Shown here: one piece after another, positions 1 to 64,000 of the stretch | How the letters are laid out: every line of letters begins with the position of its first letter | How positions within the stretch are numbered: position 1 is the stretch's first letter | NCBI GenBank assembly: GCA_937921735.1 | Contig: CAKZTQ010000004.1 | Location: 2,249-66,248, forward strand | Length of the DNA stretch: 64,000 nt | From: an uncultured archaeon | Lineage (GTDB): Archaea; Hadarchaeota; Hadarchaeia; Hadarchaeales; Hadarchaeaceae | Reading direction: 5' to 3' | Notes under the pieces: generated by a model | Database searches by the model: none | What the model was told of the DNA's origin: nothing | What the model saw: only the letters and a program-made list of their open reading frames with translations | Translations under genes and position numbers: made by a program

Positions 1-282
1 CAATCGCTGGAGCTCGAGGAAGGAGGCGAAGTCTCCGGCCTCGACTTCGGGCCTCGAGGGCAGAGGCAGGATTTCGAGCGCCCAGGTGCTCTCGCCCGAG
101 CGGACGTCCGTCGAGAGGATGAGCACTTCTCGCCTGCCGTTCCAGGCGACGATCGCCCTTTGCCCAGGCTCCCAGACCGAGATGCCGGCCGGCGCCAGCA
201 TGCCCCTGTCGGCGAACGCCCTGCTCGAGCTCATGAGCAGCGCGAGGATCGACAGCGCGAGGTATAGCTTGAGCTCGGTCAC
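1..282 (-). CDS. DUF2330-like secreted protein, N-terminal part (continues beyond the left edge)
   Basis: Manual translation from GTG at 282: MTELKLYLALSILALLMSSSRAFADRGMLAPAGISVWEPGQRAIVAWNGRREVLILSTDV. Signal peptide followed by an ADRG...EPGQRAIVAWNG..E.LILSTD pattern that I recall from DUF2330-type proteins. Frame is open to position 1. Not in the ORF track. Confidence 0.6.
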   Translation of the reverse strand, partial: MTELKLYLALSILALLMSSSRAFADRGMLAPAGISVWEPGQRAIVAWNGRREVLILSTDVRSGESTWALEILPLPSRPEVEAGDFASFLELQRL

Positions 283-345
283 GTGTTCTCCCTAGGATAG
301 CTTGGTTTAAATTTTGTCCCCCACCGCGGCCCCCACTGTCGAGGG

Positions 346-557
346 CGGCACACGTATGTCACCGCTTTTCCAGAGGTACGTGGAAAAACTTTCTCTGGTG
401 CCCTGCCGGTCCCGCTTTGACACACGTGTGTCAGCTGCGCGGTTGGCTAGCCAGATGACATACGTATGTCACCAAAGCCAAAAAACGGGTTCGCTGGAAT
501 CGATGACATACGTGTGTCACGGCAAGCGCTTGGCAAATCGATGACATACATATGTCG
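346..557. repeat. Five copies of a 16-bp palindrome, consensus TGACAYACRTRTGTCA
   Basis: 346 CGGCACACGTATGTCA; 418 TGACACACGTGTGTCA (perfect); 456 TGACATACGTATGTCA (perfect); 504 TGACATACGTGTGTCA; 542 TGACATACATATGTCG. Start-to-start spacing 72, 38, 48, 38. Confidence 0.95.
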
Positions 558-744
558 GCAATTGCCGCGATAACCGTTTCTTGAAGACCATCGTCATGCG
601 TCCTCATGTCGACATAGCGCCATCATCGAAAGGACATTCGACGAGCCTTCCATGCGCGTGAAAAATTGTATCCACAAACACTTTTACATACACATAAAAC
701 TCCTCAACCATCGCACCAATTCAAATAATCTGGAAGAACAAATG

Positions 745-780
745 TCGAGGGATTAATAATCCCTCGAATTTGCGCAAATT
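745..780. repeat. Abutting palindromes TCGAGGGATTA-A-TAATCCCTCGA (745-767) and AATTTGCGCAAATT (767-780)
   Basis: Both are perfect inverted repeats read directly from the sequence, at the edge of the AT-rich tract. Confidence 0.9.
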
Positions 781-1006
781 TTATAACAGCTGAGAAAAAA
801 CGAGCTTAAAAACGATTTTAAACCAGAGAAAATTAACCCTTTACAAAAAAATCTTTTAAAAAACGATAAAATTCATACCAGCCTTAAAAACCCGTCTTAA
901 GGCAATTTGCGGCAAATAAACGGCGATTTTGGCTTGACATAGAGGATACTTTCATAAGCCGCTTATAAGGCGCGCGGACGACCTCTCTATCGAAGGAGGA
1001 ATAAAA

Positions 1007-2104
1007 ATGCCGATAAAAGCCCCCGATATCCCAATCTGGGAGCACGAGGGCTTGGATACGAGGACGCGCTGGGAGTTGATGGTGGCTGACATAAAGCGCG
1101 AGGTGACCTCGGGGGAGCGCGAGGGACAAGCGGTGCCCCCAACCAGAGCATGGGCTGTCACCTCGCTCCTTCGCAAGCTCGCCTCCAAGCAGACGAGGTT
1201 CGCCGACCTGCACGTCCACACCAGGATCTCCGACGGCTGGATCTCGCCCGGCGACGCCGTCGAGCGCGCGGCTAGGGTCGGGCTGGCAGCGATCGCGATC
1301 GCCGATCATGACTCGATAAGCGGCATCCAGACGGCGCTCTGGGCCGGTCGACAGTTCGGCGTGGAGGTGATACCCGCGGTCGAGGTGAGCTCGGGCATAG
1401 ACAACCGCGAGCTCCACATCTTGGGCTACTACATCGACTGGCGCGACAAGAAGTTCGCGGAGAAGCTCCTCGAGATCCAGGAGTTCAGGAAGGAGAGGGT
1501 GAAGCTGATAGTGGACAAGCTGAGGGAGCTCAACATCGACATCCCCTACAACGTCGTCATCGCCCTCGACGGGGGCGTCGTCGGGCGTCCCCACATCGCG
1601 CAGGCGATGGTAGATCTTGGCTACGTGCGCACCACCGACGAGGCCTTCGACAAGTACCTCGGCGTGGGCAAGCCGGCTTACGTGTCGAAGTACCCGCTCA
1701 CGCCGCACAAGGCGATCGCCCTCATCAGGAAGGTGGGCGGAATCCCCGTGCTAGCTCATCCTCTGTTCGCACGAGCCGACGACCTGCTTCCGGAGCTCAT
1801 CGAAGCCGGTCTACGCGGCCTCGAGGTCTACCACACCAAGCACGATGCCTCCGTCACCAAGCACTACGAGGAGCTGGCGAGGAAGTACGACTTGCTGATG
1901 GTGGGAGGCTCCGACTCACACGGCGTGGGAGAGGTGCCCATAGGCCATGTACGGGTGCCCTACTCCTTCGTCGAGAAGCTGAGGGAGGAGCTGGCGGCGA
2001 TGGGGGCAGCTCGCGGGGCGACGACGAATTCGATGCTCGCGGCGAGGGTCAAGGCGCACGAGAGGGGGAGGGCGGCGAATTTTAAGGCTGTAAAGACAAG
2101 ATAA
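1007..2104 (+). CDS. PHP-domain phosphoesterase (TrpH/YciV-like)
   Basis: DLHVHTRISDG, AIADHDS, GRPHIA, VLAHP, GGSDSHG motifs. AAGGAGG RBS upstream. ~60-aa N-terminal extension. Confidence 0.9.
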   Translation: MPIKAPDIPIWEHEGLDTRTRWELMVADIKREVTSGEREGQAVPPTRAWAVTSLLRKLASKQTRFADLHVHTRISDGWISPGDAVERAARVGLAAIAIADHDSISGIQTALWAGRQFGVEVIPAVEVSSGIDNRELHILGYYIDWRDKKFAEKLLEIQEFRKERVKLIVDKLRELNIDIPYNVVIALDGGVVGRPHIAQAMVDLGYVRTTDEAFDKYLGVGKPAYVSKYPLTPHKAIALIRKVGGIPVLAHPLFARADDLLPELIEAGLRGLEVYHTKHDASVTKHYEELARKYDLLMVGGSDSHGVGEVPIGHVRVPYSFVEKLREELAAMGAARGATTNSMLAARVKAHERGRAANFKAVKTR

Positions 2105-2116
2105 AAAGGGGGTCGC

Positions 2117-4519
2117 GTGCTATTCCGGAGGGTGAAGAAGCCCAAGCGCGTCCTGAGGGCCGCGGAGGAAGAGATCTACAGGCCCAAGGGACCTGCTCCT
2201 TCTAGGAGAGCCCACAAGCCCCTCGAGCTCGCGGAGGTGAAGGAGGAGCGGCCCCCTGAGGGGGAGCAGCCCCCGAAGTTAGAGGAGGTCGAGGTCCAAA
2301 CACCAGCCGAGGTGCCGGCGGAAAAGGTCGCTCCAGAGCCAGAGGTTTCGAAGCCGGTGGAGGCGCCGCAACCTGCTCAAGGGCGAGTCGGGGAACCCGA
2401 GGCTGAGGTGGTTGCGGAGGAGCTCGAGGTCGCCGAGCCCGAGGTGTCGAAGGGGACGCTCGCCGAGAGATCCATCGCTGAAGCCCTAGCGACCGACTCA
2501 GCCTTGGAGGAACTCAGGCGGAGGTTGGAGGCCAAGCCGGAGCTCGAGCTCCCGGCAGCGCCCAAGCTCGTCAAAAAACCCTCGGCGAGGAGGGCGGTCG
2601 TGAAGCTCGCCAAGAGGGCGAAGGCGGTGAGGGTCAGGAAGCGCCCATTGCCGAGGAAGAGAAAGCCGTCGGCCGAGAAACCGCGGGCAAAAAGGGGGGC
2701 AAGGGTCGTCAAAAAGCCCTCCCCGGTCGAGGGAAAAGTTAGGCCCGTCAAAAAATCCTCGGCAGCGAGGGTTGCGAGGCCAGCCGCGTTAAAGCCGATC
2801 GAGGGTCCTCGGCTGAAGGTGGCCGCCCGCTCGGCGGCACCCAAACCCGTGTCTAGGCCTCGCGCTAAGCTCGTGAAGCCTAGCAAGAAGTTGGCCAGGG
2901 CAGCTGCCCCATCCGTACCCGAGGCGAGGGCCATCGAGGCCGAGAAGCTCCCGCTGCAGGCCATAGCCTCCGACTTCGCCCTCGAGGAGCTCAAGCGAAA
3001 GCTCGAGGCCAAGCAAGAGGTCGAGGCCCTAAGGGAGTTCGAGGAGTACACCACCTTCGAGCCGCCCAAGGGCTACAAGGAGCTCGAGCGCTATTGGGTG
3101 GTGAAGCCCTACGCGTGGGCGGCCATCCTCTTCAACGAGGAGAAGAACGAACGCCTTTATTACTTAGTCGAGCCCACGCTGACGCCCCTCGAGAAGACGA
3201 TCCTCGAAACGCTCCACGAGCACCTCCTCGACCGCCTGACCTACGAGACGGGCAAGGAAAGGGACGCCGTCATCAGGGAGAAGGCCCTAGAGCTCCTAGA
3301 TGAGTACGGCCTGTCGCTCGACGATAAGTCCGTGAACAAGATCATCTACTACCTTAGGAGGAACTACGTCGGCTACGGCAGGATAGACGGCCTCCTGAGG
3401 GACCCGAGGATAGAGGACATCTCTTGCGATGGCGTCGACGTGCCGATCTTCCTCTACCATCGAGACCACCAGAACATCCGCACCAACATTGTGTTCGAGG
3501 ACGCGCAGGAGCTGGACCTCTTCGTCATCAGGCTGGTGGAGCGCGCGGGGAGGCAGATCTCCCTGGGCAGGCCCACGGTCGACGCCGCGCTGCCCGAGGG
3601 CTACAGGCTCCAGGCGACGATAGGCACGGAGATAACCACGCGCGGCAGCTCCTTCTCGATAAGGAAGTACACCGAGGAGCCCTTCACGCCCGTCGACCTC
3701 ATCCTGTATGGCACCTTCTCGCCCGAGATGCTCGCGTACCTCTGGCTGGCGACGGAGAACAAGAGGAACGTCATGATCGTCGGGGGCACTGCATCGGGGA
3801 AGACGTGCACGCTCAACGCCCTCTCGCTGTTCATCCCGCCCGACGCCAAGATCATCTCCATCGAGGACACCCGGGAGCTGACGCTCTACCAGGACAACTG
3901 GCTCGCCAGCGTCACCCGCGACGCCCACGGCGAGAGGGCGATAGACATGTACGACCTGCTGCGGCAGGCGCTGAGGCAGAGGCCGGAGGTGATCATCGTG
4001 GGCGAGGTTCGAGGCAAGGAGGCGCTAACGCTGTTCCAAGCCATGAGCACGGGCCACTCCTGCTACTCCACCATGCACGCGGGCTCCATCCAGGAGATGG
4101 TGCACAGGCTCGAGGGAGAGCCGATAAACGTCCCCCACCACATGCTGACGGCGCTCGACATCGTCTGCCTACAACTCCTCACCTACCACAGGGACAGGAG
4201 GGTCCGCCGCAACCAGAGCATAGTCGAGGTGCTGGGCGTAGATCCCGTGAGCGGGGCCCTGCGCACGAACCGCATCTACGAGAGGAACCCGATAACCGAC
4301 GAGTTCGAGAGGGTGGGCAACTCGCAGGTCCTGCTGGAGATAGCCCACGAGCGGGGCTGGAGCGCCGTGGAGCTCGAGAGGGAGCTGGACAACCGCAAGA
4401 AGGTGCTGGAGTACTTGGCCAGGAAAAACATGAGGCGCATAAGCGAAGTCTCGACGATAATAAGGCAGTACTACTTCGATCCCGCCAAGGTGATGGAGCT
4501 GGTGGAGCGCGGAGGGTGA
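2117..4519 (+). CDS. Type II/IV secretion (VirB11/FlaI/TadA-type) pilus assembly ATPase with long low-complexity N-terminus
   Basis: Walker A GGTASGKT, Asp box IEDTREL, Walker B IIVGEVRG, His box STMHA, EDISCDG motif. GTG start. Confidence 0.93.
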   Translation: MLFRRVKKPKRVLRAAEEEIYRPKGPAPSRRAHKPLELAEVKEERPPEGEQPPKLEEVEVQTPAEVPAEKVAPEPEVSKPVEAPQPAQGRVGEPEAEVVAEELEVAEPEVSKGTLAERSIAEALATDSALEELRRRLEAKPELELPAAPKLVKKPSARRAVVKLAKRAKAVRVRKRPLPRKRKPSAEKPRAKRGARVVKKPSPVEGKVRPVKKSSAARVARPAALKPIEGPRLKVAARSAAPKPVSRPRAKLVKPSKKLARAAAPSVPEARAIEAEKLPLQAIASDFALEELKRKLEAKQEVEALREFEEYTTFEPPKGYKELERYWVVKPYAWAAILFNEEKNERLYYLVEPTLTPLEKTILETLHEHLLDRLTYETGKERDAVIREKALELLDEYGLSLDDKSVNKIIYYLRRNYVGYGRIDGLLRDPRIEDISCDGVDVPIFLYHRDHQNIRTNIVFEDAQELDLFVIRLVERAGRQISLGRPTVDAALPEGYRLQATIGTEITTRGSSFSIRKYTEEPFTPVDLILYGTFSPEMLAYLWLATENKRNVMIVGGTASGKTCTLNALSLFIPPDAKIISIEDTRELTLYQDNWLASVTRDAHGERAIDMYDLLRQALRQRPEVIIVGEVRGKEALTLFQAMSTGHSCYSTMHAGSIQEMVHRLEGEPINVPHHMLTALDIVCLQLLTYHRDRRVRRNQSIVEVLGVDPVSGALRTNRIYERNPITDEFERVGNSQVLLEIAHERGWSAVELERELDNRKKVLEYLARKNMRRISEVSTIIRQYYFDPAKVMELVERGG

Positions 4520-4539
4520 TAAAGGCGCGAGGGTGAAGC

Positions 4540-6345
4540 TTGACTAGGAGGTTGGCGATCCGTTTATTCGGCAGGTGGGCGCGGGGCAAGAAGTACGAGG
4601 CGTTGCGGGAGAAACTAAGCAGGGCCCGCATGATGATCTCCGCCGACGCCTACGCGGCGCAGGCGATCTTCTACTCCTTCCTGGTCTCCCTCGCGGTCGC
4701 TGCGGCGGGGAGCCTAGCCATCTGGCTCTTGTATTCCCTCGATCTGCCCCTCCTGGGCTTGGTCCTGCTTATGGCCGCCATGCTCGGGTATGTGACCTAT
4801 CGCCTGTTCATGTTCTACCCGTCGCTGGCCGCAAATGAAAGGGCGCACGAGATAGACCTAGCGCTCCCGCATGCGGTCAGCTTCATGCACGCGCTGAGCA
4901 GAAGCGGCGCTACCGTGACCGATATCTTCAGGGAGCTGAGCACCCGCCAGGACGTGGGAAAGATCGCCGAGGAGGCGAAGGTGTTCATGCGGGACGTCGA
5001 GCTATTGGGTCAAGACCCGCTGACGGCGCTCCGCAACCTCTCGCGGTCGACGGCGTCGAGGAGGTTTAAGAACTTCCTAGAGACGCTGACCTCGATCGTC
5101 GAGACCGGGGGCGACATCACCGGCTACTTCGCGAGCAAGTGCGCGGAGTACAACGCCGAGCTCAGGGACGAGCAGAGGAAGTTCATAGAGACGCTCGGGC
5201 TGCTGGCGGAGATCTACATCATCATGCTCATCTTCGCCCCGCTCTTGATCCTTCTCCTCCTCGTGACGATGGGCGCGATGGGAGGGGTCTCAACCGCCCT
5301 CCTCTACCTCGTCGCTTATGTGGCGATCCCCGTTGGCTCCATCATATTCATGGTGTTGATCAAGGTCATTTCGGGCGGCAGGCTCAAGGTGAAGTTGGGC
5401 AAGGTCGGGCCCTCGGAAACCTTTAGGGGTGTGGAGGTGCGGGGGGAGGCGATCAAGAAGGAGATGTTGGAGAGCATCGCTAGAGGGGTGACGATGGCTA
5501 GGCTGAAAGCGGCGATCCTCCACCCCTTCAAGACGGTCTCGGAGAACCCCCACTACGTCTTCTTCGCCAGCGTCCCTGCATCTGCCCTCTTCCTGCTTCT
5601 TTACCGCCCGCTCAGCACCTCCTCCGCCTTCTTCGCGATCCTCATCGCCCTCGTTCCCTACGTCGTCGCCTTTGAGTCCAAGTCAAGGAGGGTGGAGAGG
5701 ATGGAGGGCGCGCTGCTCGATTTCCTTAGGTCGCTCGCGAGTGGCGTCAAGTCAGGTTTGACGCTGCCTCGTGCCATGGCGGTGGCATCGACCACTGATT
5801 TGGGCCCGCTCGGCAAGGAGGTCAGGAGGATGGGCACCGACGTCAGGTGGGGGGTGTCAGCGGCCGAAGCTCTGGCTAGGTTCGAAGCCCGCGTAAGGGA
5901 GTCTGGCATGCTCTCGAGGGTGGCGACGCTGATAAGGAAGGCGAACGAGGCGGAGTCGGATATCTCCGACGTGCTCGACGTCCTCATCGACGACGTTGCG
6001 ACGACCCGCTCCCTGCAGCGCGAGCGTAGGGCAGCGATGGCGACGTACAAGGTCATCATCTTCCTCGTTTTCTTCGTGTTCCTCTTCACCGTCTACATGG
6101 TCGTCAAGAACATCATCCTCATGACCGCTCCGGCCGGAGAGATGGAGATCTTCTTGTTCAGCGGCATCAACCCACGCCTTTGCACGATCGTCTTCATGCA
6201 CGCGGCGATGCTGGAGGGCTTCTTCGCCGGGCTGGTGGGCACGCTGATGGGCGAAGGCGACCTCAGGTCTGGCCTTAAGTACTCGCTGCTGATGATGATC
6301 GCGGCTTATGCAGTGTTCGCCGTGCTCATTTTCCCAATCATCTAG
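4540..6345 (+). CDS. TadC/FlaJ-type pilus membrane platform protein (two T2SSF domains)
   Basis: Follows the ATPase. Multi-TM protein with two repeats (LPHAVSFMHALSRSG; LLDFLRSLASGVKSGLTL). C-terminal FAGLVGTLMGEGDLRSGLKY. Confidence 0.9.
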   Translation: MTRRLAIRLFGRWARGKKYEALREKLSRARMMISADAYAAQAIFYSFLVSLAVAAAGSLAIWLLYSLDLPLLGLVLLMAAMLGYVTYRLFMFYPSLAANERAHEIDLALPHAVSFMHALSRSGATVTDIFRELSTRQDVGKIAEEAKVFMRDVELLGQDPLTALRNLSRSTASRRFKNFLETLTSIVETGGDITGYFASKCAEYNAELRDEQRKFIETLGLLAEIYIIMLIFAPLLILLLLVTMGAMGGVSTALLYLVAYVAIPVGSIIFMVLIKVISGGRLKVKLGKVGPSETFRGVEVRGEAIKKEMLESIARGVTMARLKAAILHPFKTVSENPHYVFFASVPASALFLLLYRPLSTSSAFFAILIALVPYVVAFESKSRRVERMEGALLDFLRSLASGVKSGLTLPRAMAVASTTDLGPLGKEVRRMGTDVRWGVSAAEALARFEARVRESGMLSRVATLIRKANEAESDISDVLDVLIDDVATTRSLQRERRAAMATYKVIIFLVFFVFLFTVYMVVKNIILMTAPAGEMEIFLFSGINPRLCTIVFMHAAMLEGFFAGLVGTLMGEGDLRSGLKYSLLMMIAAYAVFAVLIFPII

Positions 6346-6460
6346 ACGTTCGGCGCCTGCCGTAAAATCATTCGTCGATCAGGCGAGTTGGGCAGGGATG
6401 ACGTTATCTTTCACAAACTTTAAGAATACATAAAAGGCACTCTTTACTCGGTGAGAAGAG

Positions 6461-6883
6461 GTGATAAACGATAAGAGAGGGGTATCGCCAGTAGTTGGTA
6501 CCATTCTATTGATCGCAGTGACGGTAGCGCTTGCAGCGGTCATCGCGACCATCGTCGGCAGGATAGGCGTCCCGGCGAAGGCACCGTATGCGATCCTGGG
6601 CGTGACTGCAGAGGACAAGGACAGTGAAAATGTTAAAATCACCATCATTCACAGGGGTGGAGATGTCCTTAGCGTAGGCGAACTCAAAGTGAAGGCTGAA
6701 AATAGCAATAAGGATTTGGTAGATGTTACCATGAACTGGGCCGGCACCCTATTTTCTGCAGGTGAGGAAGCGTCTGGCACTTATACCTATGGATCTAACC
6801 CGGAGGGAAAAATAATCAAAGTAAAAGTTATCCACACACCCTCTGGCCAACTGCTGCTCGATACCACCGTCAGAATAGAATAA
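6461..6883 (+). CDS. Archaeal type IV pilin (probable major pilin, DUF1628-like N-terminus)
   Basis: Class III signal peptide DKRG/VSPVVGTILLIAVTVALAAVI, then I.IIHRGGD motif. Has its own TATA-like element upstream. Confidence 0.92.
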   Translation: MINDKRGVSPVVGTILLIAVTVALAAVIATIVGRIGVPAKAPYAILGVTAEDKDSENVKITIIHRGGDVLSVGELKVKAENSNKDLVDVTMNWAGTLFSAGEEASGTYTYGSNPEGKIIKVKVIHTPSGQLLLDTTVRIE

Positions 6884-6952
6884 AAAGGAGGTGCTGAGCT
6901 CGCGGAGGAGGTGCCGAGAGGCGTCGGGGCTGGCTGATGTCGGGAGTGTAGC

Positions 6953-6982
6953 GACCGCCAAAACGGCGGTCCACAATTTTTT
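6953..6982 (+). terminator. Hairpin plus T-tract downstream of the major pilin
   Basis: GACCGCC-AAAAC-GGCGGTC (6953-6971) followed by CACAATTTTTT. Confidence 0.55.
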
Positions 6983-7079
6983 GTTTGAGGTGTTTTAGTT
7001 TGTCTCGAAGTTCATTTCCTCGAACGAATTTTTGTTGGACGTCGCCCAAAACCGAACATGAGTTTTTGGGGACACTGGG

Positions 7080-7853
7080 GTGAAAAATTTCATGAGGGAC
7101 GATAACGGAGTTTCGGTGGTTACGGGGGCAATATTGGTCGTTGCGGTGGGCTTCATCATCTTTTCGATCTTTATCGGGTTCTGGGTACCCAGGCAAGGAT
7201 ACGAGCGGGAACGCGAGCACATGGAGGAAGTCAGGAGGGGCTTCTCAAAGCTGAAGTCAGCGATCGAGACGATCGAGCTTCTCGGCTCCAGGAGCATAGA
7301 CCTGAAGATGGCCGCCGACCCCCCACCGATCTTTGGCTGGCCGGCGATGGGCGGCACCTTGTGGTTCGATAACTCGAGTGGGACGCTTAGCTTTCAAGCG
7401 AACAACGTTCACTACGCCGACCAAACTTGGGTCTACGAAAATGGGGCGGTGATATTGGTGCAACAAGGCAAGAGCGTAATGGCCTCCATGCCGGCGATGG
7501 TGGCGGCCATAGATGATAACGGTGAGAACATAAGGATCGAGGTCCGCACCGTGCGGTTGAAGGGTAAGGGTTTTTCGATAGGGGGGACTGGTGCTCGCAA
7601 CATCGTTTTGGTTAAGGAAAATGTCATAATTGAAAACCATCACATCTCAAGCCTGACTATAGCGATAAACTCGGCTTATCCCGATGCTTGGCGGGAGTAC
7701 CTCAGCCACCTCGAGTCGACGCTCAACGCCAAGGGCTACGACGCCGAGGTCAGCGATCTCTCCATTATTATTCGTGGAAAGGTCTACGACAGCGATGTGA
7801 ATGACATTTACTACCTCAGGAAAATCATAGAGGTTGGAGTAAGCGTCGGGTGA
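7080..7853 (+). CDS. Minor pilin / class III signal-peptide protein
   Basis: DDNG/VSVVTGAILVVAV signal. Shares REREH.EEV, KMAADP, DQ.W.YE.GAVIL.QG and W.EYLS motifs with the next gene. Confidence 0.85.
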   Translation: MKNFMRDDNGVSVVTGAILVVAVGFIIFSIFIGFWVPRQGYEREREHMEEVRRGFSKLKSAIETIELLGSRSIDLKMAADPPPIFGWPAMGGTLWFDNSSGTLSFQANNVHYADQTWVYENGAVILVQQGKSVMASMPAMVAAIDDNGENIRIEVRTVRLKGKGFSIGGTGARNIVLVKENVIIENHHISSLTIAINSAYPDAWREYLSHLESTLNAKGYDAEVSDLSIIIRGKVYDSDVNDIYYLRKIIEVGVSVG

Positions 7854-7857
7854 GGCA

Positions 7858-9708
7858 ATGGGCTTACGGGGAAGCTCACGCGGGATTATAAAGGAGAAAA
7901 GAGGCGTCTCCGTAGTATTTGGCGCGATCATCGTCCTAGCGATCCTCCTTGTGGCTTCTTTTGCTTACATTGCGGCCTGGGTGCCGAGCGAAGGACATCA
8001 CCTAGAGCGCGAGCATGTGGAGGAGGTGGGGGACGCCTTTCTCGAGCTGAAATCCGCCGTCGACACCCTTGAGTTGCTCGCTTCGAGGAGTGTGGACGTA
8101 AAGATGGCCGCTGATCCCCTACCCATTTTCCAAGGTGCGAGGTCTGGGGGGCGCCTGTCGGTCGAGCCGGCCGGCGCCAAGTTCTTCTACGCCGAGAGCT
8201 TGAAGGTCGACAATACTACCTCAACCGGCTACCGGGACAAGCTCGTCTTGACCCTCACGCCCACCAAGCTCACGGACTACCTCATCATAGCCTCAGCCGA
8301 GGTCAGCAGGAGCGGTACGGCGAGGGCAAACGTTTGCTTGGAGATCAACGGCGTCGTCTATCAAGAGCTCGAGAACGCCGTGAAAAATCCCGGCGATTGG
8401 TACCCCTTCAACGGCTTAAAGAAAGTTAGGCTCTCAGGCCCCGCCACGATAAAAATCCGCTACAGGTCGACGGTCGCTGGTCAAGCGGCGCTCATAAGGA
8501 ACGCCCGCCTCGCGGTCTGGGCGATCGCCTGCGAATACGCTGAAAACGAGGCGGAGGCCTCGACCGTCGGCACAGAGGACAGGGTCACCTTGAGGTTCAC
8601 TCCGCTGCGGAGCGATAACTACCTTCTCATCGCCTCCGCGACGATAGTCAACAGTGGCTTGGTGAAGCTGCGGGTGAACGAGAACCTGTTTGCGGATGCC
8701 CAAAGGACGAGCACCACCAGTTCTACCTACACTTTCGGTGTAATCAAGAGGGTCTCCTTGGCGGGAGGCCAAGAGGCAAGGGTGGTGCTCCAGTACGAAA
8801 AGGGAAAGATCAAGCACGCCCACGTCGCGGCGATACCATTGAGCCAACTGTCGAACCATTATTACGCCGAGGTCGAAGGCGAGCTCTCGCAGGTGGTCAA
8901 CGCCTACTCGAGCCAAGCGGAGGAGCACTTGCTCCTCGGCACCGTGCACCTCAGGCTGCACCCAGTGCAACAGGTGGGCTGTAGGTTCTTGACCGATGGC
9001 GAGAACTCCCAGGACCCAGGTTTCGTGGGAGAGACCTCGTCCGACTGGGAGAGCTTCTTTGTGATGGATGAGAAGGCGCTGGGTGAGGGCGCTCACGTGG
9101 ATAAGCTGCAGTGCTGGGGCAAGGCGTCGTGGTCCGCGAAGTTCGGCAGGCTGATATCGCTGGAGGTCCCCTCCCTCCACCGCCTGCGCCACGGCCTCAT
9201 CCGTTTCGACGCGAACAACGCCTACTACGTCGACCAGAGCTGGATTTACGAGTTGGGCGCCGTCATCTTGGCGCAGGGCAATGCCAGCTTCATGGTCTCG
9301 AGGTTCGAGGACGTGGGCTTGGTCGTCGTCGATGACAAGGACATCTACGGCAATCCTTTGCCCGGCGACAACATCCGCGTAGAGGTCAACTTCATCAGGA
9401 TCAAGCGATTCGACGCTTCCATCAGCTCGACGGGCACCTCGACGATTTTGCTCGCGAGGGAGAACTCGCGCTACGAGGTAGAGAACGGCCCCCGCGAGAA
9501 CGTCGTCGTGAGGGTTAACTCGACGTACAGGAACGCTTGGGCTGAATACCTCTCCTGGCTCGCGCGCGAACTGAACGCCAAGGGCTACCTCGCGGGCTTC
9601 GATAACCGCGCGCTGAGACTCACCATTTTAGGTAAGAAGACATCACCAGGCGAGAACGACATCTACTACTACGAAAGGGTAACGGAGATAGAAGTGAGCT
9701 TGACATGA
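7858..9708 (+). CDS. Large minor pilin/adhesin, paralog of the upstream gene with a ~340-aa insertion
   Basis: EKRG/VSVVFGAIIVLAIL signal. N- and C-terminal parts align by eye with 7080..7853. The insert has three YAE-initiated repeats. Confidence 0.85.
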   Translation: MGLRGSSRGIIKEKRGVSVVFGAIIVLAILLVASFAYIAAWVPSEGHHLEREHVEEVGDAFLELKSAVDTLELLASRSVDVKMAADPLPIFQGARSGGRLSVEPAGAKFFYAESLKVDNTTSTGYRDKLVLTLTPTKLTDYLIIASAEVSRSGTARANVCLEINGVVYQELENAVKNPGDWYPFNGLKKVRLSGPATIKIRYRSTVAGQAALIRNARLAVWAIACEYAENEAEASTVGTEDRVTLRFTPLRSDNYLLIASATIVNSGLVKLRVNENLFADAQRTSTTSSTYTFGVIKRVSLAGGQEARVVLQYEKGKIKHAHVAAIPLSQLSNHYYAEVEGELSQVVNAYSSQAEEHLLLGTVHLRLHPVQQVGCRFLTDGENSQDPGFVGETSSDWESFFVMDEKALGEGAHVDKLQCWGKASWSAKFGRLISLEVPSLHRLRHGLIRFDANNAYYVDQSWIYELGAVILAQGNASFMVSRFEDVGLVVVDDKDIYGNPLPGDNIRVEVNFIRIKRFDASISSTGTSTILLARENSRYEVENGPRENVVVRVNSTYRNAWAEYLSWLARELNAKGYLAGFDNRALRLTILGKKTSPGENDIYYYERVTEIEVSLT

Positions 9709-9890
9709 TTGTGAGGGCCACGGTCGTGGAAATGCTTTTCTCCACTTTGGAGATTACCTGGCTGACGCCGTTGTCCCTAACGCATCCCGGCGCGATGTCT
9801 CTGCATTCGAAGGAGGTGAAATCCGCGCTTTGAGTAAGAGCATCTTTTACTACGAGAGGGTCAAGGGGATCAAGGCAGTCAGAGGTCCCA
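9705..9890 (+). pseudogene. Possible eroded duplicate of the pilin C-terminus
   Basis: One frame reads ...GNAFLHFGDYLA...SIFYYERVKGIKAV, compared with the pilin's RNAWAEYLS...DIYYYERVTEIEVS. An ATGA-coupled start (MIVRAT...) at 9705 is in a different frame. Confidence 0.3.
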
Positions 9891-10854
9891 TCGAGATGCC
9901 CCTTCTGAGGGCCCGCAGGAAATCTTTAAACTTCTCGGCCCTAACTACGCCTCCCGCCGCAGCTGGGTGTCCTCCACCCGAGCCACCTATGCTCGCCGCG
10001 GCATCACCGATGAGCCTCCGCAAGTTTACCTCAGATCCCCTCGCCCTCCGGGCGCTAAGCCGGATGAAATCCCCATCTAGGAAGGTCGCGATCCCCACCT
10101 CGGCGTCCGTCACCTGAACCACGTACGACGCGGCTTTTCCCGTCGCCATGAAGGGCACGTCGCTCACGATGGCGATGTTTTTAGCGATTTTTTTCACGTT
10201 TCTCTTGACGTATGACCTCAACATCATCTCCTGGGTCAAGCCCAGGTAAGCCCTGCCCAACAGGTCTCGGATGTCGGAGGGCCAAAGCCCGCTGGCGAGC
10301 CCGTTGACCACCTCCCTTCTGAAATAGTCGTCGCCCCTGCTAACGTCGAGGGCCTCCTCCAGCAAAAAAGTCTCCAAGTACACAGTCCTCCAATAATGCC
10401 TAGACATCAACCTACGCATGGTGGGCGTGTCCTGTTGATAGTCTCCGATCGCACCCAGGAGGGCGATGTATTCCAACGATTCGGGGGGTTTGAAGTATTT
10501 CAAAGCAAGTTCGGAAGTGCAGATATCCGTTTCATGTACGAATGCGCTACAGCCAAGGCTCTTTCGGTTTATCCCTGGGGGAACGGGGTGATGATCGATG
10601 TAGATGATTTCGCGTGACTTCGCCAGCTCCCGAAAAAGGTTCCTTATCTCCTCCTTCTCCACCGCGTCTATCCCTAAGTCCAAGATGATGATCGTCTTCC
10701 AGTTCGGGGGCAGCGCCCGCAGCCTTGACAGGAGGGTGAAGGGCTCCTCGAATTCCACATCGGCTTTCGGATAAGCGATCTTGGCCAAGGCAGCGGAGCA
10801 AATACCATCGACATCTCTATGCGTGACAATCCCCACACCCATTTTTGCGTTCAC
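9850..10854 (-). CDS. DHH/DHHA1 family phosphoesterase
   Basis: THRDVDG, ILDLG, IDHH, GAIGD and C-terminal GGGHPAAAG motifs. Start taken at GTG 10854 (alternative ATG 10842). Confidence 0.9.
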   Translation of the reverse strand: MNAKMGVGIVTHRDVDGICSAALAKIAYPKADVEFEEPFTLLSRLRALPPNWKTIIILDLGIDAVEKEEIRNLFRELAKSREIIYIDHHPVPPGINRKSLGCSAFVHETDICTSELALKYFKPPESLEYIALLGAIGDYQQDTPTMRRLMSRHYWRTVYLETFLLEEALDVSRGDDYFRREVVNGLASGLWPSDIRDLLGRAYLGLTQEMMLRSYVKRNVKKIAKNIAIVSDVPFMATGKAASYVVQVTDAEVGIATFLDGDFIRLSARRARGSEVNLRRLIGDAAASIGGSGGGHPAAAGGVVRAEKFKDFLRALRRGISMGPLTALIPLTLS

Positions 10855-10965
10855 CCCCCTCACAGCACATAAAACAACGATGTTTAAAAGTTTGTTGATC
10901 ATTTGACATCAAAAGGCGATTTTTGATAAAAAAACGTGCAAAAAAATACAAAATCGCCAACAACA

Positions 10966-12192
10966 TCAGCTGCGGCCGATCAGGCAAATGGTTACCGTCT
11001 GGTTTCGATGGCCCACCGGCCCGCCTTCGGTGAAGCCCTGTTCTCCATACGTGTAAAAGCCGACCATCGGGGCATCCCCTATCACCTTTCGCAGCTCCCT
11101 GAGCTCCTCCCTCGCGCCCTCCGGCCCGAGGAGCTTATAGCGAGCCACGCAGTTGAACACTATCGCGGCTTCGACCTCCCGCGGTTTGCCGCATTTCTCC
11201 ATCGCCTCCGACGCAGCGTCTACAGCAGCCTTTATGAGGTCCTCCCTGCGCCCATCCATCAGCCTGAGCGCCACTCCCTCGGGCACCCTTGAGAAGAAGG
11301 AAATGCTCCCATCCTTCAGTAGGGCTTGGGGATGCCTGAGCCAGATCTCGCCCGATAGGTCTGGCATGCCCAGGGGATTGCTCAGGCCCTTCTCCCACGC
11401 GAGGACCCCCTCCTGCAGGTCCTCAAAGCTGATCTTGAGCATCTCGGCGTACACCTCGGCGGCCGGCCTATGGTTAAGTTTCTCCACCACCCGTCCCGAC
11501 GATTTGGTGACCAAGGCCAGCCTATCGAGGGGACGCCACCCGTGCTTGCTGCTAAAACCCACGGGGTTGTTCGTCGCCACCAAAGCACACGCCACGGAGT
11601 CGGTGAAGGCGCCGTCGGTGCAGAACTGGTAGGTCCGCTTGAGCTTGAGGTCGTCGCCGGCGGAGCCCCCCACGATCGGGAAGAACCCTCCCAGCACATC
11701 CTTCATGCCCTCGATGACCTCCTCTTCCTGCCCTGAGAGCCCATCCGGGAACATCAACACGAAGAAGGGCACGTGGCCGCGTCGCTTGGCCCCGAGGCCC
11801 GGGGAGGTAAGGTAAAGCGCCGGATATCCGAGGTCCCTGATCGCCGAGGAAGCGGCCTCCCTCCCCGCCTCCCTGGGCTTCTTCTTCACGTTCTTGCCTA
11901 ACCCTATGCCAGCCCTCGCGATGTCGGCGGAGATCACCATCACCGCCACCGATCCCTCCAGCGGGCCGGCCGGGGTTATCTCCCCCGCGGTGGTACATCC
12001 TGCGAGGGGCACAGGGCCCAGCACCGCCTTCACGCCCTCTAGGAGTTTTTTGGGGTTGTACCTAGAGGACGAGAAGACCAAGCACAAGCCCACGGGCCGA
12101 CCGGAGGTCGCCTTTATGGCTTTAGACGCGGCTTCCTTTCCCGCCGCGAAGGGATCCCTGAGCTGGCTGACGCCGACCCCAGCCGACCTCAA
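10966..12192 (-). CDS. Stand-alone FIST (FIST_N + FIST_C) sensory protein
   Basis: LAGCTTAGEI, GGSAGDD, HGWRP, FNCVAR and GFYTYGEQ motifs. Confidence 0.92.
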   Translation of the reverse strand: MRSAGVGVSQLRDPFAAGKEAASKAIKATSGRPVGLCLVFSSSRYNPKKLLEGVKAVLGPVPLAGCTTAGEITPAGPLEGSVAVMVISADIARAGIGLGKNVKKKPREAGREAASSAIRDLGYPALYLTSPGLGAKRRGHVPFFVLMFPDGLSGQEEEVIEGMKDVLGGFFPIVGGSAGDDLKLKRTYQFCTDGAFTDSVACALVATNNPVGFSSKHGWRPLDRLALVTKSSGRVVEKLNHRPAAEVYAEMLKISFEDLQEGVLAWEKGLSNPLGMPDLSGEIWLRHPQALLKDGSISFFSRVPEGVALRLMDGRREDLIKAAVDAASEAMEKCGKPREVEAAIVFNCVARYKLLGPEGAREELRELRKVIGDAPMVGFYTYGEQGFTEGGPVGHRNQTVTICLIGRS

Positions 12193-12252
12193 TCGTTCAC
12201 CTCTAGCTCCTTTTTCGATGGCATCGCTTTTTAGTCTTTTGAATCGGTAGCG

Positions 12253-13158
12253 CTACCTGCGTAGCCCCTCGATCGCCTCGGGTCTTACGATGAACAGGCC
12301 CGTCGAGCTGGTGATGTTCACCTCAAACCTTGAGAGCGCATCCGGGCGGGTCGAGAGCAGTCCATAGAACTTCCTAAAGCACAGCGACCTTCTCCTCTGG
12401 ATGGGCCCCGCCCTTTCCCACTCGAACGCCAGCACGCCGTCCGCGCACGAGGCGATCTCCTCCTCCATGCGCTTGTCGAACAGGTTCGTCGTCAGGTCGG
12501 TGTAGATGAGACCTCCCCAAGCCTTAGACGCCCGCTGGAGCCCCCGCAGAAACAGCATGAACTCGTACTGCCTGGCCTCGGTGTCGGAGTAGAGCCTAGC
12601 GAGGTCGGTCAGGCTATGTAGGAAGATCACGTTGCCCTTCGCGTGGGCGGAGAGGAAGTCCGCGAGGGACTTCAGGGCCCCCTTGGGCTTCCCCACCGGC
12701 CCGCCGACCGTCATCTTGAGACCGGCCAGGGCCTCGGCCAGCGAGCTGAGCTTCTCCCTCCTCCTTTCGGCTGCCCACTCCTCCGACACCCACTCGAGGG
12801 GGACGGGGGAGGTCATGAAGTAATCCTTTGAGAGGTCGGCGAACTTCACCCTCTTTTCGAAGGGCTCATAGAGATCGCGGTCGAAGCTCATCATCACCTC
12901 GTTCATGAGGTCCGAAGGCGAGCGGGTCAGCGTGACCCACCAGAGCTCCTTCGGGAGGACGATGTTGGCCCCCCCAGGCGACGGCAGGCGACCAGCCTTT
13001 ATGGCGGCGAGCATTATGAGCGAGCTCATGGCAAACTCCGTGTTGCCCGAGCCTATCTCACCCATCAAAAGTACCAAGGAGCCCGCGGGGAAGCCGCCGC
13101 CCAAAAGCCCGTCGAGCGAGCTTATCCCGCTGGGGATCACTTTCAGCTTGCCGGTCAT
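12253..13158 (-). CDS. KaiC/RAD55-like RecA-fold protein with degenerate Walker motifs
   Basis: IPSGISSLDGLLGGGFPAGSLVLLMGEIGSGNT (Walker A Lys replaced by Asn); VIFLHSL (Walker B Asp replaced by His); ADGVLAFEW...RKFYG C-terminal motif. Confidence 0.85.
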   Translation of the reverse strand: MTGKLKVIPSGISSLDGLLGGGFPAGSLVLLMGEIGSGNTEFAMSSLIMLAAIKAGRLPSPGGANIVLPKELWWVTLTRSPSDLMNEVMMSFDRDLYEPFEKRVKFADLSKDYFMTSPVPLEWVSEEWAAERRREKLSSLAEALAGLKMTVGGPVGKPKGALKSLADFLSAHAKGNVIFLHSLTDLARLYSDTEARQYEFMLFLRGLQRASKAWGGLIYTDLTTNLFDKRMEEEIASCADGVLAFEWERAGPIQRRRSLCFRKFYGLLSTRPDALSRFEVNITSSTGLFIVRPEAIEGLRR

Positions 13159-13206
13159 ATCACCATCATCCTCCACTCCTTACGCGTTGGACCTTAAACC
13201 CGCCCG

Positions 13207-13932
13207 TCAGAGGGTGAGTTTGGCCGCGAGGCCGCGGAGCGCCCTCGAGGCGGGACTCTTCGGCTTGTGTACGACCACGGGCTTCCTCAACCTCACCGCC
13301 TCCCCCACCGCCGGGTCCTCGTCTATCGCGCCAAGCACTTGGACTTTGAGCTTCTCCTCGACGTTCACGTTCCTCGCGGACTTTCCTCCAAACAACCTGT
13401 TCAGCAGCGAGGTCCTCTTCACCCTGTTTACGATGGCCCCGCCCACTTTCGCCTCCATAACTTCGGCGACCGTCCTCAGTTTCGCCGCCGCTTCAACCGC
13501 TGTGGGGTCGGGCGTCACCAACAGCAGGATCTCGTCCGCCGCCCGCAACGGGGCGAGGCTATACTTGTTCAAGCCCGGGGGGGCATCTATGAGGATGTAA
13601 TCGTAGCCCTTAACTAGCCCCTCCACTACGTCCTCGAGCTTGTTGGGGTCCGCGCTCAGGAAGCCACCTATTGAAGGGCCCGAGGGCATGACGTCTATGC
13701 CATGCGCGGAGTAGATGGCCTTCTCGGCGTTCACCTTCCCCCCGAGCACCTCGTGTAGCGTGACGTAGGTCTCGGCCAGCCCCATGACCGTGGCTATGCC
13801 ACCCATAGCGAGGTCGGCGTCGATGACAAGGGTTTTCTTGCCCATTTGCCCTAGGCAAACCCCCAAATTCGCGGTGGCGGTGGTCTTCCCGACACCACCC
13901 TTCCCTGAAGTTATGGTGTAAACTTTGGACAT
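13207..13932 (-). CDS. minD: MinD/ParA family ATPase
   Basis: Deviant Walker A SGKGGVGKTT, VIDADL, YILIDAPPG, VTPD, IVNRV motifs. Confidence 0.9.
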   Translation of the reverse strand: MSKVYTITSGKGGVGKTTATANLGVCLGQMGKKTLVIDADLAMGGIATVMGLAETYVTLHEVLGGKVNAEKAIYSAHGIDVMPSGPSIGGFLSADPNKLEDVVEGLVKGYDYILIDAPPGLNKYSLAPLRAADEILLLVTPDPTAVEAAAKLRTVAEVMEAKVGGAIVNRVKRTSLLNRLFGGKSARNVNVEEKLKVQVLGAIDEDPAVGEAVRLRKPVVVHKPKSPASRALRGLAAKLTL

Positions 13933-13965
13933 GTGAGACAGTTAAATAGTTGAATACATTTGTAT

Positions 13966-15141
13966 TTAAGCCATCCGCGGGCCGCGCGAGCGAAGCTCCT
14001 CCACCGCCTGCCTTATGCGCTCCACGGCTAGCTTGATGTTCTCCTGCGTGTTCGCGTACGAGATGCGGAGGTGTCCCTCGCCGTGGCGGCCGAAGGCCGT
14101 GCCGGGGGAGGTCACCACCTTTGCCCGCTCGAAGAGATAGTTGGCCAGCTCCTCAGAGTTCAGGCCAAGCCCATCCACACTGGGGAAAGCGTAGAAGGCG
14201 CCCTGCGGCGTCGGGCATTCGAAGCCCTCGATGGAGTTCAGGAGCCTTACCACCAGCCTGCGGCGCCTGTCGAACTCCTCCACCATCTCTCGCACGAAGT
14301 CCTGGGGTCCACGAAGCGCCTCCAGCGCGGCCCATTGCGCCGGCGTGTTCGTCGACGAGGTCACGTTTTGGTGCACCTTGAACATGGCCCGCATCAGCTC
14401 CTTGGGCGCGCAGATGTAGCCCACCCTCCAGCCGGTCATGGCGTACGTCTTTGAAAAGCCGTTCACGAGGATGACGCGCTCCGTTGCCCCCAGCGCGGGT
14501 AGGCAGACGTGCTCGAGGCCATCGTACACGAACTTCTCGTAAATCTCGTCGGATATAACGAGTAGGTCATGCTCGCCGGCGATGTCGAGGATCTCGTGCA
14601 GCGGTCGCTCGGGCATCACGGCGCCAGTAGGGTTGCTGGGGAAGTTCAGCATCACCATCTTCGTGCGCTCGGTGATAGCCCGCTCCACCTCCTCCGGCCG
14701 CATCCAGAAGTCGGGCCCGCTCACGGGCACGCTCACCGGTCGTCCGCCGGCTATCCTGACAGCCGGGGCATAGGTTATGTAGCCCGGGTCCGGAACTAGC
14801 ACCTCGTCGCCGGGCTCGAGGAAGGCGGCGAGGGCGCAGAAGATCGCCTCGGTGCAGCCCACCACCACCATTATTTCTTCCTCCGGGTCATAGTCGAGGC
14901 CATACTCGTTCGAGTAGCGCTCGGCTATGGCTTGTCGGAGCTCGAGGATGCCAGCGTTTGGGGAGTAGTGCGTCCTGCCCTCGTCCAGCGCCCGCTTGGC
15001 CGCCTCGCATATATGTGGGGGCGTGGCCATGTCGGGCTCGCCCACGCCCAGGCTTATGACATCGGGGCTGCCCGTGGCGAGGTCGAACAGGCGCCTCACG
15101 AAGGAGGGCTGGATCTCTCGCAGACGTGTAGCCTCCCGCAT
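13966..15141 (-). CDS. PLP-dependent class I/II aminotransferase (aspartate aminotransferase-like)
   Basis: LGVGEPD, NFPSNPTG, SDEIY, SKTYAMTGWRVGY motifs. Confidence 0.93.
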   Translation of the reverse strand: MREATRLREIQPSFVRRLFDLATGSPDVISLGVGEPDMATPPHICEAAKRALDEGRTHYSPNAGILELRQAIAERYSNEYGLDYDPEEEIMVVVGCTEAIFCALAAFLEPGDEVLVPDPGYITYAPAVRIAGGRPVSVPVSGPDFWMRPEEVERAITERTKMVMLNFPSNPTGAVMPERPLHEILDIAGEHDLLVISDEIYEKFVYDGLEHVCLPALGATERVILVNGFSKTYAMTGWRVGYICAPKELMRAMFKVHQNVTSSTNTPAQWAALEALRGPQDFVREMVEEFDRRRRLVVRLLNSIEGFECPTPQGAFYAFPSVDGLGLNSEELANYLFERAKVVTSPGTAFGRHGEGHLRISYANTQENIKLAVERIRQAVEELRSRGPRMA

Positions 15142-15214
15142 TTCAAACCCGCCATCAAAGGGACGCGCAAGCGCTTAAAGTTTTTGCGACCTAGGTTTTT
15201 GGCGCGCGCCATCG

Positions 15215-15296
15215 TCGGGCCTCAGCACCGGCTTATACATCATCACTTTGGGTTTCCTGTCAAGGAATCAGCGAGACATTTTACATATTCATTCAA
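15215..15296 (-). ncRNA. Candidate box C/D guide sRNA
   Basis: Minus strand: TGAATGA (imperfect C) ... CTGA (15268-15271), TTCCT-TGAC-AGGAA hairpin, GTGATGA (15240-15246), 14 nt, CTGA (15222-15225). Intergenic. Confidence 0.35.
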
Positions 15297-15370
15297 TGAC
15301 CGACAAACTCGAGATCCTCGATCCCGCTTGGAGCTTGTCGTCTCCTTGACGAGCTCTATCTAAAAATTTC

Positions 15371-16573
15371 TTACTTTCCAAATTCCTTCGCGATCTGCTC
15401 GACCACCGCGATGAACTTCTCGATCTCCTCCTCAAGGTTGAAATAGTGTACCGAGGCTCGCACGGTGCCGTCCACGCCCAAGTGTCGCATGGTGGGTTCA
15501 GCGCAATGATGGCCCGAGCGGACCGCGATGCCCGCGAGCTCATCCAGCATGGCGGCGACATCGTGGTGCCCGATGCCCTCGATGTTGAAGCTGACCACGC
15601 CTCCTCTCGCCTTTAGGTCCTGTGGCCCGTAGACTTGAACTTGCTCGATTTCCCCGATCTTCAGCATTCTGGCCGTCAGCTCCCGCTCCCGCTCAGCTAT
15701 GCGCTCGATCCCTATCTCGAGCACGTATTCCGCCGCTCGGCCGAGCCCTATGATGCCAGGGATGTTGGGCGTGCCGGCGTCGAAGACCTGAGGGGGCCCG
15801 ACCAACTTGTACGAGCGCTCGTCCACGCTCTCGACGATGCCCCCGCCCAGCAGCAGGGGCTCCAGCTCGCGGAAGCGATCCTTTCGCACGTAGAGGAAGC
15901 CGGTGCCCTGGGGCCCGAGCAAACCCTTGTGGCCGGGCGCAGCTAAGAAATCGCAGCCCATCGCCTTCACATCGACGGGCATGTGGCCGACCGCCTGGGA
16001 GGCGTCGACGAGGAAGAGGACATCGTGCTCCCTCGCCAGCTTGCTGATCTCCTCGACCGGCTGCAGGCTGCCGACGGCGTTGGAGACTTGGGTCATGGCG
16101 ATGAGGCGGGTCCTATCGTCTATGGCCGCGTCGACCTCGCTGGGCTCGATCAAGCAATCCCAGGTGGCGCCAACGACCTCGAGCTCCACCCCCCGCGTGC
16201 GCTCGAGGCGCTGCCATGGGATGAGGTTGCTGTGGTGCTCGAGCACGGTGGCGATGACCTTGTCCCCCTTTCCCAGCCGCAGGCCATGAGCGACGATGTT
16301 TATCGCCTCCGTCGCGTTCTTGGTGTACACGATCTCTTCCGGCTCAGCATTGATCACGCGGGCCAACTTGGAGCGGGTCGCCTCAAACGCCTCGGTCGCC
16401 CTCCTCGCCGCGCGGTGGAGGCCCCTCCCCACGTTAGCGCTGTATTCACGGAAGTACTCGAGCATGGCATCCAGCACGGGCTGCGGCGTGGGCGTGGTCG
16501 CGGCGCTGTCGAGGTAGATGATGCCCGTGCGGAGGAACGGGATCTCCGCCCTGACCTCCTCGACCGTCTTCAT
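15371..16573 (-). CDS. Cysteine desulfurase, SufS-like (class V aminotransferase)
   Basis: YLDSAATT, EHHSN, DASQAVGH, PGHKGLLGPQGTG, RSGHHCA motifs. Confidence 0.93.
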   Translation of the reverse strand: MKTVEEVRAEIPFLRTGIIYLDSAATTPTPQPVLDAMLEYFREYSANVGRGLHRAARRATEAFEATRSKLARVINAEPEEIVYTKNATEAINIVAHGLRLGKGDKVIATVLEHHSNLIPWQRLERTRGVELEVVGATWDCLIEPSEVDAAIDDRTRLIAMTQVSNAVGSLQPVEEISKLAREHDVLFLVDASQAVGHMPVDVKAMGCDFLAAPGHKGLLGPQGTGFLYVRKDRFRELEPLLLGGGIVESVDERSYKLVGPPQVFDAGTPNIPGIIGLGRAAEYVLEIGIERIAERERELTARMLKIGEIEQVQVYGPQDLKARGGVVSFNIEGIGHHDVAAMLDELAGIAVRSGHHCAEPTMRHLGVDGTVRASVHYFNLEEEIEKFIAVVEQIAKEFGK

Positions 16574-17463
16574 GTTTTCCCCTCGAGCTCGTCCCCCTCA
16601 GCCACCTTCGTGGGTTCCAAGTGCACCACCACCGACTCCAGCCCCCTCACCCTCGCCCTTAGCCTTCGCTCGACCTTAGTGGCTATAGCATGCGCGTCAT
16701 CCATGCTCACCTTCGGGTCGACGAGCACGTGTAGGTCCGCGAAGATCTTGGAGCCGACCTTTCTCGCCCGGCACCTGTGGCAGCCCTTCACGCCCGGAAC
16801 GCTTTGGCAGACCTTCCTGATCTCGGAAATCACCACCTCTCCGGGGCTCGCCTCCATGATGATATCCAGCGCGCGGCGACCCAAGCTCACCCCCCACCAC
16901 GCGACGAGCGCGGAGATGCCGAGCGCCACCAACGGGTCAGCGACCGGATACCCCAACCTGACGAAAGCAAGCCCCACCAGGACCGCGATGGTAGAGGCGG
17001 AGTCGGACAACGTGTGATAACCATCCGCCTCCACGGATGGGTGGTCGGTCCGCCTACCGACGCGGATCTTATAGCTCGCTAGCGCGGCGAAGAGGGGAAT
17101 ACTCGCAAAGGCTATGACGAAGAGCTCGAGCGTCGCCTCCATCTCGCCCCCTTTTAAAAGCCTTTCCGCAGCGAGGTAAGCTATGCGCCCGCCCGCCGCC
17201 ACCAGCACCACCGCGAGCAGGAGAAGCGCTATCGTCTCCGCCTGCCTGTGCCCGTAGGGGTGACCCCTGTCGGCCGGGCGCTTGGCTATCAGCAGCCCAC
17301 TGTAGACCGCGGCCGAGGTGGCGGTGTCGGAGAGAGCATCCATGCCGGCCGCGACGAACGCTATGCTGCCGAACAGCGAGCCCGCCACGATCTCCGCGGC
17401 CCCCACGGCTGTGGTAGCCACCATGGAGACGACGGTGGCCCTCTCTGCGGGGTCGTGAAGCAC
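16570..17463 (-). CDS. Cation diffusion facilitator (FieF-like) transporter
   Basis: DALSD, RPAD..HPYGH, DGYHTLSDS motifs and a C-terminal dimerisation domain (VVHLEP). Confidence 0.92.
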   Translation of the reverse strand: MLHDPAERATVVSMVATTAVGAAEIVAGSLFGSIAFVAAGMDALSDTATSAAVYSGLLIAKRPADRGHPYGHRQAETIALLLLAVVLVAAGGRIAYLAAERLLKGGEMEATLELFVIAFASIPLFAALASYKIRVGRRTDHPSVEADGYHTLSDSASTIAVLVGLAFVRLGYPVADPLVALGISALVAWWGVSLGRRALDIIMEASPGEVVISEIRKVCQSVPGVKGCHRCRARKVGSKIFADLHVLVDPKVSMDDAHAIATKVERRLRARVRGLESVVVHLEPTKVAEGDELEGKT

Positions 17464-17516
17464 TCAGCCACCCAAGAAAAAGAAACGATTTGATAGCCTA
17501 AAAGGAGTATCGACTG

Positions 17517-17774
17517 CTAAAGGAGGCGCCTGACGTCCAAGACTTGGACGTTGCCCACGCCCTTTATGCTGGCGAGCTCCCGCTCCAGCGGCTCCGTCCC
17601 ACCCGCGGCATCGGGCACGACGGCCACGACCCGCAGGGCCTCGAGTCCAAAAGCTATGGGCTCGCGCTGGACGGAATGGGCCTTTATGCGCGCCCTCACC
17701 TCCGCCTCGAGTTTCGAGAGGTCGACGTCGACGCTCTCGGGCATCAACCTCACGGTTACCGCGACTTCTCCCAC
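17517..17774 (-). CDS. ef1b: Elongation factor 1-beta
   Basis: MPESVDVDL, EPIAFGL, GGTE.LE motifs; 85 aa. Confidence 0.95.
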   Translation of the reverse strand: MGEVAVTVRLMPESVDVDLSKLEAEVRARIKAHSVQREPIAFGLEALRVVAVVPDAAGGTEPLERELASIKGVGNVQVLDVRRLL

Positions 17775-17783
17775 CTAAACCAC

Positions 17784-17948
17784 CTACGGCCCGACGAACC
17801 CACAGGACGGGCAGCGATAGGGATTGCTCAGCCTCCTACACTTCGCGCAGCGCCATATCTCGAAGTTCCCGCAGCTGGGGCATGGAAACTTCACCGCTCG
17901 ATCGCCCGGCGCGATCTCGCGATTGCAGGAGGTACACGTGGCCATCAT
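17784..17948 (-). CDS. Zinc-ribbon microprotein (DUF1610/HVO_2753 family)
   Basis: Manual translation MMATCTSCNREIAPGDRAVKFPCPSCGNFEIWRCAKCRRLSNPYRCPSCGFVGP. Four CxxC motifs; the usual neighbour of EF-1beta. Below the ORF-track cutoff. Confidence 0.92.
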   Translation of the reverse strand: MMATCTSCNREIAPGDRAVKFPCPSCGNFEIWRCAKCRRLSNPYRCPSCGFVGP

Positions 17949-18049
17949 CGCGACCCCACCCACCTTGGTTGGACCAGCTTTAACGTTTTCGCTTGTTCTG
18001 GCTGCCCGGCATGGACCAAGTTAAAATCCCATGGCACATATTTAATTAT

Positions 18050-18142
18050 GGGCCCGTAGTCTAGCCTGGATAGCTCAAGGCCCAGAGAGGACACAAGCCT
18101 GCGGAGCTTGCGGCCCGGGTTCGAATCCCGGCGGGCCCGCCA
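18050..18142 (+). tRNA. tRNA-Arg(GCG) with 16-nt D-loop intron (18072-18087)
   Basis: Acceptor GGGCCCG/CGGGCCC-GCCA, anticodon arm CAAGC-CTGCGGA-GCTTG, T arm CCGGG-TTCGAAT-CCCGG. Removing 18072-18087 restores a normal D arm. A BHB motif folds across the intron. Confidence 0.92.
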
Positions 18143-18146
18143 CTTT

Positions 18147-18902
18147 TTATCTGGTTAACAACTTCTCGAGCTGGGCGGCGTTCGAGTACATCTCGGTGTT
18201 GTTGAACATGATGTAGACCTCGCGGTACCTTCGCGAGAGCGCCCTCACCTTAGCTGCGAGGGTTTTGAGCTCGGCGAGCGAGTACTTGTACCTATAGTCG
18301 TACTCTCGTGGGTTAAGGCCGTGTAGCCTGAAGTACGCGATCTCGTGCCTCGAAACCGACTCCCGCCTCATCGGGTCCACGACGTGGATCAACTGGAGCT
18401 CTTCACACAGCCGCGAGATCTCGTCTGGGTGCTCCTTCCAATCGCCCCGCGGCTCCCAAGCGATGGTCAAGTTTCCCCTATCGATCTCGCTCAGGAACTT
18501 CCGCATGTTTTCGATGTTCTCCTGCGTGCAGTTGAAGTTCGGCGGGCACTGGATCACGCAAATTTTGGCCTCCAACGCCTCCGCGACTTGCCTCGTTCGC
18601 CCCCACGCCTCGAAGTTCTCGCGCGTCGGGCGGAGCCAGCCGTAGCGCCTTTTTTGCGCCTCGGTGAGCTTCAGGCCAGCTCGCCGCCAAGTGGGGCTAG
18701 TCGGCGGATGCGTGATGACTTGCCATGCCTTGAGGGTGAACTCGAAATCGCTCGGCACCTCAGCCCGCCATCGCTGCGCGGTCTTCAGCATGGGTAGCTT
18801 GTAGAAGGTCTGCTGGACCTCGACGATCGAGAACTTTCCGGCGTAAGCCTTGAGGCCACCCGGGAAGAAACCCCAGCCGCAACAGCCCACCTTGATCGCC
18901 AT
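18147..18902 (-). CDS. DUF72 domain protein
   Basis: KVGCCGW, VEVQQTFY, FEFTLKA, YFRLHG, MFNN motifs. Confidence 0.92.
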   Translation of the reverse strand: MAIKVGCCGWGFFPGGLKAYAGKFSIVEVQQTFYKLPMLKTAQRWRAEVPSDFEFTLKAWQVITHPPTSPTWRRAGLKLTEAQKRRYGWLRPTRENFEAWGRTRQVAEALEAKICVIQCPPNFNCTQENIENMRKFLSEIDRGNLTIAWEPRGDWKEHPDEISRLCEELQLIHVVDPMRRESVSRHEIAYFRLHGLNPREYDYRYKYSLAELKTLAAKVRALSRRYREVYIMFNNTEMYSNAAQLEKLLTR

Positions 18903-18906
18903 ACAC

Positions 18907-19884
18907 CTATCGCCTTGGCTTGGACTGGGCCAACCGTTCCCTGACGGCTGCCACCATCAGGGGAAATATTATGCTCGCGTCGCCTATTACCTGCACCGCC
19001 CTCGCTCGGCCGCTCACCTTGCCCCAGGACTTCGCCTCCTCCAAGGTGGCGCCGCTGAGCCCGCCTGGCTCTGGCCTGTCCATGGTTATCTGCACCGCGT
19101 AGTCGTAGCCCCCACGCTTGACCACGATCATCGCCTGTAGGATGAAGTTTTTCGGCACCCCTCCGCCCAGCATGATGGCACCGTTGCGCTTGGCCTTGCG
19201 CACTATCTCCATGAAGTCGTCGAGATCGGCGAAGGCTTCGACGAAGAAGGTTGGGCCGTGTTTGAGTTTAAACCTCCACACGTCTAGACCTATCGCCGAG
19301 TCTGAGATGGCAGGACAGAACACCGGCACTCCTTCGTCCGCCGCTGCGCGGAGGATCGAGTTTGGGTCGTCGATGCGCTTGCCAACCTCGTAGAGGAACT
19401 CGCGGATGGACATCTGTCTAGACGGGAGATCGTCGAGCAATTCTATGAAGCGCTCGTCGTACATGCTGAAGTTCTTCTCGTAAAGGAAGACGTCGTAGAT
19501 CCTATCTATCTGCAGCCTATATAGCTCGGCGTCGTCCACGATTGCGCTGCCCCTGTAGTGGGAGGCGCCGAACGCCTCGATCATGTCGTGAACCATGTTC
19601 GCGCCCGTCGTGACGAGCACATCGATGAGGTGGTCGCGAATTAAATCCGTGATCACCCGTCGCATCCCCCCCGGCACCAAAGCGCCGGCTAAGCCCAAGT
19701 AGGTCGTCGTGTCCTCTCGCGAGACCATCTCGTAGAAAATGTCTACGGCTTCCGCCACCCTGCCGGCACCGAACACACCGCACTTTCCGAACTCCCGAAT
19801 GAGCTCATCGACGGTCATGTCGCTATGGACCTTGATGTGCTCGATCCGCTTTTGGTACTCCTTCATCGCCCCTTTCATCGTCAC
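18907..19884 (-). CDS. dys: Deoxyhypusine synthase
   Basis: VLVTTGANMVHD, PAISDSAIG, GGGVPKN, GGLSGATLEEAKSWGK motifs. Confidence 0.95.
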   Translation of the reverse strand: MTMKGAMKEYQKRIEHIKVHSDMTVDELIREFGKCGVFGAGRVAEAVDIFYEMVSREDTTTYLGLAGALVPGGMRRVITDLIRDHLIDVLVTTGANMVHDMIEAFGASHYRGSAIVDDAELYRLQIDRIYDVFLYEKNFSMYDERFIELLDDLPSRQMSIREFLYEVGKRIDDPNSILRAAADEGVPVFCPAISDSAIGLDVWRFKLKHGPTFFVEAFADLDDFMEIVRKAKRNGAIMLGGGVPKNFILQAMIVVKRGGYDYAVQITMDRPEPGGLSGATLEEAKSWGKVSGRARAVQVIGDASIIFPLMVAAVRERLAQSKPRR

Positions 19885-20023
19885 ACCCAGCCATCTTCAA
19901 GCTCGCATGTAATAAAATTTTTGATAGTCGCTCGCGTGCTGAATATGGCAACATATGGCATTAGTTAGGCCATGATATAAGAGAAGAAAATTTTAAGACG
20001 GGAGGTTAAGATGTAAAAATGGT

Positions 20024-20149
20024 GCGGAGGTAACTCAGCCTGGGAGAGTGTCGGTCGGCTAGGTAATACCTAGTCGGGCAAAACTGAAGTTCCCAGGGAT
20101 GGATACGGATATCCGAATGTCGTGGGTTCAAATCCCACCCTCCGCACCA
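20024..20149 (+). tRNA. tRNA-Phe(GAA) with two introns (20055-20082 at position 30/31; 20090-20110 at 37/38)
   Basis: Removing both introns gives GCGGAGG TA ACTC AGCCTGGGA GAGT G TCGGA CTGAAGA TCCGA ATGTC GTGGG TTCAAAT CCCAC CCTCCGC ACCA (77 nt). TATA-like TTTTAAG ~30 nt upstream. Confidence 0.9.
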
Positions 20150-20513
20150 CAGGAGTCCGAAATACTAAAAGAAAGCCCGAATTTGATCCCTCGGTCATCA
20201 GTTAGTCGCTTTTGACATTCGGGGAAGGGATGAGGTGTATAGAATTCCTTTACCTAGCAAAATCAACAATAAAAATAGCCGCGAAAGAAATGGGGGATAA
20301 AGATAATCGAAGGGAGAATTCAAACTTAAAGAAGACGATACCTTTTCGTCATCTCGGAGGAAGGGTCCAGTGGTTCGTCAGATAGTTTACCTCGGCTTGA
20401 ATTTATACCAACCGACTATCCACATACTGAGGTCATTTGAATAGGCGCAACATCCCCAGCGATACATAATTTTGTATAAATAGGGGCCAAGCCAACCTCC
20501 TTCGGGTGCGGCT

Positions 20514-21074
20514 ATGGCTAAGGAGGTCGACGTTCGAGCCATCATAATTCAAGGACTATCGATTTTGTTGATTTGCGCCTCCATCGAGCTCGCTGCCGGC
20601 TTCACGCTGAAGGGCATGGAGAATCGCCTCGCTCTTCTTCCCGGCCTGCTCGTGATGGTCCCTCCGCTCCTCGACTTGAGGGGCAATATAAACGGCGCTT
20701 TGGCTTCGAGGCTAGGGACAGCGCTGCACACGGGTATTTTAGAGCCCCGCCTCGCTTTGACGGCCGAGGTTAAGACGAACATAATCTCGTCGCTGGTCCT
20801 CAGCCTACTCGCATCCGCGACGATCGGCGCGCTTTCGTTCATGGCATGCGTTCTGACAGGCGTCGAGACGATTGGCATCCTCAAATTGATGGCTATAGCT
20901 GTCGTGGCCGGTTTCACGTCCGGCGTTATCTTAGCTGTGATGACGTTTGCGGTAGCGGTCGTCGCGTACGTAAAGGGCTTGGATCCCGATAACGTTACAA
21001 GCCCCGCGATGGCGACGATCGGCGATTTCGTGACCGTCGCGTGCATTTTCTTGGCCGTACTTTTAGTGGGGTGA
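20514..21074 (+). CDS. MgtE/SLC41 integral membrane domain protein
   Basis: PPLLDLRGNINGALASRLGTALHTG and GLDPDNVTSP motifs. Confidence 0.9.
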   Translation: MAKEVDVRAIIIQGLSILLICASIELAAGFTLKGMENRLALLPGLLVMVPPLLDLRGNINGALASRLGTALHTGILEPRLALTAEVKTNIISSLVLSLLASATIGALSFMACVLTGVETIGILKLMAIAVVAGFTSGVILAVMTFAVAVVAYVKGLDPDNVTSPAMATIGDFVTVACIFLAVLLVG

Positions 21075-21078
21075 AGGC

Positions 21079-21639
21079 TTGGCGATCTACAACTTGCGCA
21101 GAATAGTACTCGAGAGCTATCCCATCCTGTTAGCGTGCGCGATAATAGGACTTTTCGCTGGCTACCTACTCAACTCTCAACTTGAAAAAATAAAGGAAGC
21201 ACCGTTAATCCTGTTGATGATCCCTCCGATAAACGGGATAGGCGGAAACATCGGCAGCATATTGGGGGCGAGACTAGCATCCGCGCTACATCTCGGCACG
21301 ATCGAACCCAAGTTTAAAAGGCAAAGGATATTGAGCAGCAATGTTCGGGCATCGGTGCTCATGAGCGTTGGGGTCTTCTCGTTTGTCAGCCTGTTGATAC
21401 TTGCTATCGCGTACATGCTTGGGGCAGTGTTTATGAGCTCGATCAGGTTCATGCTAACATTTTTCATCGCTAGCATGATGTTGGTACCGGCAATAATCTT
21501 CACAACCGTTGCGTCCGCATTTATATCATTCGCTAAGGGCTTCGATCCTGATAATGTAGTCATCCCCATCGAAACGTCCATCGTCGACGTACTAGGCGTA
21601 ACGTGCTTACTTATAGCAGTCAAAATAATAGGTGTGTGA
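21079..21639 (+). CDS. MgtE/SLC41 integral membrane domain protein (second half-transporter)
   Basis: PPINGIGGNIGSILGARLASALHLG and GFDPDNVVIP motifs. TTG start. Confidence 0.88.
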   Translation: MAIYNLRRIVLESYPILLACAIIGLFAGYLLNSQLEKIKEAPLILLMIPPINGIGGNIGSILGARLASALHLGTIEPKFKRQRILSSNVRASVLMSVGVFSFVSLLILAIAYMLGAVFMSSIRFMLTFFIASMMLVPAIIFTTVASAFISFAKGFDPDNVVIPIETSIVDVLGVTCLLIAVKIIGV

Positions 21640-21643
21640 GAAA

Positions 21644-22828
21644 GTGGAGGAAGTCGAATACAAACCGAAAAGCGTACGAGAGCTGTTGACGGAGATGAAG
21701 GACGTTTCGGATTCGATGGTGGATCTTGCCTACGCCTCGCTGCTTTTTGAAGACGATGAGATAGCGGAGCGAGTGCATGAGCTGGAGGCCCGCATGGATG
21801 AGCTCATGTATCGCATCAGGGTGATCGCCGCTGTGGCCGCGCGCAACGTCGAAGAAGCTAAAAAGATAACCGGCATTCTCCAGGTGGCGAGTGCGGCGGA
21901 GGCGATATCCAACGCAACCGGGGACATGGCAGATCTAGTCTTGAGGGGTATCAAAGTTCATCCGGTGGTTCGAGAGGCGATAGCAAAAGCTGACGAAAAA
22001 GTGGCAAAGATAGAGGTCAAAGAGGGCTCCATACTTGCTGGCAAGAGACTTTTCGAGCTTAGGCTACCATCCAGCATAGGCGTTTGGATCTTGACGATAA
22101 AGCGTGGTAAATCTTGGGTCGTCCCCACCAAAGGTACCGAGGCCCTAGCGGGCGATGTGTTGCTCGTGCGAGGACCAAAAGACGGTATAAATACGTTGAG
22201 CAAAATGGCCGGCATAGTGGGCACGATCAAAGTCGAAGGAGGGGGGCTGTCCTCCATTAGGGATGCGTTGGCGGAGATGCGAGACCTGAGTAGCGTGATG
22301 GTGGACATGGCATATTCCGCCATCCTGCTCGGATCGCGAGAGGCGGCTGAGTGGGTAAGGGAGTTAGAGGAAGAGTTCGATAAGCTTAACTACAGATTGT
22401 GGTTGGCCACGCTTAAAGCTGCGAGGCGGGAGCGCGACGTAGCCAAGCTCAATAGCGTGCTGCAAGTGGTGAAGTGTATGGAGAAGATATCAGACGCGGC
22501 GGATTCCATTGCCGACGTGGTCCTCCGGGGGGTTGAACTTCACCCGGTATTCGCCCATGCCCTCGCACAGGCTGATGAGCAGATAGCTAAAGTAGACGTC
22601 CTCGAAAGCTCGCCGTTGGTGAACAAGACCTTGGGCAAGCTAAATCTCTGGTCGACGGTGGGCGCTTATGTGCTCATGATCAAAAGGGGTAAAATCTACA
22701 TATTTAACCCTGGTATGAGAATTAGGCTCAAAGCTGGGGATTCCCTAATCGTTAGGGGATCCTCCCTCGGCGTCGAGAGGTTGAAGGGAATGGCTTCCGG
22801 GAGCGAAATTCCGCCGAGTGGGGTTTGA
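21644..22828 (+). CDS. PhoU-like/TrkA-C tandem-repeat regulatory protein
   Basis: Two repeats of EMKD.S..MVDLAY.A...E.ISDAA..IA followed by a TrkA_C domain. Start taken at GTG 21644. Confidence 0.88.
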   Translation: MEEVEYKPKSVRELLTEMKDVSDSMVDLAYASLLFEDDEIAERVHELEARMDELMYRIRVIAAVAARNVEEAKKITGILQVASAAEAISNATGDMADLVLRGIKVHPVVREAIAKADEKVAKIEVKEGSILAGKRLFELRLPSSIGVWILTIKRGKSWVVPTKGTEALAGDVLLVRGPKDGINTLSKMAGIVGTIKVEGGGLSSIRDALAEMRDLSSVMVDMAYSAILLGSREAAEWVRELEEEFDKLNYRLWLATLKAARRERDVAKLNSVLQVVKCMEKISDAADSIADVVLRGVELHPVFAHALAQADEQIAKVDVLESSPLVNKTLGKLNLWSTVGAYVLMIKRGKIYIFNPGMRIRLKAGDSLIVRGSSLGVERLKGMASGSEIPPSGV

Positions 22829-22844
22829 GGGTTGGGGGGATGAG

Positions 22845-23138
22845 GTGAAGATCAGCTGGTGTAAGGACATCGCAGACGTGGTGAACATCGCGAGGGGACA
22901 GGGCTGGATCTTCTACTACAATTACAAGGGGAAGCATTACTACTACGTTTACGCGGGAATTGAGGCCGAGCTGGTTTGCATTGCCACCGAACTGAACGAG
23001 CCGCTTAAGGCAAAGTACGTTTCCATCGATGAGGACGGCAAGCTGGTTTCATCTGATAAACCGATAATGCCCACGTGTGCTCGCGTTACGGAGGTACTCA
23101 AGGACAGCTCTTTCGAGGAGCTGCTTGGGCAAAGGTAG
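22845..23138 (+). CDS. Hypothetical protein
   Basis: Operon position after TrkA-C gene, GAGG RBS before GTG, globular composition. No family recognised. Confidence 0.7.
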   Translation: MKISWCKDIADVVNIARGQGWIFYYNYKGKHYYYVYAGIEAELVCIATELNEPLKAKYVSIDEDGKLVSSDKPIMPTCARVTEVLKDSSFEELLGQR

Positions 23139-23181
23139 GATTTTTAGCTCGACGCTAGCCTACCACCATAATGTCGCAATT

Positions 23182-23478
23182 TTAAACTTCGTGATGCCCG
23201 GAGACCTCCGCCTCCGCGCACAGGAGCTCTTGATACAACACCTGTAGCGCCCGCCCGATCCTTGACCTAGCGTTTATGCGGAATCTCCTATCCTCTTCAA
23301 CCAAGATGCCATATGCCTTCAGCTTCCGCAGACAGGATTCTAGAGTTCTCGGGGAGACCCCTGCGACCGACATCAGGTCGGCCTTGCCGTAGCTTCCGCC
23401 GGTCTTAAGCATAAAGCTGAGTATGCGTCCCTTAGCGGAATCCCCGAATATATAATCAAGCAACTCCTCGTTACTCAT
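23182..23478 (-). CDS. Winged helix-turn-helix protein
   Basis: IFGDSAKGRILSFML...ADLMSVAGVSPRTLESCLRKLKAYGIL HTH pattern. Confidence 0.75.
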   Translation of the reverse strand: MSNEELLDYIFGDSAKGRILSFMLKTGGSYGKADLMSVAGVSPRTLESCLRKLKAYGILVEEDRRFRINARSRIGRALQVLYQELLCAEAEVSGHHEV

Positions 23479-23530
23479 GGGTTACCAAAGAATTTTTCAC
23501 CGTTTACTTAAAAGTGTTTTACTTGATACT

Positions 23531-24076
23531 CTATCTCTCCAAGCTGAGCAGTGCCACGCGCTCGAGTAAGAGCTTTTGAACATCAGGACCTTCAGCCAAA
23601 TTTTTGGGTAGAGAGAAAACCTCGCGTAACCGCCGAGCCTTCTCAGGCGAAAGCTCTATGACGTTGTCATTTCGCTCGATGCGAAGTTCGCGGATGAGGT
23701 CCGATTGCGCTTTTTCAACTTGCTCTTGGTTATCACCGATCGTCAAGATCGCCAACTCTTTAGTGCCTCTCCGGATGCCAACTCTCTCGAGCGCCTTGTC
23801 TATTTGCCGTAGGCCAGCCGTCCAACACACTAGCTCCACCGCCAAGGAGCTGGCAAATCCCTCACCAGCGGTATGGGCCATCAACGCTAGGCGAGCGGCA
23901 TGCACCAAGTGCCCTTTGCCAGCGATGCGTGAAGCGTCGAATACTTGGCTCACCGTGTTATGTCTTCTATCGACGCTCGACAGTTTTTGGAGCATCCAAT
24001 CGACGTCCTCTACAACGGCCCTGCCGCCGATTATCCCGACCACGCGTTTCCCAAAGGGTCCGACGAGCTCGAACAT
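23531..24076 (-). CDS. cgi121: KEOPS complex subunit Cgi121
   Basis: QVFDA..IAG..HL..AA, ELVCWTAGLRQI..AL...GI motifs; C-terminal LERVALL. Confidence 0.9.
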   Translation of the reverse strand: MFELVGPFGKRVVGIIGGRAVVEDVDWMLQKLSSVDRRHNTVSQVFDASRIAGKGHLVHAARLALMAHTAGEGFASSLAVELVCWTAGLRQIDKALERVGIRRGTKELAILTIGDNQEQVEKAQSDLIRELRIERNDNVIELSPEKARRLREVFSLPKNLAEGPDVQKLLLERVALLSLER

Positions 24077-24169
24077 AAAACCACATCGTAAATTATCGGT
24101 AGGTTATTTGACGTTTGCGCGATGGGTTACAAAGTTTTAAGGAGGTAACTCGAGGTATCTCTTGGTATC

Positions 24170-24898
24170 ATGCGATCGACGGCCTACAAGGTCAAGATCT
24201 GGGAGCTCATTAACGGCAAGTACGTTCGCCCGGCCGAGGGTGCAGAGCCGAGCTACTTGCTCACGCCTTGGGGTCAGCGTATTTCGCGTGCGCGCGTGAT
24301 GGCCACGGTTATCGACCGGTACATATCAAACGATCAAACCTACGCAGCTTTATGGTTAGACGACGGTAGCGAGACGATCAGGCTAAAGGCCTGGCGGGAG
24401 GACGTAAAAACCGTGGCGGATCTGAAGATCGGCGAACTCGTGGATGTCATAGGTCGGGTGCGCGAGTACGAAGGTGAGATATATTTGGTGCCGGAGATGA
24501 TCTTGCGCGTCGAAGACCCTAACTGGGAGCTCGTGAGGGAGCTTGAGATACTGCGTGCTAGGAGACAAGCGCTGACGGAAGGGAAATTACCTCAGCTCAC
24601 CCCAAAGCCGCGACTCGAGGTGAGGCAGTTGGGGATAGAAATCCCTTCCCCCACGCCTGAATTGGCGGTGGAGGACTTAGGAGAGGCTGAAGAGCCGTTG
24701 CCGGAGGTACCGGAAGAAGTCAAGAAAAAAACCTTGCTGGCGTTCGATAGGCTCGATAAGGGCCCGGGCGTTACGCCGATAGAGCTCGCGGCGGAGTTGG
24801 ACATGCGTCAAGATGAAGTGGAAGACGTGCTGCGGGTTTTGATCGCCGATGGCGAGGTATATGAGCCAAAGGTGGGCAAGTTTAAGCGTCTGAGGTGA
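24170..24898 (+). CDS. RPA32-like OB-fold ssDNA-binding protein with C-terminal winged helix
   Basis: RARVMATV, LDDGSETIRLKAW, VDVIGRVREY motifs; C-terminal GEVYEPKVG. Confidence 0.85.
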   Translation: MRSTAYKVKIWELINGKYVRPAEGAEPSYLLTPWGQRISRARVMATVIDRYISNDQTYAALWLDDGSETIRLKAWREDVKTVADLKIGELVDVIGRVREYEGEIYLVPEMILRVEDPNWELVRELEILRARRQALTEGKLPQLTPKPRLEVRQLGIEIPSPTPELAVEDLGEAEEPLPEVPEEVKKKTLLAFDRLDKGPGVTPIELAAELDMRQDEVEDVLRVLIADGEVYEPKVGKFKRLR

Positions 24899-24902
24899 TG
24901 GG

Positions 24903-25313
24903 TTGGAGCAGGACTACGAAAGGCTGCTGAGCCGTGCGATCGGGCAAATTCCCAAAGCCGCGTTCGAGAGTTCGCGCTTTCAGATCCCGGAAGCGGACGT
25001 GGTCGTAGCCGGGAACCGTACATCCGTGCGGAACTTCAGGAGCATCGCCAGCGCCTTGAACCGTGAACCAGAACATCTATTGAAGTACCTCTTGCGGGAG
25101 CTGGGGGCCGCGGGGAACTTGGAAGGGGCACAAGCCATCTTCCAAGGCAGGTTCGTGAAATCGGTTATCGACGAGCGGATAAAGCGTTATGTGGAGGAAT
25201 TCGTGATATGCCGGGAGTGCAAGAGGCCCGATACGAGGTTGATCAAGCAAGAGCGGATTTATATGTTGAAGTGCGAGGCGTGTGGGGCTCGCGCCTCCGT
25301 CAGGAGCGTTTGA
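24903..25313 (+). CDS. eif2b: Translation initiation factor 2 subunit beta
   Basis: RFQIP, T...NF..IA..LNR, ELGAAG motifs; CRECKRPDT...CEACGA zinc ribbon. Confidence 0.95.
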   Translation: MEQDYERLLSRAIGQIPKAAFESSRFQIPEADVVVAGNRTSVRNFRSIASALNREPEHLLKYLLRELGAAGNLEGAQAIFQGRFVKSVIDERIKRYVEEFVICRECKRPDTRLIKQERIYMLKCEACGARASVRSV

Positions 25314-25317
25314 TCAT

Positions 25318-25608
25318 TTGCCTCTGCTCAGGATAGTGCACACGGCTAACGAGGTGCTGGTGATCGTCTGCGATTCGGAGCTATTGGGCAAGGAATTCAA
25401 AGAGGGTGAATTTAGGCTCAAAGTTCATAGGTCATTTTACAATGGCAGGGAAGCAAGCATTAAGGAATGCCTCGCGGCCTTGCGCCAAGCGACAATAGCG
25501 AACATGGTCGGTTCAATCGTCGAACATGCCATAAAGGAAGGCCTTATCGATCGCAAGAACGTGATCAGAATTCAAAACGTGCCCCATGCGCAGATGGTTA
25601 GAGTCTAA
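25318..25608 (+). CDS. DUF424 family protein
   Basis: VLVIVCDSELLGKEF, FYNG, ATIANMVG, VPHAQ motifs; conserved neighbour of aIF2-beta. Confidence 0.88.
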   Translation: MPLLRIVHTANEVLVIVCDSELLGKEFKEGEFRLKVHRSFYNGREASIKECLAALRQATIANMVGSIVEHAIKEGLIDRKNVIRIQNVPHAQMVRV

Positions 25609-25696
25609 ATGCTCTTGCGTATGTTAGTCGTCTCCCAATTTAAAAGACACTTGTTTTGCGCCGCCTTTTTATTTTGGGCAAGTTATAAACTGAAAC

Positions 25697-26464
25697 GTGC
25701 GGAGATTTTGTTATCAATGCGGCGCGCTTGAGGTGGATAAGGGCCCGCTCATTCGAGGTCTATGCCAAGAGTGTTTTAGGCAACGGTATCGGTTGTTACA
25801 GGTACCATCCGAGCTTCAATTGACCATTTGCAGGAAGTGCAACGCTTATTCGGCGGATGGCCGGTGGTTTCCAGCAGTCAGTGGTTCACTCGAGTCAGCT
25901 ATCCGTGCGGTCGTGCTATCTAACGTTCGAGCAGTTAAACTCACACCCTCCGGCATTCAGCTCTTAGCTACGGAGAAGGCGAAAGGGCTGGAATTATCGA
26001 TGAAGACGGAGATTTCTCAACGCGAGGCGATTGTCGACATTTTCGCACGAGGTAAGGTCCACGAGCTACAGGTCGAACCCAAGGAGGAACGCATTAGGGT
26101 CATGATAAAATTGAAGTGGACGACTTGTGATGTCTGCAAGCTCAAGGGCGCCGGTCATCACGAGGCCATATTGCAGGTTCGAGGCAAAGGGAAGTTATCC
26201 GCCGAGGTTTTGAGGGACATCAGGAAGAAACTCGAGAGATGCGCGATTGAGGCGGGTAGGAAAAATCGAGCGGCATTTATAGCCAAGATAGAAGATGTGC
26301 GAGGAGGCTTGGACCTTTACATCAATCCCATCAGTCTGGCTAGGCGGATGGCTGACTTGCTAAAGGCCGAGTTCGGTGCCGAGGTTAGCGAGACCAGAAA
26401 GCTCATCGGTAGGACCCCCAATGGGCAGCGTAAATTTAAAGTTTCTCTGCTCGCTAGGCTCTAG
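25697..26464 (+). CDS. NMD3-like ribosome export adaptor
   Basis: FCYQCG, LCQECF, CRKCN, CDVC...G.HEAILQVR motifs. Confidence 0.88.
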   Translation: MRRFCYQCGALEVDKGPLIRGLCQECFRQRYRLLQVPSELQLTICRKCNAYSADGRWFPAVSGSLESAIRAVVLSNVRAVKLTPSGIQLLATEKAKGLELSMKTEISQREAIVDIFARGKVHELQVEPKEERIRVMIKLKWTTCDVCKLKGAGHHEAILQVRGKGKLSAEVLRDIRKKLERCAIEAGRKNRAAFIAKIEDVRGGLDLYINPISLARRMADLLKAEFGAEVSETRKLIGRTPNGQRKFKVSLLARL

Positions 26465-26531
26465 TGGCCGGAGGGATTTGCTGTCACCTTTATAAATAAC
26501 GCGAAAATAATGAGGTCGGGGCGATTAATAA

Positions 26532-28211
26532 ATGGTTGTGATGACTGGAGCTAAAGCCATCGTCGAGGCCCTCAAGGCCGAAGGCGTGAAGCACATCTTC
26601 GGACTTCCGGGAGGCGCCATCATCCCGGTTTACGATGTGCTTTACGACGAACAAGAGATCAAGCACATCTTGGTACGGCACGAGCAAGGAGCTGCCCATG
26701 CGGCAGATGGCTATGCCAGAGTGCTCGGCAAGCCCGGCGTGTGCATGACTACCTCGGGCCCAGGCGCATCTAACCTCACCACGGGGATCCTCAACGCATA
26801 CATGGATAGCTCGCCGGTCATCGCAATCAGCGGACAGGTGTCAACCTCCTTGCTCGGGAGGGACGCGTTTCAAGAGGCAGACATGCTCAGCGTGATGTTG
26901 CCGATAACCAAGCACAACTTCATCGTCCGCAAGCCGGAGGAGATCCCAAAGGTGGTCAAGCTGGCGTTCGAGATCGCGACCTCAGATAGGCCGGGTCCGG
27001 TACACATAGATCTGCCTAGGGATGTTCAGGTCGGCGAGGCAGACGTGCAGATACCAGCTAACGTGACCTACAGAAAGATACCCAAGCTGGAGCCCGACGT
27101 CGAAGAGGTCAGGAGGGCAGTCAAGCTACTGGTCCAAGCGGAGAGGCCGTTGATCTTTGCGGGTGGAGGCGCCATTTGGTCAGGTGCGTCGGCGGAAGTG
27201 GTGGAGTTAGCGGAGATGCTAGGTGCACCGGTCGTGACTTCGTTATTGGGCAAGGGCATCATCCCCGAGGACCATCCGCTATCGCTGGGCATGCTTGGTA
27301 TGCACGGTCGGATGGCGGCGAACATCGCGGTCACGGAGTGCGACTTGCTGTTAGGGGTTGGCGTGCGGTTCGACGACCGCGCGACGGGTGACGTGCGGTA
27401 TTTCGCACCAAAGGCCAAGATCATCCACATAGACATAGACCCCGTCGAGATCGGAAAGAACGTCCGCGTGGACGTGCCGATAGTGGGCGATGCGAAGCGC
27501 GCGCTTCGCGCGATAATCGACGGCCTGCGCATGCAGGCGGTGCGTCAAAGGCCGAGCAAGTGGCTCGAGCGAATAGAAAAGATGCGCAAGGAGTTAGCGC
27601 CGCGCATGGACTACGACGAAGTGCCCATCAAACCCCAACGGGTCATCAAGGAGATAATGGGGGTGCTGAACGACGACGCGATAGTGGTCACCGAGGTCGG
27701 CCAATGCCAAATGTGGGCGGCCCACTATTACATCGTGCGCAAGCCGAGGCGGTTCATCTCGTCCGGTGGATTAGGTACGATGGGCTTCGGTTTCCCAGCC
27801 TCCATCGGTGCGAAGGTCGCATGCCCCAGCTGCGATGTCATCGACATAGCTGGTGACGGGAGCTTTTTGATGAATTCCCAGGAATTGGCGACGGCGGTCG
27901 AGAACGACATCAATGTTGTCGTGTGCATCCTAAACAACCGCTATCTCGGTATGGTAAAGCAGTGGCAAGATCTGTTTTACAGGGGTCGTCGCTCCGCCGT
28001 CTACCTGGGCGAGACGCCGGATTTCGTCAAGCTAGCTGAGGCCTATGGCGCTTGGGGCGATCGCGTCACGAGGCCGAGCGAGATAGCGCCGAAGTTGAGG
28101 GAAGCGCTAAAGTGCGGCAAGCCGGCAGTACTGGATATAATCATAGATCCCGAGGAGCATGTCCTACCCATGGTGCCAGCTGGTGGACGGTTGGACCAGA
28201 TGTTGACGTAA
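26532..28211 (+). CDS. ilvB: Acetolactate synthase large subunit
   Basis: FGLPGGA, RHEQGAAHAADGYAR, TSGPGASN, GDGSFLMN, LGMVKQWQ motifs. Confidence 0.97.
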   Translation: MVVMTGAKAIVEALKAEGVKHIFGLPGGAIIPVYDVLYDEQEIKHILVRHEQGAAHAADGYARVLGKPGVCMTTSGPGASNLTTGILNAYMDSSPVIAISGQVSTSLLGRDAFQEADMLSVMLPITKHNFIVRKPEEIPKVVKLAFEIATSDRPGPVHIDLPRDVQVGEADVQIPANVTYRKIPKLEPDVEEVRRAVKLLVQAERPLIFAGGGAIWSGASAEVVELAEMLGAPVVTSLLGKGIIPEDHPLSLGMLGMHGRMAANIAVTECDLLLGVGVRFDDRATGDVRYFAPKAKIIHIDIDPVEIGKNVRVDVPIVGDAKRALRAIIDGLRMQAVRQRPSKWLERIEKMRKELAPRMDYDEVPIKPQRVIKEIMGVLNDDAIVVTEVGQCQMWAAHYYIVRKPRRFISSGGLGTMGFGFPASIGAKVACPSCDVIDIAGDGSFLMNSQELATAVENDINVVVCILNNRYLGMVKQWQDLFYRGRRSAVYLGETPDFVKLAEAYGAWGDRVTRPSEIAPKLREALKCGKPAVLDIIIDPEEHVLPMVPAGGRLDQMLT

Positions 28212-28220
28212 GGTGATGGG

Positions 28221-28703
28221 ATGAAGACCAGGATATTCTCGATATTATGCGAAAACGTGCCAGGTGTCATGATGAGGGTATCGCGGTGCTTTACGCGCAG
28301 GCAGATAAACATAGACTCCATTACCGTCGGCATCGAGCCGAGCGGTCTAGCTCGCATAATCCTCCTGTTTCAGGCGGATGACCACATGGCCGAACTCCTG
28401 CGGAGGCTGATCTCTCGCCTTACGCCGGTGATCGACGTGCAGGTGATAGACCCCGGTACGAGTATCGTCAGGGAGGTGGTGCTGCTCAAGACCAGGCGCC
28501 TAAACAACGACGAGATGTGGAAGGTGATGCATCACGTGGAAAAAGCAGGCGGGCGGATCTTGGAATCTAAGGGCAACGCTCTTATAGCTGAGCTCAGCGG
28601 CAGTCACGAGGATATAGAAAAAGTGATAGAAGAGATAGGAGCAGATGTCTTCCGGGAGGTGGCCCGTTCGGGGCAGGTGATAATCTCCCGTGAGCTAGAA
28701 TGA
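28221..28703 (+). CDS. ilvN: Acetolactate synthase small (regulatory) subunit
   Basis: ACT domain [20 protein letters not shown]; C-terminal EVARSG. Confidence 0.93.
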
Positions 28704-28717
28704 GGGGAGGTGAGGAT

Positions 28718-29707
28718 TTGGCGAAAATATATTACGACAAGGATGCGGATTTGGAGGTGCTGAAGGACAAAACCATAGCCATAATCGGCTATGGCAATCA
28801 AGGCCACGCTCAAGCGAACAACCTCCGCGACTCAGGCTGCAAGGTGATAGTGGGCAATGTTCGTGGTGACCGCTACTGGCAGCAGGCGGTGGCAGATGGC
28901 TTCGAGGTCCTCGATATAAGTGAAGCGGCGAGGCGAGGCGATATCGTCCACATGTTGATACCAGACGAGTATCAGGCGCAGGTCTATCGCGAGCAAATAG
29001 CACCTGGGCTCTCGCGTGGTAAGGTGCTTTGCTTCAGCCATGGCTTTAACATCCACTTCAAGCAAATAGTGCCGCCGAGCGACGTCGACGTCATAATGAT
29101 CGCCCCAAAGGCACCGGGCGCGATATTGCGGCGGATGTACCTACAGGGCTCGGGGGTACCCGGACTGCTGGCGGTGGAGCAGGATTACAGCGGTCAAGCG
29201 AAGCGGATAGCGCTAGCTTTGGCAAAGGGCGTGGGACTCACGCGCATAGGGGTGGTCGAGACCACTTTCAAGGAAGAAGTTGAGACCGATTTGTTCGGCG
29301 AGCAAGTGGTACTGGTGGGCGGGGTCTCAGAGCTGATAAAGGCGGCCTTCGAAACGTTGGTGGACGCGGGTTACCAGCCGGAGGTCGCTTACTTCGAGTG
29401 TCTCAACGAGCTCAAGCTCATCGTGGATTTAATATACGAGAGAGGAATCGAGGGCATGATGGCGGCGGTGAGCAATACCGCGGAATACGGCGGGCGGACG
29501 CGAGGAAAATGGGTGATCGATGACCGCGTTAGGAAAGTTATGCTGAGGATATTGGCGGACATCCAAAGCGGCGCATTCGCGGAGGAGTGGGTTGAGGAGA
29601 GCAGGCGTGGCATCCCCAACTTAAAGCAGATGCGAGAGGCCGCCAAGGATCACCTCATCGAAAGGGTCGGGCGAGAGTTGCGAAGGTGGGCTGGCATCGA
29701 AAAATAA
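28718..29707 (+). CDS. ilvC: Ketol-acid reductoisomerase
   Basis: [42 protein letters not shown] motifs. Start at TTG 28718 (alternative ATG 28700). Confidence 0.97.
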
Positions 29708-29740
29708 TCCCCATCACTCGCAGATCCAAGAGGCGATGTC

Positions 29741-29929
29741 ATGGTCGCCTTGAGGTCGGCGGCGAGCGTCGTGCTCGTCACCATCGCCATGCTTGGCATC
29801 TATCGCGATGAGAGGACGAAAGTTTCTCAGGTAGGCATACCGGTTTTCGGTTCCCCCATTGACGGCGGGCGAGCAACGCTCGTGCTCGAACGCACGGATG
29901 AGGGGGTTAAGGTCGGTGGCGAGCTCTGA
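29741..29929 (+). CDS. Small hypothetical protein with N-terminal hydrophobic segment
   Basis: 62 aa; overlaps the start of the downstream surface-protein gene. May be a truncated pilin-locus gene. Confidence 0.4.
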   Translation: MVALRSAASVVLVTIAMLGIYRDERTKVSQVGIPVFGSPIDGGRATLVLERTDEGVKVGGEL

Positions 29930-32420
29930 GGGTTTGCCCTTCTATATCCTCTTCAGCGTCGTAATGGCTTTGCTCCTCTGCGGTATATTCGCGATACAAG
30001 TACGCGAGCAGAGGAAAGTGGCCATCGACGAACAAGCGCAAAGTATCGTCGACGATATCGCCCGAGCTTGCTTTGCGGTCTTGACTCGACAGCAACTGAG
30101 CTATCCCATGCCTGCCAGCATTGGTGGTTGCAGCTATGAGTTGGAAGTCGATAACCAAACGATTGCGCTCAGGATGCTCGACGGTTTGCGAAGGGGACAA
30201 AGCTACTGCTCGATCGTAAATGTGGCAATCGAGGTTCGCTCGCTAGCATCTCCCGGTGGGGTGCTTTACCTCATGCGGCAAGGCGACAGGGTAATAATTT
30301 CAGCGGACCCCATCGAAGCGGAGATATCGAGGATCGAACAACCAACGGCGGATATTCCTCCCGAGTTCTACGCTTGGGCGAAGGAGAACCAAATTGAAGC
30401 CGCCGCGATGGTCGCCGCTTACTGCTACGCTCAGAATCGTTATGCCCCGATGCGAGAGGGCAAGTTATTGGATGTCATCGGATACGCACGTGATGGAGAG
30501 GATATCCTCGCCCGCGTGGTGTATCGCAACCCTGAATATTCGAGGCCCCGAGCCGGGAGTTGGACGCAGAGCCTGCTGGAGGACTTCGAGGCGTGCGAAA
30601 TCGAGAACTTGGACGTGACGAGTAGCCCAGGCGATGTCAGGCTTCAAACCACCTTCAAAGGCTCGAGGATCTACCTCCGCCCAACCGACGACGCAAGCGT
30701 TTACGAAAAATACCCAGGCGCCAACTACGGTAGCTATACCAGCATTTGGGTCACCCTGCGCGACAAACAAGGGTATAGAAATTGGGGCTTTTTGAGGTTC
30801 GAGCTGGGAGGGGTCCCATCGGCCGTCCTCGAGGCTAAGCTTCATTTGCACTGTTGGAAGCTCGAATTGGAGGAGTTCATCGCGGCTTGCCACGAGGTAG
30901 TTTGTGACGACTGGTCAGAACGAACGATCACTTGGTACAACAAGCCAGCCCCCGGCAACAGGTTGGACGCGCTCCCCATAACCAGCGCCGGTTGGTATGC
31001 ATGGGATGTTACGGATTTCGTTGCGAGGGAGCTCGAGGGCGATAGGGTCGTGAGCTTTTGTCTGAAGGGCGCGCCGGAGGCGGGGTATAGGGGACGTGCC
31101 CTTTTCGACTCAAAGGAGTGGCAGTTTAGCGATAAGCACCCTTACCTAGAGATAGTTTGTGCACCCAGATACGCAAGCACGGGCAGGTTGACCTCGCAAA
31201 TTTTCGACGCAGGCGATTTAGTCGAATGGGGGGCGATATCTTGGTCATCGGAAGAGCCCAGCGGGACCTCCATCGAGATAGAAGTTTCCGCCTCCCAGGA
31301 TAACGTGAGCTGGTCCACTTGGCAGAAATGTCGGAACGGCGCGAAAGCGCCGCTCGCCCCTGCGAGATTCATCAGGTATCGTGCCACCCTGCGCACGGAC
31401 AACATTTACATCACACCAACGTTGCACGATGTCGTCGTTCACTACAAGACCCTACCGACGGAGGAGGAACTCGCTATTCTGCGCGTGATCTTTGAGCGGG
31501 ATGGCGCACGGGTGGGCGAGGTAAACGACGCATGGTTGGTTTGCGGAGTTTCATTCGACGATTATCGCGGGGAGTTCGAGTACAACCCATCGGTGCTCGA
31601 GGCCCTTTCGGCCGGCTGGCTATATTTGCCTTCCCAAGTTCTAGAGCACCTGCGGGCGCGAACTTGGGTCAGCTGGGTAGAGGCGGAGACCAAAATCTAC
31701 CCAAGCGACGACGCGTTCGTCAACTCTGGTTCTTCTAATGCGAATTACGGTTCAAGCGCCGAGTTGCACATCAGGGACACCGGCGCTGATAACATACTTC
31801 GCCGGTCCATCCTAAAGTTCGACCTTTCGACCCTTCCGACGACGCTTAGGGGTGGAACTATACGATCCGCGACCCTCCACCTTTATTGCTTGGACTGGAG
31901 CGTCTCAAATCTATGGTTTTATGTCCGTGAAGTGACGGATGACTCCTGGAGCGAGGTGCAGGTAACTTGGAGCAATAGACCTTCGTTCGGAAACGTTTTG
32001 GCGAAGGAGTTTCAGGGGACTTGGGAAAGGTTTAAAGAAACATGGCGAACGTATGATGTCACCTCATACGTTGGGGATGAACACGCTCGGGATGGTATGG
32101 TTTCCTTTGGCCTCGATATGGATGATATCTCCGGAGGCATCTGGCCGGAGCCCGGGCAGGGCATGACGTTTTCCTCTAAGGAAGGAAGCTGTCCGCCGTA
32201 CCTCAAAGTCTTGCATCTAAAACCTTTGGACATCGTGCTCATACCTGAGGACGCCTTAGTTAGGGCAGGTGCGGCGATGACCAGGTCTGGTGCTTACCCG
32301 ATTTGGCGGGTCCAATGGGAAAACTACATCATTTACTACCAGATGATGCCTTGGTTTTCACAGGAGGAGACGCGCGGTTTCGTTTTTCAAAGCGAGCCAT
32401 ATCTAGAACCCCTGCTTTGA
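29916..32420 (+). CDS. Pilin-like surface protein with two DNRLRE (CBM96-like) domains
   Basis: From GTG 29916: SSEG/LPFYILFSVVMALLL hydrophobic helix. Two LRPTDDA/PSDDAF...NYGS...LKF.L...A.L.L...EV..D.WSE..ITW.N.P...W.VT..V...P.L modules. Confidence 0.8.
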   Translation: MASSEGLPFYILFSVVMALLLCGIFAIQVREQRKVAIDEQAQSIVDDIARACFAVLTRQQLSYPMPASIGGCSYELEVDNQTIALRMLDGLRRGQSYCSIVNVAIEVRSLASPGGVLYLMRQGDRVIISADPIEAEISRIEQPTADIPPEFYAWAKENQIEAAAMVAAYCYAQNRYAPMREGKLLDVIGYARDGEDILARVVYRNPEYSRPRAGSWTQSLLEDFEACEIENLDVTSSPGDVRLQTTFKGSRIYLRPTDDASVYEKYPGANYGSYTSIWVTLRDKQGYRNWGFLRFELGGVPSAVLEAKLHLHCWKLELEEFIAACHEVVCDDWSERTITWYNKPAPGNRLDALPITSAGWYAWDVTDFVARELEGDRVVSFCLKGAPEAGYRGRALFDSKEWQFSDKHPYLEIVCAPRYASTGRLTSQIFDAGDLVEWGAISWSSEEPSGTSIEIEVSASQDNVSWSTWQKCRNGAKAPLAPARFIRYRATLRTDNIYITPTLHDVVVHYKTLPTEEELAILRVIFERDGARVGEVNDAWLVCGVSFDDYRGEFEYNPSVLEALSAGWLYLPSQVLEHLRARTWVSWVEAETKIYPSDDAFVNSGSSNANYGSSAELHIRDTGADNILRRSILKFDLSTLPTTLRGGTIRSATLHLYCLDWSVSNLWFYVREVTDDSWSEVQVTWSNRPSFGNVLAKEFQGTWERFKETWRTYDVTSYVGDEHARDGMVSFGLDMDDISGGIWPEPGQGMTFSSKEGSCPPYLKVLHLKPLDIVLIPEDALVRAGAAMTRSGAYPIWRVQWENYIIYYQMMPWFSQEETRGFVFQSEPYLEPLL

Positions 32421-32513
32421 ATTCCGCCATCGACGGTCAAAAGCTGGGCAACACGGGCCCGAACGTAATTCTTATAGCAGAGGATTCAATACGTGACCGC
32501 TTGAGGTGACGCG

Positions 32514-33041
32514 ATGTCCTCGGTGTTGCTTGGTGCGATACTCATCTTCCTCGCCCGAATGACGGACATTTCCATGGGCACTTTGCGGCAGATTATGATC
32601 ATAAGAGGATACAAAAAGAAGGGAGCGATGATCGGCTTTTTCGAGATTTTAATATGGGCAATTGCGGTGAGCAGGGTGATCACGCAATTAGGCAACGTTT
32701 ACAACCTCTTGGCCTTTGCTGCCGGCTTTGCCGCAGGTAACTTCCTTGGAAGCTTGATCGAGGAGAAGATCGCTCTCGGTTACGTGTTCGCTTGTGTGGT
32801 GCCGAAAAGCCGTTCGAAGGACTTGGCCGAAAAGTTTAGAGAGGCTGGCTTCGGTGTCACTTCCATAAAGGGCACCGGCTTGGAGGGGCCAAGGACCCTT
32901 TACAACATAGTATTCCAAAGGAAGGACATGCAGCGGTTCATTGACATACTCAAAAAACATGACAAGGAGGCTTTTTACACGATAATGGACGTTAGATCCG
33001 AAAGTGGGGGATTCATTAGGAGCGTCGCGAAAAAGAAGTAA
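32514..33041 (+). CDS. DUF2179/DUF5698 membrane protein
   Basis: IFLARMTDISMGTLR, GFFEILIW, FAAGNFLG, EAGFGVT motifs. Confidence 0.9.
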   Translation: MSSVLLGAILIFLARMTDISMGTLRQIMIIRGYKKKGAMIGFFEILIWAIAVSRVITQLGNVYNLLAFAAGFAAGNFLGSLIEEKIALGYVFACVVPKSRSKDLAEKFREAGFGVTSIKGTGLEGPRTLYNIVFQRKDMQRFIDILKKHDKEAFYTIMDVRSESGGFIRSVAKKK

Positions 33042-33045
33042 CATT

Positions 33046-33996
33046 TTAAGCAGAATAGGTATTTAACCATGCACGTAGACCAAGTAAAATTCCTACCATC
33101 GTGTCCTCTCCTGAGGTTTCGCCCATCGTCAAAACCCTACCGGCTGCTTTTTTCACTTCGTCAGATCCAGCTGCTAGTATTACTTCTAGAAAGCCCTCAA
33201 TTATTTCGTTCGTCTCGCCGATAGCCGCGTGTTTTAGCATCTGTTGGCTCAAGAGCGTTGTCCTTCCCAAAGCCGAAGTCAATATGGTTTGGTTTACCAT
33301 GTGGAGGTAATCAGTATCCTTGCCGAACGAGTTAGCCATCCAACATAAGCTAGACATGAATCCCACTAGCAGGTCATCGGCTGAGGGGGATAAACCAGGT
33401 CCAAGCCCGACAAGTTTCTTTGTGCAGCTCCCCAGGAGGTCGAGGTCTTTGGACCTGATTGCAGCCACCAAAGATCTAACGTGCGGCAAGGCCAATTTGG
33501 CAACTCGGTTTAGGCTAGACTCATCTATAGCCACGCCAGCAACGATCTCGTCCACGTAAGGCAATAACTGTCCCAAACCTCCCTCGTAGCGTCCATCGCT
33601 TACCAACCTTTTCACCGTCAGCAAATTGTTTCGGATCGCTTCGATGTCGAGCGGTTTTGTCATCCCTCTTTTCGGGAGCCATATTTCGGCGCCTTCTAGC
33701 GATATTTTGAGCCGGCCCCCGATTTCGAGCAGCGTTCCAGTCCTCGAAACTCGATCATTTTTCCCGACGAGCGACGACATCCTCGTACTTGGTAGGATAT
33801 CGGTGATCAAGCTCGCTGGACTTCTTGCCACATCGCTCCTCCCTATGCCAATGAGTTCATCGTTTACCAAAACATTGAACGCGCGTTCGAAAACGCTATG
33901 TACAATTCCTAGGGTACTCTCCATCAACGCCCTTTGCGCCGTGGGACCGATAAAGACGGCCCTTGCGTATCGCATCCGATCTTCCAAGTAAAGCAA
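33046..33996 (-). CDS. DUF2877 (AllH-like) protein
   Basis: VHSVFERAFN, LVGLGPGLSPSADDLLVG, TT.LS...L..A..G, GETSGEDTMVG motifs. Confidence 0.88.
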   Translation of the reverse strand: MLYLEDRMRYARAVFIGPTAQRALMESTLGIVHSVFERAFNVLVNDELIGIGRSDVARSPASLITDILPSTRMSSLVGKNDRVSRTGTLLEIGGRLKISLEGAEIWLPKRGMTKPLDIEAIRNNLLTVKRLVSDGRYEGGLGQLLPYVDEIVAGVAIDESSLNRVAKLALPHVRSLVAAIRSKDLDLLGSCTKKLVGLGPGLSPSADDLLVGFMSSLCWMANSFGKDTDYLHMVNQTILTSALGRTTLLSQQMLKHAAIGETNEIIEGFLEVILAAGSDEVKKAAGRVLTMGETSGEDTMVGILLGLRAWLNTYSA

Positions 33997-34037
33997 GCGC
34001 GCAAAAAGTTAAATGGTTGTTGAACGTTGAGCAGTTT

Positions 34038-34238
34038 TCATCGTTTTTCATGTAAAATTGCCGTGGTCGTGGATTCTACCCTTACCCTCCCATCCGTATA
34101 GACCCTAAAAAACCAGACCTTGCTACATTTTGGGCAGAGCCTCGAATAAAACCTCTTGGTTTTCTCGTAATATTCCGCGTCGTGTGCTTCGAAATCCCCT
34201 AGAGGAGTGCCATCTTCAGGGCATTTCACCACGACCAT
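34038..34238 (-). CDS. Zinc-ribbon-like microprotein
   Basis: CPED...CPKC knuckles, GGTGAT RBS, 1-nt gap after the AOR stop. Confidence 0.7.
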   Translation of the reverse strand: MVVVKCPEDGTPLGDFEAHDAEYYEKTKRFYSRLCPKCSKVWFFRVYTDGRVRVESTTTAILHEKR

Positions 34239-34239
34239 A

Positions 34240-36165
34240 TCACCACCTATTTTTCCTTCTAGATGGCGCTATTTTATCTAACTCATCCGCCGCGTCCTTC
34301 AGCCCGAGCTCCTCCAATTTGGCCCTAGTCGGCCAACCGGTTTCCTTATCCCACTGCCTCAGCTCGTAGTATTCATCGAGCATGGGGCCTAACAGCGGGC
34401 CAGCGGTGTATCCAGTGGCCCTGCCCGTCCCGCTCTCGACCATTATTCGCTTAGGCTGGATGTCATCTTTTCGCCCGATGCCTTCTCGAGCATTAAAGCA
34501 CCTCTGCAGGTTGTAGATCCTCTCGCCGATCTTCTTCAACTCGGCGGCATCCAACTGCATGCCGGTGGCCAAGCTTATCCCCCTCGCTAGCTCCGGCCAG
34601 TAGTAAGCCGGTGGAAAGTGCGTCCCGAACTTGCAGACTATCGCGCTGTCGGTTACCGCCCCCAGCTCCTCTCCGTCCTTTACCACCATGGGCTTGTACT
34701 TGGTAGAGAGACCGTCTACTATCTCCGGCAAATATTGCTCCCCATATCTCTTAACCGCAGCATCCACGTATCCAGTTTCATCGATGCACGGGAAACCCTT
34801 AAGGTGGTCGGCCCCTCGAGTGCTCGTGACGTGGGCCAAGATGTAGGATTGCTGACTGCGCGGGTCCTGAGCTGACATCTCCATGCCCTTGATATGCATG
34901 GCATAGTATTCAGCCCCTTTGCCAAATTTCTTGGCTGCCCTAGCTACGCCCTCGGCTAGCACGTCTCCTATACCCTCTCTCCTCGCGATCTTCTCGATGA
35001 GCTCTAGCACGACCTGAGGGTCTCCCCATTCGAGCTTCATGCCACCGGTGTCCTTCTCTGAGATGATTCCCCTTTCGAAGCACTCCATGGCGAAGGCGAT
35101 GACCCCGCCGGTTGAGATCGAATCGAGACCATAGTCGTCGCAAAGCAGGTCGCCCTTGATGATGGACGCCATGTCCCTGTTCCAAGTCCTGGCACCCAGC
35201 GCATTGATGGTCTCGTACTCTATCCCTTCCGTATAGGTGCCCTTGAATGGCCCCTCCCTAACTATAGCCGCTCGGCCACAGTTGATGGGACAGGCGTAGC
35301 AGCCCGTGCGTCTGACGAGGAATTTTTTCTCCAAGACTTCACCGGAGATCTCGTTCGCGTACGGAAAGTCACCGCGCTGGAAGTTCCTGGTCGGGAAGCG
35401 GCTGATCTCGTTCATGGGATTGACCAAGCCCGGCGTGCCGTATCGAGATGTCGAGGGCGTGTATTCATCGCTCAAGATTTGTTGTTGGACCTCGCATGCA
35501 TAATCGAAAAATTCATCGTCAGCAACCTCGACATCGAGTTCACCTCTCGCAGCCACGCACTTCAGGTTTTTACTTCCCATGACGGCGCCCAAGCCAGACC
35601 TAGCAGCAGCTCTACCGCTCGTTATAATACCAGCAAAGCGAACCAAATTTTCACCCGCTGGCCCTATGCCCGCCACCTTTATCCGTTCGTCGCCATGTTC
35701 CTGTCGTACGATCCTCTCGGTCTCCCAAGTGCCCCTGCCCCAGAGATGCGACGCATCTCGTAGCTCCGCGCGACCGTCCTCCACCCAAAGGTAAACCGGT
35801 CTCTTGCTCTTACCCTGAAAGATGATCATGTCATAACCGGCGAACTTGAGCTCGGGCGCGAAGTGACCGCCAGAGTTGGCATCTCCATAAATGCCGGTAA
35901 GGGGACTCTTGCCGATCACTTCCAGTCGACCGGCAGTTGGCCAGATCGTACCCGTTAAGGGGCCAGTACTAAGGATTAATCGATTTTCGGGGCTAAAGGG
36001 ATCTACGCCTTTTGGCACCTCGTCCCACAAAACCTTCGTGCCAAAGCCGTTGCCACCTAGGTATAGTCGAGCGCGCCACTCTTCGGTCTCCACTTCTTTG
36101 ATCTCGCCCTTAGTGAGGTCCACGCGGAGATACCTGCCGGTGTATGCGGAATACTTAAAAGCCAT
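34240..36165 (-). CDS. aor: Tungsten aldehyde:ferredoxin oxidoreductase family enzyme
   Basis: KSPLTG...ANSGG, GIGPAGENLV, AAARSGLGAVMGSKNLK, CYACPINC, DDYGLDSI, TRGADHL motifs. Confidence 0.95.
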   Translation of the reverse strand: MAFKYSAYTGRYLRVDLTKGEIKEVETEEWRARLYLGGNGFGTKVLWDEVPKGVDPFSPENRLILSTGPLTGTIWPTAGRLEVIGKSPLTGIYGDANSGGHFAPELKFAGYDMIIFQGKSKRPVYLWVEDGRAELRDASHLWGRGTWETERIVRQEHGDERIKVAGIGPAGENLVRFAGIITSGRAAARSGLGAVMGSKNLKCVAARGELDVEVADDEFFDYACEVQQQILSDEYTPSTSRYGTPGLVNPMNEISRFPTRNFQRGDFPYANEISGEVLEKKFLVRRTGCYACPINCGRAAIVREGPFKGTYTEGIEYETINALGARTWNRDMASIIKGDLLCDDYGLDSISTGGVIAFAMECFERGIISEKDTGGMKLEWGDPQVVLELIEKIARREGIGDVLAEGVARAAKKFGKGAEYYAMHIKGMEMSAQDPRSQQSYILAHVTSTRGADHLKGFPCIDETGYVDAAVKRYGEQYLPEIVDGLSTKYKPMVVKDGEELGAVTDSAIVCKFGTHFPPAYYWPELARGISLATGMQLDAAELKKIGERIYNLQRCFNAREGIGRKDDIQPKRIMVESGTGRATGYTAGPLLGPMLDEYYELRQWDKETGWPTRAKLEELGLKDAADELDKIAPSRRKNRW

Positions 36166-36169
36166 TTTT

Positions 36170-36637
36170 TCAGCCTCTAAATTTCACCCAAGCCGCGCGA
36201 GTTCTCTGGGCAACGATGTTTACGTCCGCTAGGGCGAGAACTCGTTCTGGGCAGGATTTAACACAGCCCGGGTCACCATCACAAAGGTCGCACTTGATCG
36301 CCACTTTTTTATCGGCGTGTAGCGTGATGGCGCCGAACGGACATTTCTCGATGCAAAGTCCACAGCCTATACATAAGCTTTCATCGATGTACACCAAACC
36401 ACTTTCCGGGTTTTTAGTTATCGCGCGCACAGGGCAGGCCTCTACGCACGGCGGCCTCGAGCATTGGTGGCACACGACGGGGTAGCTGATGCCATACTCC
36501 GTTCGGATGACACGAATGCGCGATTTTTCCGGGTTAAAAGCCCTTTCATGTCGAAAAGAACAAGCCAACTCACAGCTGCGACAGCCGGTGCAAGTATTGA
36601 TGGGTGGGCGCTCCATTAGGACTATCCTTTTCGCCAA
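36170..36637 (-). CDS. 4Fe-4S dicluster electron-transfer subunit
   Basis: Four Cys clusters: CTGCRSCELAC, CHQCSRPPCVEACP, CIGCGLCIEKCP, KCDLCDGDPGCVKSCP. Confidence 0.95.
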   Translation of the reverse strand: MAKRIVLMERPPINTCTGCRSCELACSFRHERAFNPEKSRIRVIRTEYGISYPVVCHQCSRPPCVEACPVRAITKNPESGLVYIDESLCIGCGLCIEKCPFGAITLHADKKVAIKCDLCDGDPGCVKSCPERVLALADVNIVAQRTRAAWVKFRG

Positions 36638-36671
36638 ACTTTATCCTCCGGTTCGGGCATGATCGCAGGTC

Positions 36672-37310
36672 TTAGATCCTTTCACCCGCGAGCTTGCCGG
36701 CCTTTATCCTGTTCCACTGTTCTTTCGTCAAGCACTCGAGGGGGGTGTAGAACCCCGGATGCTTCATCTCTGGGTAAGGCTGAGGCACGAACCCAAATGC
36801 GGCGAAGAGCTTTCGCTTGCCGATGGCGCTCTCTGGAGGTGCGTATACCCTTTCGCACCCAAGCACGTCGAACCAATGCTCCAGCTTTGCCGGCCAGAGG
36901 TAGGCGCCTATCTGCAACCCACGTTTGTCGTGTCTGACCACCGTGTGCAAGCTCATCCCGGTCTTTGGGTCTACCAGCCCGCCGTTGGTGACGCCGACTA
37001 TTTCATCGCCGACCCTGCCAACGATGATGAAGTGGCTGTCCGGGTGCATGCCCGCTATGGGCCTGTTCTCCCTCCACCACAACAGCTCCGTGCAGATCTC
37101 CGCCGATACTAAATCGAACAGGTCCTTGTGGTATGATAGGTTTGGGGTCAAGGCCTCGATGATCTCGTCTATGTCGTCCTTGGTGCCGCTGCTCATTATC
37201 ATTTCCTCGCCGTTGGGTAGTATCACCCTCCTCGGTGGATAGGGCTTCATTATTTTCTTCCAATCGTACTCCGCGCCGACAGCTCCCTTCGCAAGCGGTG
37301 CTTCCTCCAT
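36672..37310 (-). CDS. GNAT-fold (N-acetyltransferase-like) protein of unknown function
   Basis: IIVGRVGDEIVG strand, KRGLQIGAYL (acetyl-CoA motif A-like), LFAAFGF (motif B-like). Confidence 0.6.
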   Translation of the reverse strand: MEEAPLAKGAVGAEYDWKKIMKPYPPRRVILPNGEEMIMSSGTKDDIDEIIEALTPNLSYHKDLFDLVSAEICTELLWWRENRPIAGMHPDSHFIIVGRVGDEIVGVTNGGLVDPKTGMSLHTVVRHDKRGLQIGAYLWPAKLEHWFDVLGCERVYAPPESAIGKRKLFAAFGFVPQPYPEMKHPGFYTPLECLTKEQWNRIKAGKLAGERI

Positions 37311-37344
37311 TCGATCCCTCCGTTTTTGATTACCTTTACAATAT

Positions 37345-37689
37345 TTAACCGCTTTCTACAGGTTCGAACCTAAATCCGTATATGTCCTTATCTCCCAGCC
37401 TACGGAGCTTTCCCCACACCGGGCGCAACTTCATGCCTATCTTCGGTTCGTCCGTCGCGATTTGCCCGAAGGCTCGCACGCCGCCGAAATCTACTATGCC
37501 CAAGGTAAGTGGAGGCATCTCGATGCCCTCGGGCAAGGTGTAAAGTTTGGTGTAGGTAACTAACGTGCACTGATTGCCCAACTCAACCTCTTCCATGTTC
37601 ATACCCTTGCAGCTCACGCATCGCTCATGTTTGGGGTACATGATTCGACCACAGCTCTTACACCTAAAGCCCATCAACTTTTGATCCAT
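37345..37689 (-). CDS. DUF35 Zn-ribbon/OB-fold acyl-CoA-binding protein
   Basis: RCKSCG..MYPKHERC..C followed by an OB fold; abuts the thiolase-fold gene. Confidence 0.93.
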   Translation of the reverse strand: MDQKLMGFRCKSCGRIMYPKHERCVSCKGMNMEEVELGNQCTLVTYTKLYTLPEGIEMPPLTLGIVDFGGVRAFGQIATDEPKIGMKLRPVWGKLRRLGDKDIYGFRFEPVESG

Positions 37690-38853
37690 CTAATCCATCC
37701 TCTCCAAGATATGTATGACGGTATTGTTCCCGAAGCCCCCGAAGTTGCAGGCGAGGGCCCGCCGAGCACCCTTGACTTGGCGTTCTCCCGCCTCCCCGCG
37801 CAGCTGCCATACCAGTTCGACGATCTGGGCGACACCGGTGGCGCCTACGGGATGACCCCTTGCCTTTAGTCCGCCTGAGGGGTTAATGGGCAATTCGCCA
37901 TCTAGTGCCGTGACCCCCTCTTCAACAGCGATGTGCCCCTTACCCTTCTCGAAGAACCCGCAGTCCTCGCTCTGCACTATCTCTAAGATCTCGAAAGCAT
38001 CGTGCAGCTCAACCACATCTATATCCTTTGGCTCCAACTTTGCCATTTCAAAAGCCTTCCTCGCGGCCAGTCGAACCGACTTTAAAACGGCTGGATCTTC
38101 CCGCTCGTGCACGGATTGCACATCGGTGGCCTGCCCCACCCCAGCTATCCTAACGGGTGTATCGCAATACTTCTTCGCCTCATCCGCGGAACATAGCACC
38201 AGCGCGGCGGCGCCATCGCTTATAGGGCAGGTATAATAGAGCCGAATAGGGTCCGCGATCAATTGTGAACCCATAGCACCTTCGATCGTGATCGCCCTTT
38301 GGATGTGGGCGTAGGGGTTCTTCAGACCATTCGCGTGATTTTTCACGGCCACCATCGCGAGGTGTCGCTCCGTGAGGCCATACCGCTCCATGTAAAGCCG
38401 CGTCAACATCGCGGCGAGCGCGGGCAAGGTTACCCCGTGCAAGTATTCGGCAGTTGGATGGGTCATCGTTGACACTAAGTCGGTGATGACATCGGTGTCG
38501 GCGCTGGTCATCTTTTCTCCACCCGCGACGAGCACGAGGTCCGCTAAACCCGATGCGACGGCCAAAAATCCATTTTTGACCGCCGAAGCGCCTGATGCCG
38601 GGCCGTTCTCCACCCTATCCGCCGCCGCAGGGAACAAGGCGATCCTATCCACAAGGGCACTAGCGATCGCGGTCTGATGTACGAGCTCTCCAGCCATCAT
38701 ATTTCCAACGTAAACCGCGTCAAACTCTTTATCGCGAACCCCAGCGTCCTCTATCGCCTTCAGAGAGGCTTCCACCAAAATATCCATCAAGTCCTTTCCT
38801 TCAAGCCTGCCGAACTTCGTCATCCCGCATCCTATTATCGCAACATCCCTCAA
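37690..38853 (-). CDS. Thiolase-fold protein (SCP2-type) lacking the nucleophilic cysteine
   Basis: VAVKNH.NG..NP.AH, PISDGAAA, HDAF, NPSGGLKARGHPVGATG motifs; the usual ExACASG reads ENGPASG. Confidence 0.9.
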   Translation of the reverse strand: MRDVAIIGCGMTKFGRLEGKDLMDILVEASLKAIEDAGVRDKEFDAVYVGNMMAGELVHQTAIASALVDRIALFPAAADRVENGPASGASAVKNGFLAVASGLADLVLVAGGEKMTSADTDVITDLVSTMTHPTAEYLHGVTLPALAAMLTRLYMERYGLTERHLAMVAVKNHANGLKNPYAHIQRAITIEGAMGSQLIADPIRLYYTCPISDGAAALVLCSADEAKKYCDTPVRIAGVGQATDVQSVHEREDPAVLKSVRLAARKAFEMAKLEPKDIDVVELHDAFEILEIVQSEDCGFFEKGKGHIAVEEGVTALDGELPINPSGGLKARGHPVGATGVAQIVELVWQLRGEAGERQVKGARRALACNFGGFGNNTVIHILERMD

Positions 38854-38859
38854 CTTCGT

Positions 38860-39285
38860 TCACCGGCTTTTAGCCGTTCGTCCCTTTTCTTTAAAAACTT
38901 TTCGCAGCTTCCCCCTTAGGTCCCGCATGTTTTTGTACTCGATTAAAATAGCGTTCGGCAGGCCTCGGATCATCCAGGACAACTTCGTCCCGGTTTTATA
39001 AACGCAGATAATTTCCTTCCCGAGCAGGTGCGCCAGCATGAGCTCCATGCCGACACCGTGACTCGGCGTCGATACTTCGGCGACGATGGTATCGCACTCC
39101 CTCACGCCACTTGTGTCCCTTTTGAATACTTCCGCTTCGCTAAGTCCACCATTTGGATCCCTTTTCAGGACCCAGCCGGAGATTATTTCGTGACCGGTGG
39201 TTTTTATTATCTGCGCGATCTCCCTGGCAATTTCGATGTCCCTGTTCGCGACCAGAGGAACGGATAGGTAGATCCTCTTACGCAC
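38860..39285 (-). CDS. Nucleoside 2-deoxyribosyltransferase / DNPH1(RCL)-like N-glycosidase
   Basis: IYLSVPL, RD....ECD.IVAEVSTPSHGVGMEL motifs. Start taken at GTG 39285. Confidence 0.85.
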   Translation of the reverse strand: MRKRIYLSVPLVANRDIEIAREIAQIIKTTGHEIISGWVLKRDPNGGLSEAEVFKRDTSGVRECDTIVAEVSTPSHGVGMELMLAHLLGKEIICVYKTGTKLSWMIRGLPNAILIEYKNMRDLRGKLRKVFKEKGRTAKSR

Positions 39286-39372
39286 TAACCCCACCTCTAG
39301 CAACCACGCCGCTCGATAAATCCGACCGGTGGGTTTAAAAAACGATATGTAAACCAGAGCTGAGGGTCGAGC

Positions 39373-40347
39373 ATGAGGTTGGGCAGGGATTACACGAATT
39401 GCCTGGCGTTCGATTACCTCACCGAGGAGGAGAAACTGGACGTCATATATGGTCGGATCGATCTATCATCGCTAAGCGTCATCTCGCTCGCTAAGGCCAA
39501 GATGGATGTAGAGCGGCAGATCGAGGTGACCAAAGAGCTAGGCTTTCACCACGTAGAGCTCGACGCGGACCCGCCGAACCCTTACTTGAACTTCGACGGT
39601 CCTCGCAGGAAGGGTATCCTCGAAACCGCAGAGTCCTATGATGTAACGCTCTCCCTACACCTGCCATACAGTTACGTGGGCGGAAGCGCATGTTGTCCGC
39701 AGGAGGATGATCGCGCCATCGCGGTGGAACTTCACAAGAGGTGCATCGAATTCGCCTCCGATATCGGCGCTGAGTACGTCACCATGCACCCCGGAAGTAC
39801 GCCCACCTACCACAGGTTCGGGAGGTATCGCGATCTGGCGCGGGAGGCTTTGATTCGTAGCCTCGTTGAGACGGGCCGATTCGCTCAAAACTTAGGCTTG
39901 ATATTATGCCTCGAGAACAACACCGCATTCGATGATATCTTCAGCGAGCCGAACGAATGCTTGGCGGTGATCGAGGAGGTCCGAGAGCTAGGCGTAGACA
40001 TCTACTTCAACTTCGACATAGGGCACTGGTTCACTAGGCTTGACGTGGGTAAACCCATCCCGGAATCTCCAGAAAGTGTGATGGATTCGTTGCCGCCCGA
40101 TGTGCTGAAAGTGTTGCACCTCAACGACTACGTGCCCGGTGAGAGGATGTTTCACCCTCCACTACACTTGGAATGGGGACTTTTGAAGCGCGGTAACCTC
40201 GAGCGTTACGCGAAAATCGTAAAGCGTAAGGGCGTCGAGGTCGTCGTGCTAGAGACCGCGTTGAAATCCATCGGACAGGTGCTGGAGCGCTACGAGCTGC
40301 TCAGGGCCGAAAGCCACTACATCCTAGACATCTTCGAGGAAGCGTAA
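39373..40347 (+). CDS. Xylose isomerase-like TIM barrel (sugar-phosphate isomerase/epimerase family)
   Basis: VELDAD, SLHLPY, VTMHPG, LCLENN, FDIGHW, VLHLND metal-binding pattern. Confidence 0.85.
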   Translation: MRLGRDYTNCLAFDYLTEEEKLDVIYGRIDLSSLSVISLAKAKMDVERQIEVTKELGFHHVELDADPPNPYLNFDGPRRKGILETAESYDVTLSLHLPYSYVGGSACCPQEDDRAIAVELHKRCIEFASDIGAEYVTMHPGSTPTYHRFGRYRDLAREALIRSLVETGRFAQNLGLILCLENNTAFDDIFSEPNECLAVIEEVRELGVDIYFNFDIGHWFTRLDVGKPIPESPESVMDSLPPDVLKVLHLNDYVPGERMFHPPLHLEWGLLKRGNLERYAKIVKRKGVEVVVLETALKSIGQVLERYELLRAESHYILDIFEEA

Positions 40348-40386
40348 GCAAAAATAAAAGGACAGCTCGTTAGATTTTATGGCTGC

Positions 40387-41502
40387 TCACTTGCGCTTTG
40401 CCATGAAGATTGCCGCGACGATCGCTATTACGACGATCACCGCTATCGCCACATAGAGCCATGGAATTTCGGTCTTGGGCGGCGGTGCCTCGACCTCCGC
40501 GATCGCCTTGCAGATCGCGGTGTTCTCCACTCCCGTGCCCGTCGCCCTAACCGTGATGGTCGTGGAATCGCGGTTCTCAGCATTTGCCGGTATCGTTATC
40601 CGTAGGGTTGCCGTTCCATCCTCGCCGGCCGTCAGCGTGAGGGTCGTCGGTGAGATAGTTGGCCCCCAACCCAGAGTATCCGTTACGCTGAGCGTGTAGT
40701 TGTCGCCGACGGTACCCGTGTTCCTAACCGTGACGGTATAGGTGAGGATATCTTCCGGCTTTCCAGTTTGGGTCGTCGGCGAGATCGTCACCTGCACTCC
40801 TCGTTGTTCCGTGGGCGGTGGGGGCGAGGGAGGTGCGCCGATGGAGTAGGTGATCTTCAGGTAAGGACGAGGTTGATCCTCGGCCGCGTCTTTGGAATAG
40901 AACCAAACCACAGCGTCGTCTGTCCCCTCGTTCTTCGACATCAGACCAAGGCTGACGATCTTGTCCCCCGCGAACTGGCTAACGACAAAGGAGGTCACGT
41001 CCCACTCGACGTACACGCCGGAGCCCTCTATTGTTTTGGTATCGAGGATGGCGCCCATAGGTGGCGCTGTGTTCCAGGTCAGCGTTGTCTCGCTCCAGGT
41101 GTCGCTCTCCACCTCCTTTGCGTCGACCGTTATGACTTTTGAAGTGTACGGCGGTTCACCTATGGATGGCGTGTATTTATTGTACAGCCCAAGCACGGCT
41201 TTCTCGATCACCGCTTCAGCAGGGAGATTGCGTAGGTCGAACTTTAGATAAATCCTCTCCGATAGGTATCTTTGCTCGTCCCAGCCAACGTACATGTTGT
41301 ATCTCTTACCACCATCTGAGACAGTATCCGGTTGACCTTCCATGACATGCGAATCCTCGATCGGTAGCAGTTGGACTGTTGCTGGCGACGCGGTTACTGA
41401 GCCTGCGGCGACGTAGCTAAGCTGCGCGTAAAAAATCGCTGATGTAATCGTTAGGGCCAAAATTAACGTCAACGGCGAAATCTCCTTAGATCCGCTCCTC
41501 AT
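40387..41502 (-). CDS. Membrane-anchored surface protein: DNRLRE domain + Pro linker + Ig-like domain + C-terminal TM
   Basis: Signal peptide; IEDSHV...YLKFDL...WSETTLTWNTAP...WDVT...RPYL; PPSPPPP linker; TVTVRNTG...DNYTL; TM helix and KRK tail. Confidence 0.85.
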   Translation of the reverse strand: MRSGSKEISPLTLILALTITSAIFYAQLSYVAAGSVTASPATVQLLPIEDSHVMEGQPDTVSDGGKRYNMYVGWDEQRYLSERIYLKFDLRNLPAEAVIEKAVLGLYNKYTPSIGEPPYTSKVITVDAKEVESDTWSETTLTWNTAPPMGAILDTKTIEGSGVYVEWDVTSFVVSQFAGDKIVSLGLMSKNEGTDDAVVWFYSKDAAEDQPRPYLKITYSIGAPPSPPPPTEQRGVQVTISPTTQTGKPEDILTYTVTVRNTGTVGDNYTLSVTDTLGWGPTISPTTLTLTAGEDGTATLRITIPANAENRDSTTITVRATGTGVENTAICKAIAEVEAPPPKTEIPWLYVAIAVIVVIAIVAAIFMAKRK

Positions 41503-41584
41503 CCCAAGCCTCCTTTTAATGGGTAACTAGATGAATTTCAAAAACTTCCATATATAAAGGTTGCTGGACGATGAAGCGCGTCGC

Positions 41585-42946
41585 TCAAAGACGCGATTCG
41601 CCGACCAACGTTCGAAGCACCGGCGGCGTCGGGAACACGTCCGGTCTCGACGTGGGCGAGATCTCTCCGGAGATGTTCGTCCGCATCAGGCTAGAGATCT
41701 CCTCTTGGCTGAGGTCGTGACCTAGGAGCCACATGAGTTTGACGTAAGCCGTCTCAGGAAGCATGTCCTCGCCGGGTATGACGCCCAGGCTCAAAAGTTC
41801 CCTGCCGGTGGAGTAGACCTTCATGTCCACCCTCCCCCATATGCACTGCGACGTCATCACCACGGGTACCCCGAGCTTTACCGCCCTCCTTATGCTTTTA
41901 TATAGCATCCTCGGCGCATGACCTAGACCGGTGCCCTCGAGCACGATGCCCTTGTAGCCCTCATCGAGTAGCGAATCTATGATGTCACCCTTTATGTTCG
42001 GGAAGACTTTGACGAGAGCCACCTTGGGCTCGAACTTGGCATCGAGCTCGACCTTCCCTTCCGGCCTCGCGCGGTTATAATCCTGCCTGAACGTCGTCAC
42101 CTCGCCATTTCTTACCATGCCTATGGGGATATCGTTGATCGTCTGAAAGGTGTCACGGCGGCTGGTGTGACACTTCCTGACCTTGGTGCCGCGGTGGATG
42201 AGACAGAAATCGTCGTCGGTAGAGCCATGCATCACCACGCAAACCTCGGCGATATCCGACTTGCCCGCTACCGCGACGGCGCTTATGAGGTTCAGCGCGG
42301 CGTCGCTGCTCGGGCGATCGGAGGAGCGTTGCGACCCCACCAGCACGACTGGTCTAAATAAGCCCTTTAACATGAAGCTTAACGCGGCGGCAGTATAACC
42401 CATGGTATCCGTGCCATGTGCCACGACCACGCCGTCCGCGCCAGCGTTCAGCTTCTTGGCCACAGCCCTGCCTATCCTCGCCCAAAGCTGCGAGGTCATG
42501 TTTTCGCTGAGGACATTGCATACCTCCATGACTTCAATGTTCGCCAAGCCCGCGAGCTCCGGCACCGCGCTGTAGATCTCCTGAGGGGTAAAGGCCGGGT
42601 AGACGGCCCCCGTTCTATAATCGATGCGGCACGCAACGGTGCCCCCCGTACCAAGGATGGTGACGTCCGGCTTTGCGGGGTCGCGTTTAACTTCGAGCGG
42701 TGGTAAACCCAGCTTTGGAAGTTTCCCCTTTTCGATCTTGGTGATTTTCGTTTCCTTGGTTATCTTAACCCCTAAGTTGTACCCGTTTGGTAGTTTTATC
42801 ACAACGTGGTTTGGGTCACCGAGCTCGCTCCTCGGCATCAGGATTCCCTCGTAAGTTCGGTCACCTTTCTCCACCCTTATCCTGTCGCCAACTTCTATCT
42901 CCAATGATTTTAGTAGCCTCAGGGCCTTGCCGCGATAGCCGAACAT
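41585..42946 (-). CDS. gatD: Glutamyl-tRNA(Gln) amidotransferase subunit D
   Basis: N-terminal KLPNGYNLG domain; TGGT, HGTDT, SQRSSDRPSSDA, HTSRRDTF motifs. Confidence 0.97.
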   Translation of the reverse strand: MFGYRGKALRLLKSLEIEVGDRIRVEKGDRTYEGILMPRSELGDPNHVVIKLPNGYNLGVKITKETKITKIEKGKLPKLGLPPLEVKRDPAKPDVTILGTGGTVACRIDYRTGAVYPAFTPQEIYSAVPELAGLANIEVMEVCNVLSENMTSQLWARIGRAVAKKLNAGADGVVVAHGTDTMGYTAAALSFMLKGLFRPVVLVGSQRSSDRPSSDAALNLISAVAVAGKSDIAEVCVVMHGSTDDDFCLIHRGTKVRKCHTSRRDTFQTINDIPIGMVRNGEVTTFRQDYNRARPEGKVELDAKFEPKVALVKVFPNIKGDIIDSLLDEGYKGIVLEGTGLGHAPRMLYKSIRRAVKLGVPVVMTSQCIWGRVDMKVYSTGRELLSLGVIPGEDMLPETAYVKLMWLLGHDLSQEEISSLMRTNISGEISPTSRPDVFPTPPVLRTLVGESRL

Positions 42947-43019
42947 CCAAATACCAGCTAAAACCTACTTGCGGCAGGAATATAAATTAAGTTACAGATT
43001 TTTAATTGCGGGAGGTTGA

Positions 43020-43490
43020 ATGGCTAAAATCCTCATCCAAGGTCTGGGTGATGTGCCCATACCGATCGAATTGGCGCTCGAGAGGGAAAAACCTGATGTT
43101 ACATACATCCTATGCTCAGAATATCAGATGAAGAATGTCGCTAGGTCTGCGGGCTATAAAAAAACGTCCCAGGCGGTCATTGAGAAGGTGGCTAAGAAAA
43201 CCGGCACGAAAGTCGTGTTTCAATTGTGTGATATCTTCAGCCCTCAATCCGTCAGCGAGGCCATCGGGCAAGTGATAAAGCAAATTAAGCCGGACGACGA
43301 GGTGATAATAAATTATACGGGTGGCGCGGCCATCGTAAAATTGCTCTTGGGCGCGACCGCTGTGGTGTTATCGAGATTTCTACCCATTAGGATAATCTAT
43401 GCGCTGAGGCTCAGCGATGGAAAAGAAATATTCCGCGATCAAACGGAGGAATTAGGAGAGATCTTTAGACAACTTTACGAGTTCTTCTAA
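43020..43490 (+). CDS. Stand-alone CARF-domain (CRISPR-associated Rossmann fold)-like protein
   Basis: beta1 ILIQGLGDVP, KPDVTYILCS and VIINYTGG motifs; 156 aa with no effector domain. Confidence 0.7.
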   Translation: MAKILIQGLGDVPIPIELALEREKPDVTYILCSEYQMKNVARSAGYKKTSQAVIEKVAKKTGTKVVFQLCDIFSPQSVSEAIGQVIKQIKPDDEVIINYTGGAAIVKLLLGATAVVLSRFLPIRIIYALRLSDGKEIFRDQTEELGEIFRQLYEFF

Positions 43491-43517
43491 TATCGGTTTC
43501 TGCAAACCCAATCCCAT

Positions 43518-45401
43518 CTATTCCTCCGGGAAATTTTCTGGCGGGATGTGGTTACCGAACTTCTCTCTTGCTTTTATTAGGCGTTCTTCCTGTTCATTGA
43601 GGACTTCGAAAAGCTCAGGTGGCGCATCTGGGATGCCCCTCCAAAATTCTCTTACTCTTTTGATTTTTCGCAAATTTTCATTGACCCTGATCGTGAATTG
43701 GCGGATATAGTCCTCTTTTTTATAAACTCTGTTGAGGACTTTTTTGAACAATTCGGCTAAATCCTCGTATTTCGGGAGAAGCCCGGTTGGGGACCTTATG
43801 GCGCCCACGTCGTTGTGTACGCGTAGCTCCATCCATTTAACCCAAACATGTTTGTCGCAGCGATCGTTAAGGAACTCCCCGGTTTTTAGGTCGCGCAAAA
43901 AGTAGTTGACACCAAAGACGAGGGGGATTTTCTTTAACTTCTCACCAAACTCCAGATAATTTTTGATATATTGACCCAAAGGGATTGAGATAAAATCTTG
44001 AATGCTCATTATGTTTATCTCATACTTGCCGATTTCTTCGACCAAGGCAAAGGTGGTTTCTGTTTCCAGCGAAGCGCCGTAGGCGATAATGCCGTGTTTC
44101 CAATCGAAACCTTGCTGGACGGGTACATATGCTCTATAGTCGCGGCCCCCAAACATTATCCCGCCGAGTTGCACCCCTTGGGGATTATCTAGTTCTGGAT
44201 CGCAGTTTGGCACCGTTTTGAGGGATACGGTGTACCGAGCATTTTCGCTGGCCGCGGGGATCTCTTTCCCATTGGGACCCATTTTCCCTTTGTACCACTT
44301 TCCGGAGAAATTTATCCCACTTTCCGGAAGTTCGCAACCCATGCCCAGCCACCACGGCTTAGCGTCCTTGACCAAGACGTTGGAGAAAATGATTTCGTTT
44401 GGTGTGGTCAGCACCTGATAGATCAGAGGATCGTCTTTAGAATTGACGTTTTGGAGTATACCAAAGATCCCGGCCTCGACGTTTACCGCGCGGCAAATTC
44501 CGTCTATGTTCCGAACGTAGACGATATCATCGGCAAGTATGGTTTCTCCCGGGAGCATTGCGGTGGAAGTCTTACCGCAAGCGCTCGGAAAGGCGCCGGC
44601 TAAATAAGTTTTGCGCCCATTTGGGCCGTGGACCCCCATTATCATAAAGTGCTCGGCAAGCCAACCTTCCCGGTGAGCCTTACGAATCGCTAGGCGGAGC
44701 GCGAGCTTTTTGAAACCTATCGAGTTACCAGCATACTGAGTATTGACGCTGTAGACAGTGTTCGTCAGATAATCGATGTAAATGCGTTTTTTCTCCGGCT
44801 CAGCACTTATCATTCTTTCGTCCACCTTTCCAGAGGAGTGTAAAGTCTTGAAGAAATCGGTTCCTCGGGACATGCGGAGAAACGTTTCGTAGCCCCTTCG
44901 ATAAAGGAGGCTTACGGAATGGGCCACATACCAAGAATCAGTACATTCCATACATGGAATGGTGAACGGAGAATTAGCGGGCCCCAACGTGAGGAATCGG
45001 ACGATCATTGTACGGCCTTTCATGGCATCTCTGAGCAGTTCAAATATTTCCTTTAACCCCTCATCGCGGTCGATTTGCTTCAGTGCCGGGCTCAAGAAAT
45101 CCCCCTTTGGTACGAGGAACTTTGTGACCTCGCGGTCCCTCCCTTGATCGTAGTAGCCATCAAAATGAAAAGTGTGGCCAGGGATGGCCAGCGCCGCACT
45201 TTCTTCGCCGCTGGCGATAGCCATGTGCTTAATGTATGCGATGTCATCCGGGGAATCGTCGCAGATAAAGATCTCTTTCGGGTTACAAAGCTCGACCGCT
45301 TCTAAGATGAACTGGTAGACCTCTGGATGGGGTATTGCGCTGAGTTTCTCGTAATTAACCTTGCTCATCCTCGATCTCAATTTTTCGAGATTTTCGTCCA
45401 T
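43518..45401 (-). CDS. pckG: Phosphoenolpyruvate carboxykinase (GTP)
   Basis: YAGNSIGFKK, WLAEH, AFPSACGKTSTAM, ADDI, NARY, FGGRD motifs. Confidence 0.96.
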   Translation of the reverse strand: MDENLEKLRSRMSKVNYEKLSAIPHPEVYQFILEAVELCNPKEIFICDDSPDDIAYIKHMAIASGEESAALAIPGHTFHFDGYYDQGRDREVTKFLVPKGDFLSPALKQIDRDEGLKEIFELLRDAMKGRTMIVRFLTLGPANSPFTIPCMECTDSWYVAHSVSLLYRRGYETFLRMSRGTDFFKTLHSSGKVDERMISAEPEKKRIYIDYLTNTVYSVNTQYAGNSIGFKKLALRLAIRKAHREGWLAEHFMIMGVHGPNGRKTYLAGAFPSACGKTSTAMLPGETILADDIVYVRNIDGICRAVNVEAGIFGILQNVNSKDDPLIYQVLTTPNEIIFSNVLVKDAKPWWLGMGCELPESGINFSGKWYKGKMGPNGKEIPAASENARYTVSLKTVPNCDPELDNPQGVQLGGIMFGGRDYRAYVPVQQGFDWKHGIIAYGASLETETTFALVEEIGKYEINIMSIQDFISIPLGQYIKNYLEFGEKLKKIPLVFGVNYFLRDLKTGEFLNDRCDKHVWVKWMELRVHNDVGAIRSPTGLLPKYEDLAELFKKVLNRVYKKEDYIRQFTIRVNENLRKIKRVREFWRGIPDAPPELFEVLNEQEERLIKAREKFGNHIPPENFPEE

Positions 45402-45440
45402 TTTTTTACCTCTTTTTCATCTTAGTCGCGATAGGATTTC

Positions 45441-45478
45441 ATAAACGTAAAGGTTTATAAGGATTTTGTTAACAAAAT
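45441..45478. promoter_or_regulatory. Operator-like palindromes in the pckG/Lrp divergent promoter
   Basis: Perfect ATTTTGTTAACAAAAT (45463-45478) just after TTTATAA (45454-45460), and ATAAAC-N6-GTTTAT (45441-45458). Confidence 0.6.
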
Positions 45479-45486
45479 GTTAAATA

Positions 45487-45963
45487 ATGCTGAGCGAGAA
45501 ACATAAGAAAATCCTGATCCAGTTGCTCAAGGATTGCCGCCAGCCAATTTCGAAAATAGCGAAGGACCTAGGGATAACGAGGCAGACGGTCGGTAAGAAG
45601 ATCGAAGAGCTTAGGGAATGGGGGATAATAGATTCCTTTTCAGCGAAGTTGAATCCCGAGAAATTCGGCCTCACGACCAAGGCATATATCCTCATCCGCG
45701 AGGACCCGAGGGCGGAGATAAGGAGAAAAAACGAGGAGATAATCAGGCAATTTCATCAGGTATCGGAGTTCTATCGCCTGTTCGGGCGATATGATGCTGT
45801 CCTGGAGGTCCGGGTAAGGGACAGCAAAGAGCTGACCGACCTCATCAAGAAGATCCACGCACTCGAGGGGGTTAAGGAAACCGAGACTCTGATCGTCCAC
45901 AGCACCATTAAGGATAATCCGGAGGAACCATTTCTTCAGGTCTTGGAGGCCGAAGCTACGTGA
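45487..45963 (+). CDS. Lrp/AsnC family transcriptional regulator
   Basis: L.KDCRQPISKIAKDLG...TV HTH; RLFGRYD RAM domain. Confidence 0.93.
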   Translation: MLSEKHKKILIQLLKDCRQPISKIAKDLGITRQTVGKKIEELREWGIIDSFSAKLNPEKFGLTTKAYILIREDPRAEIRRKNEEIIRQFHQVSEFYRLFGRYDAVLEVRVRDSKELTDLIKKIHALEGVKETETLIVHSTIKDNPEEPFLQVLEAEAT

Positions 45964-46717
45964 GGTCTCCGCAAGCGCAGAAGACTTCGTGCAAGATGTC
46001 ATAAAGCTCGATCATCCCCTCACCAGTTTTCGCGCTCACCTTCGCGATCCTCGCGGCTGGCAGTAACTCGGGCAACACCTTGGATATCCCCAGCGCCAAG
46101 TCAATCATTACCCCTCGACTTTCATCGATGATTTTCTTTCTCGAGAACTCCGCATCCGTTAACATTTGCTCGATATTCGCCAACTCGTCCTTCACCAAGT
46201 CGATTTTGTTCAAGACATTTATCGTCGGAACCCCAAGCCCTAGGTTTATCGACAGCCCTAGCAGTTGCGCGAAGGTCAGACCAGTGGCCTTGACCGCGAT
46301 TTGAGCATCGATGAGGAAAAGCGAGAGCGTCGTGCCGGACATCAATCCCGCTATTTCCCGTCCCCCATGGAATAGAAAGATCTCCATCTGCCCCGGGGTG
46401 TCTATCATCTTGACGTCGGCCTCGATCTCGTTTATCCTCCTCGATAGCTGCGTCACGTTTTCCTTTAGCCGCTCAGAGGCCCGGATCATCGCCCCATTCG
46501 GCCCAAGCTTTTCCTCCCTCATGATCCGCTCGATGGTGAAGTACTCTCTGATGTCGAAGTCAGGTTCGAACGGCACGTAATCGCAACCGGGATCCAAATT
46601 GATGTAGGCGACGCTTTGTCCGGTATTTTCTTGGATCCATTTACCAAAGCTCGAGCTAAGTGAACTCTTCCCGGCTCCAGCCGTCCCTAGCACGATGAGG
46701 TTTAATGGTCTAGGCAC
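45956..46717 (-). CDS. GPN-loop GTPase
   Basis: GTAGAGKS, NLDPG, LGPNG, IDTPGQME, NKIDL motifs. GTG start overlaps the elp3 stop. Confidence 0.93.
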   Translation of the reverse strand: MPRPLNLIVLGTAGAGKSSLSSSFGKWIQENTGQSVAYINLDPGCDYVPFEPDFDIREYFTIERIMREEKLGPNGAMIRASERLKENVTQLSRRINEIEADVKMIDTPGQMEIFLFHGGREIAGLMSGTTLSLFLIDAQIAVKATGLTFAQLLGLSINLGLGVPTINVLNKIDLVKDELANIEQMLTDAEFSRKKIIDESRGVMIDLALGISKVLPELLPAARIAKVSAKTGEGMIELYDILHEVFCACGDLT

Positions 46718-48320
46718 GCCCTTCCCCCGCAAGCCTCTTTACCATATATGGACCCTCTCGTTCATAACCGAACCGCCGATAGTATTCCCTGACGCCGATT
46801 CCGGAAAGTACCGCGATCTTATGCATGCCAAGCTCGCGGGCAAGCCGTTCTGCCTCGGCCAGCAATCTTTCCCCTAATCGCAAGTGCTGCCATTCGCCGG
46901 CTTGGGCCTCCTCGCCGACCGGCACCAACGGTCCGTAGACGTGTAGCTCTCGGACGATCGCGGTGTGTCCTCTTATCTCCGGGCGGTGCGCGCGCGGCGA
47001 GGGTAAACGCAAGCGCAGAAGCGCGACCAACAGGTCTAGCTTGGTGTCCTCAAACGACAGGAAATATTCTATCCCCTCGTTTGCCTCATAGCTCTCGACC
47101 AATAGCTCGATGTTTTCCATCCGGGGCTCGACGCCAGCTTTAAGTGCCGCCAGCCCAACCTCGCGGCAACGGATGCAGCGGCAGCGACCGCCCAAACGCT
47201 TGAGCTCGTCTTCCACCAACTGCGCGAGGTTGCCGTGCTTCACGCCAGCCTCGATAAGCTTAGCCGGGATATCCCGCTGGATGCGATGTACCCTTACCCA
47301 ACGTGGCATGATGAGTTTGGCTTGGGCTATGAGTTTTGCCGCTTCCTCCGACCCCATCGCTTTGAACTCACCTCGGAGCCAGCGTTCGTGTAGTTCGGTC
47401 CCCCGTAGCACTAGGCAAGGATAGATCTTAAGCCCGTCCGGCCTGAAGCGCGGGTCCTCGAACAGCTGCCGGAACATTTGCAGGTCGCGTTCGAAGTCGG
47501 ACCCCGGTAAGCCCGGCATCATGTGGTATATCACCACAAAGCCAGCATCCTTCAGCGTGCGCGTTGCCTCGATCACGTCCTCTACCGTATGACCTCGCTT
47601 GATCAACTCGTAAACGTCGTCGTAAAGCGTTTGAACCCCTAGCTCGACGCGCGTAGCCCCCAGCCTCAGCAGGAGGTCCACATGCTCCGCTCGAGCCCAA
47701 TCCGGGCGGGTCTCGAAGGTGATGCCTGAGTTCCTTATGCGTGCCCGCTCGGCCATGGCTTGGGCTTCCTCGATGGTTTCGGCTTTGGCACCGCTCAACG
47801 CGTTCAGGCACTGAATGGTGAACCACTCTAGGTACTCGGGGGGTTGAGCTAGCTGGGTGCCTCCGAGCACGATGAACTCGACCTTGTCCACGCGATGGCC
47901 TATCGCCTCGAGCTGCCTGAGCCTCGAGAGCACCTGTCTTTGAGGGTCGTAGTTCGCTTCTTTAGCCCGCAATCCTGCTGGCTCCTCCCCCGTGTAGCTC
48001 TGGGGGGTGCCGAATTTCGGGCCGCCGGGACAGTAAATGCAAGGAGGAGATTGTGGACAAGTATAGGGCTTGGTCATGACCGTGATTATGGACACGCCGG
48101 AAGCTGTTCGGACGGGCTTTCGCTTCAATACCGTGAGCAACTTCGGTTTTTCCTCGTCGGCGGCATAAGCTAATATTTCGGCGTTACTCGGTACCTTCGA
48201 CAGGCGAAATTCTCTAGCGGCCCATATCTTTGCCGAGTTCAAGGCTCGCATATCGCCAGCCCAGCCGGCTAAGATTTTTTGGATTATCGCGCGGCAGGCT
48301 TGGGCCATAGGGTCTCGCAT
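46710..48320 (-). CDS. elp3: tRNA uridine(34) acetyltransferase Elp3 (radical SAM + KAT)
   Basis: RTASGV, CP...CIYCPGG, ETRPD, VELGVQT, HMMPGLPG, WQHLRLG..L, IGVREYY motifs. Start at ATG 48320 or 48308. Confidence 0.95.
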   Translation of the reverse strand: MRDPMAQACRAIIQKILAGWAGDMRALNSAKIWAAREFRLSKVPSNAEILAYAADEEKPKLLTVLKRKPVRTASGVSIITVMTKPYTCPQSPPCIYCPGGPKFGTPQSYTGEEPAGLRAKEANYDPQRQVLSRLRQLEAIGHRVDKVEFIVLGGTQLAQPPEYLEWFTIQCLNALSGAKAETIEEAQAMAERARIRNSGITFETRPDWARAEHVDLLLRLGATRVELGVQTLYDDVYELIKRGHTVEDVIEATRTLKDAGFVVIYHMMPGLPGSDFERDLQMFRQLFEDPRFRPDGLKIYPCLVLRGTELHERWLRGEFKAMGSEEAAKLIAQAKLIMPRWVRVHRIQRDIPAKLIEAGVKHGNLAQLVEDELKRLGGRCRCIRCREVGLAALKAGVEPRMENIELLVESYEANEGIEYFLSFEDTKLDLLVALLRLRLPSPRAHRPEIRGHTAIVRELHVYGPLVPVGEEAQAGEWQHLRLGERLLAEAERLARELGMHKIAVLSGIGVREYYRRFGYEREGPYMVKRLAGEGRA

Positions 48321-48393
48321 GCGATCCCAAATAACATTCAACGTGCGATAAGATAATTGGTTAGGCTTGATATCCGCGTAGTTATTAGTTAGT

Positions 48394-50601
48394 ATGGTGC
48401 CTTCCGTGAAGCTCGACGATTTAGTCGAAAGATACGGCATGCCTAGACAGGTAATCGAGGCAATAAAAAAAGCAGGCATAACGGAGCTCTATCCCCCGCA
48501 GGAGGAGGCCTTGAAAAAGGGCCTGCTGGAGGGAAAAAACTTAGTTTTAGCCATCCCAACCGCCGCCGGGAAGACGCTTGTCGCGGAGCTCTGCATGTTG
48601 AAATCCATATTCAGGGTCAGCGGCAGGTGTCTCTACGTCGTGCCCCTACGTGCCCTCGCGCGCGAGAAGTACGAAGAATTCAAGCAGAGGTATGAGCCCC
48701 TGGGCATCAGCATCGGCATAGCTACAGGGGATTACGATGTCGTCGACCCGAGATTGGCTAGGTATCAAATACTGATCGCTACCAGCGAAAAAGTCGATTC
48801 CCTACTTCGGCACCGGGCCAAGTGGTTGGGCGATGCGTTGACCGTGGCGGTGCTCGACGAGGTGCACCTCATCAATGACCCGGCTAGGGGCCCCACGCTG
48901 GAAATGCTCACTGCGCGCCTACGACAGGTCAACCCAGACCTCCAATTACTCGCGCTCAGCGCTACTATCATGAACTCAAACGAGATCGCCGACTGGCTGG
49001 ACGCGGAGTTGGTGACGAGCAATTGGCGCCCGGTCCCGCTTAAGGAGGGCGTTTACTATGAGGGAAGGATAAGGTTCGCCGACGCGTCAACGCGTGAGGT
49101 TGGCGTTGGCGCCACGGAGGAACTCGCGACGCTCGCCCTCGATACGGTGCGCGAAGGAGGGCAAGCGCTGATATTTGTGAGCACGAGGCGATCGGCCCAA
49201 GCTGTCGCAAGCGCGATTGCTAAGCACATCCGCGATTTGCTAACCCCTGAGGAACGATCGTCCTTGGGCGAAGTGGCTAGATCCGTCGAGGGGGCACTGG
49301 GGGAGCCCACGCGAACTTGTAAACGCCTCGCCGACTGCGTTCGGCACGGCACCGCCTTCCACCACGCCGGTCTCCACGCCGCGCAGAGGAGGGCCATCGA
49401 GGACGCGTTCCGCCAGAACTTGATAAAGGCGATGGCCGCCACGCCGACCCTTGCGGCGGGCGTCAACTTGCCCGCTAGGCGAGTGGTGATCCGTGACTAT
49501 CGCCGGTACGAGCCAACCTTTGGGTCCCAGTTCATCCCGGTCCTAGAATACAAGCAGATGGCGGGGCGGGCCGGGCGACCGAAATATGACAGGTACGGTG
49601 AAGCGGTGCTTGTAGCGAGGAGCGAGGACGAGAGCGAGGCGCTGTTCGAGGAGTTCATCAAAGCCAAGCCTGAGCGCATCACTTCAAAGCTCGCCTCCGA
49701 GCCCGCCCTCCGTTCGCACGTGCTGGCCTCGATCGCGGCCGGCTACGTAACGAGCCTGAGGGGCATGCTGGATTTCATCGGTCACACCTTTTTCGCTTAC
49801 CAATACGGCGCGGATCAAGTCGCCCACGTGATCGAGCGGGTGCTTGATTTCCTGAAGCAGGAGGATATGGTGAGGCAGCACGGCGAACGCCTCGTAGCTA
49901 CGCCCTTCGGCGAACGAATATCCTGGCTTTACATAGACCCGATGTCGGGCGTCGTGCTGCGGGATGGTTTGAAGAGGGCTCAAAAAATTCAACCTACCAC
50001 GTTCAGCTTCCTGCACTTGATCTGCAGCACCCCAGATATGGAACTGCTTTACCCCAAGAGGCGAGATTACTCGGAGCTGGACCTCTTCGTGACCGAGCAT
50101 ATGAACGAGTTTCTCACCCATATGCCGGATGAGTACTCGGAACCTGAAGCCTATGAATATTTTTTGGCTGAGGTGAAGACTGCCCTCATGTTACAGATGT
50201 GGATAGACGAAGCGCCGGAGGACAGCATCCACGAACGATTTGGCATAGGTGCAGGTGACATCAGGCGCGCGGTTGACACCGCCGACTGGTTGCTCTACTC
50301 CGCACAGGAGTTGGCAAAGCTCTTCAAGATCAAGGGGGTGGCACCCGCGCTGCGCGATCTGCGCAAACGCGTGCGTTACGGCGTCAGGGAGGAGTTGTTA
50401 GAACTCGTCGAGTTGAGGGGTATAGGGCGCGTGCGTGGTCGCAGTTTGTACAAGGCGGGATATAGGGGGCTCGCTGATATAAGGAAAGCGGACGTTAAAG
50501 AGCTTGCCCAAGTCCCCCACATCGGCCTGGAGATAGCAAAAAGCATCAAACAGCAGCTAGAGCATGGCCTTGAGGGGACACTCGAGTGGGTTGAAGTCTA
50601 A
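48394..50601 (+). CDS. hel308: Ski2-like DNA helicase Hel308/Hjm
   Basis: IPTAAGKT, DEVH, LSAT, FHHAGL, TPTLAAGVNLPA, QMAGRAGRP motifs; C-terminal HhH. Confidence 0.96.
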   Translation: MVPSVKLDDLVERYGMPRQVIEAIKKAGITELYPPQEEALKKGLLEGKNLVLAIPTAAGKTLVAELCMLKSIFRVSGRCLYVVPLRALAREKYEEFKQRYEPLGISIGIATGDYDVVDPRLARYQILIATSEKVDSLLRHRAKWLGDALTVAVLDEVHLINDPARGPTLEMLTARLRQVNPDLQLLALSATIMNSNEIADWLDAELVTSNWRPVPLKEGVYYEGRIRFADASTREVGVGATEELATLALDTVREGGQALIFVSTRRSAQAVASAIAKHIRDLLTPEERSSLGEVARSVEGALGEPTRTCKRLADCVRHGTAFHHAGLHAAQRRAIEDAFRQNLIKAMAATPTLAAGVNLPARRVVIRDYRRYEPTFGSQFIPVLEYKQMAGRAGRPKYDRYGEAVLVARSEDESEALFEEFIKAKPERITSKLASEPALRSHVLASIAAGYVTSLRGMLDFIGHTFFAYQYGADQVAHVIERVLDFLKQEDMVRQHGERLVATPFGERISWLYIDPMSGVVLRDGLKRAQKIQPTTFSFLHLICSTPDMELLYPKRRDYSELDLFVTEHMNEFLTHMPDEYSEPEAYEYFLAEVKTALMLQMWIDEAPEDSIHERFGIGAGDIRRAVDTADWLLYSAQELAKLFKIKGVAPALRDLRKRVRYGVREELLELVELRGIGRVRGRSLYKAGYRGLADIRKADVKELAQVPHIGLEIAKSIKQQLEHGLEGTLEWVEV

Positions 50602-50649
50602 GACCATAAGGTTTATTGCCGCGGTAAAAATTGTCGACTGGGGACAAAT

Positions 50650-51999
50650 TTGCCGATTCACCCGATCGAGGAAAGGTATGGTAGCTCCGAGATGCGCGCG
50701 ATCTTCAGCGCTGAGAGCCGTTATCAACGAATGCTTGACGTCGAAGCAGCGCTTGCGAGGGCTCTCGCGAAACGGGGCTTGATCCCAGCGGTCGCTGCTA
50801 AGAAGATCACCCAAATGGCCTCCACCAAGTTCGTGAAGATCGAGCGTATTCGTGAGATAGAGCGCGAGGTAGCGCACGAGACCATGGCGCTGGTGCTCGC
50901 CCTTGCCGAGGCCTGCGGCGAGGAGGGGAGATACGTGCATTTTGGTGCGACCAGCAACGATATCCTCGATACCGCGATGGGGCTACAAATCCGCGATGCC
51001 CTCTCCGTCGTGGAGCGAGACCTGCGCAAGTTGCTAGGAATTGTGCTGGACAAGGCATCCAGATACAAGGACACGGTGATGGTCGGTCGGACGCATGGAC
51101 AGCATGCCGTACCGATTACACTGGGCTTTAAGTTCGCGATCTGGGCATGTGAGTTGGCGAGACATGTTGAAAGGCTTGAGCAGCTTAAGCCTAGGGTGAT
51201 CGTCGGGAAGATGAGTGGGGCGGTTGGCACCGGGGCAGCATGGGGGGAGAAGGGACCGAGGATCCAAGAGGCGGTGATGGCGGATCTTGGGTTACAGGGC
51301 GCATTGGCGACGAATCAAATACTCCAGCGGGACCGTCTCGCCGAACTGGTGGCGTTCTTCGGATTACTTGCGAGTTCGCTGGACAAGTTCGCCAGGGAGA
51401 TAAGGAATCTTCAACGCACCGAGATCGCGGAGGTCGAGGAACCATTTCTAGAGCGCCAGATCGGCAGTAGCACGATGCCCCACAAGCGCAACCCGATAAG
51501 ATGCGAGAAGATCTGCGGTTTGGCTAGGATATTGCGCGCGAACGTGCAAGCCGCTCTGGAAAACGTGGTGCTGGAACATGAGAGGGATCTAAGCAACTCC
51601 TCGTGCGAGAGGATACTATTGCCCGAGTGCTTTTTGCTGATGGACGAAATCCTCAAGACCGCCTGTGGAATATTGGATGAGCTGGTTGTACATCCGGAGC
51701 AAATGGAGCGCAATCTTCGGTTGACTCAAGGCTTGAACATGGCGGAGGCGGTGATGATCGAGTTAACAAAGCGTGGCATGAGCCGGCAAGATGCGCACGC
51801 GATACTGAGGGAGTGCAGCTTCGAAGCTCTTCGAAAGAAGGCCTCTTTTGCGGAGGTGTTGCGCCAGGACGCTCGTGTGACCAAATACATCCCAGCAGAT
51901 GAGATCGAGGATCTGCTTGACCCGCGGAGATATTTGGGTAGCGCGGTAACAATCGTCGAAGAAGTCGTAAAGAAGTTACGCAGGTATCAAATAAAATAA
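50650..51999 (+). CDS. purB: Adenylosuccinate lyase
   Basis: HFGATSND, GRTHGQHA, GSSTMPHKRNP, HERDLSNS motifs. TTG start. Confidence 0.96.
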   Translation: MPIHPIEERYGSSEMRAIFSAESRYQRMLDVEAALARALAKRGLIPAVAAKKITQMASTKFVKIERIREIEREVAHETMALVLALAEACGEEGRYVHFGATSNDILDTAMGLQIRDALSVVERDLRKLLGIVLDKASRYKDTVMVGRTHGQHAVPITLGFKFAIWACELARHVERLEQLKPRVIVGKMSGAVGTGAAWGEKGPRIQEAVMADLGLQGALATNQILQRDRLAELVAFFGLLASSLDKFAREIRNLQRTEIAEVEEPFLERQIGSSTMPHKRNPIRCEKICGLARILRANVQAALENVVLEHERDLSNSSCERILLPECFLLMDEILKTACGILDELVVHPEQMERNLRLTQGLNMAEAVMIELTKRGMSRQDAHAILRECSFEALRKKASFAEVLRQDARVTKYIPADEIEDLLDPRRYLGSAVTIVEEVVKKLRRYQIK

Positions 52000-52583
52000 C
52001 GTGCACAGCTCATCGCGAACCCTGTGGCTATGGGAATGGTTAAGTTATCGTTTAGGGGCAGAAGTTCGATGCAGGCGGCCGCGGTAGCTCCTGCTAAGGA
52101 CAGCATCGCTGATGTATGAAAAGGCAACCTAAACCCCGCGACGAATATGGAAGCATTGGTAACGATTGCAACCGAAAACAGGGTTAACGTGCCCTCCAAC
52201 GTTTTTTTGCCGACTAGCCTATGGCGACCCCATCTCCTGCCTATAACTGCGGCCGCGCCGTCTGCTATAACCGCTACGAACATCGCGGCTATCGCTATGT
52301 CTTGGGGATATGCCAGCACCGCGACAAAGGCCCCAGCCGCGAAAAATACGTGCGCGCCAATCCCACGCCTCTCTTGAGGTCTTATCAGAGGTCTAATGTA
52401 TACATCGGCCTCTTTGGGTATACCAAATTTGATGCGGTAGAGCTCGGAAATTAAAAATATGAACAGAAAACTGCCCAACAAGAAGAGGATCACCTGTTTG
52501 TTGGTGGCCCAATAAATCAGTGGCACCACAAGCCCGATTAGATGGATGCATTTTCGATAGATTTCTGAAATTAAAGCGGCCAT
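51987..52583 (-). CDS. Dolichol/phytol kinase-like membrane protein
   Basis: RKCIHL, ADGAAAVIG..WG, KKTLEG, DNLTIP motifs. Confidence 0.88.
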   Translation of the reverse strand: MAALISEIYRKCIHLIGLVVPLIYWATNKQVILFLLGSFLFIFLISELYRIKFGIPKEADVYIRPLIRPQERRGIGAHVFFAAGAFVAVLAYPQDIAIAAMFVAVIADGAAAVIGRRWGRHRLVGKKTLEGTLTLFSVAIVTNASIFVAGFRLPFHTSAMLSLAGATAAACIELLPLNDNLTIPIATGFAMSCARYFI

Positions 52584-52654
52584 ATCGACTCAGAGCTAAC
52601 TATCGCTGTATGATTTAAAATCGCTAATCACCAAGGTGGAGAAGCAACAAATAT

Positions 52655-53458
52655 TCACAACGCACGTTTAATAGCACTCCAAAAGCTCGGAGGGTTCGCC
52701 ATCTCCACCACGATGTACTCACCCTCTTTCAGATTGGCGAGCTCCGCCGCCTTTCGAAGGGCACTGTTGTAATTACCGATTTCGTCGATCAAGTTATACC
52801 TCAAAGCTTCCGAGCCGTAAACCGTGGAACCATCCATCAAGTCCTCAAGCTTCACCCTCGGCCTGTTCCTCTTGATCCTATCGACTAATTCCCTCATCAG
52901 GTTATCAACTAACTGCTGTATCCGCTCGTTTTCCTCTGGCGTGGGGGCGCGCCAGGGCGCGAACTCGTCCTTGGCTTCGCCCGAGCGCCAGACGAAATAT
53001 TCGATGCCCTCCTTTTGGAACTTGTTTTCGTAGCTTATCCAAACTGCTATTATCCCAAGGCCAGCGGTTATCGTTTGGTTGCGGGCGAAGATATAGTCGG
53101 ACGCAGAGGCGATGAGATATCCCCCAGATGCCGCATATTGTCCCATCGTCACTACCACAGGTTTCTCGGCCCTGAGTTTGGAGAGCCTTTCCTCGGTTTC
53201 AAAACATGCTTGCACCGTCCCGCCGGGGCTATCTATCACAACGACAACCGCACGAATGCGAGGGTCCTTAAGTGCGTTCTCGATTTGATCCGCATAGCTA
53301 AAGTCGATCACCTCGTCCATGATCCTGATAACGCCGATGCGAGTTGAGTAAGTCGAATATACGTTATAAGAGTAAAAGAGTGAGGCGATAGCAATCAGAG
53401 CCGCGATCAACCAAATATAACGCTTCCGCAGTGTTTTGGATCTTCGTCCTTTGACCAT
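52655..53458 (-). CDS. sppA: Signal peptide peptidase SppA (S49)
   Basis: N-terminal TM; IDSPGG, AASGGYLIA, RSGEAKD, LIDEIG motifs. Start taken at ATG 53458. Confidence 0.88.
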   Translation of the reverse strand: MVKGRRSKTLRKRYIWLIAALIAIASLFYSYNVYSTYSTRIGVIRIMDEVIDFSYADQIENALKDPRIRAVVVVIDSPGGTVQACFETEERLSKLRAEKPVVVTMGQYAASGGYLIASASDYIFARNQTITAGLGIIAVWISYENKFQKEGIEYFVWRSGEAKDEFAPWRAPTPEENERIQQLVDNLMRELVDRIKRNRPRVKLEDLMDGSTVYGSEALRYNLIDEIGNYNSALRKAAELANLKEGEYIVVEMANPPSFWSAIKRAL

Positions 53459-53511
53459 TTGATGCCCAGTAAAAATAATTCGTCCCCAACGTATAAGGGA
53501 TATCCTCGATG

Positions 53512-54792
53512 CTAACCTCCTGATGCCTCGTCCCTTTTCATTCGAACGTAAGCGTCGCACATCTCTTCTCCAAGAGCTTTTTTCACGACATCATCACTTT
53601 CGAGGGCATCCAATGCCTCGTCCAGCGTAGATGGAAGCATCTTTATACCCCTTCGCTTCCTCTCGTCCTCACCCATCCGATACACGTTTTCCAGCACGGG
53701 AGGCCCAGGGTCAAGCCTTCTATCGATGCCGTCGAGCCCAGCCGCCAGCAGGCCAGCGAAGAGCAGGTAAGGGTTGCAGAGGGGGTCCGGCACCCTAAAT
53801 TCCAGCCTCACGCCCTTGCCGCGCCTTAGCTCAAAGCCAGGCACCCTTATCATGACCGATCGATTGGGGCCGCCCCAACAGATGTAAACGGGTGCCTCAA
53901 ACCCGGGCACTAACCTCTTGTAGGATTGAGGCGTGGACGCGGCCAAGGCGGTGAGCGCGGATGCATGATCGAGTATGCCGGCCATGAAGTACCTGGCCAC
54001 TTCAGACATGTGATATTCGCCTTTTGGGTCGTAGAAGAGGTTTTCTCCAGTTGTGGGATTAGACAGGCTCAAGTGGCAGTGGAGCCCGTTCCCCATGCCC
54101 TTCGGCACCGGTTTTGGCCCATAGTCGACCTTCAAGCCCCATTCCTCCGCGACCGCCTCGAGCACCTGCCTACAGGTCACAATGTTGTCGGCGGTAGTGA
54201 GCGCATCCGCGAACTTAAAGTCTACCTCGTTTTGTCCTGGGTTCACTTCGTGGTGTATCTTCTCCACGATAAATCCAAGTTCCATCAGCGCGATCGTTAG
54301 GTCCATCCTCAGCTTCTCGCCCTTATCGCGGGGCGGGTAGTCGAAGTACCTGCCATCGTCGAATAGCTCCAGCTTGTCGTCGTTCCTTCTGAAGAGGTAA
54401 AACTCGAACTCGGAACCGACCATGAATTCGTAGCCCTGCCTTCTCGCGGCGGCGGTTTCCCTGTCGAGCACGAAACGAGGGTCGCAAGGATGGGGGGCGC
54501 CGTCCGGGTAGCAAACGTTGCAAAACATCTTGGCCACGGCTTTCCCCTTGTGTTTCCACGGCAGCACCTTGAAGGTCCTGAAGTCGGGCAGGAGCACGAA
54601 ATCACTCCTCTCTATCTTGGCGTAGTTAGGCACGCTTGAGCCATCGAAACCGATTCCCTCCTCCAACACTTCGCCGAGCAGGCTTGCGTGGACGGTCACC
54701 CTCTTGGGCTCGCCTCGCATGTCCACGAACTCAAGCCAAACGAACTCGACCTTTTTAGCCTCCGAAATTATTTGTTCTGAGACTTTTCGCAT
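53512..54792 (-). CDS. glnA: Glutamine synthetase type I
   Basis: FDGSS, GSEFEFYLF, HHEV..GQNE, GNGLHCHLS, RLVPGFEAP, NRS.MIRVP, RLEFR.PD...NPYL motifs. Confidence 0.93.
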   Translation of the reverse strand: MRKVSEQIISEAKKVEFVWLEFVDMRGEPKRVTVHASLLGEVLEEGIGFDGSSVPNYAKIERSDFVLLPDFRTFKVLPWKHKGKAVAKMFCNVCYPDGAPHPCDPRFVLDRETAAARRQGYEFMVGSEFEFYLFRRNDDKLELFDDGRYFDYPPRDKGEKLRMDLTIALMELGFIVEKIHHEVNPGQNEVDFKFADALTTADNIVTCRQVLEAVAEEWGLKVDYGPKPVPKGMGNGLHCHLSLSNPTTGENLFYDPKGEYHMSEVARYFMAGILDHASALTALAASTPQSYKRLVPGFEAPVYICWGGPNRSVMIRVPGFELRRGKGVRLEFRVPDPLCNPYLLFAGLLAAGLDGIDRRLDPGPPVLENVYRMGEDERKRRGIKMLPSTLDEALDALESDDVVKKALGEEMCDAYVRMKRDEASGG

Positions 54793-54894
54793 ATGTTCAC
54801 GCTATTACCCCTGTAGATAAGTATTTATATATAAAACTTCCTATTTTTTGTTGAAATGTTTAGGAACATAGGGGGGAAAGTGAGGTGATTTGCG

Positions 54895-55356
54895 ATGGGA
54901 TCGGGGACTTCAAATGTCGACGAGATGGACTTGAAGATAATAGAGATGCTAGAGGCCGATGCTAGGGTCTCCTTCCGGGAGATCTCCAAAAGGCTCGGAA
55001 TATCGGAGGGCACCGTCTACAATCGGGTGAAGCGCTTGCAGGACGAAGGGATCATAAAGGGATATTCGGCCAAGGTGGACCCGACGAAGCTGGGTATGGA
55101 CCTTACCGCAGTGATTGGGCTGAGGGTTGCCGGCGGACATCTTGTCGAGGTTGAGGAGGAGGTCTCAAAGATGAAGGGGGTCTGCTGCGTTTATGATGTC
55201 ACCGGAGGCTATGATGCCATAGTAATCGCTAGGTTCAGGAGCAGAGCGGACCTCAATAGTTTCATAAAGGGCATCCTATCAAATCCCCACGTCGAACGGA
55301 GCGTCACGCACGTGGTTCTAAATACAATAAAAGAGGATTTCACCGTTCTTAGATAG
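54895..55356 (+). CDS. Lrp/AsnC family transcriptional regulator
   Basis: DARVSFREISKRLGISEGTVYNRVKRL HTH; YDVTGGYD RAM domain. Confidence 0.95.
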   Translation: MGSGTSNVDEMDLKIIEMLEADARVSFREISKRLGISEGTVYNRVKRLQDEGIIKGYSAKVDPTKLGMDLTAVIGLRVAGGHLVEVEEEVSKMKGVCCVYDVTGGYDAIVIARFRSRADLNSFIKGILSNPHVERSVTHVVLNTIKEDFTVLR

Positions 55357-55428
55357 CTTAAGATACCGCAGTTAAAAACATCTAAAAAACTTTAAAAATC
55401 TGATGCTCAATTTAAGCGGTGTAATTGC

Positions 55429-56670
55429 ATGGAGAAATTGAATCCTTTCGATACTATACTGAAGCAAATCGATATGGCCGCAGAAAAACTGAAGCTAGAT
55501 CCGTCCATCGTAGAGAGGCTTAAACACCCAAGAAAGATAATCATAGTTTCAATCCCGATCAGGATGGATGATGGTAGAGTCAAGGTCTTCACCGGTTATC
55601 GGGTACAGTACGATATGACGAGGGGGCCTTGCAAAGGTGGGATAAGATATCATCCCGACGTAAATTTGGACGAAATAAAAGCGCTCGCGGCGTGGATGTC
55701 TTGGAAGTGCGCGGTGATGGACATTCCGTACGGCGGCGCGAAAGGAGGAGTCGCCTGCAATCCGAAGGAGATGTCCAGGGGCGAGCTTGAGCGTCTGACG
55801 AGAGCATATACTGCAATGATTATTGACGAAATCGGGCCCTACAAAGATATCCCAGCGCCAGACGTTTACACGGATTCCCAGGCGATGGCTTGGATAATGG
55901 ATACGTACAGCCAATTTAAGGGTTACCCCGTTCCGGAGGTGGTTACCGGTAAACCCATCGAGCTCGGCGGTTCTGAGGGCAGGGAGGAGGCAACGGGCAG
56001 GGGTGTCGCCATTTGCGCGAGGGAGGCAGCTAAGCACGTTGGGATAGAGCTGAGGGGGGCAAGGGTAGTCGTACAGGGTTTTGGCAACGTAGGTAAATTT
56101 GCGGCAAAGCTATTACAGGGGATGGGATGCAGGATCATTGCCCTCAGTGATTCAAGGGGAGGTATTTACAAAGAGAGCGGTTTAGACACGCTTGCGGCCA
56201 TTGAATACAAGAACAGGACCGGCCGGCTGTCCGGTTTTCAGGGATGTGAAGAAATCACGAATGAGGAGCTGCTGGAACTTGAATGTGAGATTTTGGTGCC
56301 CGCCGCGCTTGAGAATCAGATAACAGAGACCAATGCTGACAAAATAAAAGCGAAAATTGTTGTGGAGGGAGCAAATGGTCCAGTATCGTTCGGCGCCCGT
56401 AAAATTCTACATCAGCGTGGAATTTTCGTAGTGCCGGACATCCTAGCAAACGCAGGCGGCGTCACCGTTAGCTATTTCGAATGGATTCAAAACTTACGCC
56501 GGGAGCATTGGACCGAGAAAGAAGTGAACCAAAGGCTTGAGGAAAAAATGGTTAAAGCTTTTAACGATGTGCTGGCGCTAGCAAAACAATACAATGTGAG
56601 CATGGCGGATGCCGCCTGCTTGCTTGCCATACGTCGAATAGCCGACGCCATGAAAAAATTGAGTTTATAA
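55429..56670 (+). CDS. gdhA: Glutamate dehydrogenase
   Basis: GPCKGGIRYHP, GGAKGG, DIPAPD, VTGKP, VQGFGNVG, EGANGP, NAGGVTVSYFEW motifs. Confidence 0.97.
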   Translation: MEKLNPFDTILKQIDMAAEKLKLDPSIVERLKHPRKIIIVSIPIRMDDGRVKVFTGYRVQYDMTRGPCKGGIRYHPDVNLDEIKALAAWMSWKCAVMDIPYGGAKGGVACNPKEMSRGELERLTRAYTAMIIDEIGPYKDIPAPDVYTDSQAMAWIMDTYSQFKGYPVPEVVTGKPIELGGSEGREEATGRGVAICAREAAKHVGIELRGARVVVQGFGNVGKFAAKLLQGMGCRIIALSDSRGGIYKESGLDTLAAIEYKNRTGRLSGFQGCEEITNEELLELECEILVPAALENQITETNADKIKAKIVVEGANGPVSFGARKILHQRGIFVVPDILANAGGVTVSYFEWIQNLRREHWTEKEVNQRLEEKMVKAFNDVLALAKQYNVSMADAACLLAIRRIADAMKKLSL

Positions 56671-56686
56671 CTACACCGTCAAGCAA

Positions 56687-57295
56687 CTAGCGCTTGCACA
56701 TTCGCAAGAAGTACTCATGTGCCCTTGTATCCTGGGTTAGCTCGGGATGGAAGGCCAAAGCGAGCATATTGCGTTGTTTCACGGCTACGATTTTTCCCGC
56801 ATATTTTGCCATCACTTCCGCGTCACCCCAGATCCTTTCAACGATCGGCGCGCGGATGAACACGCAGTGAAATGGGGCCTCGCCGAACCCCGGAATTTCC
56901 AAGTCGACTTCGAAGGATTCCCGTTGTCGCCCAAATGCATTGCGGATTATCTTCATGTCCATCAGGCCAAGTAGGGGCTGCCCCACACGCATCGTACGTT
57001 CGTCGCCTTCCTTGGCTAGTAGGATCATTCCCGCACAAGTACCGAGAATCGGCAATCCGTCTGTTGCCCTCGTTCTGATTTCCTCGAACAACCCCGATGT
57101 CACTAAAAGCTTACCTATCGTTGTGCTCTCGCCGCCCGGGATGATGATGCCATCGAGTTCTTCGATTCCTTTGGGTCTGTTGACCCAGCGGACCTCTCCC
57201 TGTATACCTAATTTCCTCATCGCCTGCTGGGTGGCCCCTATGTGCTCCTCAACTGCTCCTTGGAGCCCAATCACACCTATTTTCACTCGTACCAC
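56687..57295 (-). CDS. pdxT: PLP synthase glutaminase subunit
   Basis: GLQGAV.EH, PGGEST, GTCAG, RNAFGRQ.ESF, FHPEL motifs. Confidence 0.97.
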   Translation of the reverse strand: MVRVKIGVIGLQGAVEEHIGATQQAMRKLGIQGEVRWVNRPKGIEELDGIIIPGGESTTIGKLLVTSGLFEEIRTRATDGLPILGTCAGMILLAKEGDERTMRVGQPLLGLMDMKIIRNAFGRQRESFEVDLEIPGFGEAPFHCVFIRAPIVERIWGDAEVMAKYAGKIVAVKQRNMLALAFHPELTQDTRAHEYFLRMCKR

Positions 57296-57318
57296 GCCCC
57301 ACCAAGAAGGATGTAGGG

Positions 57319-58206
57319 CTAGACGCCCCTCTCCTGTAGCTTTTCCTCCGCCCTGAGCGTCCTTATGTCGATCCCGCGCATGGGTTCAGGCAAATCTCTG
57401 CTGACCTCAAGCAAAACTTGCGGATCGTCGTAGTGGCGGGTTGCCTCTACTATCGCCCTCGCCATCCTCGCCGGATCGCTGGACTTGAATATTCCAGAGC
57501 CAACGAAGATGCCATCGACTCCTAACTGCATCACCAGCGCCGCATCCGCAGGAGTGGCAATGCCGCCGGCGCAGAACCAGACGACAGGCAGGCGCTGAAG
57601 TCTCGCGACCTCCTCGACAAGCTCGAGGGGTACACGATACTCTCGCGCCTTCTCCTCGAGCTTTTCGGGCGAGGCTTCGGCTAGCTCAGCGATCTGCCTC
57701 TTTGTCAGCCTTATATGCCGAACTGCCTCTACGACGTTTCCAGTACCGGCTTCGCCCTTCGTTCGGATCATCGCTGCCCCCTCGTTTATCCTCCGCAGGG
57801 CTTCGCCTAGGTCGCGGGAGCCGCAGACGAATGGCACCTTGAACTTGCGTTTGTCGATGTGGAACTCCTCGTCCGCAGGCGTTAGGACCTCGCTTTCGTC
57901 TATCATGTCAACGCCAAGCGCCTCGAGGATTTGGGCCTCTGCGAAATGTCCAATTCGGCACTTAGCCATCACCGGGATGGTAACGGCATTCATGATCGCC
58001 TCGATTATCGCGGGATCGGCCATCCTAGCTACTCCCCCGGCCGCGCGTATGTCCGCTGGCACCGCTTGCAGCGCCATGACAGCTACGGCACCCGCCTCTT
58101 CCGCTATTATCGCTTGCTCCGGCGTGGTCACGTCCATGATCACGCCGCCCTTCTGCATCTTGGCAAACCCGCGCTTCAGCCGCTCCGAGCCGAAGATTAT
58201 CTCCAT
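57319..58206 (-). CDS. pdxS: PLP synthase lyase subunit
   Basis: [40 protein letters not shown] motifs. Confidence 0.98.
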
Positions 58207-58264
58207 GCCATCGCCCCTAAGTCAACAATAATAGTATTTTCTTAAAGATTAAAAGATAATTGGT

Positions 58265-59407
58265 GTGCGCTTGTTAAGCTTTACCAAGGCTAAAGCTGTT
58301 GGATGCGAGGTCTGCGGCAGAGTGGGGACCGATGTTTCGGCTGTACTACGGGTATGTGCGGATTGCATACGAGAGAGGTTCGATGAAGCCAAGCCATACA
58401 TCGAGTCAGCCCACTCGAAGGTGAGAAGCCGCTACGGCCTGCCAGCGAGGGCCCCTAAGGATCCCGATGGCGTCAGGTGCGGCGATTGCGGCAACGACTG
58501 TAGGATCCCGGAGGGAGGGAAAGGTTTTTGTGGCATCGTCGAGAACGTGGGCGGCAAGTTGGTCCGCAAGTTTGGTACCCCCGAGCGAGGCCTGCTGAGT
58601 TGGTACTATGACCCCTTACCGACGAACTGCGTTCCGGCCGAGTTCTGCGCGGGCTCCGGGGGCGCGGGTTACCCCAAGTGGTGTCGCACGCCGAGGGGAG
58701 ATTTGGGGTACTATAATCTTTCCGTGTTCTTGGGGAGCTGTACGTACAGTTGCCTCTTCTGCCAAAACTACAGCTTTCGGGAGCTGACGTTGAGCGGAAA
58801 GCCGGTGATAAGTGCCCCCGAAGTGGCCGAAAAAGTGGACGAGAGCGTCAGTTGCATCTGTTACTTTGGAGGAGATCCATCAAGCCAAATGCCATTTGTG
58901 ATCGAATCCGCAAGGCTCGCCAGAAGGGCAGCAGTAAGGGATGGTCGCATCCTGAGGGTTTGCCTCGAGACGAACCTGAGCATGAAGTTGGAAAGTCTTA
59001 GGGAATTCGCGGAGCTCTCTTTGGAAAGCGGGGGAGGTATAAAAGCCGACCTTAAGTGTTGGTCATCCGAGATACTCTACGCGCTCTCCGGCGTGGAGCA
59101 TCGCACGGCCTTCGAGAACTTTAAGTGGTTGGCCAAACAGCACCGCAGGAGGCCAGAGGTGCCGTTCGCGAGGGCGAGCACCCTGCTCGTGCCGGGTTAC
59201 GTCGATGATGAGGAGATCAGGGGCATCGCATCGTTCATCGCCGACCTCGATCCTTCGATACCCTATTCGCTTCTGGCGTTTCATCCACTGTACTTTATGG
59301 ATGACATGCCCTATACTAAGCGTGAGGACGCGGAAAGGTTTTTGCGCATCTGTAAGGAAGAGGGCTTAGAAAAAGTCAGAATAGGTAATCCTTGGCTTCT
59401 CAGTTAA
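58265..59407 (+). CDS. Radical SAM protein (PflA/COG1180-like, with N-terminal Cys-rich domain)
   Basis: CTYSCLFCQN CxxxCxxC motif, YFGGDP, TLLVPGY motifs; extra CxxC motifs at the N-terminus. Confidence 0.9.
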   Translation: MRLLSFTKAKAVGCEVCGRVGTDVSAVLRVCADCIRERFDEAKPYIESAHSKVRSRYGLPARAPKDPDGVRCGDCGNDCRIPEGGKGFCGIVENVGGKLVRKFGTPERGLLSWYYDPLPTNCVPAEFCAGSGGAGYPKWCRTPRGDLGYYNLSVFLGSCTYSCLFCQNYSFRELTLSGKPVISAPEVAEKVDESVSCICYFGGDPSSQMPFVIESARLARRAAVRDGRILRVCLETNLSMKLESLREFAELSLESGGGIKADLKCWSSEILYALSGVEHRTAFENFKWLAKQHRRRPEVPFARASTLLVPGYVDDEEIRGIASFIADLDPSIPYSLLAFHPLYFMDDMPYTKREDAERFLRICKEEGLEKVRIGNPWLLS

Positions 59408-59447
59408 GGGTCTTATAAAAGTTTGACTAAGTTAGGTTGGTGTCGGC

Positions 59448-60596
59448 ATGGTAATATACATCGCTGAGTGCGTTCTGGGCGTCTTCGCATATGATGAAGA
59501 GGGCAAGCTAGTGGGCTCAAGGCAGTTTCCGAGGGACATCGCGAAAATCGCCGGTAGGTTGGCCGGCGTTCAGATGGGTATGCCAACCGAGGAACATAGG
59601 GAACTGATCTCGGAGCTAATAGATGGAGGTCATCGTGAGTTTTGTGTGGAATCATCGGAGCTGGCCGCACAGCTACGCAAGGAGTTCAAGCGCGTCGAGT
59701 TCGAGGTACAGATGCCAAACAAGGCCGGCGCCACACTGCGAACCTCCCTACGTAAATTGGCGAGAAAATTTGGGGTTGAGGATGTCGAGAAACTTATCCG
59801 GGATGTGAACCTTTTGTTGACGCGCGATCGTCTGCGTAAAGAGGCGGCCGAGCGTGACAAATTGATAATCCAAGCTATAGACATGCTGGATGAGCTAGAT
59901 AAAACGGCAAATATCATCTGCGGGCGGATTCGCGAGTGGTATTCCCTCCACTTCCCAGAGCTTAATAAACTCGTGCCCGAACACAGGACCTACCTCGAAC
60001 TCATCCTGAAGCTCGGCGCGAGGGAGAACTTCACGGCCCAAGCGATAAGGGAGGCGAGCGAGATTCCCGATGATGAGGCGGAGCGGATCGCGCAAGCGGC
60101 TATGAACTCGTTGGGCGCTCCCTTCGATGAGCTCGACATGCAAGCGATACGTGACTGCGCAAAGGAAGTTTTCTCGATATATGAGATTCGAGAACGCATC
60201 GCCGAGTATATAGACGGACTGATGGCTCAAGTGGCGCCGAATATCAGGGCCGTCGTTGGAAGTTCGATAGGGGCCCGCCTCATTTCTCTGGCCGGTGGGC
60301 TCAACGAGCTGGCTCGGATGCCGTCTAGCACTTTGCAGGTGTTGGGCGCCGAGAAAGCCCTGTTCAGGGCGCTTCGAACGAAGGGGAAGCCACCTAAGCA
60401 CGGTGTTATCTATCAATACCCCGACGTCCGCGGGGTGCCCAGGTGGCAGAGGGGTAAGATCGCTCGTGCGCTTGCCGGAAAGCTCGCCATAGCCGCCCGC
60501 GTGGATGCCATGTCGGGCGAGTTCATCGGCGATAAACTCTCGGCCGATCTGAGGGCTCGCATCGCCGACATAAAGGCCAAATACGAAAGGCCATGA
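59448..60596 (+). CDS. nop5: Box C/D RNP protein Nop5 (aNop56/58)
   Basis: REWYSLHFPEL, QVLGAEKALF, PPKHGVI, GKIARALAGK motifs. Confidence 0.97.
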   Translation: MVIYIAECVLGVFAYDEEGKLVGSRQFPRDIAKIAGRLAGVQMGMPTEEHRELISELIDGGHREFCVESSELAAQLRKEFKRVEFEVQMPNKAGATLRTSLRKLARKFGVEDVEKLIRDVNLLLTRDRLRKEAAERDKLIIQAIDMLDELDKTANIICGRIREWYSLHFPELNKLVPEHRTYLELILKLGARENFTAQAIREASEIPDDEAERIAQAAMNSLGAPFDELDMQAIRDCAKEVFSIYEIRERIAEYIDGLMAQVAPNIRAVVGSSIGARLISLAGGLNELARMPSSTLQVLGAEKALFRALRTKGKPPKHGVIYQYPDVRGVPRWQRGKIARALAGKLAIAARVDAMSGEFIGDKLSADLRARIADIKAKYERP

Positions 60597-60606
60597 GGTG
60601 CTTGAA

Positions 60607-61287
60607 ATGAGGGTAATCCCACATGAAAAGTTCCCAAGCGTTTATTGGATTGAGCTCGATGACGAAACGCGCAAGCTAGCCACGAAGAACTTGGTTCCAG
60701 GAACTCAAGTTTACGGAGAAAAGCTCGTCAGGTTCAAAGATGTAGAGTATCGAACCTGGGACCCTTACAGGAGCAAGTTGGCCGCGGCGATTCTAAAGGA
60801 CATCAAGGATTTGCCGATAGTTGAAGGTGCCAAGGTGCTGTATCTGGGGGCTGCCAGTGGCACGACGGCTAGTCATGTTTCGGATCTGGTGGGAGCCGGA
60901 GGATCAGTTTACTGCGTTGAGATCTCCTCCAGGCCGCTACGCGATCTTCTCCTCGTGTGCAACAAGCGGGCAAATATGATACCCTTGCTGACGGATGCTG
61001 CCAGAGTAGAAAGTTACTGCTCGTTAGTTGAGCAGGTAGATGTAATTTATCAAGACATCGCACAACCCGAGCAGACGGATATCCTACTGGCGAACGTGAG
61101 AGCATTTTTGCGGGACGGGGGTCATGCTATACTTGCACTGAAGGCGAGGAGCATAGACGTCACCAAAAAGCCTATCGATATTTTCCGCGACGAGATGGAA
61201 AAACTCGAACAGGAACTTAAGGTGGTCGACGTTAAGATCCTTGAGCCATACGATAAAGACCATGCGATGTTTCTCCTACGCTTATAA
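60607..61287 (+). CDS. flpA: Fibrillarin-like rRNA/tRNA 2'-O-methyltransferase
   Basis: VYGE, WDPYRSKLAA, VLYLGAASGTTASHVSD, YQDIAQP, EPYDKDH motifs. Confidence 0.97.
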   Translation: MRVIPHEKFPSVYWIELDDETRKLATKNLVPGTQVYGEKLVRFKDVEYRTWDPYRSKLAAAILKDIKDLPIVEGAKVLYLGAASGTTASHVSDLVGAGGSVYCVEISSRPLRDLLLVCNKRANMIPLLTDAARVESYCSLVEQVDVIYQDIAQPEQTDILLANVRAFLRDGGHAILALKARSIDVTKKPIDIFRDEMEKLEQELKVVDVKILEPYDKDHAMFLLRL

Positions 61288-61303
61288 TCTCGGGCCTGTT
61301 TAA

Positions 61304-62197
61304 TTAACGGGTGATGACCTCACATCCCTGTTCGGTTACTATCACAGTGTGTTCGGCCTGTGCCACTTTCCCTCCTGCGCGCTCCTTTAACACATGATAT
61401 GGATAAAGGGCACCAGCGTTGATGAGCTCACGCAGGGTCAACTCCAACCTTAGCTTGGACATGCCCTTTGCAAGCCATCTTTCCGCGAATGGTAAGCTAT
61501 CGTAATTACGTTTGATATCGAACAGCATCTTCCTCGCCATCCGCGTGCGAACCGGCCGATCCCCGACGTATCTAAAGATAAATGCCTGTGGAGCATCTTC
61601 AACGTAACCAGCACCGTTCGTTATGAAGGGTTCGAGCGCTAGGATATCGCCGACCTCTAGCCTTTCCCCCGTTGCGCCCCTTACGTTGGGTATCGTCAAC
61701 CCGGCGTGCAGCGTCCAACGCGAGAGGGCATGTCCGGTTAAATTCCTGATCGGCTTGAAGCCAGCCGCTAGAGCCGTGGCTTCGACGGCTTCGCCGATAT
61801 CGCCGACATCGATGCCGGGCTTGATCACCTTAATGGCCTCCTCCAGCGCGCGTTCCACCGCCTGCACCATCTCGAGGTCATCGCCCGTAGCGACCGTTAC
61901 GGCCGTGTCCGCGATGTATCCATCGATCTGAGCACCTATGTCGACCTTCACCAAGTCCCCTTCCTTCACGCGCGATTCGTCTGTAGCGGGTGGGCTATAA
62001 TGGGCCGCAACCTCATTAACTGACACGTTGCACGGAAATGCTGGCCTAGCCCCCTTCTGCCTTATCAGGTCCTCGACGGTCTCGGCAATCGTGATCAACA
62101 TCTCTCCCGGCTTCACGATTTTGCGCACTTCCTCACGAACCTCCGCGACGAGTTTGCCCGCACGGCGATAAATCTCCAGTTCAACGTCGGAAAGCAT
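61304..62197 (-). CDS. map: Methionine aminopeptidase type II
   Basis: AFPCN..VNEVAAHY, DIGAQIDGYIADTA, LTGH, ALEPF, AQAEHT motifs. Confidence 0.97.
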   Translation of the reverse strand: MLSDVELEIYRRAGKLVAEVREEVRKIVKPGEMLITIAETVEDLIRQKGARPAFPCNVSVNEVAAHYSPPATDESRVKEGDLVKVDIGAQIDGYIADTAVTVATGDDLEMVQAVERALEEAIKVIKPGIDVGDIGEAVEATALAAGFKPIRNLTGHALSRWTLHAGLTIPNVRGATGERLEVGDILALEPFITNGAGYVEDAPQAFIFRYVGDRPVRTRMARKMLFDIKRNYDSLPFAERWLAKGMSKLRLELTLRELINAGALYPYHVLKERAGGKVAQAEHTVIVTEQGCEVITR

Positions 62198-62239
62198 TAT
62201 ATTCCCGGTGAAAGTTGTTTCATCGATTTGGATTTAAGT

Positions 62240-64000
62240 CTACCCACTATCTCGTCGGTTCACGAACTCTGTTAGGCTTACCTGTTTTTCACGTTCGTAG
62301 CGGAGGTCCTCTTCCTTGTAGCCGAGCACCTCCATAATTCGCATGACTGCTGGTAGCACCTGATGTTTAACGTAGTAGTCCGCGTCGTATTCCATGTTTT
62401 TGAAATCCTCCACCGGGATGGCCCGATCGCTTATGCTCCCGCCCCCCTTCACCTCGATGTAAGCTATTATCATACCGGGCTCAATCTCCCGGCCTTTTTT
62501 CTGCAGCTTCCTTGCCGCGGCTACATGTGGGCCTATCGCGCGATAGCTGCTCAATGGCATGGTGAGCTGGGTGTAAATGATGAGGTCATCCAAGCTTATG
62601 CGCCCCTCGTAGATGTCTCGGGTCACCTTTCGCACGATCTCCGCCGCTTTCTCGGGTGAGCCATCCCGTAACACGGCCTCGAGCACCGCCTCCTGCGTTT
62701 TCTTTGCGATTGCCGCCCAATCGCGCCTAACGAATTCCAATCCCTTTACTACTATCCTACCCTCCTCATCTATCATGGCGTATCGCTTTTTCGTCACGAA
62801 CACGCCACGCTTGTAAAAGCCCTCGAGCTCAAGCTCCATTATGCCGGGCATGCTCTTGTTGACTTGTTCCAAAAACAGCTTCACGTCATCTCGGCTTTTG
62901 TCGTTCAGCTTACAAAATAGACTATCTGTGTCACCATATACCACTTCGAAACCAAAGTCCCTCGCCATCTTTATTGTATTCCGGATGTAGTGGCGACCGA
63001 AACTGGTGACGCTCTCAGCCAACTGCTTAAAGTACCAGCGCGCCCGAGGATAGCCGAGCATGCCATAAAATGAATTCGCGATGATTTTCAATGCCCATTG
63101 CTGCGCGTCTAGAGCGGCATATTCCTTGCTTCCCCTCCTGTGTTTTTTCATCTCCTGCTTGAGCCTGGCTCGTTCGAGGATAAGCCTCTCGAGCGTCGTG
63201 GGTATAAAACCCCGTCGTTTAGCGCAGAAGCGATAGCCAAGCTCTGGGACCGCTACCGCTTCTTCTGTCTCACAACATTTACAATTCAACGTTGCCGGAT
63301 CGATGTTGTGGGAGACTATTATCGAGGGATACAGGGAACGGAAGTCAAAGACGACCAAGTTTTCATGCAATCCCTTAACGGGCTCCATCACGTATGCTCC
63401 GACATAGGTTTCCTCCAACCGCTCTTGGTATTCTTCACCCACGGGTCTAGCCGGTACAAGTTCGCCGCGCTTGTGCGCTTCAGCGATGAGGAGCCATTCG
63501 ACGAGCTGACCAGGAGTCATGCGGCTTACATCAAACAACGACTGGCCAACTATCTTCGCGAGGTTGGTGAATAAGGGGAGAAGCTGTAACCCTATCTCCA
63601 ACGTCGCCTCAGCATCCGACATGGAATACTCGAGCAGCTTGCGCGCTTTCTCGCCCCCGCTATCCCATGCTTCGCTTATCTCGGTAAACTCGATTTCCGG
63701 CTTCTCCTTACCAATTAGATGTTTGTAGACGTTTTCGAGGGTATAGTGGATGAGCCTGATCGCCCCAATCGTCGCCAGGAAGTTGATCATCGCGTAAACA
63801 TCTAGGTGGACTCGGCCTCTGATGCGCGTGGCTGTAGCGAAGCGCCTCCGCCGCGCCACGATTTCGGAGCCGTCATATCCCAGCTTCAGCTTGACTTTGA
63901 GCTGCTTGGCACGGTCTCGAAGGTATGGAAAATCGAAAAGGTCCGTGTTATAGCCCAACAGGATGTCGACATCTCGTTCCCTAACGATTTCGACGAAGCG
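62240..64000 (-). CDS. polB: Family B DNA polymerase (PolB3-type), 5' part outside the window
   Basis: Frame open to 64000 (RFVEIVRERDVDILLGYN = ExoII). DFRSLYPSII, KIIANSFYG and YGDTDS motifs. No intein in the visible part. Confidence 0.97.
   Translation of the reverse strand, partial: RFVEIVRERDVDILLGYNTDLFDFPYLRDRAKQLKVKLKLGYDGSEIVARRRRFATATRIRGRVHLDVYAMINFLATIGAIRLIHYTLENVYKHLIGKEKPEIEFTEISEAWDSGGEKARKLLEYSMSDAEATLEIGLQLLPLFTNLAKIVGQSLFDVSRMTPGQLVEWLLIAEAHKRGELVPARPVGEEYQERLEETYVGAYVMEPVKGLHENLVVFDFRSLYPSIIVSHNIDPATLNCKCCETEEAVAVPELGYRFCAKRRGFIPTTLERLILERARLKQEMKKHRRGSKEYAALDAQQWALKIIANSFYGMLGYPRARWYFKQLAESVTSFGRHYIRNTIKMARDFGFEVVYGDTDSLFCKLNDKSRDDVKLFLEQVNKSMPGIMELELEGFYKRGVFVTKKRYAMIDEEGRIVVKGLEFVRRDWAAIAKKTQEAVLEAVLRDGSPEKAAEIVRKVTRDIYEGRISLDDLIIYTQLTMPLSSYRAIGPHVAAARKLQKKGREIEPGMIIAYIEVKGGGSISDRAIPVEDFKNMEYDADYYVKHQVLPAVMRIMEVLGYKEEDLRYEREKQVSLTEFVNRRDSG

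Follow-up and report, generated by a model that had tools for sequence, protein, structure and literature searches.

A palindrome array in a Hadarchaeota genome as a probable gene-less satellite of a cassette encoding a Cas2-fold protein

What is the nature of a tight cluster of five 16-bp palindromes that lies in the largest intergenic region of a piece of archaeal DNA? The window, that is, the whole stretch of 64,000 nucleotides analysed here, corresponds to G000:C4:2249-66248, where G000 is a metagenome-assembled genome (MAG) of a member of the Hadarchaeota (1.06 Mb in 60 contigs, 83% complete, 57% G+C). An earlier note on this DNA had described the cluster as a multi-site array for a dimeric DNA-binding protein, serving either as a centromere-like or origin-associated element or as a cooperative operator for the adjacent promoters. 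A search with TGACAYACRTRTGTCA, allowing up to two mismatches, recovered five copies in the window, at positions 346, 418, 456, 504 and 542, and no sixth copy in the 64 kb. In dinucleotide-preserving shuffles of the window the mean number of matches to TGACAYACRTRTGTCA was 0.08 with a maximum of 2, and none of 100 shuffles equalled the observed 10 strand-hits. Copy 1 (346..361; CGGCACACGTATGTCA) carries two mismatches and has a decayed left end, copies 2 (418..433; TGACACACGTGTGTCA) and 3 (456..471; TGACATACGTATGTCA) are perfect palindromes, copy 4 (504..519; TGACATACGTGTGTCA) combines mixed half-sites, and copy 5 (542..557; TGACATACATATGTCG) carries one mismatch; the last two are directly preceded by ATCGA. 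The whole array, which contains no gene and is of a kind called type A in the following, extends over 346..557 and consists of units of 38-72 bp, each formed by a palindrome and a diverged spacer. All coordinates and sequences given earlier, including the 72/38/48/38 spacing from start to start, were recovered, as was the 14-bp direct repeat AATCGATGACATAC at 498 and 536. Four short perfect palindromes, at 444-453 (TGGCTAGCCA), 523-532 (CAAGCGCTTG), 556-567 (CGGCAATTGCCG) and 606-615 (ATGTCGACAT), are likewise present within or just past the spacers as had been described, and none of the four recurs in the other arrays of the genome. Helical phasing of the sites was considered and rejected, as centre-to-centre distances of 16-72 bp follow no consistent 10.5-bp register.

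The array is located in a 724-bp gap (283-1006), which is indeed the largest intergenic region of the window. To its left, the 5' part of a DUF2330 gene occupies 1..282 on the minus strand (full gene at G000:C4:1478-2530) and a TATA-like TTTAAA at 307-312, about 25 nt upstream of the GTG start of that gene, suggests a promoter, so that the array starts about 35 bp upstream of the putative DUF2330 promoter. To its right, an AT-rich stretch (660..930; 28-43% G+C in the 57% G+C genome) separates the array from the next promoter; this stretch is unique in the genome, does not belong to the repeat family and contains a perfect hairpin with an 11-bp stem at 745-767. The probable promoter of a PHP/type-IV-pilus-like operon was recognised by eye at 940..969 on the plus strand (TAGAGGATACTTTCATAAGCCGCTTATAAG), and the same block, again judged by eye, is kept upstream of the PHP orthologue in the related genome G003. 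The downstream operon (1007..6345) encodes, on the plus strand, a PHP-domain protein (1007-2104), a FlaI/VirB11-type ATPase (2117-4519) and a TadC-like membrane protein (4540-6345), and is followed by pilin-like genes at 6461-9708. Two further gene products matter for what follows: a ParA-like ATPase and a TrmB-like winged helix-turn-helix (wHTH) protein are encoded as a pair directly beyond the DUF2330 gene (G000:C4:208-1427), and the MinD/ParA ATPase that the earlier note had placed about 13 kb away is a MinD-like ATPase encoded at 13207-13932 on the minus strand. In other genera the orthologues of the DUF2330 and PHP genes sit in different neighbourhoods, and the pairing of the two is not conserved there. 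Both genes are missing from the assembly of G001, a genome of the same genus, and the corresponding region of G003 has contig ends on both sides.

When the search was extended to all of G000, 26 sites with at most two mismatches were found, 25 of which are intergenic although about 89% of the genome is coding, and a control search with the reversed pattern gave 0 matches. The earlier note had linked clustering of the motif at a single locus to a centromere or origin; the 25 intergenic sites are instead distributed over seven loci on five contigs, three of them standing alone and the others grouped into four arrays of 4-8. Besides the window array (C4:2594-2805; 5 sites, between divergent genes), arrays were found at C16:14411-14583 (5 sites, between the convergent 3' ends of a membrane protein gene and an MBL-fold gene), at C32:2783-3281 (8 sites, between the genes for a large surface protein and a small Zn-ribbon protein) and at C45:28416-28664 (4 sites, within a same-strand pair in which an MptE-like gene is followed by a dihydroneopterin aldolase gene). 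Single intergenic sites are present at C15:20971, C15:56351 and C16:48904, and the only intragenic site, at C11:20664, is probably a chance match. Some spacers of the window array are similar to spacers of the C16, C32 and C45 arrays (TCGATT..CGCGACG type), a likeness that points to growth by duplication of units.

Related genomes carry comparable arrays. In G001 they occur at positions syntenic to the loci C16, C45, C32, C16b and C15b of G000, and in other genera they are located elsewhere. Gene-less arrays were also found on the contigs L121, L124, L136 and L144 of metagenome relatives, and cassettes containing a gene on L135, L141 and L158, in each case in other gene contexts. Several contigs of relatives terminate inside such arrays, as is expected of multi-copy repeats. 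Among species-representative genomes, exact type-A doublets were encountered only in the sister MAG Ca. Hadarchaeales JZ-2_201705_bins_157. Public collections also gave matches in a MAG of Bacteroides and in satellite-like contigs of low GC, which were discarded as unrelated repeats with the same motif.

The gene that accompanies some of these arrays was recognised at C32, where the array encloses a small open reading frame with the Cas2-like signature LLVYDIRR...LQHSVWE. Such a Cas2-like reading frame is found within the arrays of G000-C32, G004 and G016, and the same palindrome type brackets a 69-amino acid Cas2-like gene in five genera; no Cas2-like reading frame exists within the window array. 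Gene and palindromes are arranged more clearly in two other genera than at C32. In G004 one palindrome contains the start codon of the gene (TGACACACGT-ATG-TCA) and the next one supplies the TGA stop codon as its first three bases, and in G016 the stop codon lies in the first of six downstream palindromes. The palindrome that contains the ATG is located about 34 nt downstream of a TATA box conserved among the cassettes. The homologues have 69 residues, begin almost invariably with MSY (ATG TCA TAY) across the family, and have been assigned by NCBI to MAGs of Hadarchaeota or 'Hodarchaeaceae'. With 81 representatives (E <= 1e-3) in a set of 1.84 billion proteins, the family is tiny. An AF2 model of the 69-residue protein shows a confident Cas2 fold with a pLDDT of 89, and the best Foldseek and HMM matches are the Sulfolobus Cas2 proteins SSO1404 (2ivy) and SSO8090 (3exc), with a Foldseek probability of 1.0 and a TM score of about 0.7. 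The Pfam model PF09827 (CRISPR_Cas2) scored 20.4 bits, below its gathering cut-off of 23.8, and PaaX_M scored far lower. Asp8, at the catalytic position, is conserved in at least 90% of the family sequences, and the HUH motif is absent from both family alignments. The type-A cassette contains no partner gene, whereas a second cassette type, type B, has a small partner gene upstream.

Does the protein belong to the palindrome? We surveyed 66 Hadarchaeota genomes for the gene family and its flanking palindromes. All strong family matches are bracketed on both sides by a palindrome of 16-18 bp, which differs by lineage, and at least seven types of palindrome can be matched to subtypes of the gene: TGAYACACGTRTGTCA in G000, G001, G004, G016 and G058; TGACATAGCTRTGTCA in G013 and G011; TGTCACASCTGTGACA in G003 and G012; TGACAAAGGTTTGTCA in G023; TGTCAAACGTTTGACA in G052; ATGTCTCAWWTGAGACAT in G040 and G026; and ATGTCTTATTTACGACAT in G006. 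G000 itself possesses a second paralogue at C17:22456-22701, which encodes 81 residues, is accompanied by an upstream gene for a 109-residue partner and is bracketed by TGTCCTAWWTAGGACA (type B), a palindrome that forms dispersed clusters of its own (13 sites at 5 loci). A third, divergent paralogue at C18:813-1133 is bracketed by GGCGAACGTTCGCC (type D). Solo sites of GGCGAACGTTCGCC were considered as satellites and set aside, since 3 of 4 lie within coding regions and are therefore probably chance matches. As other lineages and the two additional paralogues of G000 each come with a different palindrome, protein and repeat are cognate, and the presence of three palindromes with three paralogues in one cell rules out a shared host factor as the reader.

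This co-variation also bears on the proposal that the palindromes are centromere-like or chromosome-organising sites of the parS/ParB, SegAB or SMC-loading type. Several observations speak for it: clusters of 4-8 sites are akin to plasmid centromeres, an SMC gene is located at a distance of 3 kb from the array on C32, the ParA-like ATPase and the TrmB-like wHTH protein are encoded next to DUF2330, a protein with ParB_N and HTH domains is encoded at G000:C31:5484-6302, and the palindrome resembles parS in its TG..CACGTG..CA pattern. For the copy at 418 the 10 matching positions reported earlier were confirmed in a direct comparison with the parS consensus TGTTNCACGTGAAACA, but they are matches to 15 specified positions and not to 16, and both half-sites deviate from the consensus, at positions 3-4 and 12-14. 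The candidate binders fare no better: neither the ParA-like/wHTH pair nor the ParB-like protein shares the distribution of the motif, and both were rejected on this ground. Only G000, G003, G059 and G008 have the wHTH gene, the ParA/wHTH loci of relatives have no palindromes, and the ParB-like protein of G000 has no orthologue in the motif-bearing genomes G001, G004 and G016. The motif brackets and co-varies with the Cas2-like gene rather than with ParB, SegB or Orc, its type following the Cas2-like paralogue even inside one genome, and the arrays are lineage-specific insertions, as described below. With the motif at seven loci, a centromere role as put forward in the earlier note is very unlikely.

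For a replication origin, in which the palindromes would be origin-recognition boxes and the AT-rich stretch at 660-930 the unwinding element, the chances are slighter still. Although a 270-bp AT-rich region is indeed located next to the repeats, within the widest intergenic gap that the window contains, the other three arrays of G000 have no AT-rich flank, about 30 comparably AT-rich spots exist elsewhere in the genome, and the assembly (83% complete, 60 contigs) gave no match to Cdc6_C. Known ORB elements, moreover, are not perfect 16-bp palindromes.

We therefore return to the cassette. Our main reading, to which we assign a probability of roughly 0.6, is that the window array is a gene-less satellite of a repeat that originates from a Hadarchaeota cassette, in which a 69-amino acid stand-alone Cas2-fold gene is bracketed by TGAYAY-ACGT-RTRTCA palindromes. 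Taken by itself, the identification of the window array as a satellite cluster of the cognate repeat is highly probable. A simpler derivation, in which the array is a cassette that lost its gene, was suggested by a by-eye likeness of positions 307-345 to the cassette leader; this was not upheld by an nhmmer profile built from 12 cassette leaders, which found the type A, B and D cassettes of G000 and did not find the window locus. Without the conserved cassette leader the array is not simply a gene-deleted cassette, and the TATA element within this stretch (307-312) more likely serves DUF2330. A similar leader is also found upstream of unrelated pilin-like genes (C34, L121), so that it may merely be a common strong promoter type. 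Rfam matched no known RNA family in window positions 1-1200, and with neither a leader-profile nor an Rfam match at this locus the array comprises palindromes and spacers only.

The state of the cognate gene in G000 was assessed by comparison with L087, a Logan contig from a sister species, which carries an intact 69-residue gene at a locus syntenic to C32. Relative to L087, the type-A gene of G000 (G000:C32, about 2793-3035) has three lesions: a decayed start palindrome in which ATG has become ACG, a 1-nt deletion, and, close to the 3' end, a deletion of 2 nt. The start codon is thus lost and the reading frame shifted twice. Translation from an in-frame ATG of the upstream palindrome could still yield a 73-residue product without the last strand. 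No second copy of the type-A gene was found in assembled G000, which is 83% complete. As the cognate gene is lesioned, the array of the window is probably an orphaned satellite, and it may be a relic that is unoccupied or lost its partner recently. One observation counts against our main reading at this point: despite the decayed gene, the palindromes of G000 have kept their integrity at least as well as those of the sister species. Possible reasons are a second gene copy missing from the 83% assembly, assembly errors, or a different binder.

How did the arrays reach their present positions? Two junctions could be compared with empty sites. At the junction of the MptE-like and dihydroneopterin aldolase genes, 374 bp with four palindromes are present in G000 and 369 bp in G001, whereas the junction in G003 is 67 bp long and has no sites, and in G012 the two genes overlap. 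On L144, a four-site array lies between a radical-SAM gene and a convergent hexapeptide-repeat (gamma-CA) gene, and the G000 orthologues of this flanking pair (C39:18534-19601 and 19598-20149) overlap by 4 bp and represent the empty site. These two comparisons indicate that the arrays are lineage-specific insertions. No target duplications were detected at the two empty-site junctions, and arrays share no termini besides the palindrome, with unit number and unit length differing from array to array. The earlier note had named the terminal repeat of a MITE as an alternative origin of the motif. That idea holds insofar as the motif does bracket a small movable cassette, and it fails insofar as the arrays differ from a MITE, which would have a fixed unit length, terminal inverted repeats and target-site duplications.

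Copying can be seen more directly in G003, where the unit 'palindrome - 18 bp - palindrome - promoter - gene - palindrome' is present twice; the two copies are about 99% identical, have unrelated flanks, and lose their similarity at the palindromes. G003 and G012 also contain dispersed single sites and doublets, and the solo doublets of G003 have the same 34-bp spacing as the unit. Between G000 and G001 whole units have been gained or lost, as at C16b, where one site corresponds to two sites 66 bp apart, and the array of G016 arose by a recent duplication of a three-unit block. Similar spacers across arrays and the three-unit duplication in G016 suggest growth by tandem duplication. When sites and spacers were compared between G000 and G001, as had been proposed earlier, palindrome columns were 90% identical and spacer columns 77%.

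The same placement data weigh on the operator hypothesis, according to which the Cas2-fold protein would be an ordinary transcription factor and the array a cooperative operator of the DUF2330 and/or PHP-pilus promoters. The palindrome over the start codon of the cassette gene fits autorepression, the palindromes are better conserved than the spacers, the single sites C16:48904 and C15:20971 lie in promoter-containing regions, and on the metagenome contig L121 pilin-like genes are preceded by six sites. In the window, copy 1 is located about 35 bp upstream of the putative TATA box of DUF2330, and an effect on this adjacent promoter is possible. The distance to the PHP promoter, however, is about 400 bp, the PHP orthologues of other genera have no palindromes upstream, and G000 contains no match to the L121 pilin-like genes. 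Sister arrays separate genes with converging 3' ends (C16, L144) or occupy an operon junction whose length in relatives is 0-67 bp, which argues against the cooperative operator for the DUF2330 and pilus promoters proposed in the earlier note. No orthologous array placement was observed across genera, and the cognate gene of G000 is decayed. An operator-like palindrome thus overlaps the start of the gene itself, as autoregulation would have it, whereas placement at target promoters is not conserved, and as an account of the window array we regard the operator as unlikely.

If the array is a satellite of the cassette, the form in which the palindrome is recognised becomes the next question. The view that the array consists of multiple sites for a dimeric DNA-binding protein, which was part of the earlier note, is most likely correct and agrees with the independent variation of the TGACAY half-sites, the higher conservation of palindromes than of spacers and the lack of the motif in shuffled sequences. 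At positions 6 (Y) and 11 (R), which would be base-paired with each other in a hairpin, the 25 sites of G000 show 5 C/G, 6 T/A and 14 mixed combinations, compared with 12.5 mixed combinations expected if the two positions were independent. Mixed sites occur in both orientations with no strand bias, and all four mixed sites of the C32 cassette would be C.A mismatches in the sense strand. The lack of a compensatory signal at positions 6/11 favours a dimer on duplex DNA that contacts two TGACAY half-sites. In other subtypes the 6-7-bp arms are symmetric and the central 2-4 bp are free, which is compatible with duplex and hairpin models alike. On balance, the sequence pattern tips slightly in favour of binding of the Cas2-fold protein to the palindrome as a dimer on duplex DNA.

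A hairpin would be expected if the arrays were transcribed and their 6-bp hairpins bound or cut as RNA by the Cas2-like protein, in the manner of a mini-CRISPR or of a REP-like stabiliser or terminator. Some Cas2 proteins are RNases, and Asp8 at the catalytic position is nearly invariant. The palindromes can fold into hairpins, with a fold z of -3.35 that is trivially expected of palindromes, and sites often adjoin stop codons; at the Cas2-like gene, C15:56364 and L144 the palindrome itself provides the TGA. In G016 and G004 the asymmetric TGATACACGTGTGTCA is always oriented such that a U.G pair would form in the sense strand. The pattern at positions 6/11, with C.A combinations on either strand, nevertheless shows no compensation, the arrays occur in every orientation relative to neighbouring genes, Rfam has no match, and the spacers (0 to 56 nt) are mutually similar and in this differ from CRISPR spacers. 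An RNA element of this type is quite improbable.

The working model that follows from our main reading is one in which a dimer of the Cas2-fold protein would bind each palindrome on double-stranded DNA, one TGACAY half-site per subunit, with the arginine-rich helix 1 possibly acting as the reading element. The palindrome over the gene's own start codon would serve autoregulation. Units bounded by palindromes would be copied into new intergenic positions, where tandem duplication or unequal recombination would then multiply them; orphan arrays like that of the window would be left behind, by the logic of REP/BIME clusters around a RAYT gene. We infer binding, cutting and mobility in this system from sequence. 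Two points of background count against the model: we know of no sequence-specific DNA-reading mode for the Cas2 fold, and PaaX binds DNA through a part other than its Cas2-like domain. In a stronger version, the Cas2-fold protein would be a site-specific nuclease or strand-transfer factor that cuts its own palindrome, renders the units mobile and in this way seeds REP-like arrays; this version is doubtful, and to our knowledge no transposition chemistry has been described for the Cas2 fold.

The roles known for Cas2 are those of a structural subunit in the CRISPR integrase and of a non-specific nuclease or toxin. Recognition of its own palindrome by a Cas2-fold protein would represent a new, sequence-reading use of the fold, and if arrays of the repeats also spread through intergenic DNA, the system would be an archaeal counterpart of REP/RAYT biology and would offer a CRISPR-independent pairing of Cas2 and repeats for comparison with the origin of CRISPR arrays. 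Should the cutting version be true, the system would represent a novel class of minimal mobile elements based on the Cas2 fold, and also a living, Cas1-independent pair of Cas2 and short palindromic repeats that bears on the union of the CRISPR repeat with Cas2. On the practical side, the arrays break MAG assemblies and mimic operators, centromeres and origins, so that recognising them averts mis-annotation. The system is small, with a 69-residue protein and a 16-bp site, and is readily tested in vitro. None of the papers searched describes a module of a Cas2-like gene and palindromes, and the partnership of protein and repeat in Hadarchaeota, with repeats that seem to have spread to new places in the genome, would be previously undescribed.

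Several known systems resemble parts of this module. With the Cas2 proteins of CRISPR adaptation (SSO1404, SSO8090) it shares a small protein, the fold, an N-terminal beta-strand that ends in a conserved Asp, and the association with arrays of short, partly palindromic repeats. In contrast to CRISPR, all four G000 arrays have housekeeping genes as neighbours with no Cas1 or other cas gene adjacent, the repeat is 16 bp long instead of 23-47 bp, the spacers (0 to 56 bp, up to 240 bp around the gene) are mutually similar and conserved between species, and the gene is embedded in the array, its start and stop codons being parts of repeats. The VapD/VapXD toxin-antitoxin modules also contain stand-alone proteins of the Cas2 superfamily outside CRISPR, probably with autoregulation via palindromic operators, and the small upstream partner of the type-B cassette is a further parallel, whereas type A has no partner, and dispersed multi-site operator arrays are not a toxin-antitoxin feature. 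ParR-parC, omega of pSM19035 and ParG likewise combine a protein of about 70 residues with 4-10 closely spaced cognate sites over its own promoter, but they are ribbon-helix-helix proteins encoded beside a plasmid partition NTPase, in contrast to a Cas2 fold with no linked NTPase and arrays scattered over the chromosome. The DNA-binding domains of papillomavirus E2 and EBNA1 offer a functional analogy without homology, as a fold class that is able to recognise a DNA sequence. The closest likeness is to the REP/BIME-RAYT systems of bacteria, where short palindromes are present in intergenic DNA as singlets, doublets and clusters, a small cognate gene is bracketed by the repeats, repeat and gene co-vary between lineages, and copy numbers differ greatly between related genomes. 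The differences are that the protein here has a Cas2 (ferredoxin-like) fold without an HUH motif or Y1 transposase domain, and that perfect 16-bp palindromes form irregular tandem arrays in an archaeal host. Judged by these comparisons, the array and its module would be classed neither with CRISPR, parS/ParB or Seg systems nor with a classical regulon, and their logic appears closest to that of REP/BIME-RAYT.

Cas2-like cassettes, each bracketed by its own type of palindrome, occur elsewhere in the Hadarchaeota genome that contains the window (G000). A second cassette, of type B, was located at G000:C17:22073-22925 and consists of the conserved leader, a gene for 109 amino acids without a Pfam match, a gene for an 81-amino-acid Cas2-like protein and four TGTCCTAWWTAGGACA palindromes. 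Clusters of TGTCCTAWWTAGGACA that lack a gene are found at C16:6945-7328, C15:17202-17244, C19:11787-11819 and C11:117144 of the same genome. The leader profile also detected a third, divergent Cas2-like ORF (G000:C18:805-1133; sequence YYVIYDF...WVQFGV), which is flanked by the 14-bp palindrome GGCGAACGTTCGCC at 854 and 1072. Repeatedly, the first three bases of a palindrome, TGA, form the stop codon of the upstream gene, as is the case at G000:C15:56351-56366, at position 1205 of the database contig L144 and for the Cas2-like genes of contigs L021 and L023, and this recurrent use indicates that insertions lie directly against the native stop codon or take its place.

A 143-bp segment lying between two palindrome pairs (G000:C45:28474-28616; database contig L017:3529-3673) is shared by both species of the genus at about 75-80% conservation. 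The segment has neither an ORF nor an Rfam assignment and may represent a small RNA or what is left of a cargo.

In and just after the array of five 16-bp palindromes in the window, perfect palindromes of 10-12 bp were found at 444-453, 523-532, 556-567 and 606-615. Three spacers or flanks of the array harbor one each (TGGCTAGCCA, CAAGCGCTTG and CGGCAATTGCCG, which are unrelated in sequence), and ATGTCGACAT follows at 606, after the other three. For spacers this short, their number is in excess of chance expectation, and none of the short palindromes of positions 444-615 was seen in other arrays.

A 270-bp stretch at window 660-930 is AT-rich (28-43% G+C) and occurs only once in the genome. 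Within it lie a perfect hairpin at 745-767, TCGAGGGATTA-T-TAATCCCTCGA, and two direct repeats of the AAAAAACGAT type at 795 and 846. The stretch lies upstream of a type-IV-pilus-like operon (window 1007-9708), in which the first gene encodes a PHP-domain phosphoesterase. The next encodes an 800-amino-acid ATPase, which is extended at its N-terminus by a long region rich in Lys, Pro and Ala, and is followed by genes for a TadC-like protein and for three pilin-like proteins, each of these three with a class-III signal peptide.

Immediately upstream of the window, on the minus strand (G000:C4:208-1427), a gene for a ParA/MinD-like ATPase (265 amino acids) overlaps one for a TrmB-like wHTH protein (141 amino acids) with an N-terminal coiled coil. 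The two genes are kept together, with an adjoining membrane protein gene, only in three other Hadarchaeota genomes (G003, G059 and G008), and the pair may represent a partition-like or accessory module of sporadic occurrence. A 272-amino-acid archaeal protein encoded at G000:C31:5484-6302 has a bona fide ParB_N domain (58.6 bits), an HTH and, at its C-terminus, a CxxC zinc ribbon; next to its gene lie a PIN-like gene and genes for surface proteins and pilin-like proteins. A search of 45 genomes of the family yielded no orthologue, so the protein is probably part of a mobile element.

Outside Hadarchaeota, runs of TGACACACGTGTGTCA-like palindromes with 23-bp spacing occur on bacterial contigs (L117 and L118 from a Bacteroides MAG; L123, L132 and L142 from metagenomes), and these are an unrelated element with a near-identical palindrome. 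Long satellites with a period of 30 or 44 bp, TGACACACRTGTATCA-like cores and up to 49 copies, present on the low-GC metagenome contigs L127, L128, L139, L148 and L161, are probably tandem repeats of eukaryotic or other unrelated origin.

Follow-up and report, generated by a model that had tools for sequence, protein, structure and literature searches.

In the window, i.e., the whole stretch of 64,000 nucleotides of archaeal DNA that was analysed, a MinD-type ATPase and a KaiC-like protein without its catalytic motifs (pKaiC) are probably two cytoplasmic accessory components of the adjoining type IV pilus, and the FIST protein encoded after them is probably a recent, genus-specific addition. 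This reading is drawn from comparisons of sequence and gene order. The features concerned are the following (coordinates are those of the window; aa: amino acids).

13207 to 13932, minus strand: MinD-type (ParA/MinD family) ATPase, 241 aa, TIGR01969 match
12253 to 13158, minus strand: pKaiC, single-domain KaiC/ArlH-fold protein, 301 aa from ATG
10966 to 12192, minus strand: stand-alone FIST_N+FIST_C sensor-type protein, 408 aa, TTG start, PF08495 and PF10442
10911 to 10958, minus strand: terminator-like element 3' of FIST, hairpin read directly and folded with ViennaRNA
9850 to 10842 (longest open reading frame from 10902), minus strand: DHH/DHHA1 phosphoesterase, PF01368 and PF02272
2117 to 4519, plus strand: PilB-type assembly ATPase, PF00437, PilB3_N and PilB3_C
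4540 to 6345, plus strand: TadC/PilC-type membrane platform protein, PF00482 in two stretches
6461 to 9708, plus strand: three class-III-signal pilin genes, from Pfam matches and signal sequences read directly

The genes of MinD, pKaiC and FIST converge on the PilB-TadC-pilin operon, whose last position is 9708, with the single DHH gene intervening; the open reading frames, their common orientation and the gaps of 48 and 60 nt are as described in the earlier note. A GGAG/GGTGAT ribosome-binding site is contained in the 48-nt gap between MinD and pKaiC and GGAGCTAGAGGTGA (ribosome-binding site) in the 60-nt gap between pKaiC and FIST. Neither gap has a hairpin comparable to the terminator-like element found after FIST, i.e., a stem GGCGATTTT...AAAATCGCC around T7 runs, with TTTT next, which is folded by ViennaRNA. 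These intergenic signals were read by eye, then folded; a scan of the locus for sigma-70 promoters and terminators gave no matches, its model being ill-suited to archaea. With ribosome-binding sites in both gaps and a terminator-like hairpin after FIST only, FIST looks co-transcribed with MinD and pKaiC. The DHH gene, the more likely start of which is the ATG at 10842, is placed beyond that element, with a ribosome-binding site of its own, GAGGGGGGTGA; its membership of the MinD-pKaiC-FIST module is uncertain. MinD, pKaiC and FIST are under purifying selection (dN/dS 0.10-0.12 versus two congeneric assemblies) and are thus real genes rather than chance open reading frames.

The label «pseudo-KaiC», given beforehand to the second gene, is correct since all the residues in question are replaced: (i) the Walker A is GEIGSGNT, with Lys changed to Asn (His in most relatives and in the family consensus); (ii) the Walker B Asp is changed to His (LHSLTD at the position of IDSL in KaiC); (iii) the catalytic Glu-Glu is changed to Thr-Arg (FTR/LTR at the position of FEE in KaiC). 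The family alignment shows the same loss of catalytic motifs throughout the family. The match of pKaiC with PF06745 (28.1 bits vs. a threshold of 26.6) is limited to residues 8-47 of this single-domain protein, which would be 6 residues longer if started at an alternative upstream GTG (13176); the KaiC of the clock has two such domains in tandem. An insert of ~60 aa (residues ~110-172) contains two long helices. RGLQRAAKxWGG and DLARLYSD are among the conserved motifs of pKaiC. The AlphaFold model (pLDDT 86.4, pTM 0.83) has a RecA/KaiC-type alpha-beta fold, and its Foldseek matches are the KaiC CI domain, PH0186 (E ~1e-12 to 1e-14 for these two) and FlaH 4YDS, with target-normalised TM of 0.72-0.77. 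pKaiC is outside the ArlH family (NF052589: 36.1 bits vs. a cut-off of 215) and is surrounded by pilins, not archaellins; no ArlH is found above the cut-off in the whole genome.

With TIGR01969 (minD_arch), MinD reaches 216.4 bits (cut-off: 201.75); it is the sole, single-copy MinD homolog that tblastn finds in the genome. Its motifs DADL and DAPPG and its deviant Walker A, SGKGGVGKTT, are intact; SGKGGVGKTT, DADL and IDAPPG are kept in all 22 aligned pilus-linked relatives, save for one N-terminally truncated row. Among solved structures, the closest to it are those of archaeal MinD (1HYQ, 1G3Q, 1ION), and FleN and FlhG are also among its solved relatives; the AlphaFold model has a pLDDT of 89.7. 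MinD differs from the bacterial type (TIGR01968: 118 bits vs. 212.9) and has no C-terminal amphipathic membrane-targeting helix: its end, ...LAAKLTL, carries no amphipathic tail, and a basic-amphipathic segment is internal (residues 171-185). It is not a TadZ/CpaE either, with 241 aa, no extra domain and 48 bits vs. 154 for CpaE_hom_Actino. One TadZ/CpaE-like trait, i.e., a gene adjoining that of PilB, is present in the relatives of the window MinD.

The occurrence of PF00437, PF00482, PF07790 and DUF7289 in one locus identifies the facing operon as that of an archaeal type IV pilus. The pilins are encoded at 6461-6883 (Pilin_N), 7080-7853 and 7858-9708 (DUF7289-type), and their N-termini, read directly, have KRGVSPVVGTILLIAVT-type signal sequences. 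PilB (800 aa) has a basic N-terminal extension of ~340 aa. Assignment to subclade 4F of Makarova, marked by a Cys-rich ATPase N-terminus, was rejected: there is no Cys in these first 340 aa, and the Methanoculleus PilB, with 1 Cys in its first 150 aa, also misfits.

MinD and the KaiC-like gene had been proposed to be tied to the type IV pilus, and the survey of relatives bears this out: in nearly every one they adjoin PilB/TadC or pilins. PilB, TadC, MinD and pKaiC lie within a few kb in 13 of the 15 loci from other Hadarchaeota genera or families, with identities to the window of 33-57% for MinD, 28-43% for pKaiC and 49-69% for PilB, vs. 46-53% for PilB adjoining pKaiC in Methanomicrobiales and 25-31% for the PilB paralogs of the own genome. 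The gene order is variable: PilB→TadC→MinD→pKaiC with convergent pilins, i.e., the layout of the window (L185, L187, L189), or MinD→PilB→TadC (L181-L184, L186, L188). MinD adjoins pKaiC in 10/10 close Hadarchaeota loci. All eight out-of-genus full-length-type relatives (L003-L010) have MinD→pKaiC, then a class-III pilin gene (~157 aa) after 0-8 nt. In most genomes of the family to which the window belongs, MinD-pKaiC-pilin and the PilB ortholog are on different contigs. For Methanomicrobiales and Methanoperedens, pKaiC is divergent from the adjoining PilB-TadC in 59 of 60 informative loci, and the next gene after pKaiC encodes an active KaiC (GTGKT), which replaces MinD as partner, in 69 of 70. 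Upon 66 Hadarchaeota genomes, 23 have both pKaiC and this PilB clade, 5 pKaiC only, 6 PilB only and 32 neither (Fisher p = 6.6e-8, a statistic that ignores kinship and is applied to many incomplete MAGs).

It could be thought that MinD and pKaiC have a part in dividing the cell, segregating the chromosome or positioning proteins in general, the proximity of the pilus being incidental, as this MinD is the only one of a small genome and the NCBIfam model that it matches is named «cell division ATPase MinD». This is extremely improbable: the linkage to PilB/TadC or pilins survives many rearrangements of gene order across two phyla, pKaiC co-occurs with this PilB clade, and the archaeal MinD homologs studied so far are reported to position the motility machinery and not the division ring (bioRxiv 10.1101/2020.04.03.021790; PMC11588486). 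Gene order thus defines a putative core pilus gene set, conserved across Hadarchaeota, made of PilB, TadC, MinD and a KaiC-like protein that is catalytically dead. As judged from their distribution, MinD and pKaiC are predicted pilus accessory genes, FIST is a genus-only addition and the trio a local version of an arrangement that is for the most part known.

FIST matches PF08495 (E = 1.3e-47, 162.6 bits) and PF10442 (E = 7e-34, 117.2 bits). In three assemblies of the genus (window, L001 and L195/L196), MinD-pKaiC-FIST is a fixed arrangement. Beyond these the picture changes. The earlier note had presented the trio as a candidate signalling/positioning module, with lack of joint conservation set in advance as refuting it; as a conserved module, the trio falls: the synteny survey finds FIST in 3/66 Hadarchaeota genomes, and beside pKaiC solely in the window's genus. 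In the sister lineage (L002), PIN/VapC-type toxin-antitoxin genes and a small pilin are found at the position of FIST; the spot 3' of pKaiC is thus a variable insertion site. The DHH gene is present in L001 and L195 and missing from L002, i.e., its appearance coincides with that of FIST and is confined to this genus.

These data leave room for a reading in which only MinD and pKaiC are related to the pilus, FIST and the co-arrived DHH gene being unrelated passengers, with another signalling task, in a variable spot between convergent pilus operons. The content of that spot in the sister lineage and the narrow distribution of FIST agree with it, and so do the homologs of FIST at 68% and 62% identity, which are found in other gene contexts (the former downstream of a membrane protein and a small unknown gene), as well as the FIST of another genome (G047), downstream of a response-regulator gene; a KaiC-like neighbour is absent from most FIST loci. 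On the other hand, FIST is co-oriented with pKaiC across a short gap with a ribosome-binding site, the terminator-like hairpin comes after FIST only, its dN, dS and dN/dS (0.11) equal those of MinD and pKaiC, and at least two further independent arrangements place the nearest FIST subclade beside KaiC-fold genes. A passenger FIST is thus judged rather unlikely. As to its origin, recent horizontal transfer was considered and rejected, since its composition (GC 0.635, GC3 0.81) resembles that of its neighbours.

The relatives of FIST allow the link with KaiC-fold proteins to be delimited. Small KaiC-like ATPase genes adjoin the closest archaeal FIST relatives in 4 of 7 look-ups (homologs at 37-47% identity). 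Those at 44-47% identity are each divergent beside a mutually orthologous small KaiC-like gene, with differing flanks, and a fourth relative belongs to a FIST-Roadblock-KaiC-like operon. It must be noted that the three DPANN FIST/KaiC-like pairs are not fully independent since all come from one phylum. Three further FIST loci (25-38% identity) from the DPANN phylum of L088, L090 and L092 have no KaiC-like neighbour, and the link therefore narrows to one subclade. Other FIST relatives are paired with Roadblock or a response regulator, or have no partner that can be recognised. The 80 FIST loci from a metagenome scan, mostly distant homologs (33-38% identity) and probably bacterial, have no KaiC-like, MinD or Roadblock neighbour and serve as negative background only. 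Because the closest archaeal relatives repeatedly adjoin small KaiC-like genes, a sensory input to the pilus via FIST is plausible.

The stronger proposal is that of a conserved pathway of ancient origin and three parts: a ligand is sensed by FIST, the signal is passed on by the KaiC-like protein, and the pilus motor is gated or localised by MinD. This pathway is very unlikely. It agrees with the gene order of the window and of the two congeneric assemblies, and with the FIST/KaiC-like adjacency in a few other archaea. The trio is nevertheless limited to one genus, the KaiC-like proteins paired with FIST elsewhere are of another family, whose P-loop is active, and the loci concerned are devoid of MinD. 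Moreover, signal relay through the phosphorylation cycle of KaiC is impossible for pKaiC, from which all ATPase and autokinase motifs are missing.

The preferred reading, i.e., two pilus accessory components and an added FIST, can be expressed as a mechanism by analogy with known systems. MinD would be active as an ATP-dependent dimer and would serve to dock, position or license the PilB-TadC motor at the membrane; analogues for this step are TadZ/CpaE in Tad pili, FlhG/FleN in flagella and MinD4 for the motility machinery of Haloferax. pKaiC may be a non-hydrolysing adaptor on the motor ATPase, in the manner of ArlH on ArlI in the archaellum, and would work with an active partner, MinD in Hadarchaeota and, in Methanomicrobiales, the active KaiC encoded next to it. 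FIST, whose gene is the 3'-terminal one of the transcription unit of MinD and pKaiC, would most likely add a small-ligand input (possibly of heme or NO type). This input may pass through binding of the KaiC-fold protein, which is the most tentative step of the scheme. It is from gene order that we infer the pKaiC-PilB, pKaiC-MinD and FIST-pKaiC contacts, and the four FIST look-ups beside small KaiC-like ATPase genes weakly suggest the order FIST, KaiC-like protein, MinD, motor.

The conserved PilB-TadC-MinD-pKaiC set points to a pilus counterpart of ArlH that would have given up ATP hydrolysis and would have MinD or KaiC as active partner. It is a concrete, testable hypothesis for research on archaeal surface structures, and its pKaiC part reaches cultivated methanogens, e.g., Methanoculleus and Methanospirillum. 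To our knowledge, almost nothing is known about the post-transcriptional regulation of archaeal adhesion pili. The FIST-bearing genus may be regarded as a naturally occurring example in which the pilus core has gained a sensor. In the boldest version, which we hold to be unlikely, a FIST ligand sensor is wired into the type IV pilus motor via a dead KaiC/ArlH-like adaptor and a TadZ-like MinD, and, more broadly, FIST domains and KaiC-fold proteins are a hitherto unrecognised archaeal sensor-transducer pair; if true, a small molecule would act on pilus assembly by a route that needs neither chemotaxis nor two-component systems.

Known systems can be compared with the locus. The ParA/MinD family includes placement factors, TadZ/CpaE for the Tad pili of bacteria and FlhG/FleN for flagella; likewise, a MinD/ParA-fold gene here directly adjoins the pilus ATPase gene, and the order MinD→PilB→TadC mirrors tadZ-tadA-tadB/C. 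TadZ/CpaE has an N-terminal receiver-like domain, whereas the window MinD is a plain archaeal MinD without one.

ArlH (FlaH) is a KaiC-like component of the archaellum motor and binds the ATPase ArlI. pKaiC resembles it by its single-domain KaiC/RecA fold (target-normalised TM of 0.73 to FlaH 4YDS) and by having its gene linked to those of a PilB/ArlI-type ATPase and a TadC/ArlJ-type platform. In contrast to ArlH, which binds ATP and has retained Walker A and B, pKaiC is without both motifs and has the ~60-aa insertion; moreover, the window locus encodes pilins instead of archaellins. By its KaiC-superfamily fold, its lost catalytic motifs, its dN/dS of 0.10 and its location among signalling genes, pKaiC is comparable to iKaiC, i.e., the KaiC-like ATPase domains that have been inactivated in the KaiC signalling network of archaea, as given in the available account (Makarova, Galperin, Koonin 2017, cited in PMC5847659).

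NosP is a stand-alone FIST_N+FIST_C nitric-oxide/heme sensor controlling the kinase NahK in bacteria (PMC8846402), and the window FIST has the same stand-alone two-domain architecture. NosP is an auxiliary sensor which regulates a neighbouring signalling protein by contact. The window FIST is below the NosP equivalog level (160.8 bits vs. a cut-off of 450), and its neighbourhood contains no histidine kinase or c-di-GMP enzyme; its neighbour is a dead KaiC-fold protein.

The description of the trio as uncharacterised is half right: FIST is not known from any described pilus locus, but the link of MinD/FleN and KaiC-family genes to archaeal pili is already published (Makarova, Koonin, Albers 2016, PMC4858521). 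In the available text of that census, FleN/MinD (arCOG00589) is given as a type IV pilus regulator, KaiC-family ATPases are also pilus-associated, and KaiC-family genes (arCOG01172/arCOG01173) are located beside a VirB11(PilB)/TadC operon in Methanomicrobia. The pilus link was thus foreshadowed by comparative genomics, and the trio is too narrowly distributed for a general module. Differences from the census are that (i) Hadarchaeota are outside it; (ii) the window has MinD in place of an active KaiC; (iii) the loss of catalytic motifs in the first KaiC-like gene goes without mention in the available text. The trait in common, as far as that text describes it, is a KaiC-fold and/or MinD-type gene adjoining the pilus ATPase and platform genes. 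Loci L012-L080, whose first KaiC-like gene is a homolog of the window pKaiC (30-40% identity), appear to be this same Methanomicrobia arrangement.

The earlier note had read three co-oriented genes (MinD, KaiC-like, FIST) with gaps of 48 and 60 nt, converging on a pilus operon, and the coordinates agree with this. The source, a small Hadarchaeota genome (1.06 Mb, 60 contigs, 83% complete), has closest public relatives named Candidatus Hadarchaeales or Hodarchaeaceae.

Features of the locus, in window coordinates
ends 9708, forward strand: pilus operon with PHP, PilB (800 aa), TadC and three pilins with class-III signals, convergent with MinD-pKaiC-FIST-DHH
ends 9850, reverse strand: DHH/DHHA1 gene, downstream of FIST
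10958-10911, reverse strand: hairpin GGCGATTTT...AAAATCGCC with two T7 runs inside, then TTTT, 3' of FIST
12192-10966, reverse strand: FIST_N+FIST_C gene, 408 aa, TTG start
13158-12253, reverse strand: KaiC-like gene (pKaiC), 301 aa
13932-13207, reverse strand: MinD, 241 aa

The 48-nt gap (MinD to pKaiC) and the 60-nt gap (pKaiC to FIST) contain ribosome-binding sites (GGAGTGGAGG...GGTGAT and GGAGCTAGAGGTGA), and neither T-runs nor a hairpin was found when both were read and folded. Since the hairpin with T-runs comes only after FIST, the most economical reading would be a single MinD-pKaiC-FIST transcript, with DHH separate. The longest DHH frame opens at 10902 (MINKLLNIVV...), which puts the stretch 10843-10902 in question; the DHH core is conserved from MGVGIVTHRDVDG, a strong ribosome-binding site (GAGGGGGGTGA) precedes the ATG at 10842, and 10842 is probably the true start.

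The three genes do not form a conserved module; by the refutation criterion set in the earlier note, the synteny survey refutes the trio as a module. The FIST Pfam model matches 3 of 66 Hadarchaeota species genomes, i.e., the window genome, its congener G009 (locus L001) and G047, where FIST lies downstream of a response-regulator gene and pKaiC was not found. The MinD-pKaiC-FIST-DHH order is limited to the window's genus (it is identical in a further assembly, L195/L196), and FIST homologs of 68% and 62% identity have unrelated gene contexts. In the next lineage out (L002, pKaiC 81% identical), MinD-pKaiC is followed by a small pilin gene, PIN-type toxin-antitoxin genes and then the same convergent pilins; FIST and DHH are both absent from this locus. 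PIN-domain (VapC-like) and small AbrB-like genes (L002, 8845-10113) fill the slot held in the window by FIST and DHH. FIST was inserted late, at the level of the genus, in a place where gene content varies.

On the contrary, the link of MinD and the KaiC-like gene to the pilus stands. All eight out-of-genus loci of the window's family (L003-L010) have the order MinD→pKaiC→pilin; the pilin gene (~157 aa) begins 0-8 nt past pKaiC, more pilins and DUF7289 genes often come next, and a PilB ortholog (74-77% identity) lies on a separate contig. For other Hadarchaeota genera and families, 15 regions were taken around more distant pKaiC matches, and in 13 of them PilB (49-69% identity), TadC, MinD and pKaiC all lie inside a few kb. 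Several orders are found: (i) PilB→TadC→MinD→pKaiC with convergent pilins; (ii) pKaiC→MinD→PilB→TadC; (iii) pKaiC divergent from MinD→PilB→TadC; (iv) pKaiC before PilB and MinD after TadC. In the 66 genomes, pKaiC and the window-type PilB clade occur together in 23, pKaiC only in 5, PilB only in 6 and neither in 32 (Fisher p = 6.6e-8, with no correction for phylogeny or for incomplete MAGs). Because the linkage outlasts so much gene shuffling, there is good evidence from gene neighbourhoods that MinD and pKaiC are functionally tied to the pilus.

The window PilB has a ~340-aa N-terminal extension (2117-3140) with 23% Lys+Arg and no Cys; in relatives this extension is shorter, their PilB open frames being mostly of 570-700 aa. 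In the sister-lineage genome that contains L002 (G040/G071, contig C25:2807-4687) the match to the PilB ortholog is split in two inside a single open frame of 1122 aa, a sign that the ATPase may hold an intein or another large insertion. PilB paralogs of G063 and G064 have 1307-1335-aa open frames.

The label «pseudo-KaiC» was justified. In pKaiC, Walker A reads GEIGSGNT, Thr-Arg replaces the KaiC Glu-Glu after strand 2 and the Walker B Asp is His; no protein of the 29-member family alignment keeps the Walker A Lys, the residue there being His, Asn, Ala, Ser or Tyr. A KaiC-style phosphorylation relay through pKaiC is excluded by this loss of the catalytic site, therefore any signalling would have to go by binding. 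The confident AlphaFold model (pLDDT 86, pTM 0.83) shows one domain of KaiC type, interrupted by an insertion of ~60 residues (110-172) including two long helices. Its structural neighbours by Foldseek are the KaiC CI domain, Pyrococcus PH0186 and Sulfolobus FlaH (target-normalised TM 0.72-0.77). On the ArlH model it stays below the cut-off (36 against 215 bits), and no protein of the genome scores above that cut-off.

MinD scores above the cut-off of the archaeal MinD model (216 against 202 bits), has complete ATPase motifs and is the sole MinD homolog detectable in the genome. A basic-amphipathic segment (residues ~171-185, window 13381-13422) directly follows the NRV motif; it is of the K/R-x-S/T-F/L-L-x-K/R-L-F/K type, e.g., KRTSLLNRLFGGK, and is present in 22 of 22 pilus-linked MinD relatives (drawn from L001-L010 and L178-L190). 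All 22 lack a C-terminal tail for membrane targeting. In the solved archaeal MinD 1HYQ the segment is missing, with a 7-residue gap at that place. The AlphaFold model of the window MinD shows it as a loop of low confidence (pLDDT ~60), in which residues 176-180 form a short helix. This internal segment could serve to bind the membrane or a partner.

The pKaiC family is also found, at 30-40% identity, in Methanomicrobiales and Methanoperedens, the cultivated Methanoculleus, Methanospirillum and Methanogenium among them. There pKaiC divergently adjoins a PilB-TadC pair in 59 of the 60 loci with enough upstream sequence, this PilB being ~50% identical to that of the window. An active single-domain KaiC (GTGKT) comes after pKaiC in 69 of 70 loci, and MinD is absent from these loci. 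The putative partner of pKaiC is thus MinD in Hadarchaeota and active KaiC in methanogens. In L011-L080 (e.g., L014, 9695-11502) the dead and active genes are ~0-80 nt apart, both divergent from PilB-TadC; in Methanoculleus palmolei no recognisable pilin genes lie near the KaiC pair, and V-type ATPase genes come next instead. Dead and active KaiC could form a heteromeric ring dedicated to a pilus-type motor.

Is FIST a mere passenger? Against two congeneric assemblies, dN/dS is 0.10-0.12 for MinD, pKaiC and FIST, with nearly equal dN and dS, therefore all three are kept by selection. Over 9850-15141, compared with L001 and L195, dS is 0.25 for the flanking aminotransferase gene, 0.75-0.95 for MinD/pKaiC/FIST and 1.7 for DHH; apparently the block of pilus-accessory genes and the adjoining housekeeping gene do not share one history (recombination or a divergent allele). 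FIST composition is native (GC3 0.81, like its neighbours). As a stand-alone FIST_N+FIST_C protein it resembles NosP, yet it scores 161 bits against a cut-off of 450.

The nearest FIST relatives outside the lineage (L088, L090, L092; 44-47% identity, all of one DPANN phylum) each divergently adjoin a small KaiC-like gene. The three KaiC-like genes are orthologs of one another (39-40% identity), two of them with intact GTGKT, and the other flanking genes differ among all three loci. L096 (1325-5030, FIST 39% identity) is an operon of dCache sensor, DUF3795, FIST, Roadblock/LC7 and KaiC-like/DUF7504, the last with P-loop PPLTGKK; in L097 (803-2509) FIST is paired with Roadblock/LC7. FIST may belong to an archaeal signalling network of the Roadblock/KaiC type. 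On the other hand, no KaiC-like neighbour was found at 80 metagenomic FIST loci (33-38% identity) nor at 3 more distant DPANN FIST loci. From the DPANN, L096 and window arrangements, the window FIST subclade reached KaiC-fold genes in about three separate ways, which is suggestive of a partnership between FIST and KaiC-fold proteins. It must be noticed that L090 (1-1471), ~4.5 kb from its FIST/KaiC-like pair, has a TadC gene followed by two more, one of 148 aa and one KaiC-like, the latter with degenerate P-loop GPIGSHKL; this is a further case of a KaiC-fold protein linked to a pilus and changed in its active site. The operon signals with matching rates, the native composition and the KaiC-fold neighbours of relatives argue against FIST being a mere passenger; control of the pilus by FIST in the window's genus is possible but less likely than not.

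Haloferax MinD4 and MinD2 are reported to place motility structures and not the division ring (bioRxiv 10.1101/2020.04.03.021790; PMC11588486). KaiC-like domains that have lost their activity already figure in the literature as «iKaiC» (Makarova et al. 2017, as cited in PMC5847659). FlaH-like and FleN/MinD-like ATPases are described as the most abundant regulators tied to archaeal type IV pili (Makarova, Koonin, Albers 2016, PMC4858521), and the L012-L080 layout is very probably the arrangement described there, in which KaiC-family genes of Methanomicrobia adjoin the VirB11(PilB)/TadC operon. The earlier note's interpretation is supported in part. It had called the trio uncharacterised; the pilus link of the MinD and KaiC-like genes was largely anticipated by that paper. 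What appears new is: (i) that the system reaches Hadarchaeota, where all four genes are present (PilB, TadC, MinD, pKaiC); (ii) the exchange, between phyla, of MinD for active KaiC as the partner; (iii) the explicit finding that the pKaiC family linked to pili has lost all its catalytic motifs; (iv) the addition of FIST to pilus accessory genes, the literature search having found no paper that joins the FIST domain with KaiC in archaea. For biochemical work, the pseudo-KaiC tied to the pilus would be worth choosing. The locus is best read as an accessory pair for a type IV pilus, of known type (MinD plus a dead KaiC/ArlH-like protein, the putative adaptor), to which a genus-specific FIST sensor-type gene is appended as the novelty.

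Follow-up and report, generated by a model that had tools for sequence, protein, structure and literature searches.

The window analysed here, a stretch of 64,000 nucleotides of archaeal DNA, carries on its plus strand a tRNA-Phe(GAA) gene at positions 20024 to 20146, followed by a genome-encoded CCA (20147 to 20149) that was read from the sequence. The Rfam model RF00005 matches 20024 to 20146 with 49.1 bits (gathering threshold 29) with a 58-nt insert that separates the 5' and 3' strands of the anticodon stem. The gene is absent from the default ARAGORN output; in intron mode (-i), ARAGORN calls a tRNA-Phe(GAA) and models the insert as a single intron. One composite intron of 58 nt was rejected, as its removal would take the anticodon with it and as a 7-nt micro-exon within the insert is invariant in orthologues. 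The gene was resolved with a SPLITS-like solver written for this analysis, in which BHB candidates are enumerated and removed iteratively and the product is tested for a cloverleaf, together with orthologues from 46 Hadarchaeota genomes. The resulting gene consists of exon 1 (20054 is its last and 20024 its first nucleotide; tRNA positions 1 to 30, the same as in intronless orthologues), intron 1 (20055 to 20082; 28 nt, position 30/31), micro-exon 2 (20083 to 20089; ACUGAAG, A31 to G37), which is 7 nt long and holds the anticodon GAA, intron 2 (20090 to 20110; 21 nt, position 37/38, with a relaxed motif), and exon 3 (20111 to 20146; tRNA positions 38 to 73), all on the plus strand.

Removal of both introns by the solver yields a perfect 74-nt cloverleaf with anticodon GAA and G37, and the spliced sequence is the same as that of intronless orthologues (e.g., L058) through position 46. 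The micro-exon ACUGAAG is invariant across every intron-bearing tRNA-Phe orthologue. As judged from sequence, this match to the cloverleaf and to the orthologues is far beyond chance. The gene at 20024 is the sole tRNA-Phe detected in the genome; a second "tRNA-Phe" reported by ARAGORN (C11:113147) is a tRNA-Thr(GGU) with a 12-nt intron according to the solver, and an ARAGORN "tRNA-Ala" on contig C26 is a false positive. The locus appears to be a functional, and apparently the only, tRNA-Phe(GAA) gene, with two introns of the BHB (endonuclease/ligase) type. A TATA-like A/T-rich element, ATTTTAAG, was read on the plus strand at 19990 to 19997, approximately 27 to 34 nt upstream of the mature 5' end, and is a candidate archaeal promoter. 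A first-pass annotation of this DNA had proposed a two-intron tRNA-Phe with specific pairings, and each element that it listed is found where it had been placed.

Intron 1 has a strict hBHBh' motif, with flanking helices on both sides. Its central helix is formed by UGUC (20049 to 20052; U25 to C28) and GGCA (20077 to 20080), with all four positions paired and one G-U pair; the bulges, GGU (20053 to 20055) and AAA (20081 to 20083), are 3 nt each and lie on opposite strands, with the predicted cuts following the second nucleotide of each bulge, and the inner helix is a 9-bp hairpin (20056 to 20064 with 20068 to 20076). The earlier description of a 28-nt intron at 30/31 with a textbook BHB is thus borne out in its central helix, bulges, and 9-bp stem. 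The exon-side outer helix is only 2 bp long (A23-U33 and G24-C32; 20047 to 20048 with 20084 to 20085) and is lengthened in predicted folds by an 8-bp helix between the D-loop and intron 2. Both the central helix and the hairpin are present in the RNAalifold prediction and show compensatory changes, and at position 27 the central helix covaries (C-G, U-G, and U-A). Among orthologues, intron 1 is 14 to 32 nt long, and its hairpin shows many compensatory changes.

Intron 2 falls outside the strict hBHBh' definition and fits the relaxed hBH class. Three of the four central helix positions are paired (C32-G, U33.G, and G34-C, with 20106 to 20108), the fourth being an A35.A mismatch; the 3' bulge is at 20109 to 20111, and the 5' bulge is not adjoined by an inner helix. 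The motif uses C32 to G34 and the anticodon stem (27 to 31 with 39 to 43), and its outer helix becomes contiguous only once exon 1 is ligated to A31, growing from 1 bp in the presence of intron 1 to 5 bp after intron 1 removal. The proposal that this motif is relaxed and depends on the prior loss of intron 1 is therefore upheld at the level of base pairing. Nucleotides U27, C28, C32, and U33 are common to both motifs, which are therefore mutually exclusive by construction.

As a separate observation, the 3' end of intron 2 (20105 to 20110 and the corresponding region of orthologues; NCRGAN) is similar to positions 27 to 32 (YCRGAC), the 5' strand of the anticodon stem. It often, though not always, carries an A where position 29 is an A, and that nucleotide pairs with U33.

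tRNA introns and splicing enzymes of the host genome

The host genome assembly comprises 1.06 Mb in 60 contigs, is 83% complete, and has a G+C content of 57%. Our census found 32 archaeal tRNA genes, 13 of which contain introns; there are 17 introns in total, with two introns in four genes, corresponding to 0.53 introns per tRNA gene. Published values are 0.21 for the archaeal mean and 0.84 for the Thermoproteales (PMC8450103). Eight of the 17 introns are noncanonical: those of tRNA-Met (30/31), tRNA-Arg(GCG) (D-loop), tRNA-Phe (30/31), tRNA-Gly(GCC) (D-loop and 38/39), tRNA-Val(UAC) (23/24), tRNA-Glu(UUC) (D-arm), and tRNA-Gln (D-loop). Relaxed T-arm and 5'-half scans of the genome revealed no further, more fragmented tRNAs. 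Regarding the suggestion that the lineage is an overlooked hotspot of such introns, the census confirms a hotspot (13 of 32 genes and 8 of 17 introns), but the lineage has not been overlooked, as a marked degree of tRNA gene disruption, together with an alpha4 EndA, was noted in Hadesarchaea by Kaneta et al. 2018 (PMC5829648).

Both tRNA genes of the window carry noncanonical introns, as had been claimed. The second, tRNA-Arg(GCG), lies on the plus strand at 18050 to 18142 including an encoded CCA (body, 18050 to 18139) and has a 16-nt D-loop intron, located at 18072 to 18087, for which the solver gave a central helix with four of four pairs, an inner helix of 3 bp, and an outer helix of 1 bp. 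Rfam matches this gene partially, with 31.3 bits, and ARAGORN starts it wrongly at 18063.

Several other genes identified in the census are also of note. tRNA-Met(CAU) (G000:C1:29144-29238, minus strand) has a lone 20-nt intron at 30/31 and no 37/38 intron; the architecture is that of intron 1 of tRNA-Phe, with an intron that ends in GGCGAG, a central helix (CGCC/GGCG) made up entirely of G-C pairs, and an outer helix of 3 bp. tRNA-Gly(GCC) (G000:C11:105908-106015) contains a 21-nt D-loop intron and a 12-nt intron whose best fit is 38/39; the exon-side outer helix of the latter is absent, and the solver gave no automatic solution for it. tRNA-Trp(CCA) (G000:C16:1431-1564, minus strand) has a 60-nt canonical intron with AUGAUGA and CUGA boxes, resembling the box C/D guide introns known from other Euryarchaeota. 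Finally, a 4.8-kb contig carries adjacent, bacterial-looking tRNA-Ile(GAU) and tRNA-Ala(UGC) genes with rRNA-operon-like spacing (G000:C24:1600-1823), which were counted apart from the 32 archaeal ones; this contig is probably a contaminant in the bin.

The genome has one EndA gene (G000:C32:72420-72965; L031), which is directly followed, on the same strand, by an open reading frame that was assigned by eye as tryptophanyl-tRNA synthetase-like. The 182-amino-acid protein contains PF01974 and PF02778 (E = 1e-35), and its close relatives are all named Hadarchaeota, Hadesarchaea, or Hadarchaeum. It aligns with 1A79, the homotetrameric EndA of Methanocaldococcus jannaschii, with an E value of 1e-38 and only three 1-residue gaps, and the Tyr/His/Lys triad is conserved. 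No second (beta) subunit was found by Pfam search or by tblastn, which was scanned down to an E value of 100 and gave no second match with E < 0.1. Similarly, EndA is single-copy in almost all of the 54 relatives with a match, near-complete genomes included; one, G017, has two. In pairwise alignments, neither the CSL insert of the Aeropyrum pernix enzyme nor the insert of the ARMAN-2 enzyme before the catalytic His is present, and the Tyr-His loop is equal in length to that of 1A79. Based on its single gene, its domains, and its triad, EndA is classed as alpha4-like, and a homotetramer is predicted. By Kaneta et al. 2018 (PMC5829648), the Hadesarchaea enzyme is scored as bearing an "L3" loop, whereas we saw no insertion relative to the M. 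jannaschii EndA. It is reasonable to infer that the enzyme tolerates relaxed motifs. An RtcB ligase is also encoded (PF01139; E = 1e-182).

Predicted order of intron removal and the intron series

The cost of each motif was determined for 22 orthologues by constrained partition-function calculations in which the motif was forced. In the primary transcript of the window gene, the intron 1 motif costs 4.6 kcal/mol and the intron 2 motif costs 19.9 kcal/mol, the latter falling to 8.6 kcal/mol after intron 1 removal. Across the 22 orthologues, the corresponding ranges are 2 to 6 kcal/mol for intron 1 and, for intron 2, 12 to 21 kcal/mol before and 2.5 to 11 kcal/mol after intron 1 removal. Eight single-intron tRNAs from the same genome, used for calibration, gave 2.9 to 9.7 kcal/mol, and the intron 2 motif in the primary transcript therefore exceeds the costs of working substrates by approximately 10 kcal/mol.

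The tRNA-Phe genes recovered from the 46 Hadarchaeota genomes form a series with zero to four introns, in which two further sites, A (17/17a) and B (22/23), are used. No introns are present in 11 genomes, introns A and B in 1, A, B, and 30/31 in 2, 30/31 and 37/38 in 24, and all four in 8. Introns A and B always occur together, and intron 2 is never found without intron 1. The genes with all four introns (L045, L049 to L053, and L149, from genomes G003, G011, G012, G013, G018, G024, and G029; also in G068) are divided into exons of 17, 6, 8, 7, and 37 nt, and one of them, L049, yields exactly the sequence of the intronless L061 when spliced in silico. In our reading, a covariation of G-C versus A-U links D-loop position 15 with the central helix of intron A. 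Archaeal tRNA genes have been reported to contain up to three introns (PMC4033280 and PMC8450103); the four-intron tRNA-Phe genes therefore exceed the published limit, and no prior account of four-intron archaeal tRNAs was found in the literature searched. Dependence on context was seen for intron 2 alone among the introns of all architectures, through the change in its outer helix from 1 to 5 bp. When all four introns are present, A, B, and intron 1 are accessible together, and the cost of intron 2 drops by 6 to 9 kcal/mol only in the absence of intron 1.

According to these models, the introns most likely must be removed stepwise, intron 1 and then intron 2. The first-pass annotation had called this order obligatory; the shared nucleotides and the folding costs support sequential splicing in silico, but its obligatory nature is not proven. 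The need to remove one intron before the motif of the next can form has been stated before (PMC8450103 and PMC3728597), and archaeal tRNA introns that lie close together are already known to be removed in order. A bare double-intron tRNA with ordered splicing is hence a good but unsurprising case of this kind, and the parts of this work that are worth following up are the helix between intron 2 and the D-loop and the series of zero to four introns.

Predicted pairing between intron 2 and the D-loop

In the RNAfold structure of the precursor, nucleotides 1 to 8 of intron 2 (UUCCCAGG; 20090 to 20097, plus strand) pair with C16 to G22, a segment comprising the D-loop and the 3' strand of the D-stem (CCUGGGAG; 20039 to 20046, plus strand), and the resulting helix stacks across bulged G34 to G37 onto the A23-U33 and G24-C32 pairs. 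The assignment of the anti-D-loop element draws on the minimum free energy (MFE) fold, RNAalifold, shuffled sequences, and covariation, and that of its partner on the folds and covariation. The pairing is present in the MFE fold of all 22 orthologous precursors, with 5 to 13 bp, and the duplex energies beat those of shuffled introns with P values of 0.000 to 0.09. Complementarity to the D-loop is kept, in shifted registers, in five divergent types of intron 2 (UUCCCAGG, ACCAGGUUGG, ACUCCUGGGUCUGA, ACACCCAG, and UCUUAGG).

Changes on the two sides are matched. Where the D-loop has AGUU in place of AGCC, intron 2 has CAAC or CAAU in place of CAGG (C17-G to U-A), and the loss of one D-loop C is matched by a G-to-U change at position 8 of intron 2. 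In an alignment whose register was fitted by us, 88.5% of cells are paired, compared with 25 to 55% when the partners are slid, and there are seven double-sided changes, a number reached by none of 500 shuffles. Because the D-loop positions hardly vary, only two columns and a small number of independent events underlie the covariation. The D-loop:intron 2 helix was also recovered, along with the central helix and hairpin of intron 1, in an unfitted MAFFT/RNAalifold consensus of 14 precursors, which has neither a D-stem nor an anticodon stem. Within the genome, complementarity to the D-loop was seen for two of nine anticodon-loop introns (Phe and Leu(UAA)) and was absent from the other seven.

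The same type of pairing occurs in tRNA-Pro(CGG/UGG) of relatives (L180 to L191, e.g., G001:C44), in which two-intron genes carry introns at 33/34 and 37/38. In L180, intron 2 can form 10 bp of antisense pairing with the D-loop (P = 0.003); L191 gave a P value of 0.007 and L181 to L183 gave values of 0.04 to 0.09, while the pairing was not significant for L185 and L188 (P = 0.35 and 0.24, respectively). The tRNA-Pro pairing covaries, GGCCUA being found with UAGGUC and GGUCUA with UAGACC, and, as in tRNA-Phe, the D-loop helix prolongs the outer helix in the motif of the first intron. In contrast, no D-loop antisense was seen in tRNA-Pro orthologues with the 37/38 intron alone (P = 0.67 to 0.84). 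No account of intron-D-loop pairing was found in the literature searched, and the complementarity of the 5' half of intron 2 to the D-loop, which the first-pass annotation had overlooked, is apparently new.

Proposed processing of the precursor and its implications

The best explanation for these data, to which we assign a probability of about 0.7 from sequence and predicted structure, is a rod-shaped precursor built around the intron 2:D-loop helix, from which intron 1 is removed first and intron 2 last. The primary transcript would fold as a rod and not as a cloverleaf, with the first 8 nt of intron 2 paired to D-loop nucleotides C16 to G22, and this helix would stack on the 2-bp outer helix across bulged G34 to G37, placing the intron 1 BHB at the tip. 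The single alpha4-like EndA would then excise intron 1, and RtcB would ligate G30 to A31. Thereafter, the anticodon stem would form, the intron 2 motif would appear, and intron 2 would leave last; its retention to the end would keep the 7-nt micro-exon covalently tethered.

How much intron 2 would contribute to the removal of intron 1 varies between orthologues. Its effect on the cost of the intron 1 motif ranges from -0.6 to +5.9 kcal/mol, and in the window's own sequence it cuts the cost by only 0.2 kcal/mol. Two genomes, G034 and G022, have intron 1 with the two D-loop introns (A, B, and 30/31) and without intron 2, the D-arm being already disrupted by introns A and B. These two genomes and the lone 30/31 intron of tRNA-Met contradict the idea that intron 1 cannot do without intron 2 as a scaffold, and that idea was rejected. 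The negligible energetic gain in the window gene and the two genomes with intron 1 but no intron 2 (G034 and G022) would also suit a scheme of unordered splicing, in which a permissive EndA cuts the four sites simultaneously or in whatever order and the D-loop complementarity has no role in splicing but is inherited sequence or a general folding aid; the lineage does process many relaxed or outer-helix-poor motifs with one EndA. We nevertheless consider this scheme unlikely. It is at odds with the nucleotides shared by the two motifs and with the gap of 7 to 12 kcal/mol between the intron 2 motif costs before and after intron 1 removal, and simultaneous cuts would free the 7-nt micro-exon. Furthermore, the complementarity is kept, with compensatory changes, across the five divergent types of intron 2, and in tRNA-Pro its occurrence follows that of a second intron in the anticodon arm.

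RNAalifold did not reproduce a spontaneous switch to the cloverleaf upon removal of intron 1: with intron 1 removed in silico, it still favours the D-loop:intron 2 helix over the cloverleaf. It could be envisaged that the antisense element mainly serves intron 2 itself, either as a lock that masks its 3' pairing strand and postpones its excision or as a pseudoknotted surrogate inner helix for its 5' bulge. In short introns (L049, 15 nt), the antisense element overlaps the central helix strand of intron 2, as a lock would, and in the 21-nt introns, a 3-nt bulge (A36, G37, and U1) followed by a 7-bp D-loop helix, as read from the fold, would mimic a bulge-helix arrangement. However, a pseudoknot is sterically impossible with the linkers of 0 to 1 nt found in short introns (L039, L043, and L049), and a general role of this kind was rejected, while a pure lock leaves unexplained why the helix is collinear with and stacked on the outer helix of intron 1 in both tRNA-Phe and tRNA-Pro. 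This explanation is improbable in our view. Box C/D guide introns have C and D boxes flanking a guide of 10 to 12 nt, and the notion that intron 2 is a box C/D-like modification guide aimed at G18/G19 was rejected as scarcely credible: its D-loop antisense does adjoin a CUGA (C32 to A35), and C/D boxes are present in the tRNA-Trp intron of the same genome, but the tRNA-Phe introns at issue, of 13 to 23 nt, have no C box and no second box pair, and the CUGA belongs to an exon and lies 5' of the guide, which is the wrong side.

The proposed rod precursor with ordered splicing has parallels in known systems. In archaeal rRNA processing stems, flanking sequences form long helices that present a BHB to EndA and are then discarded; here, the helix pairs a segment of the mature tRNA (the D-loop) with a second intron. 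Multi-intron pre-tRNAs with nested or closely spaced introns in the Thermoproteales and other archaea (Sugahara et al. 2007/2008), as they are summarized in PMC4033280, PMC8450103, and PMC3728597, likewise combine noncanonical BHB introns with one at 37/38 and have very short exons. As far as these summaries go, the Hadarchaeota differ in belonging to the euryarchaeal side, in having a single alpha4-like EndA instead of an (alpha-beta)2 enzyme, in having relatives with up to four introns as opposed to "up to three," and in the conserved D-loop antisense of the last intron. Soma et al. 2013 (PMC3728597) described archaeal nested introns as well as two- and three-intron nuclear pre-tRNAs of Cyanidioschyzon merolae, including a tRNA-Phe(GAA) with D-stem and 37/38 introns. 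RT-PCR in that organism showed that the 37/38 intron is always removed last and that the order correlates with motif stability (PMC3728597). The 37/38 intron is predicted from folding to be the last one here as well; however, C. merolae is a eukaryote in which the motifs fold independently and the order is kinetic, whereas in the Hadarchaeota formation of the second motif is precluded by structure, with the introns interacting via the D-loop. Closest in lineage is Hadesarchaea YNP_N21 (PMC5829648), which shares the single alpha4-type EndA and the markedly increased number of disrupted tRNA genes, including genes with multiple introns; that study gives genome-level proportions only, and the tRNA-Phe architecture, the order of splicing, and the intron-D-loop pairing are not in it.

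In light of this pairing, we tentatively propose, as a possibility that we rate at somewhat below even, that the 37/38 intron of Hadarchaeota tRNAs with a second anticodon-arm intron acts in cis as a "helper intron." It would unfold the D-arm and provide a long processing stem, enabling a plain alpha4 EndA that lacks a specificity loop to cut a noncanonical intron, and it would hard-wire the order of removal. If true, this would explain how four introns can be present in one tRNA gene despite a supposedly strict type of enzyme.

In the current model, only endonucleases with extra specificity loops process noncanonical or relaxed tRNA introns, and enzyme type and tRNA gene fragmentation have coevolved. 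The genome studied here has one M. jannaschii-like EndA, yet introns are present in approximately 40% of its tRNA genes, and relatives have four in one gene. The pairing between intron 2 and the D-loop suggests that substrate recognition is partly solved by the RNA, with one intron aiding the removal of another. The purpose of tRNA introns has long been a question, and such a helper role would provide them with a further function.
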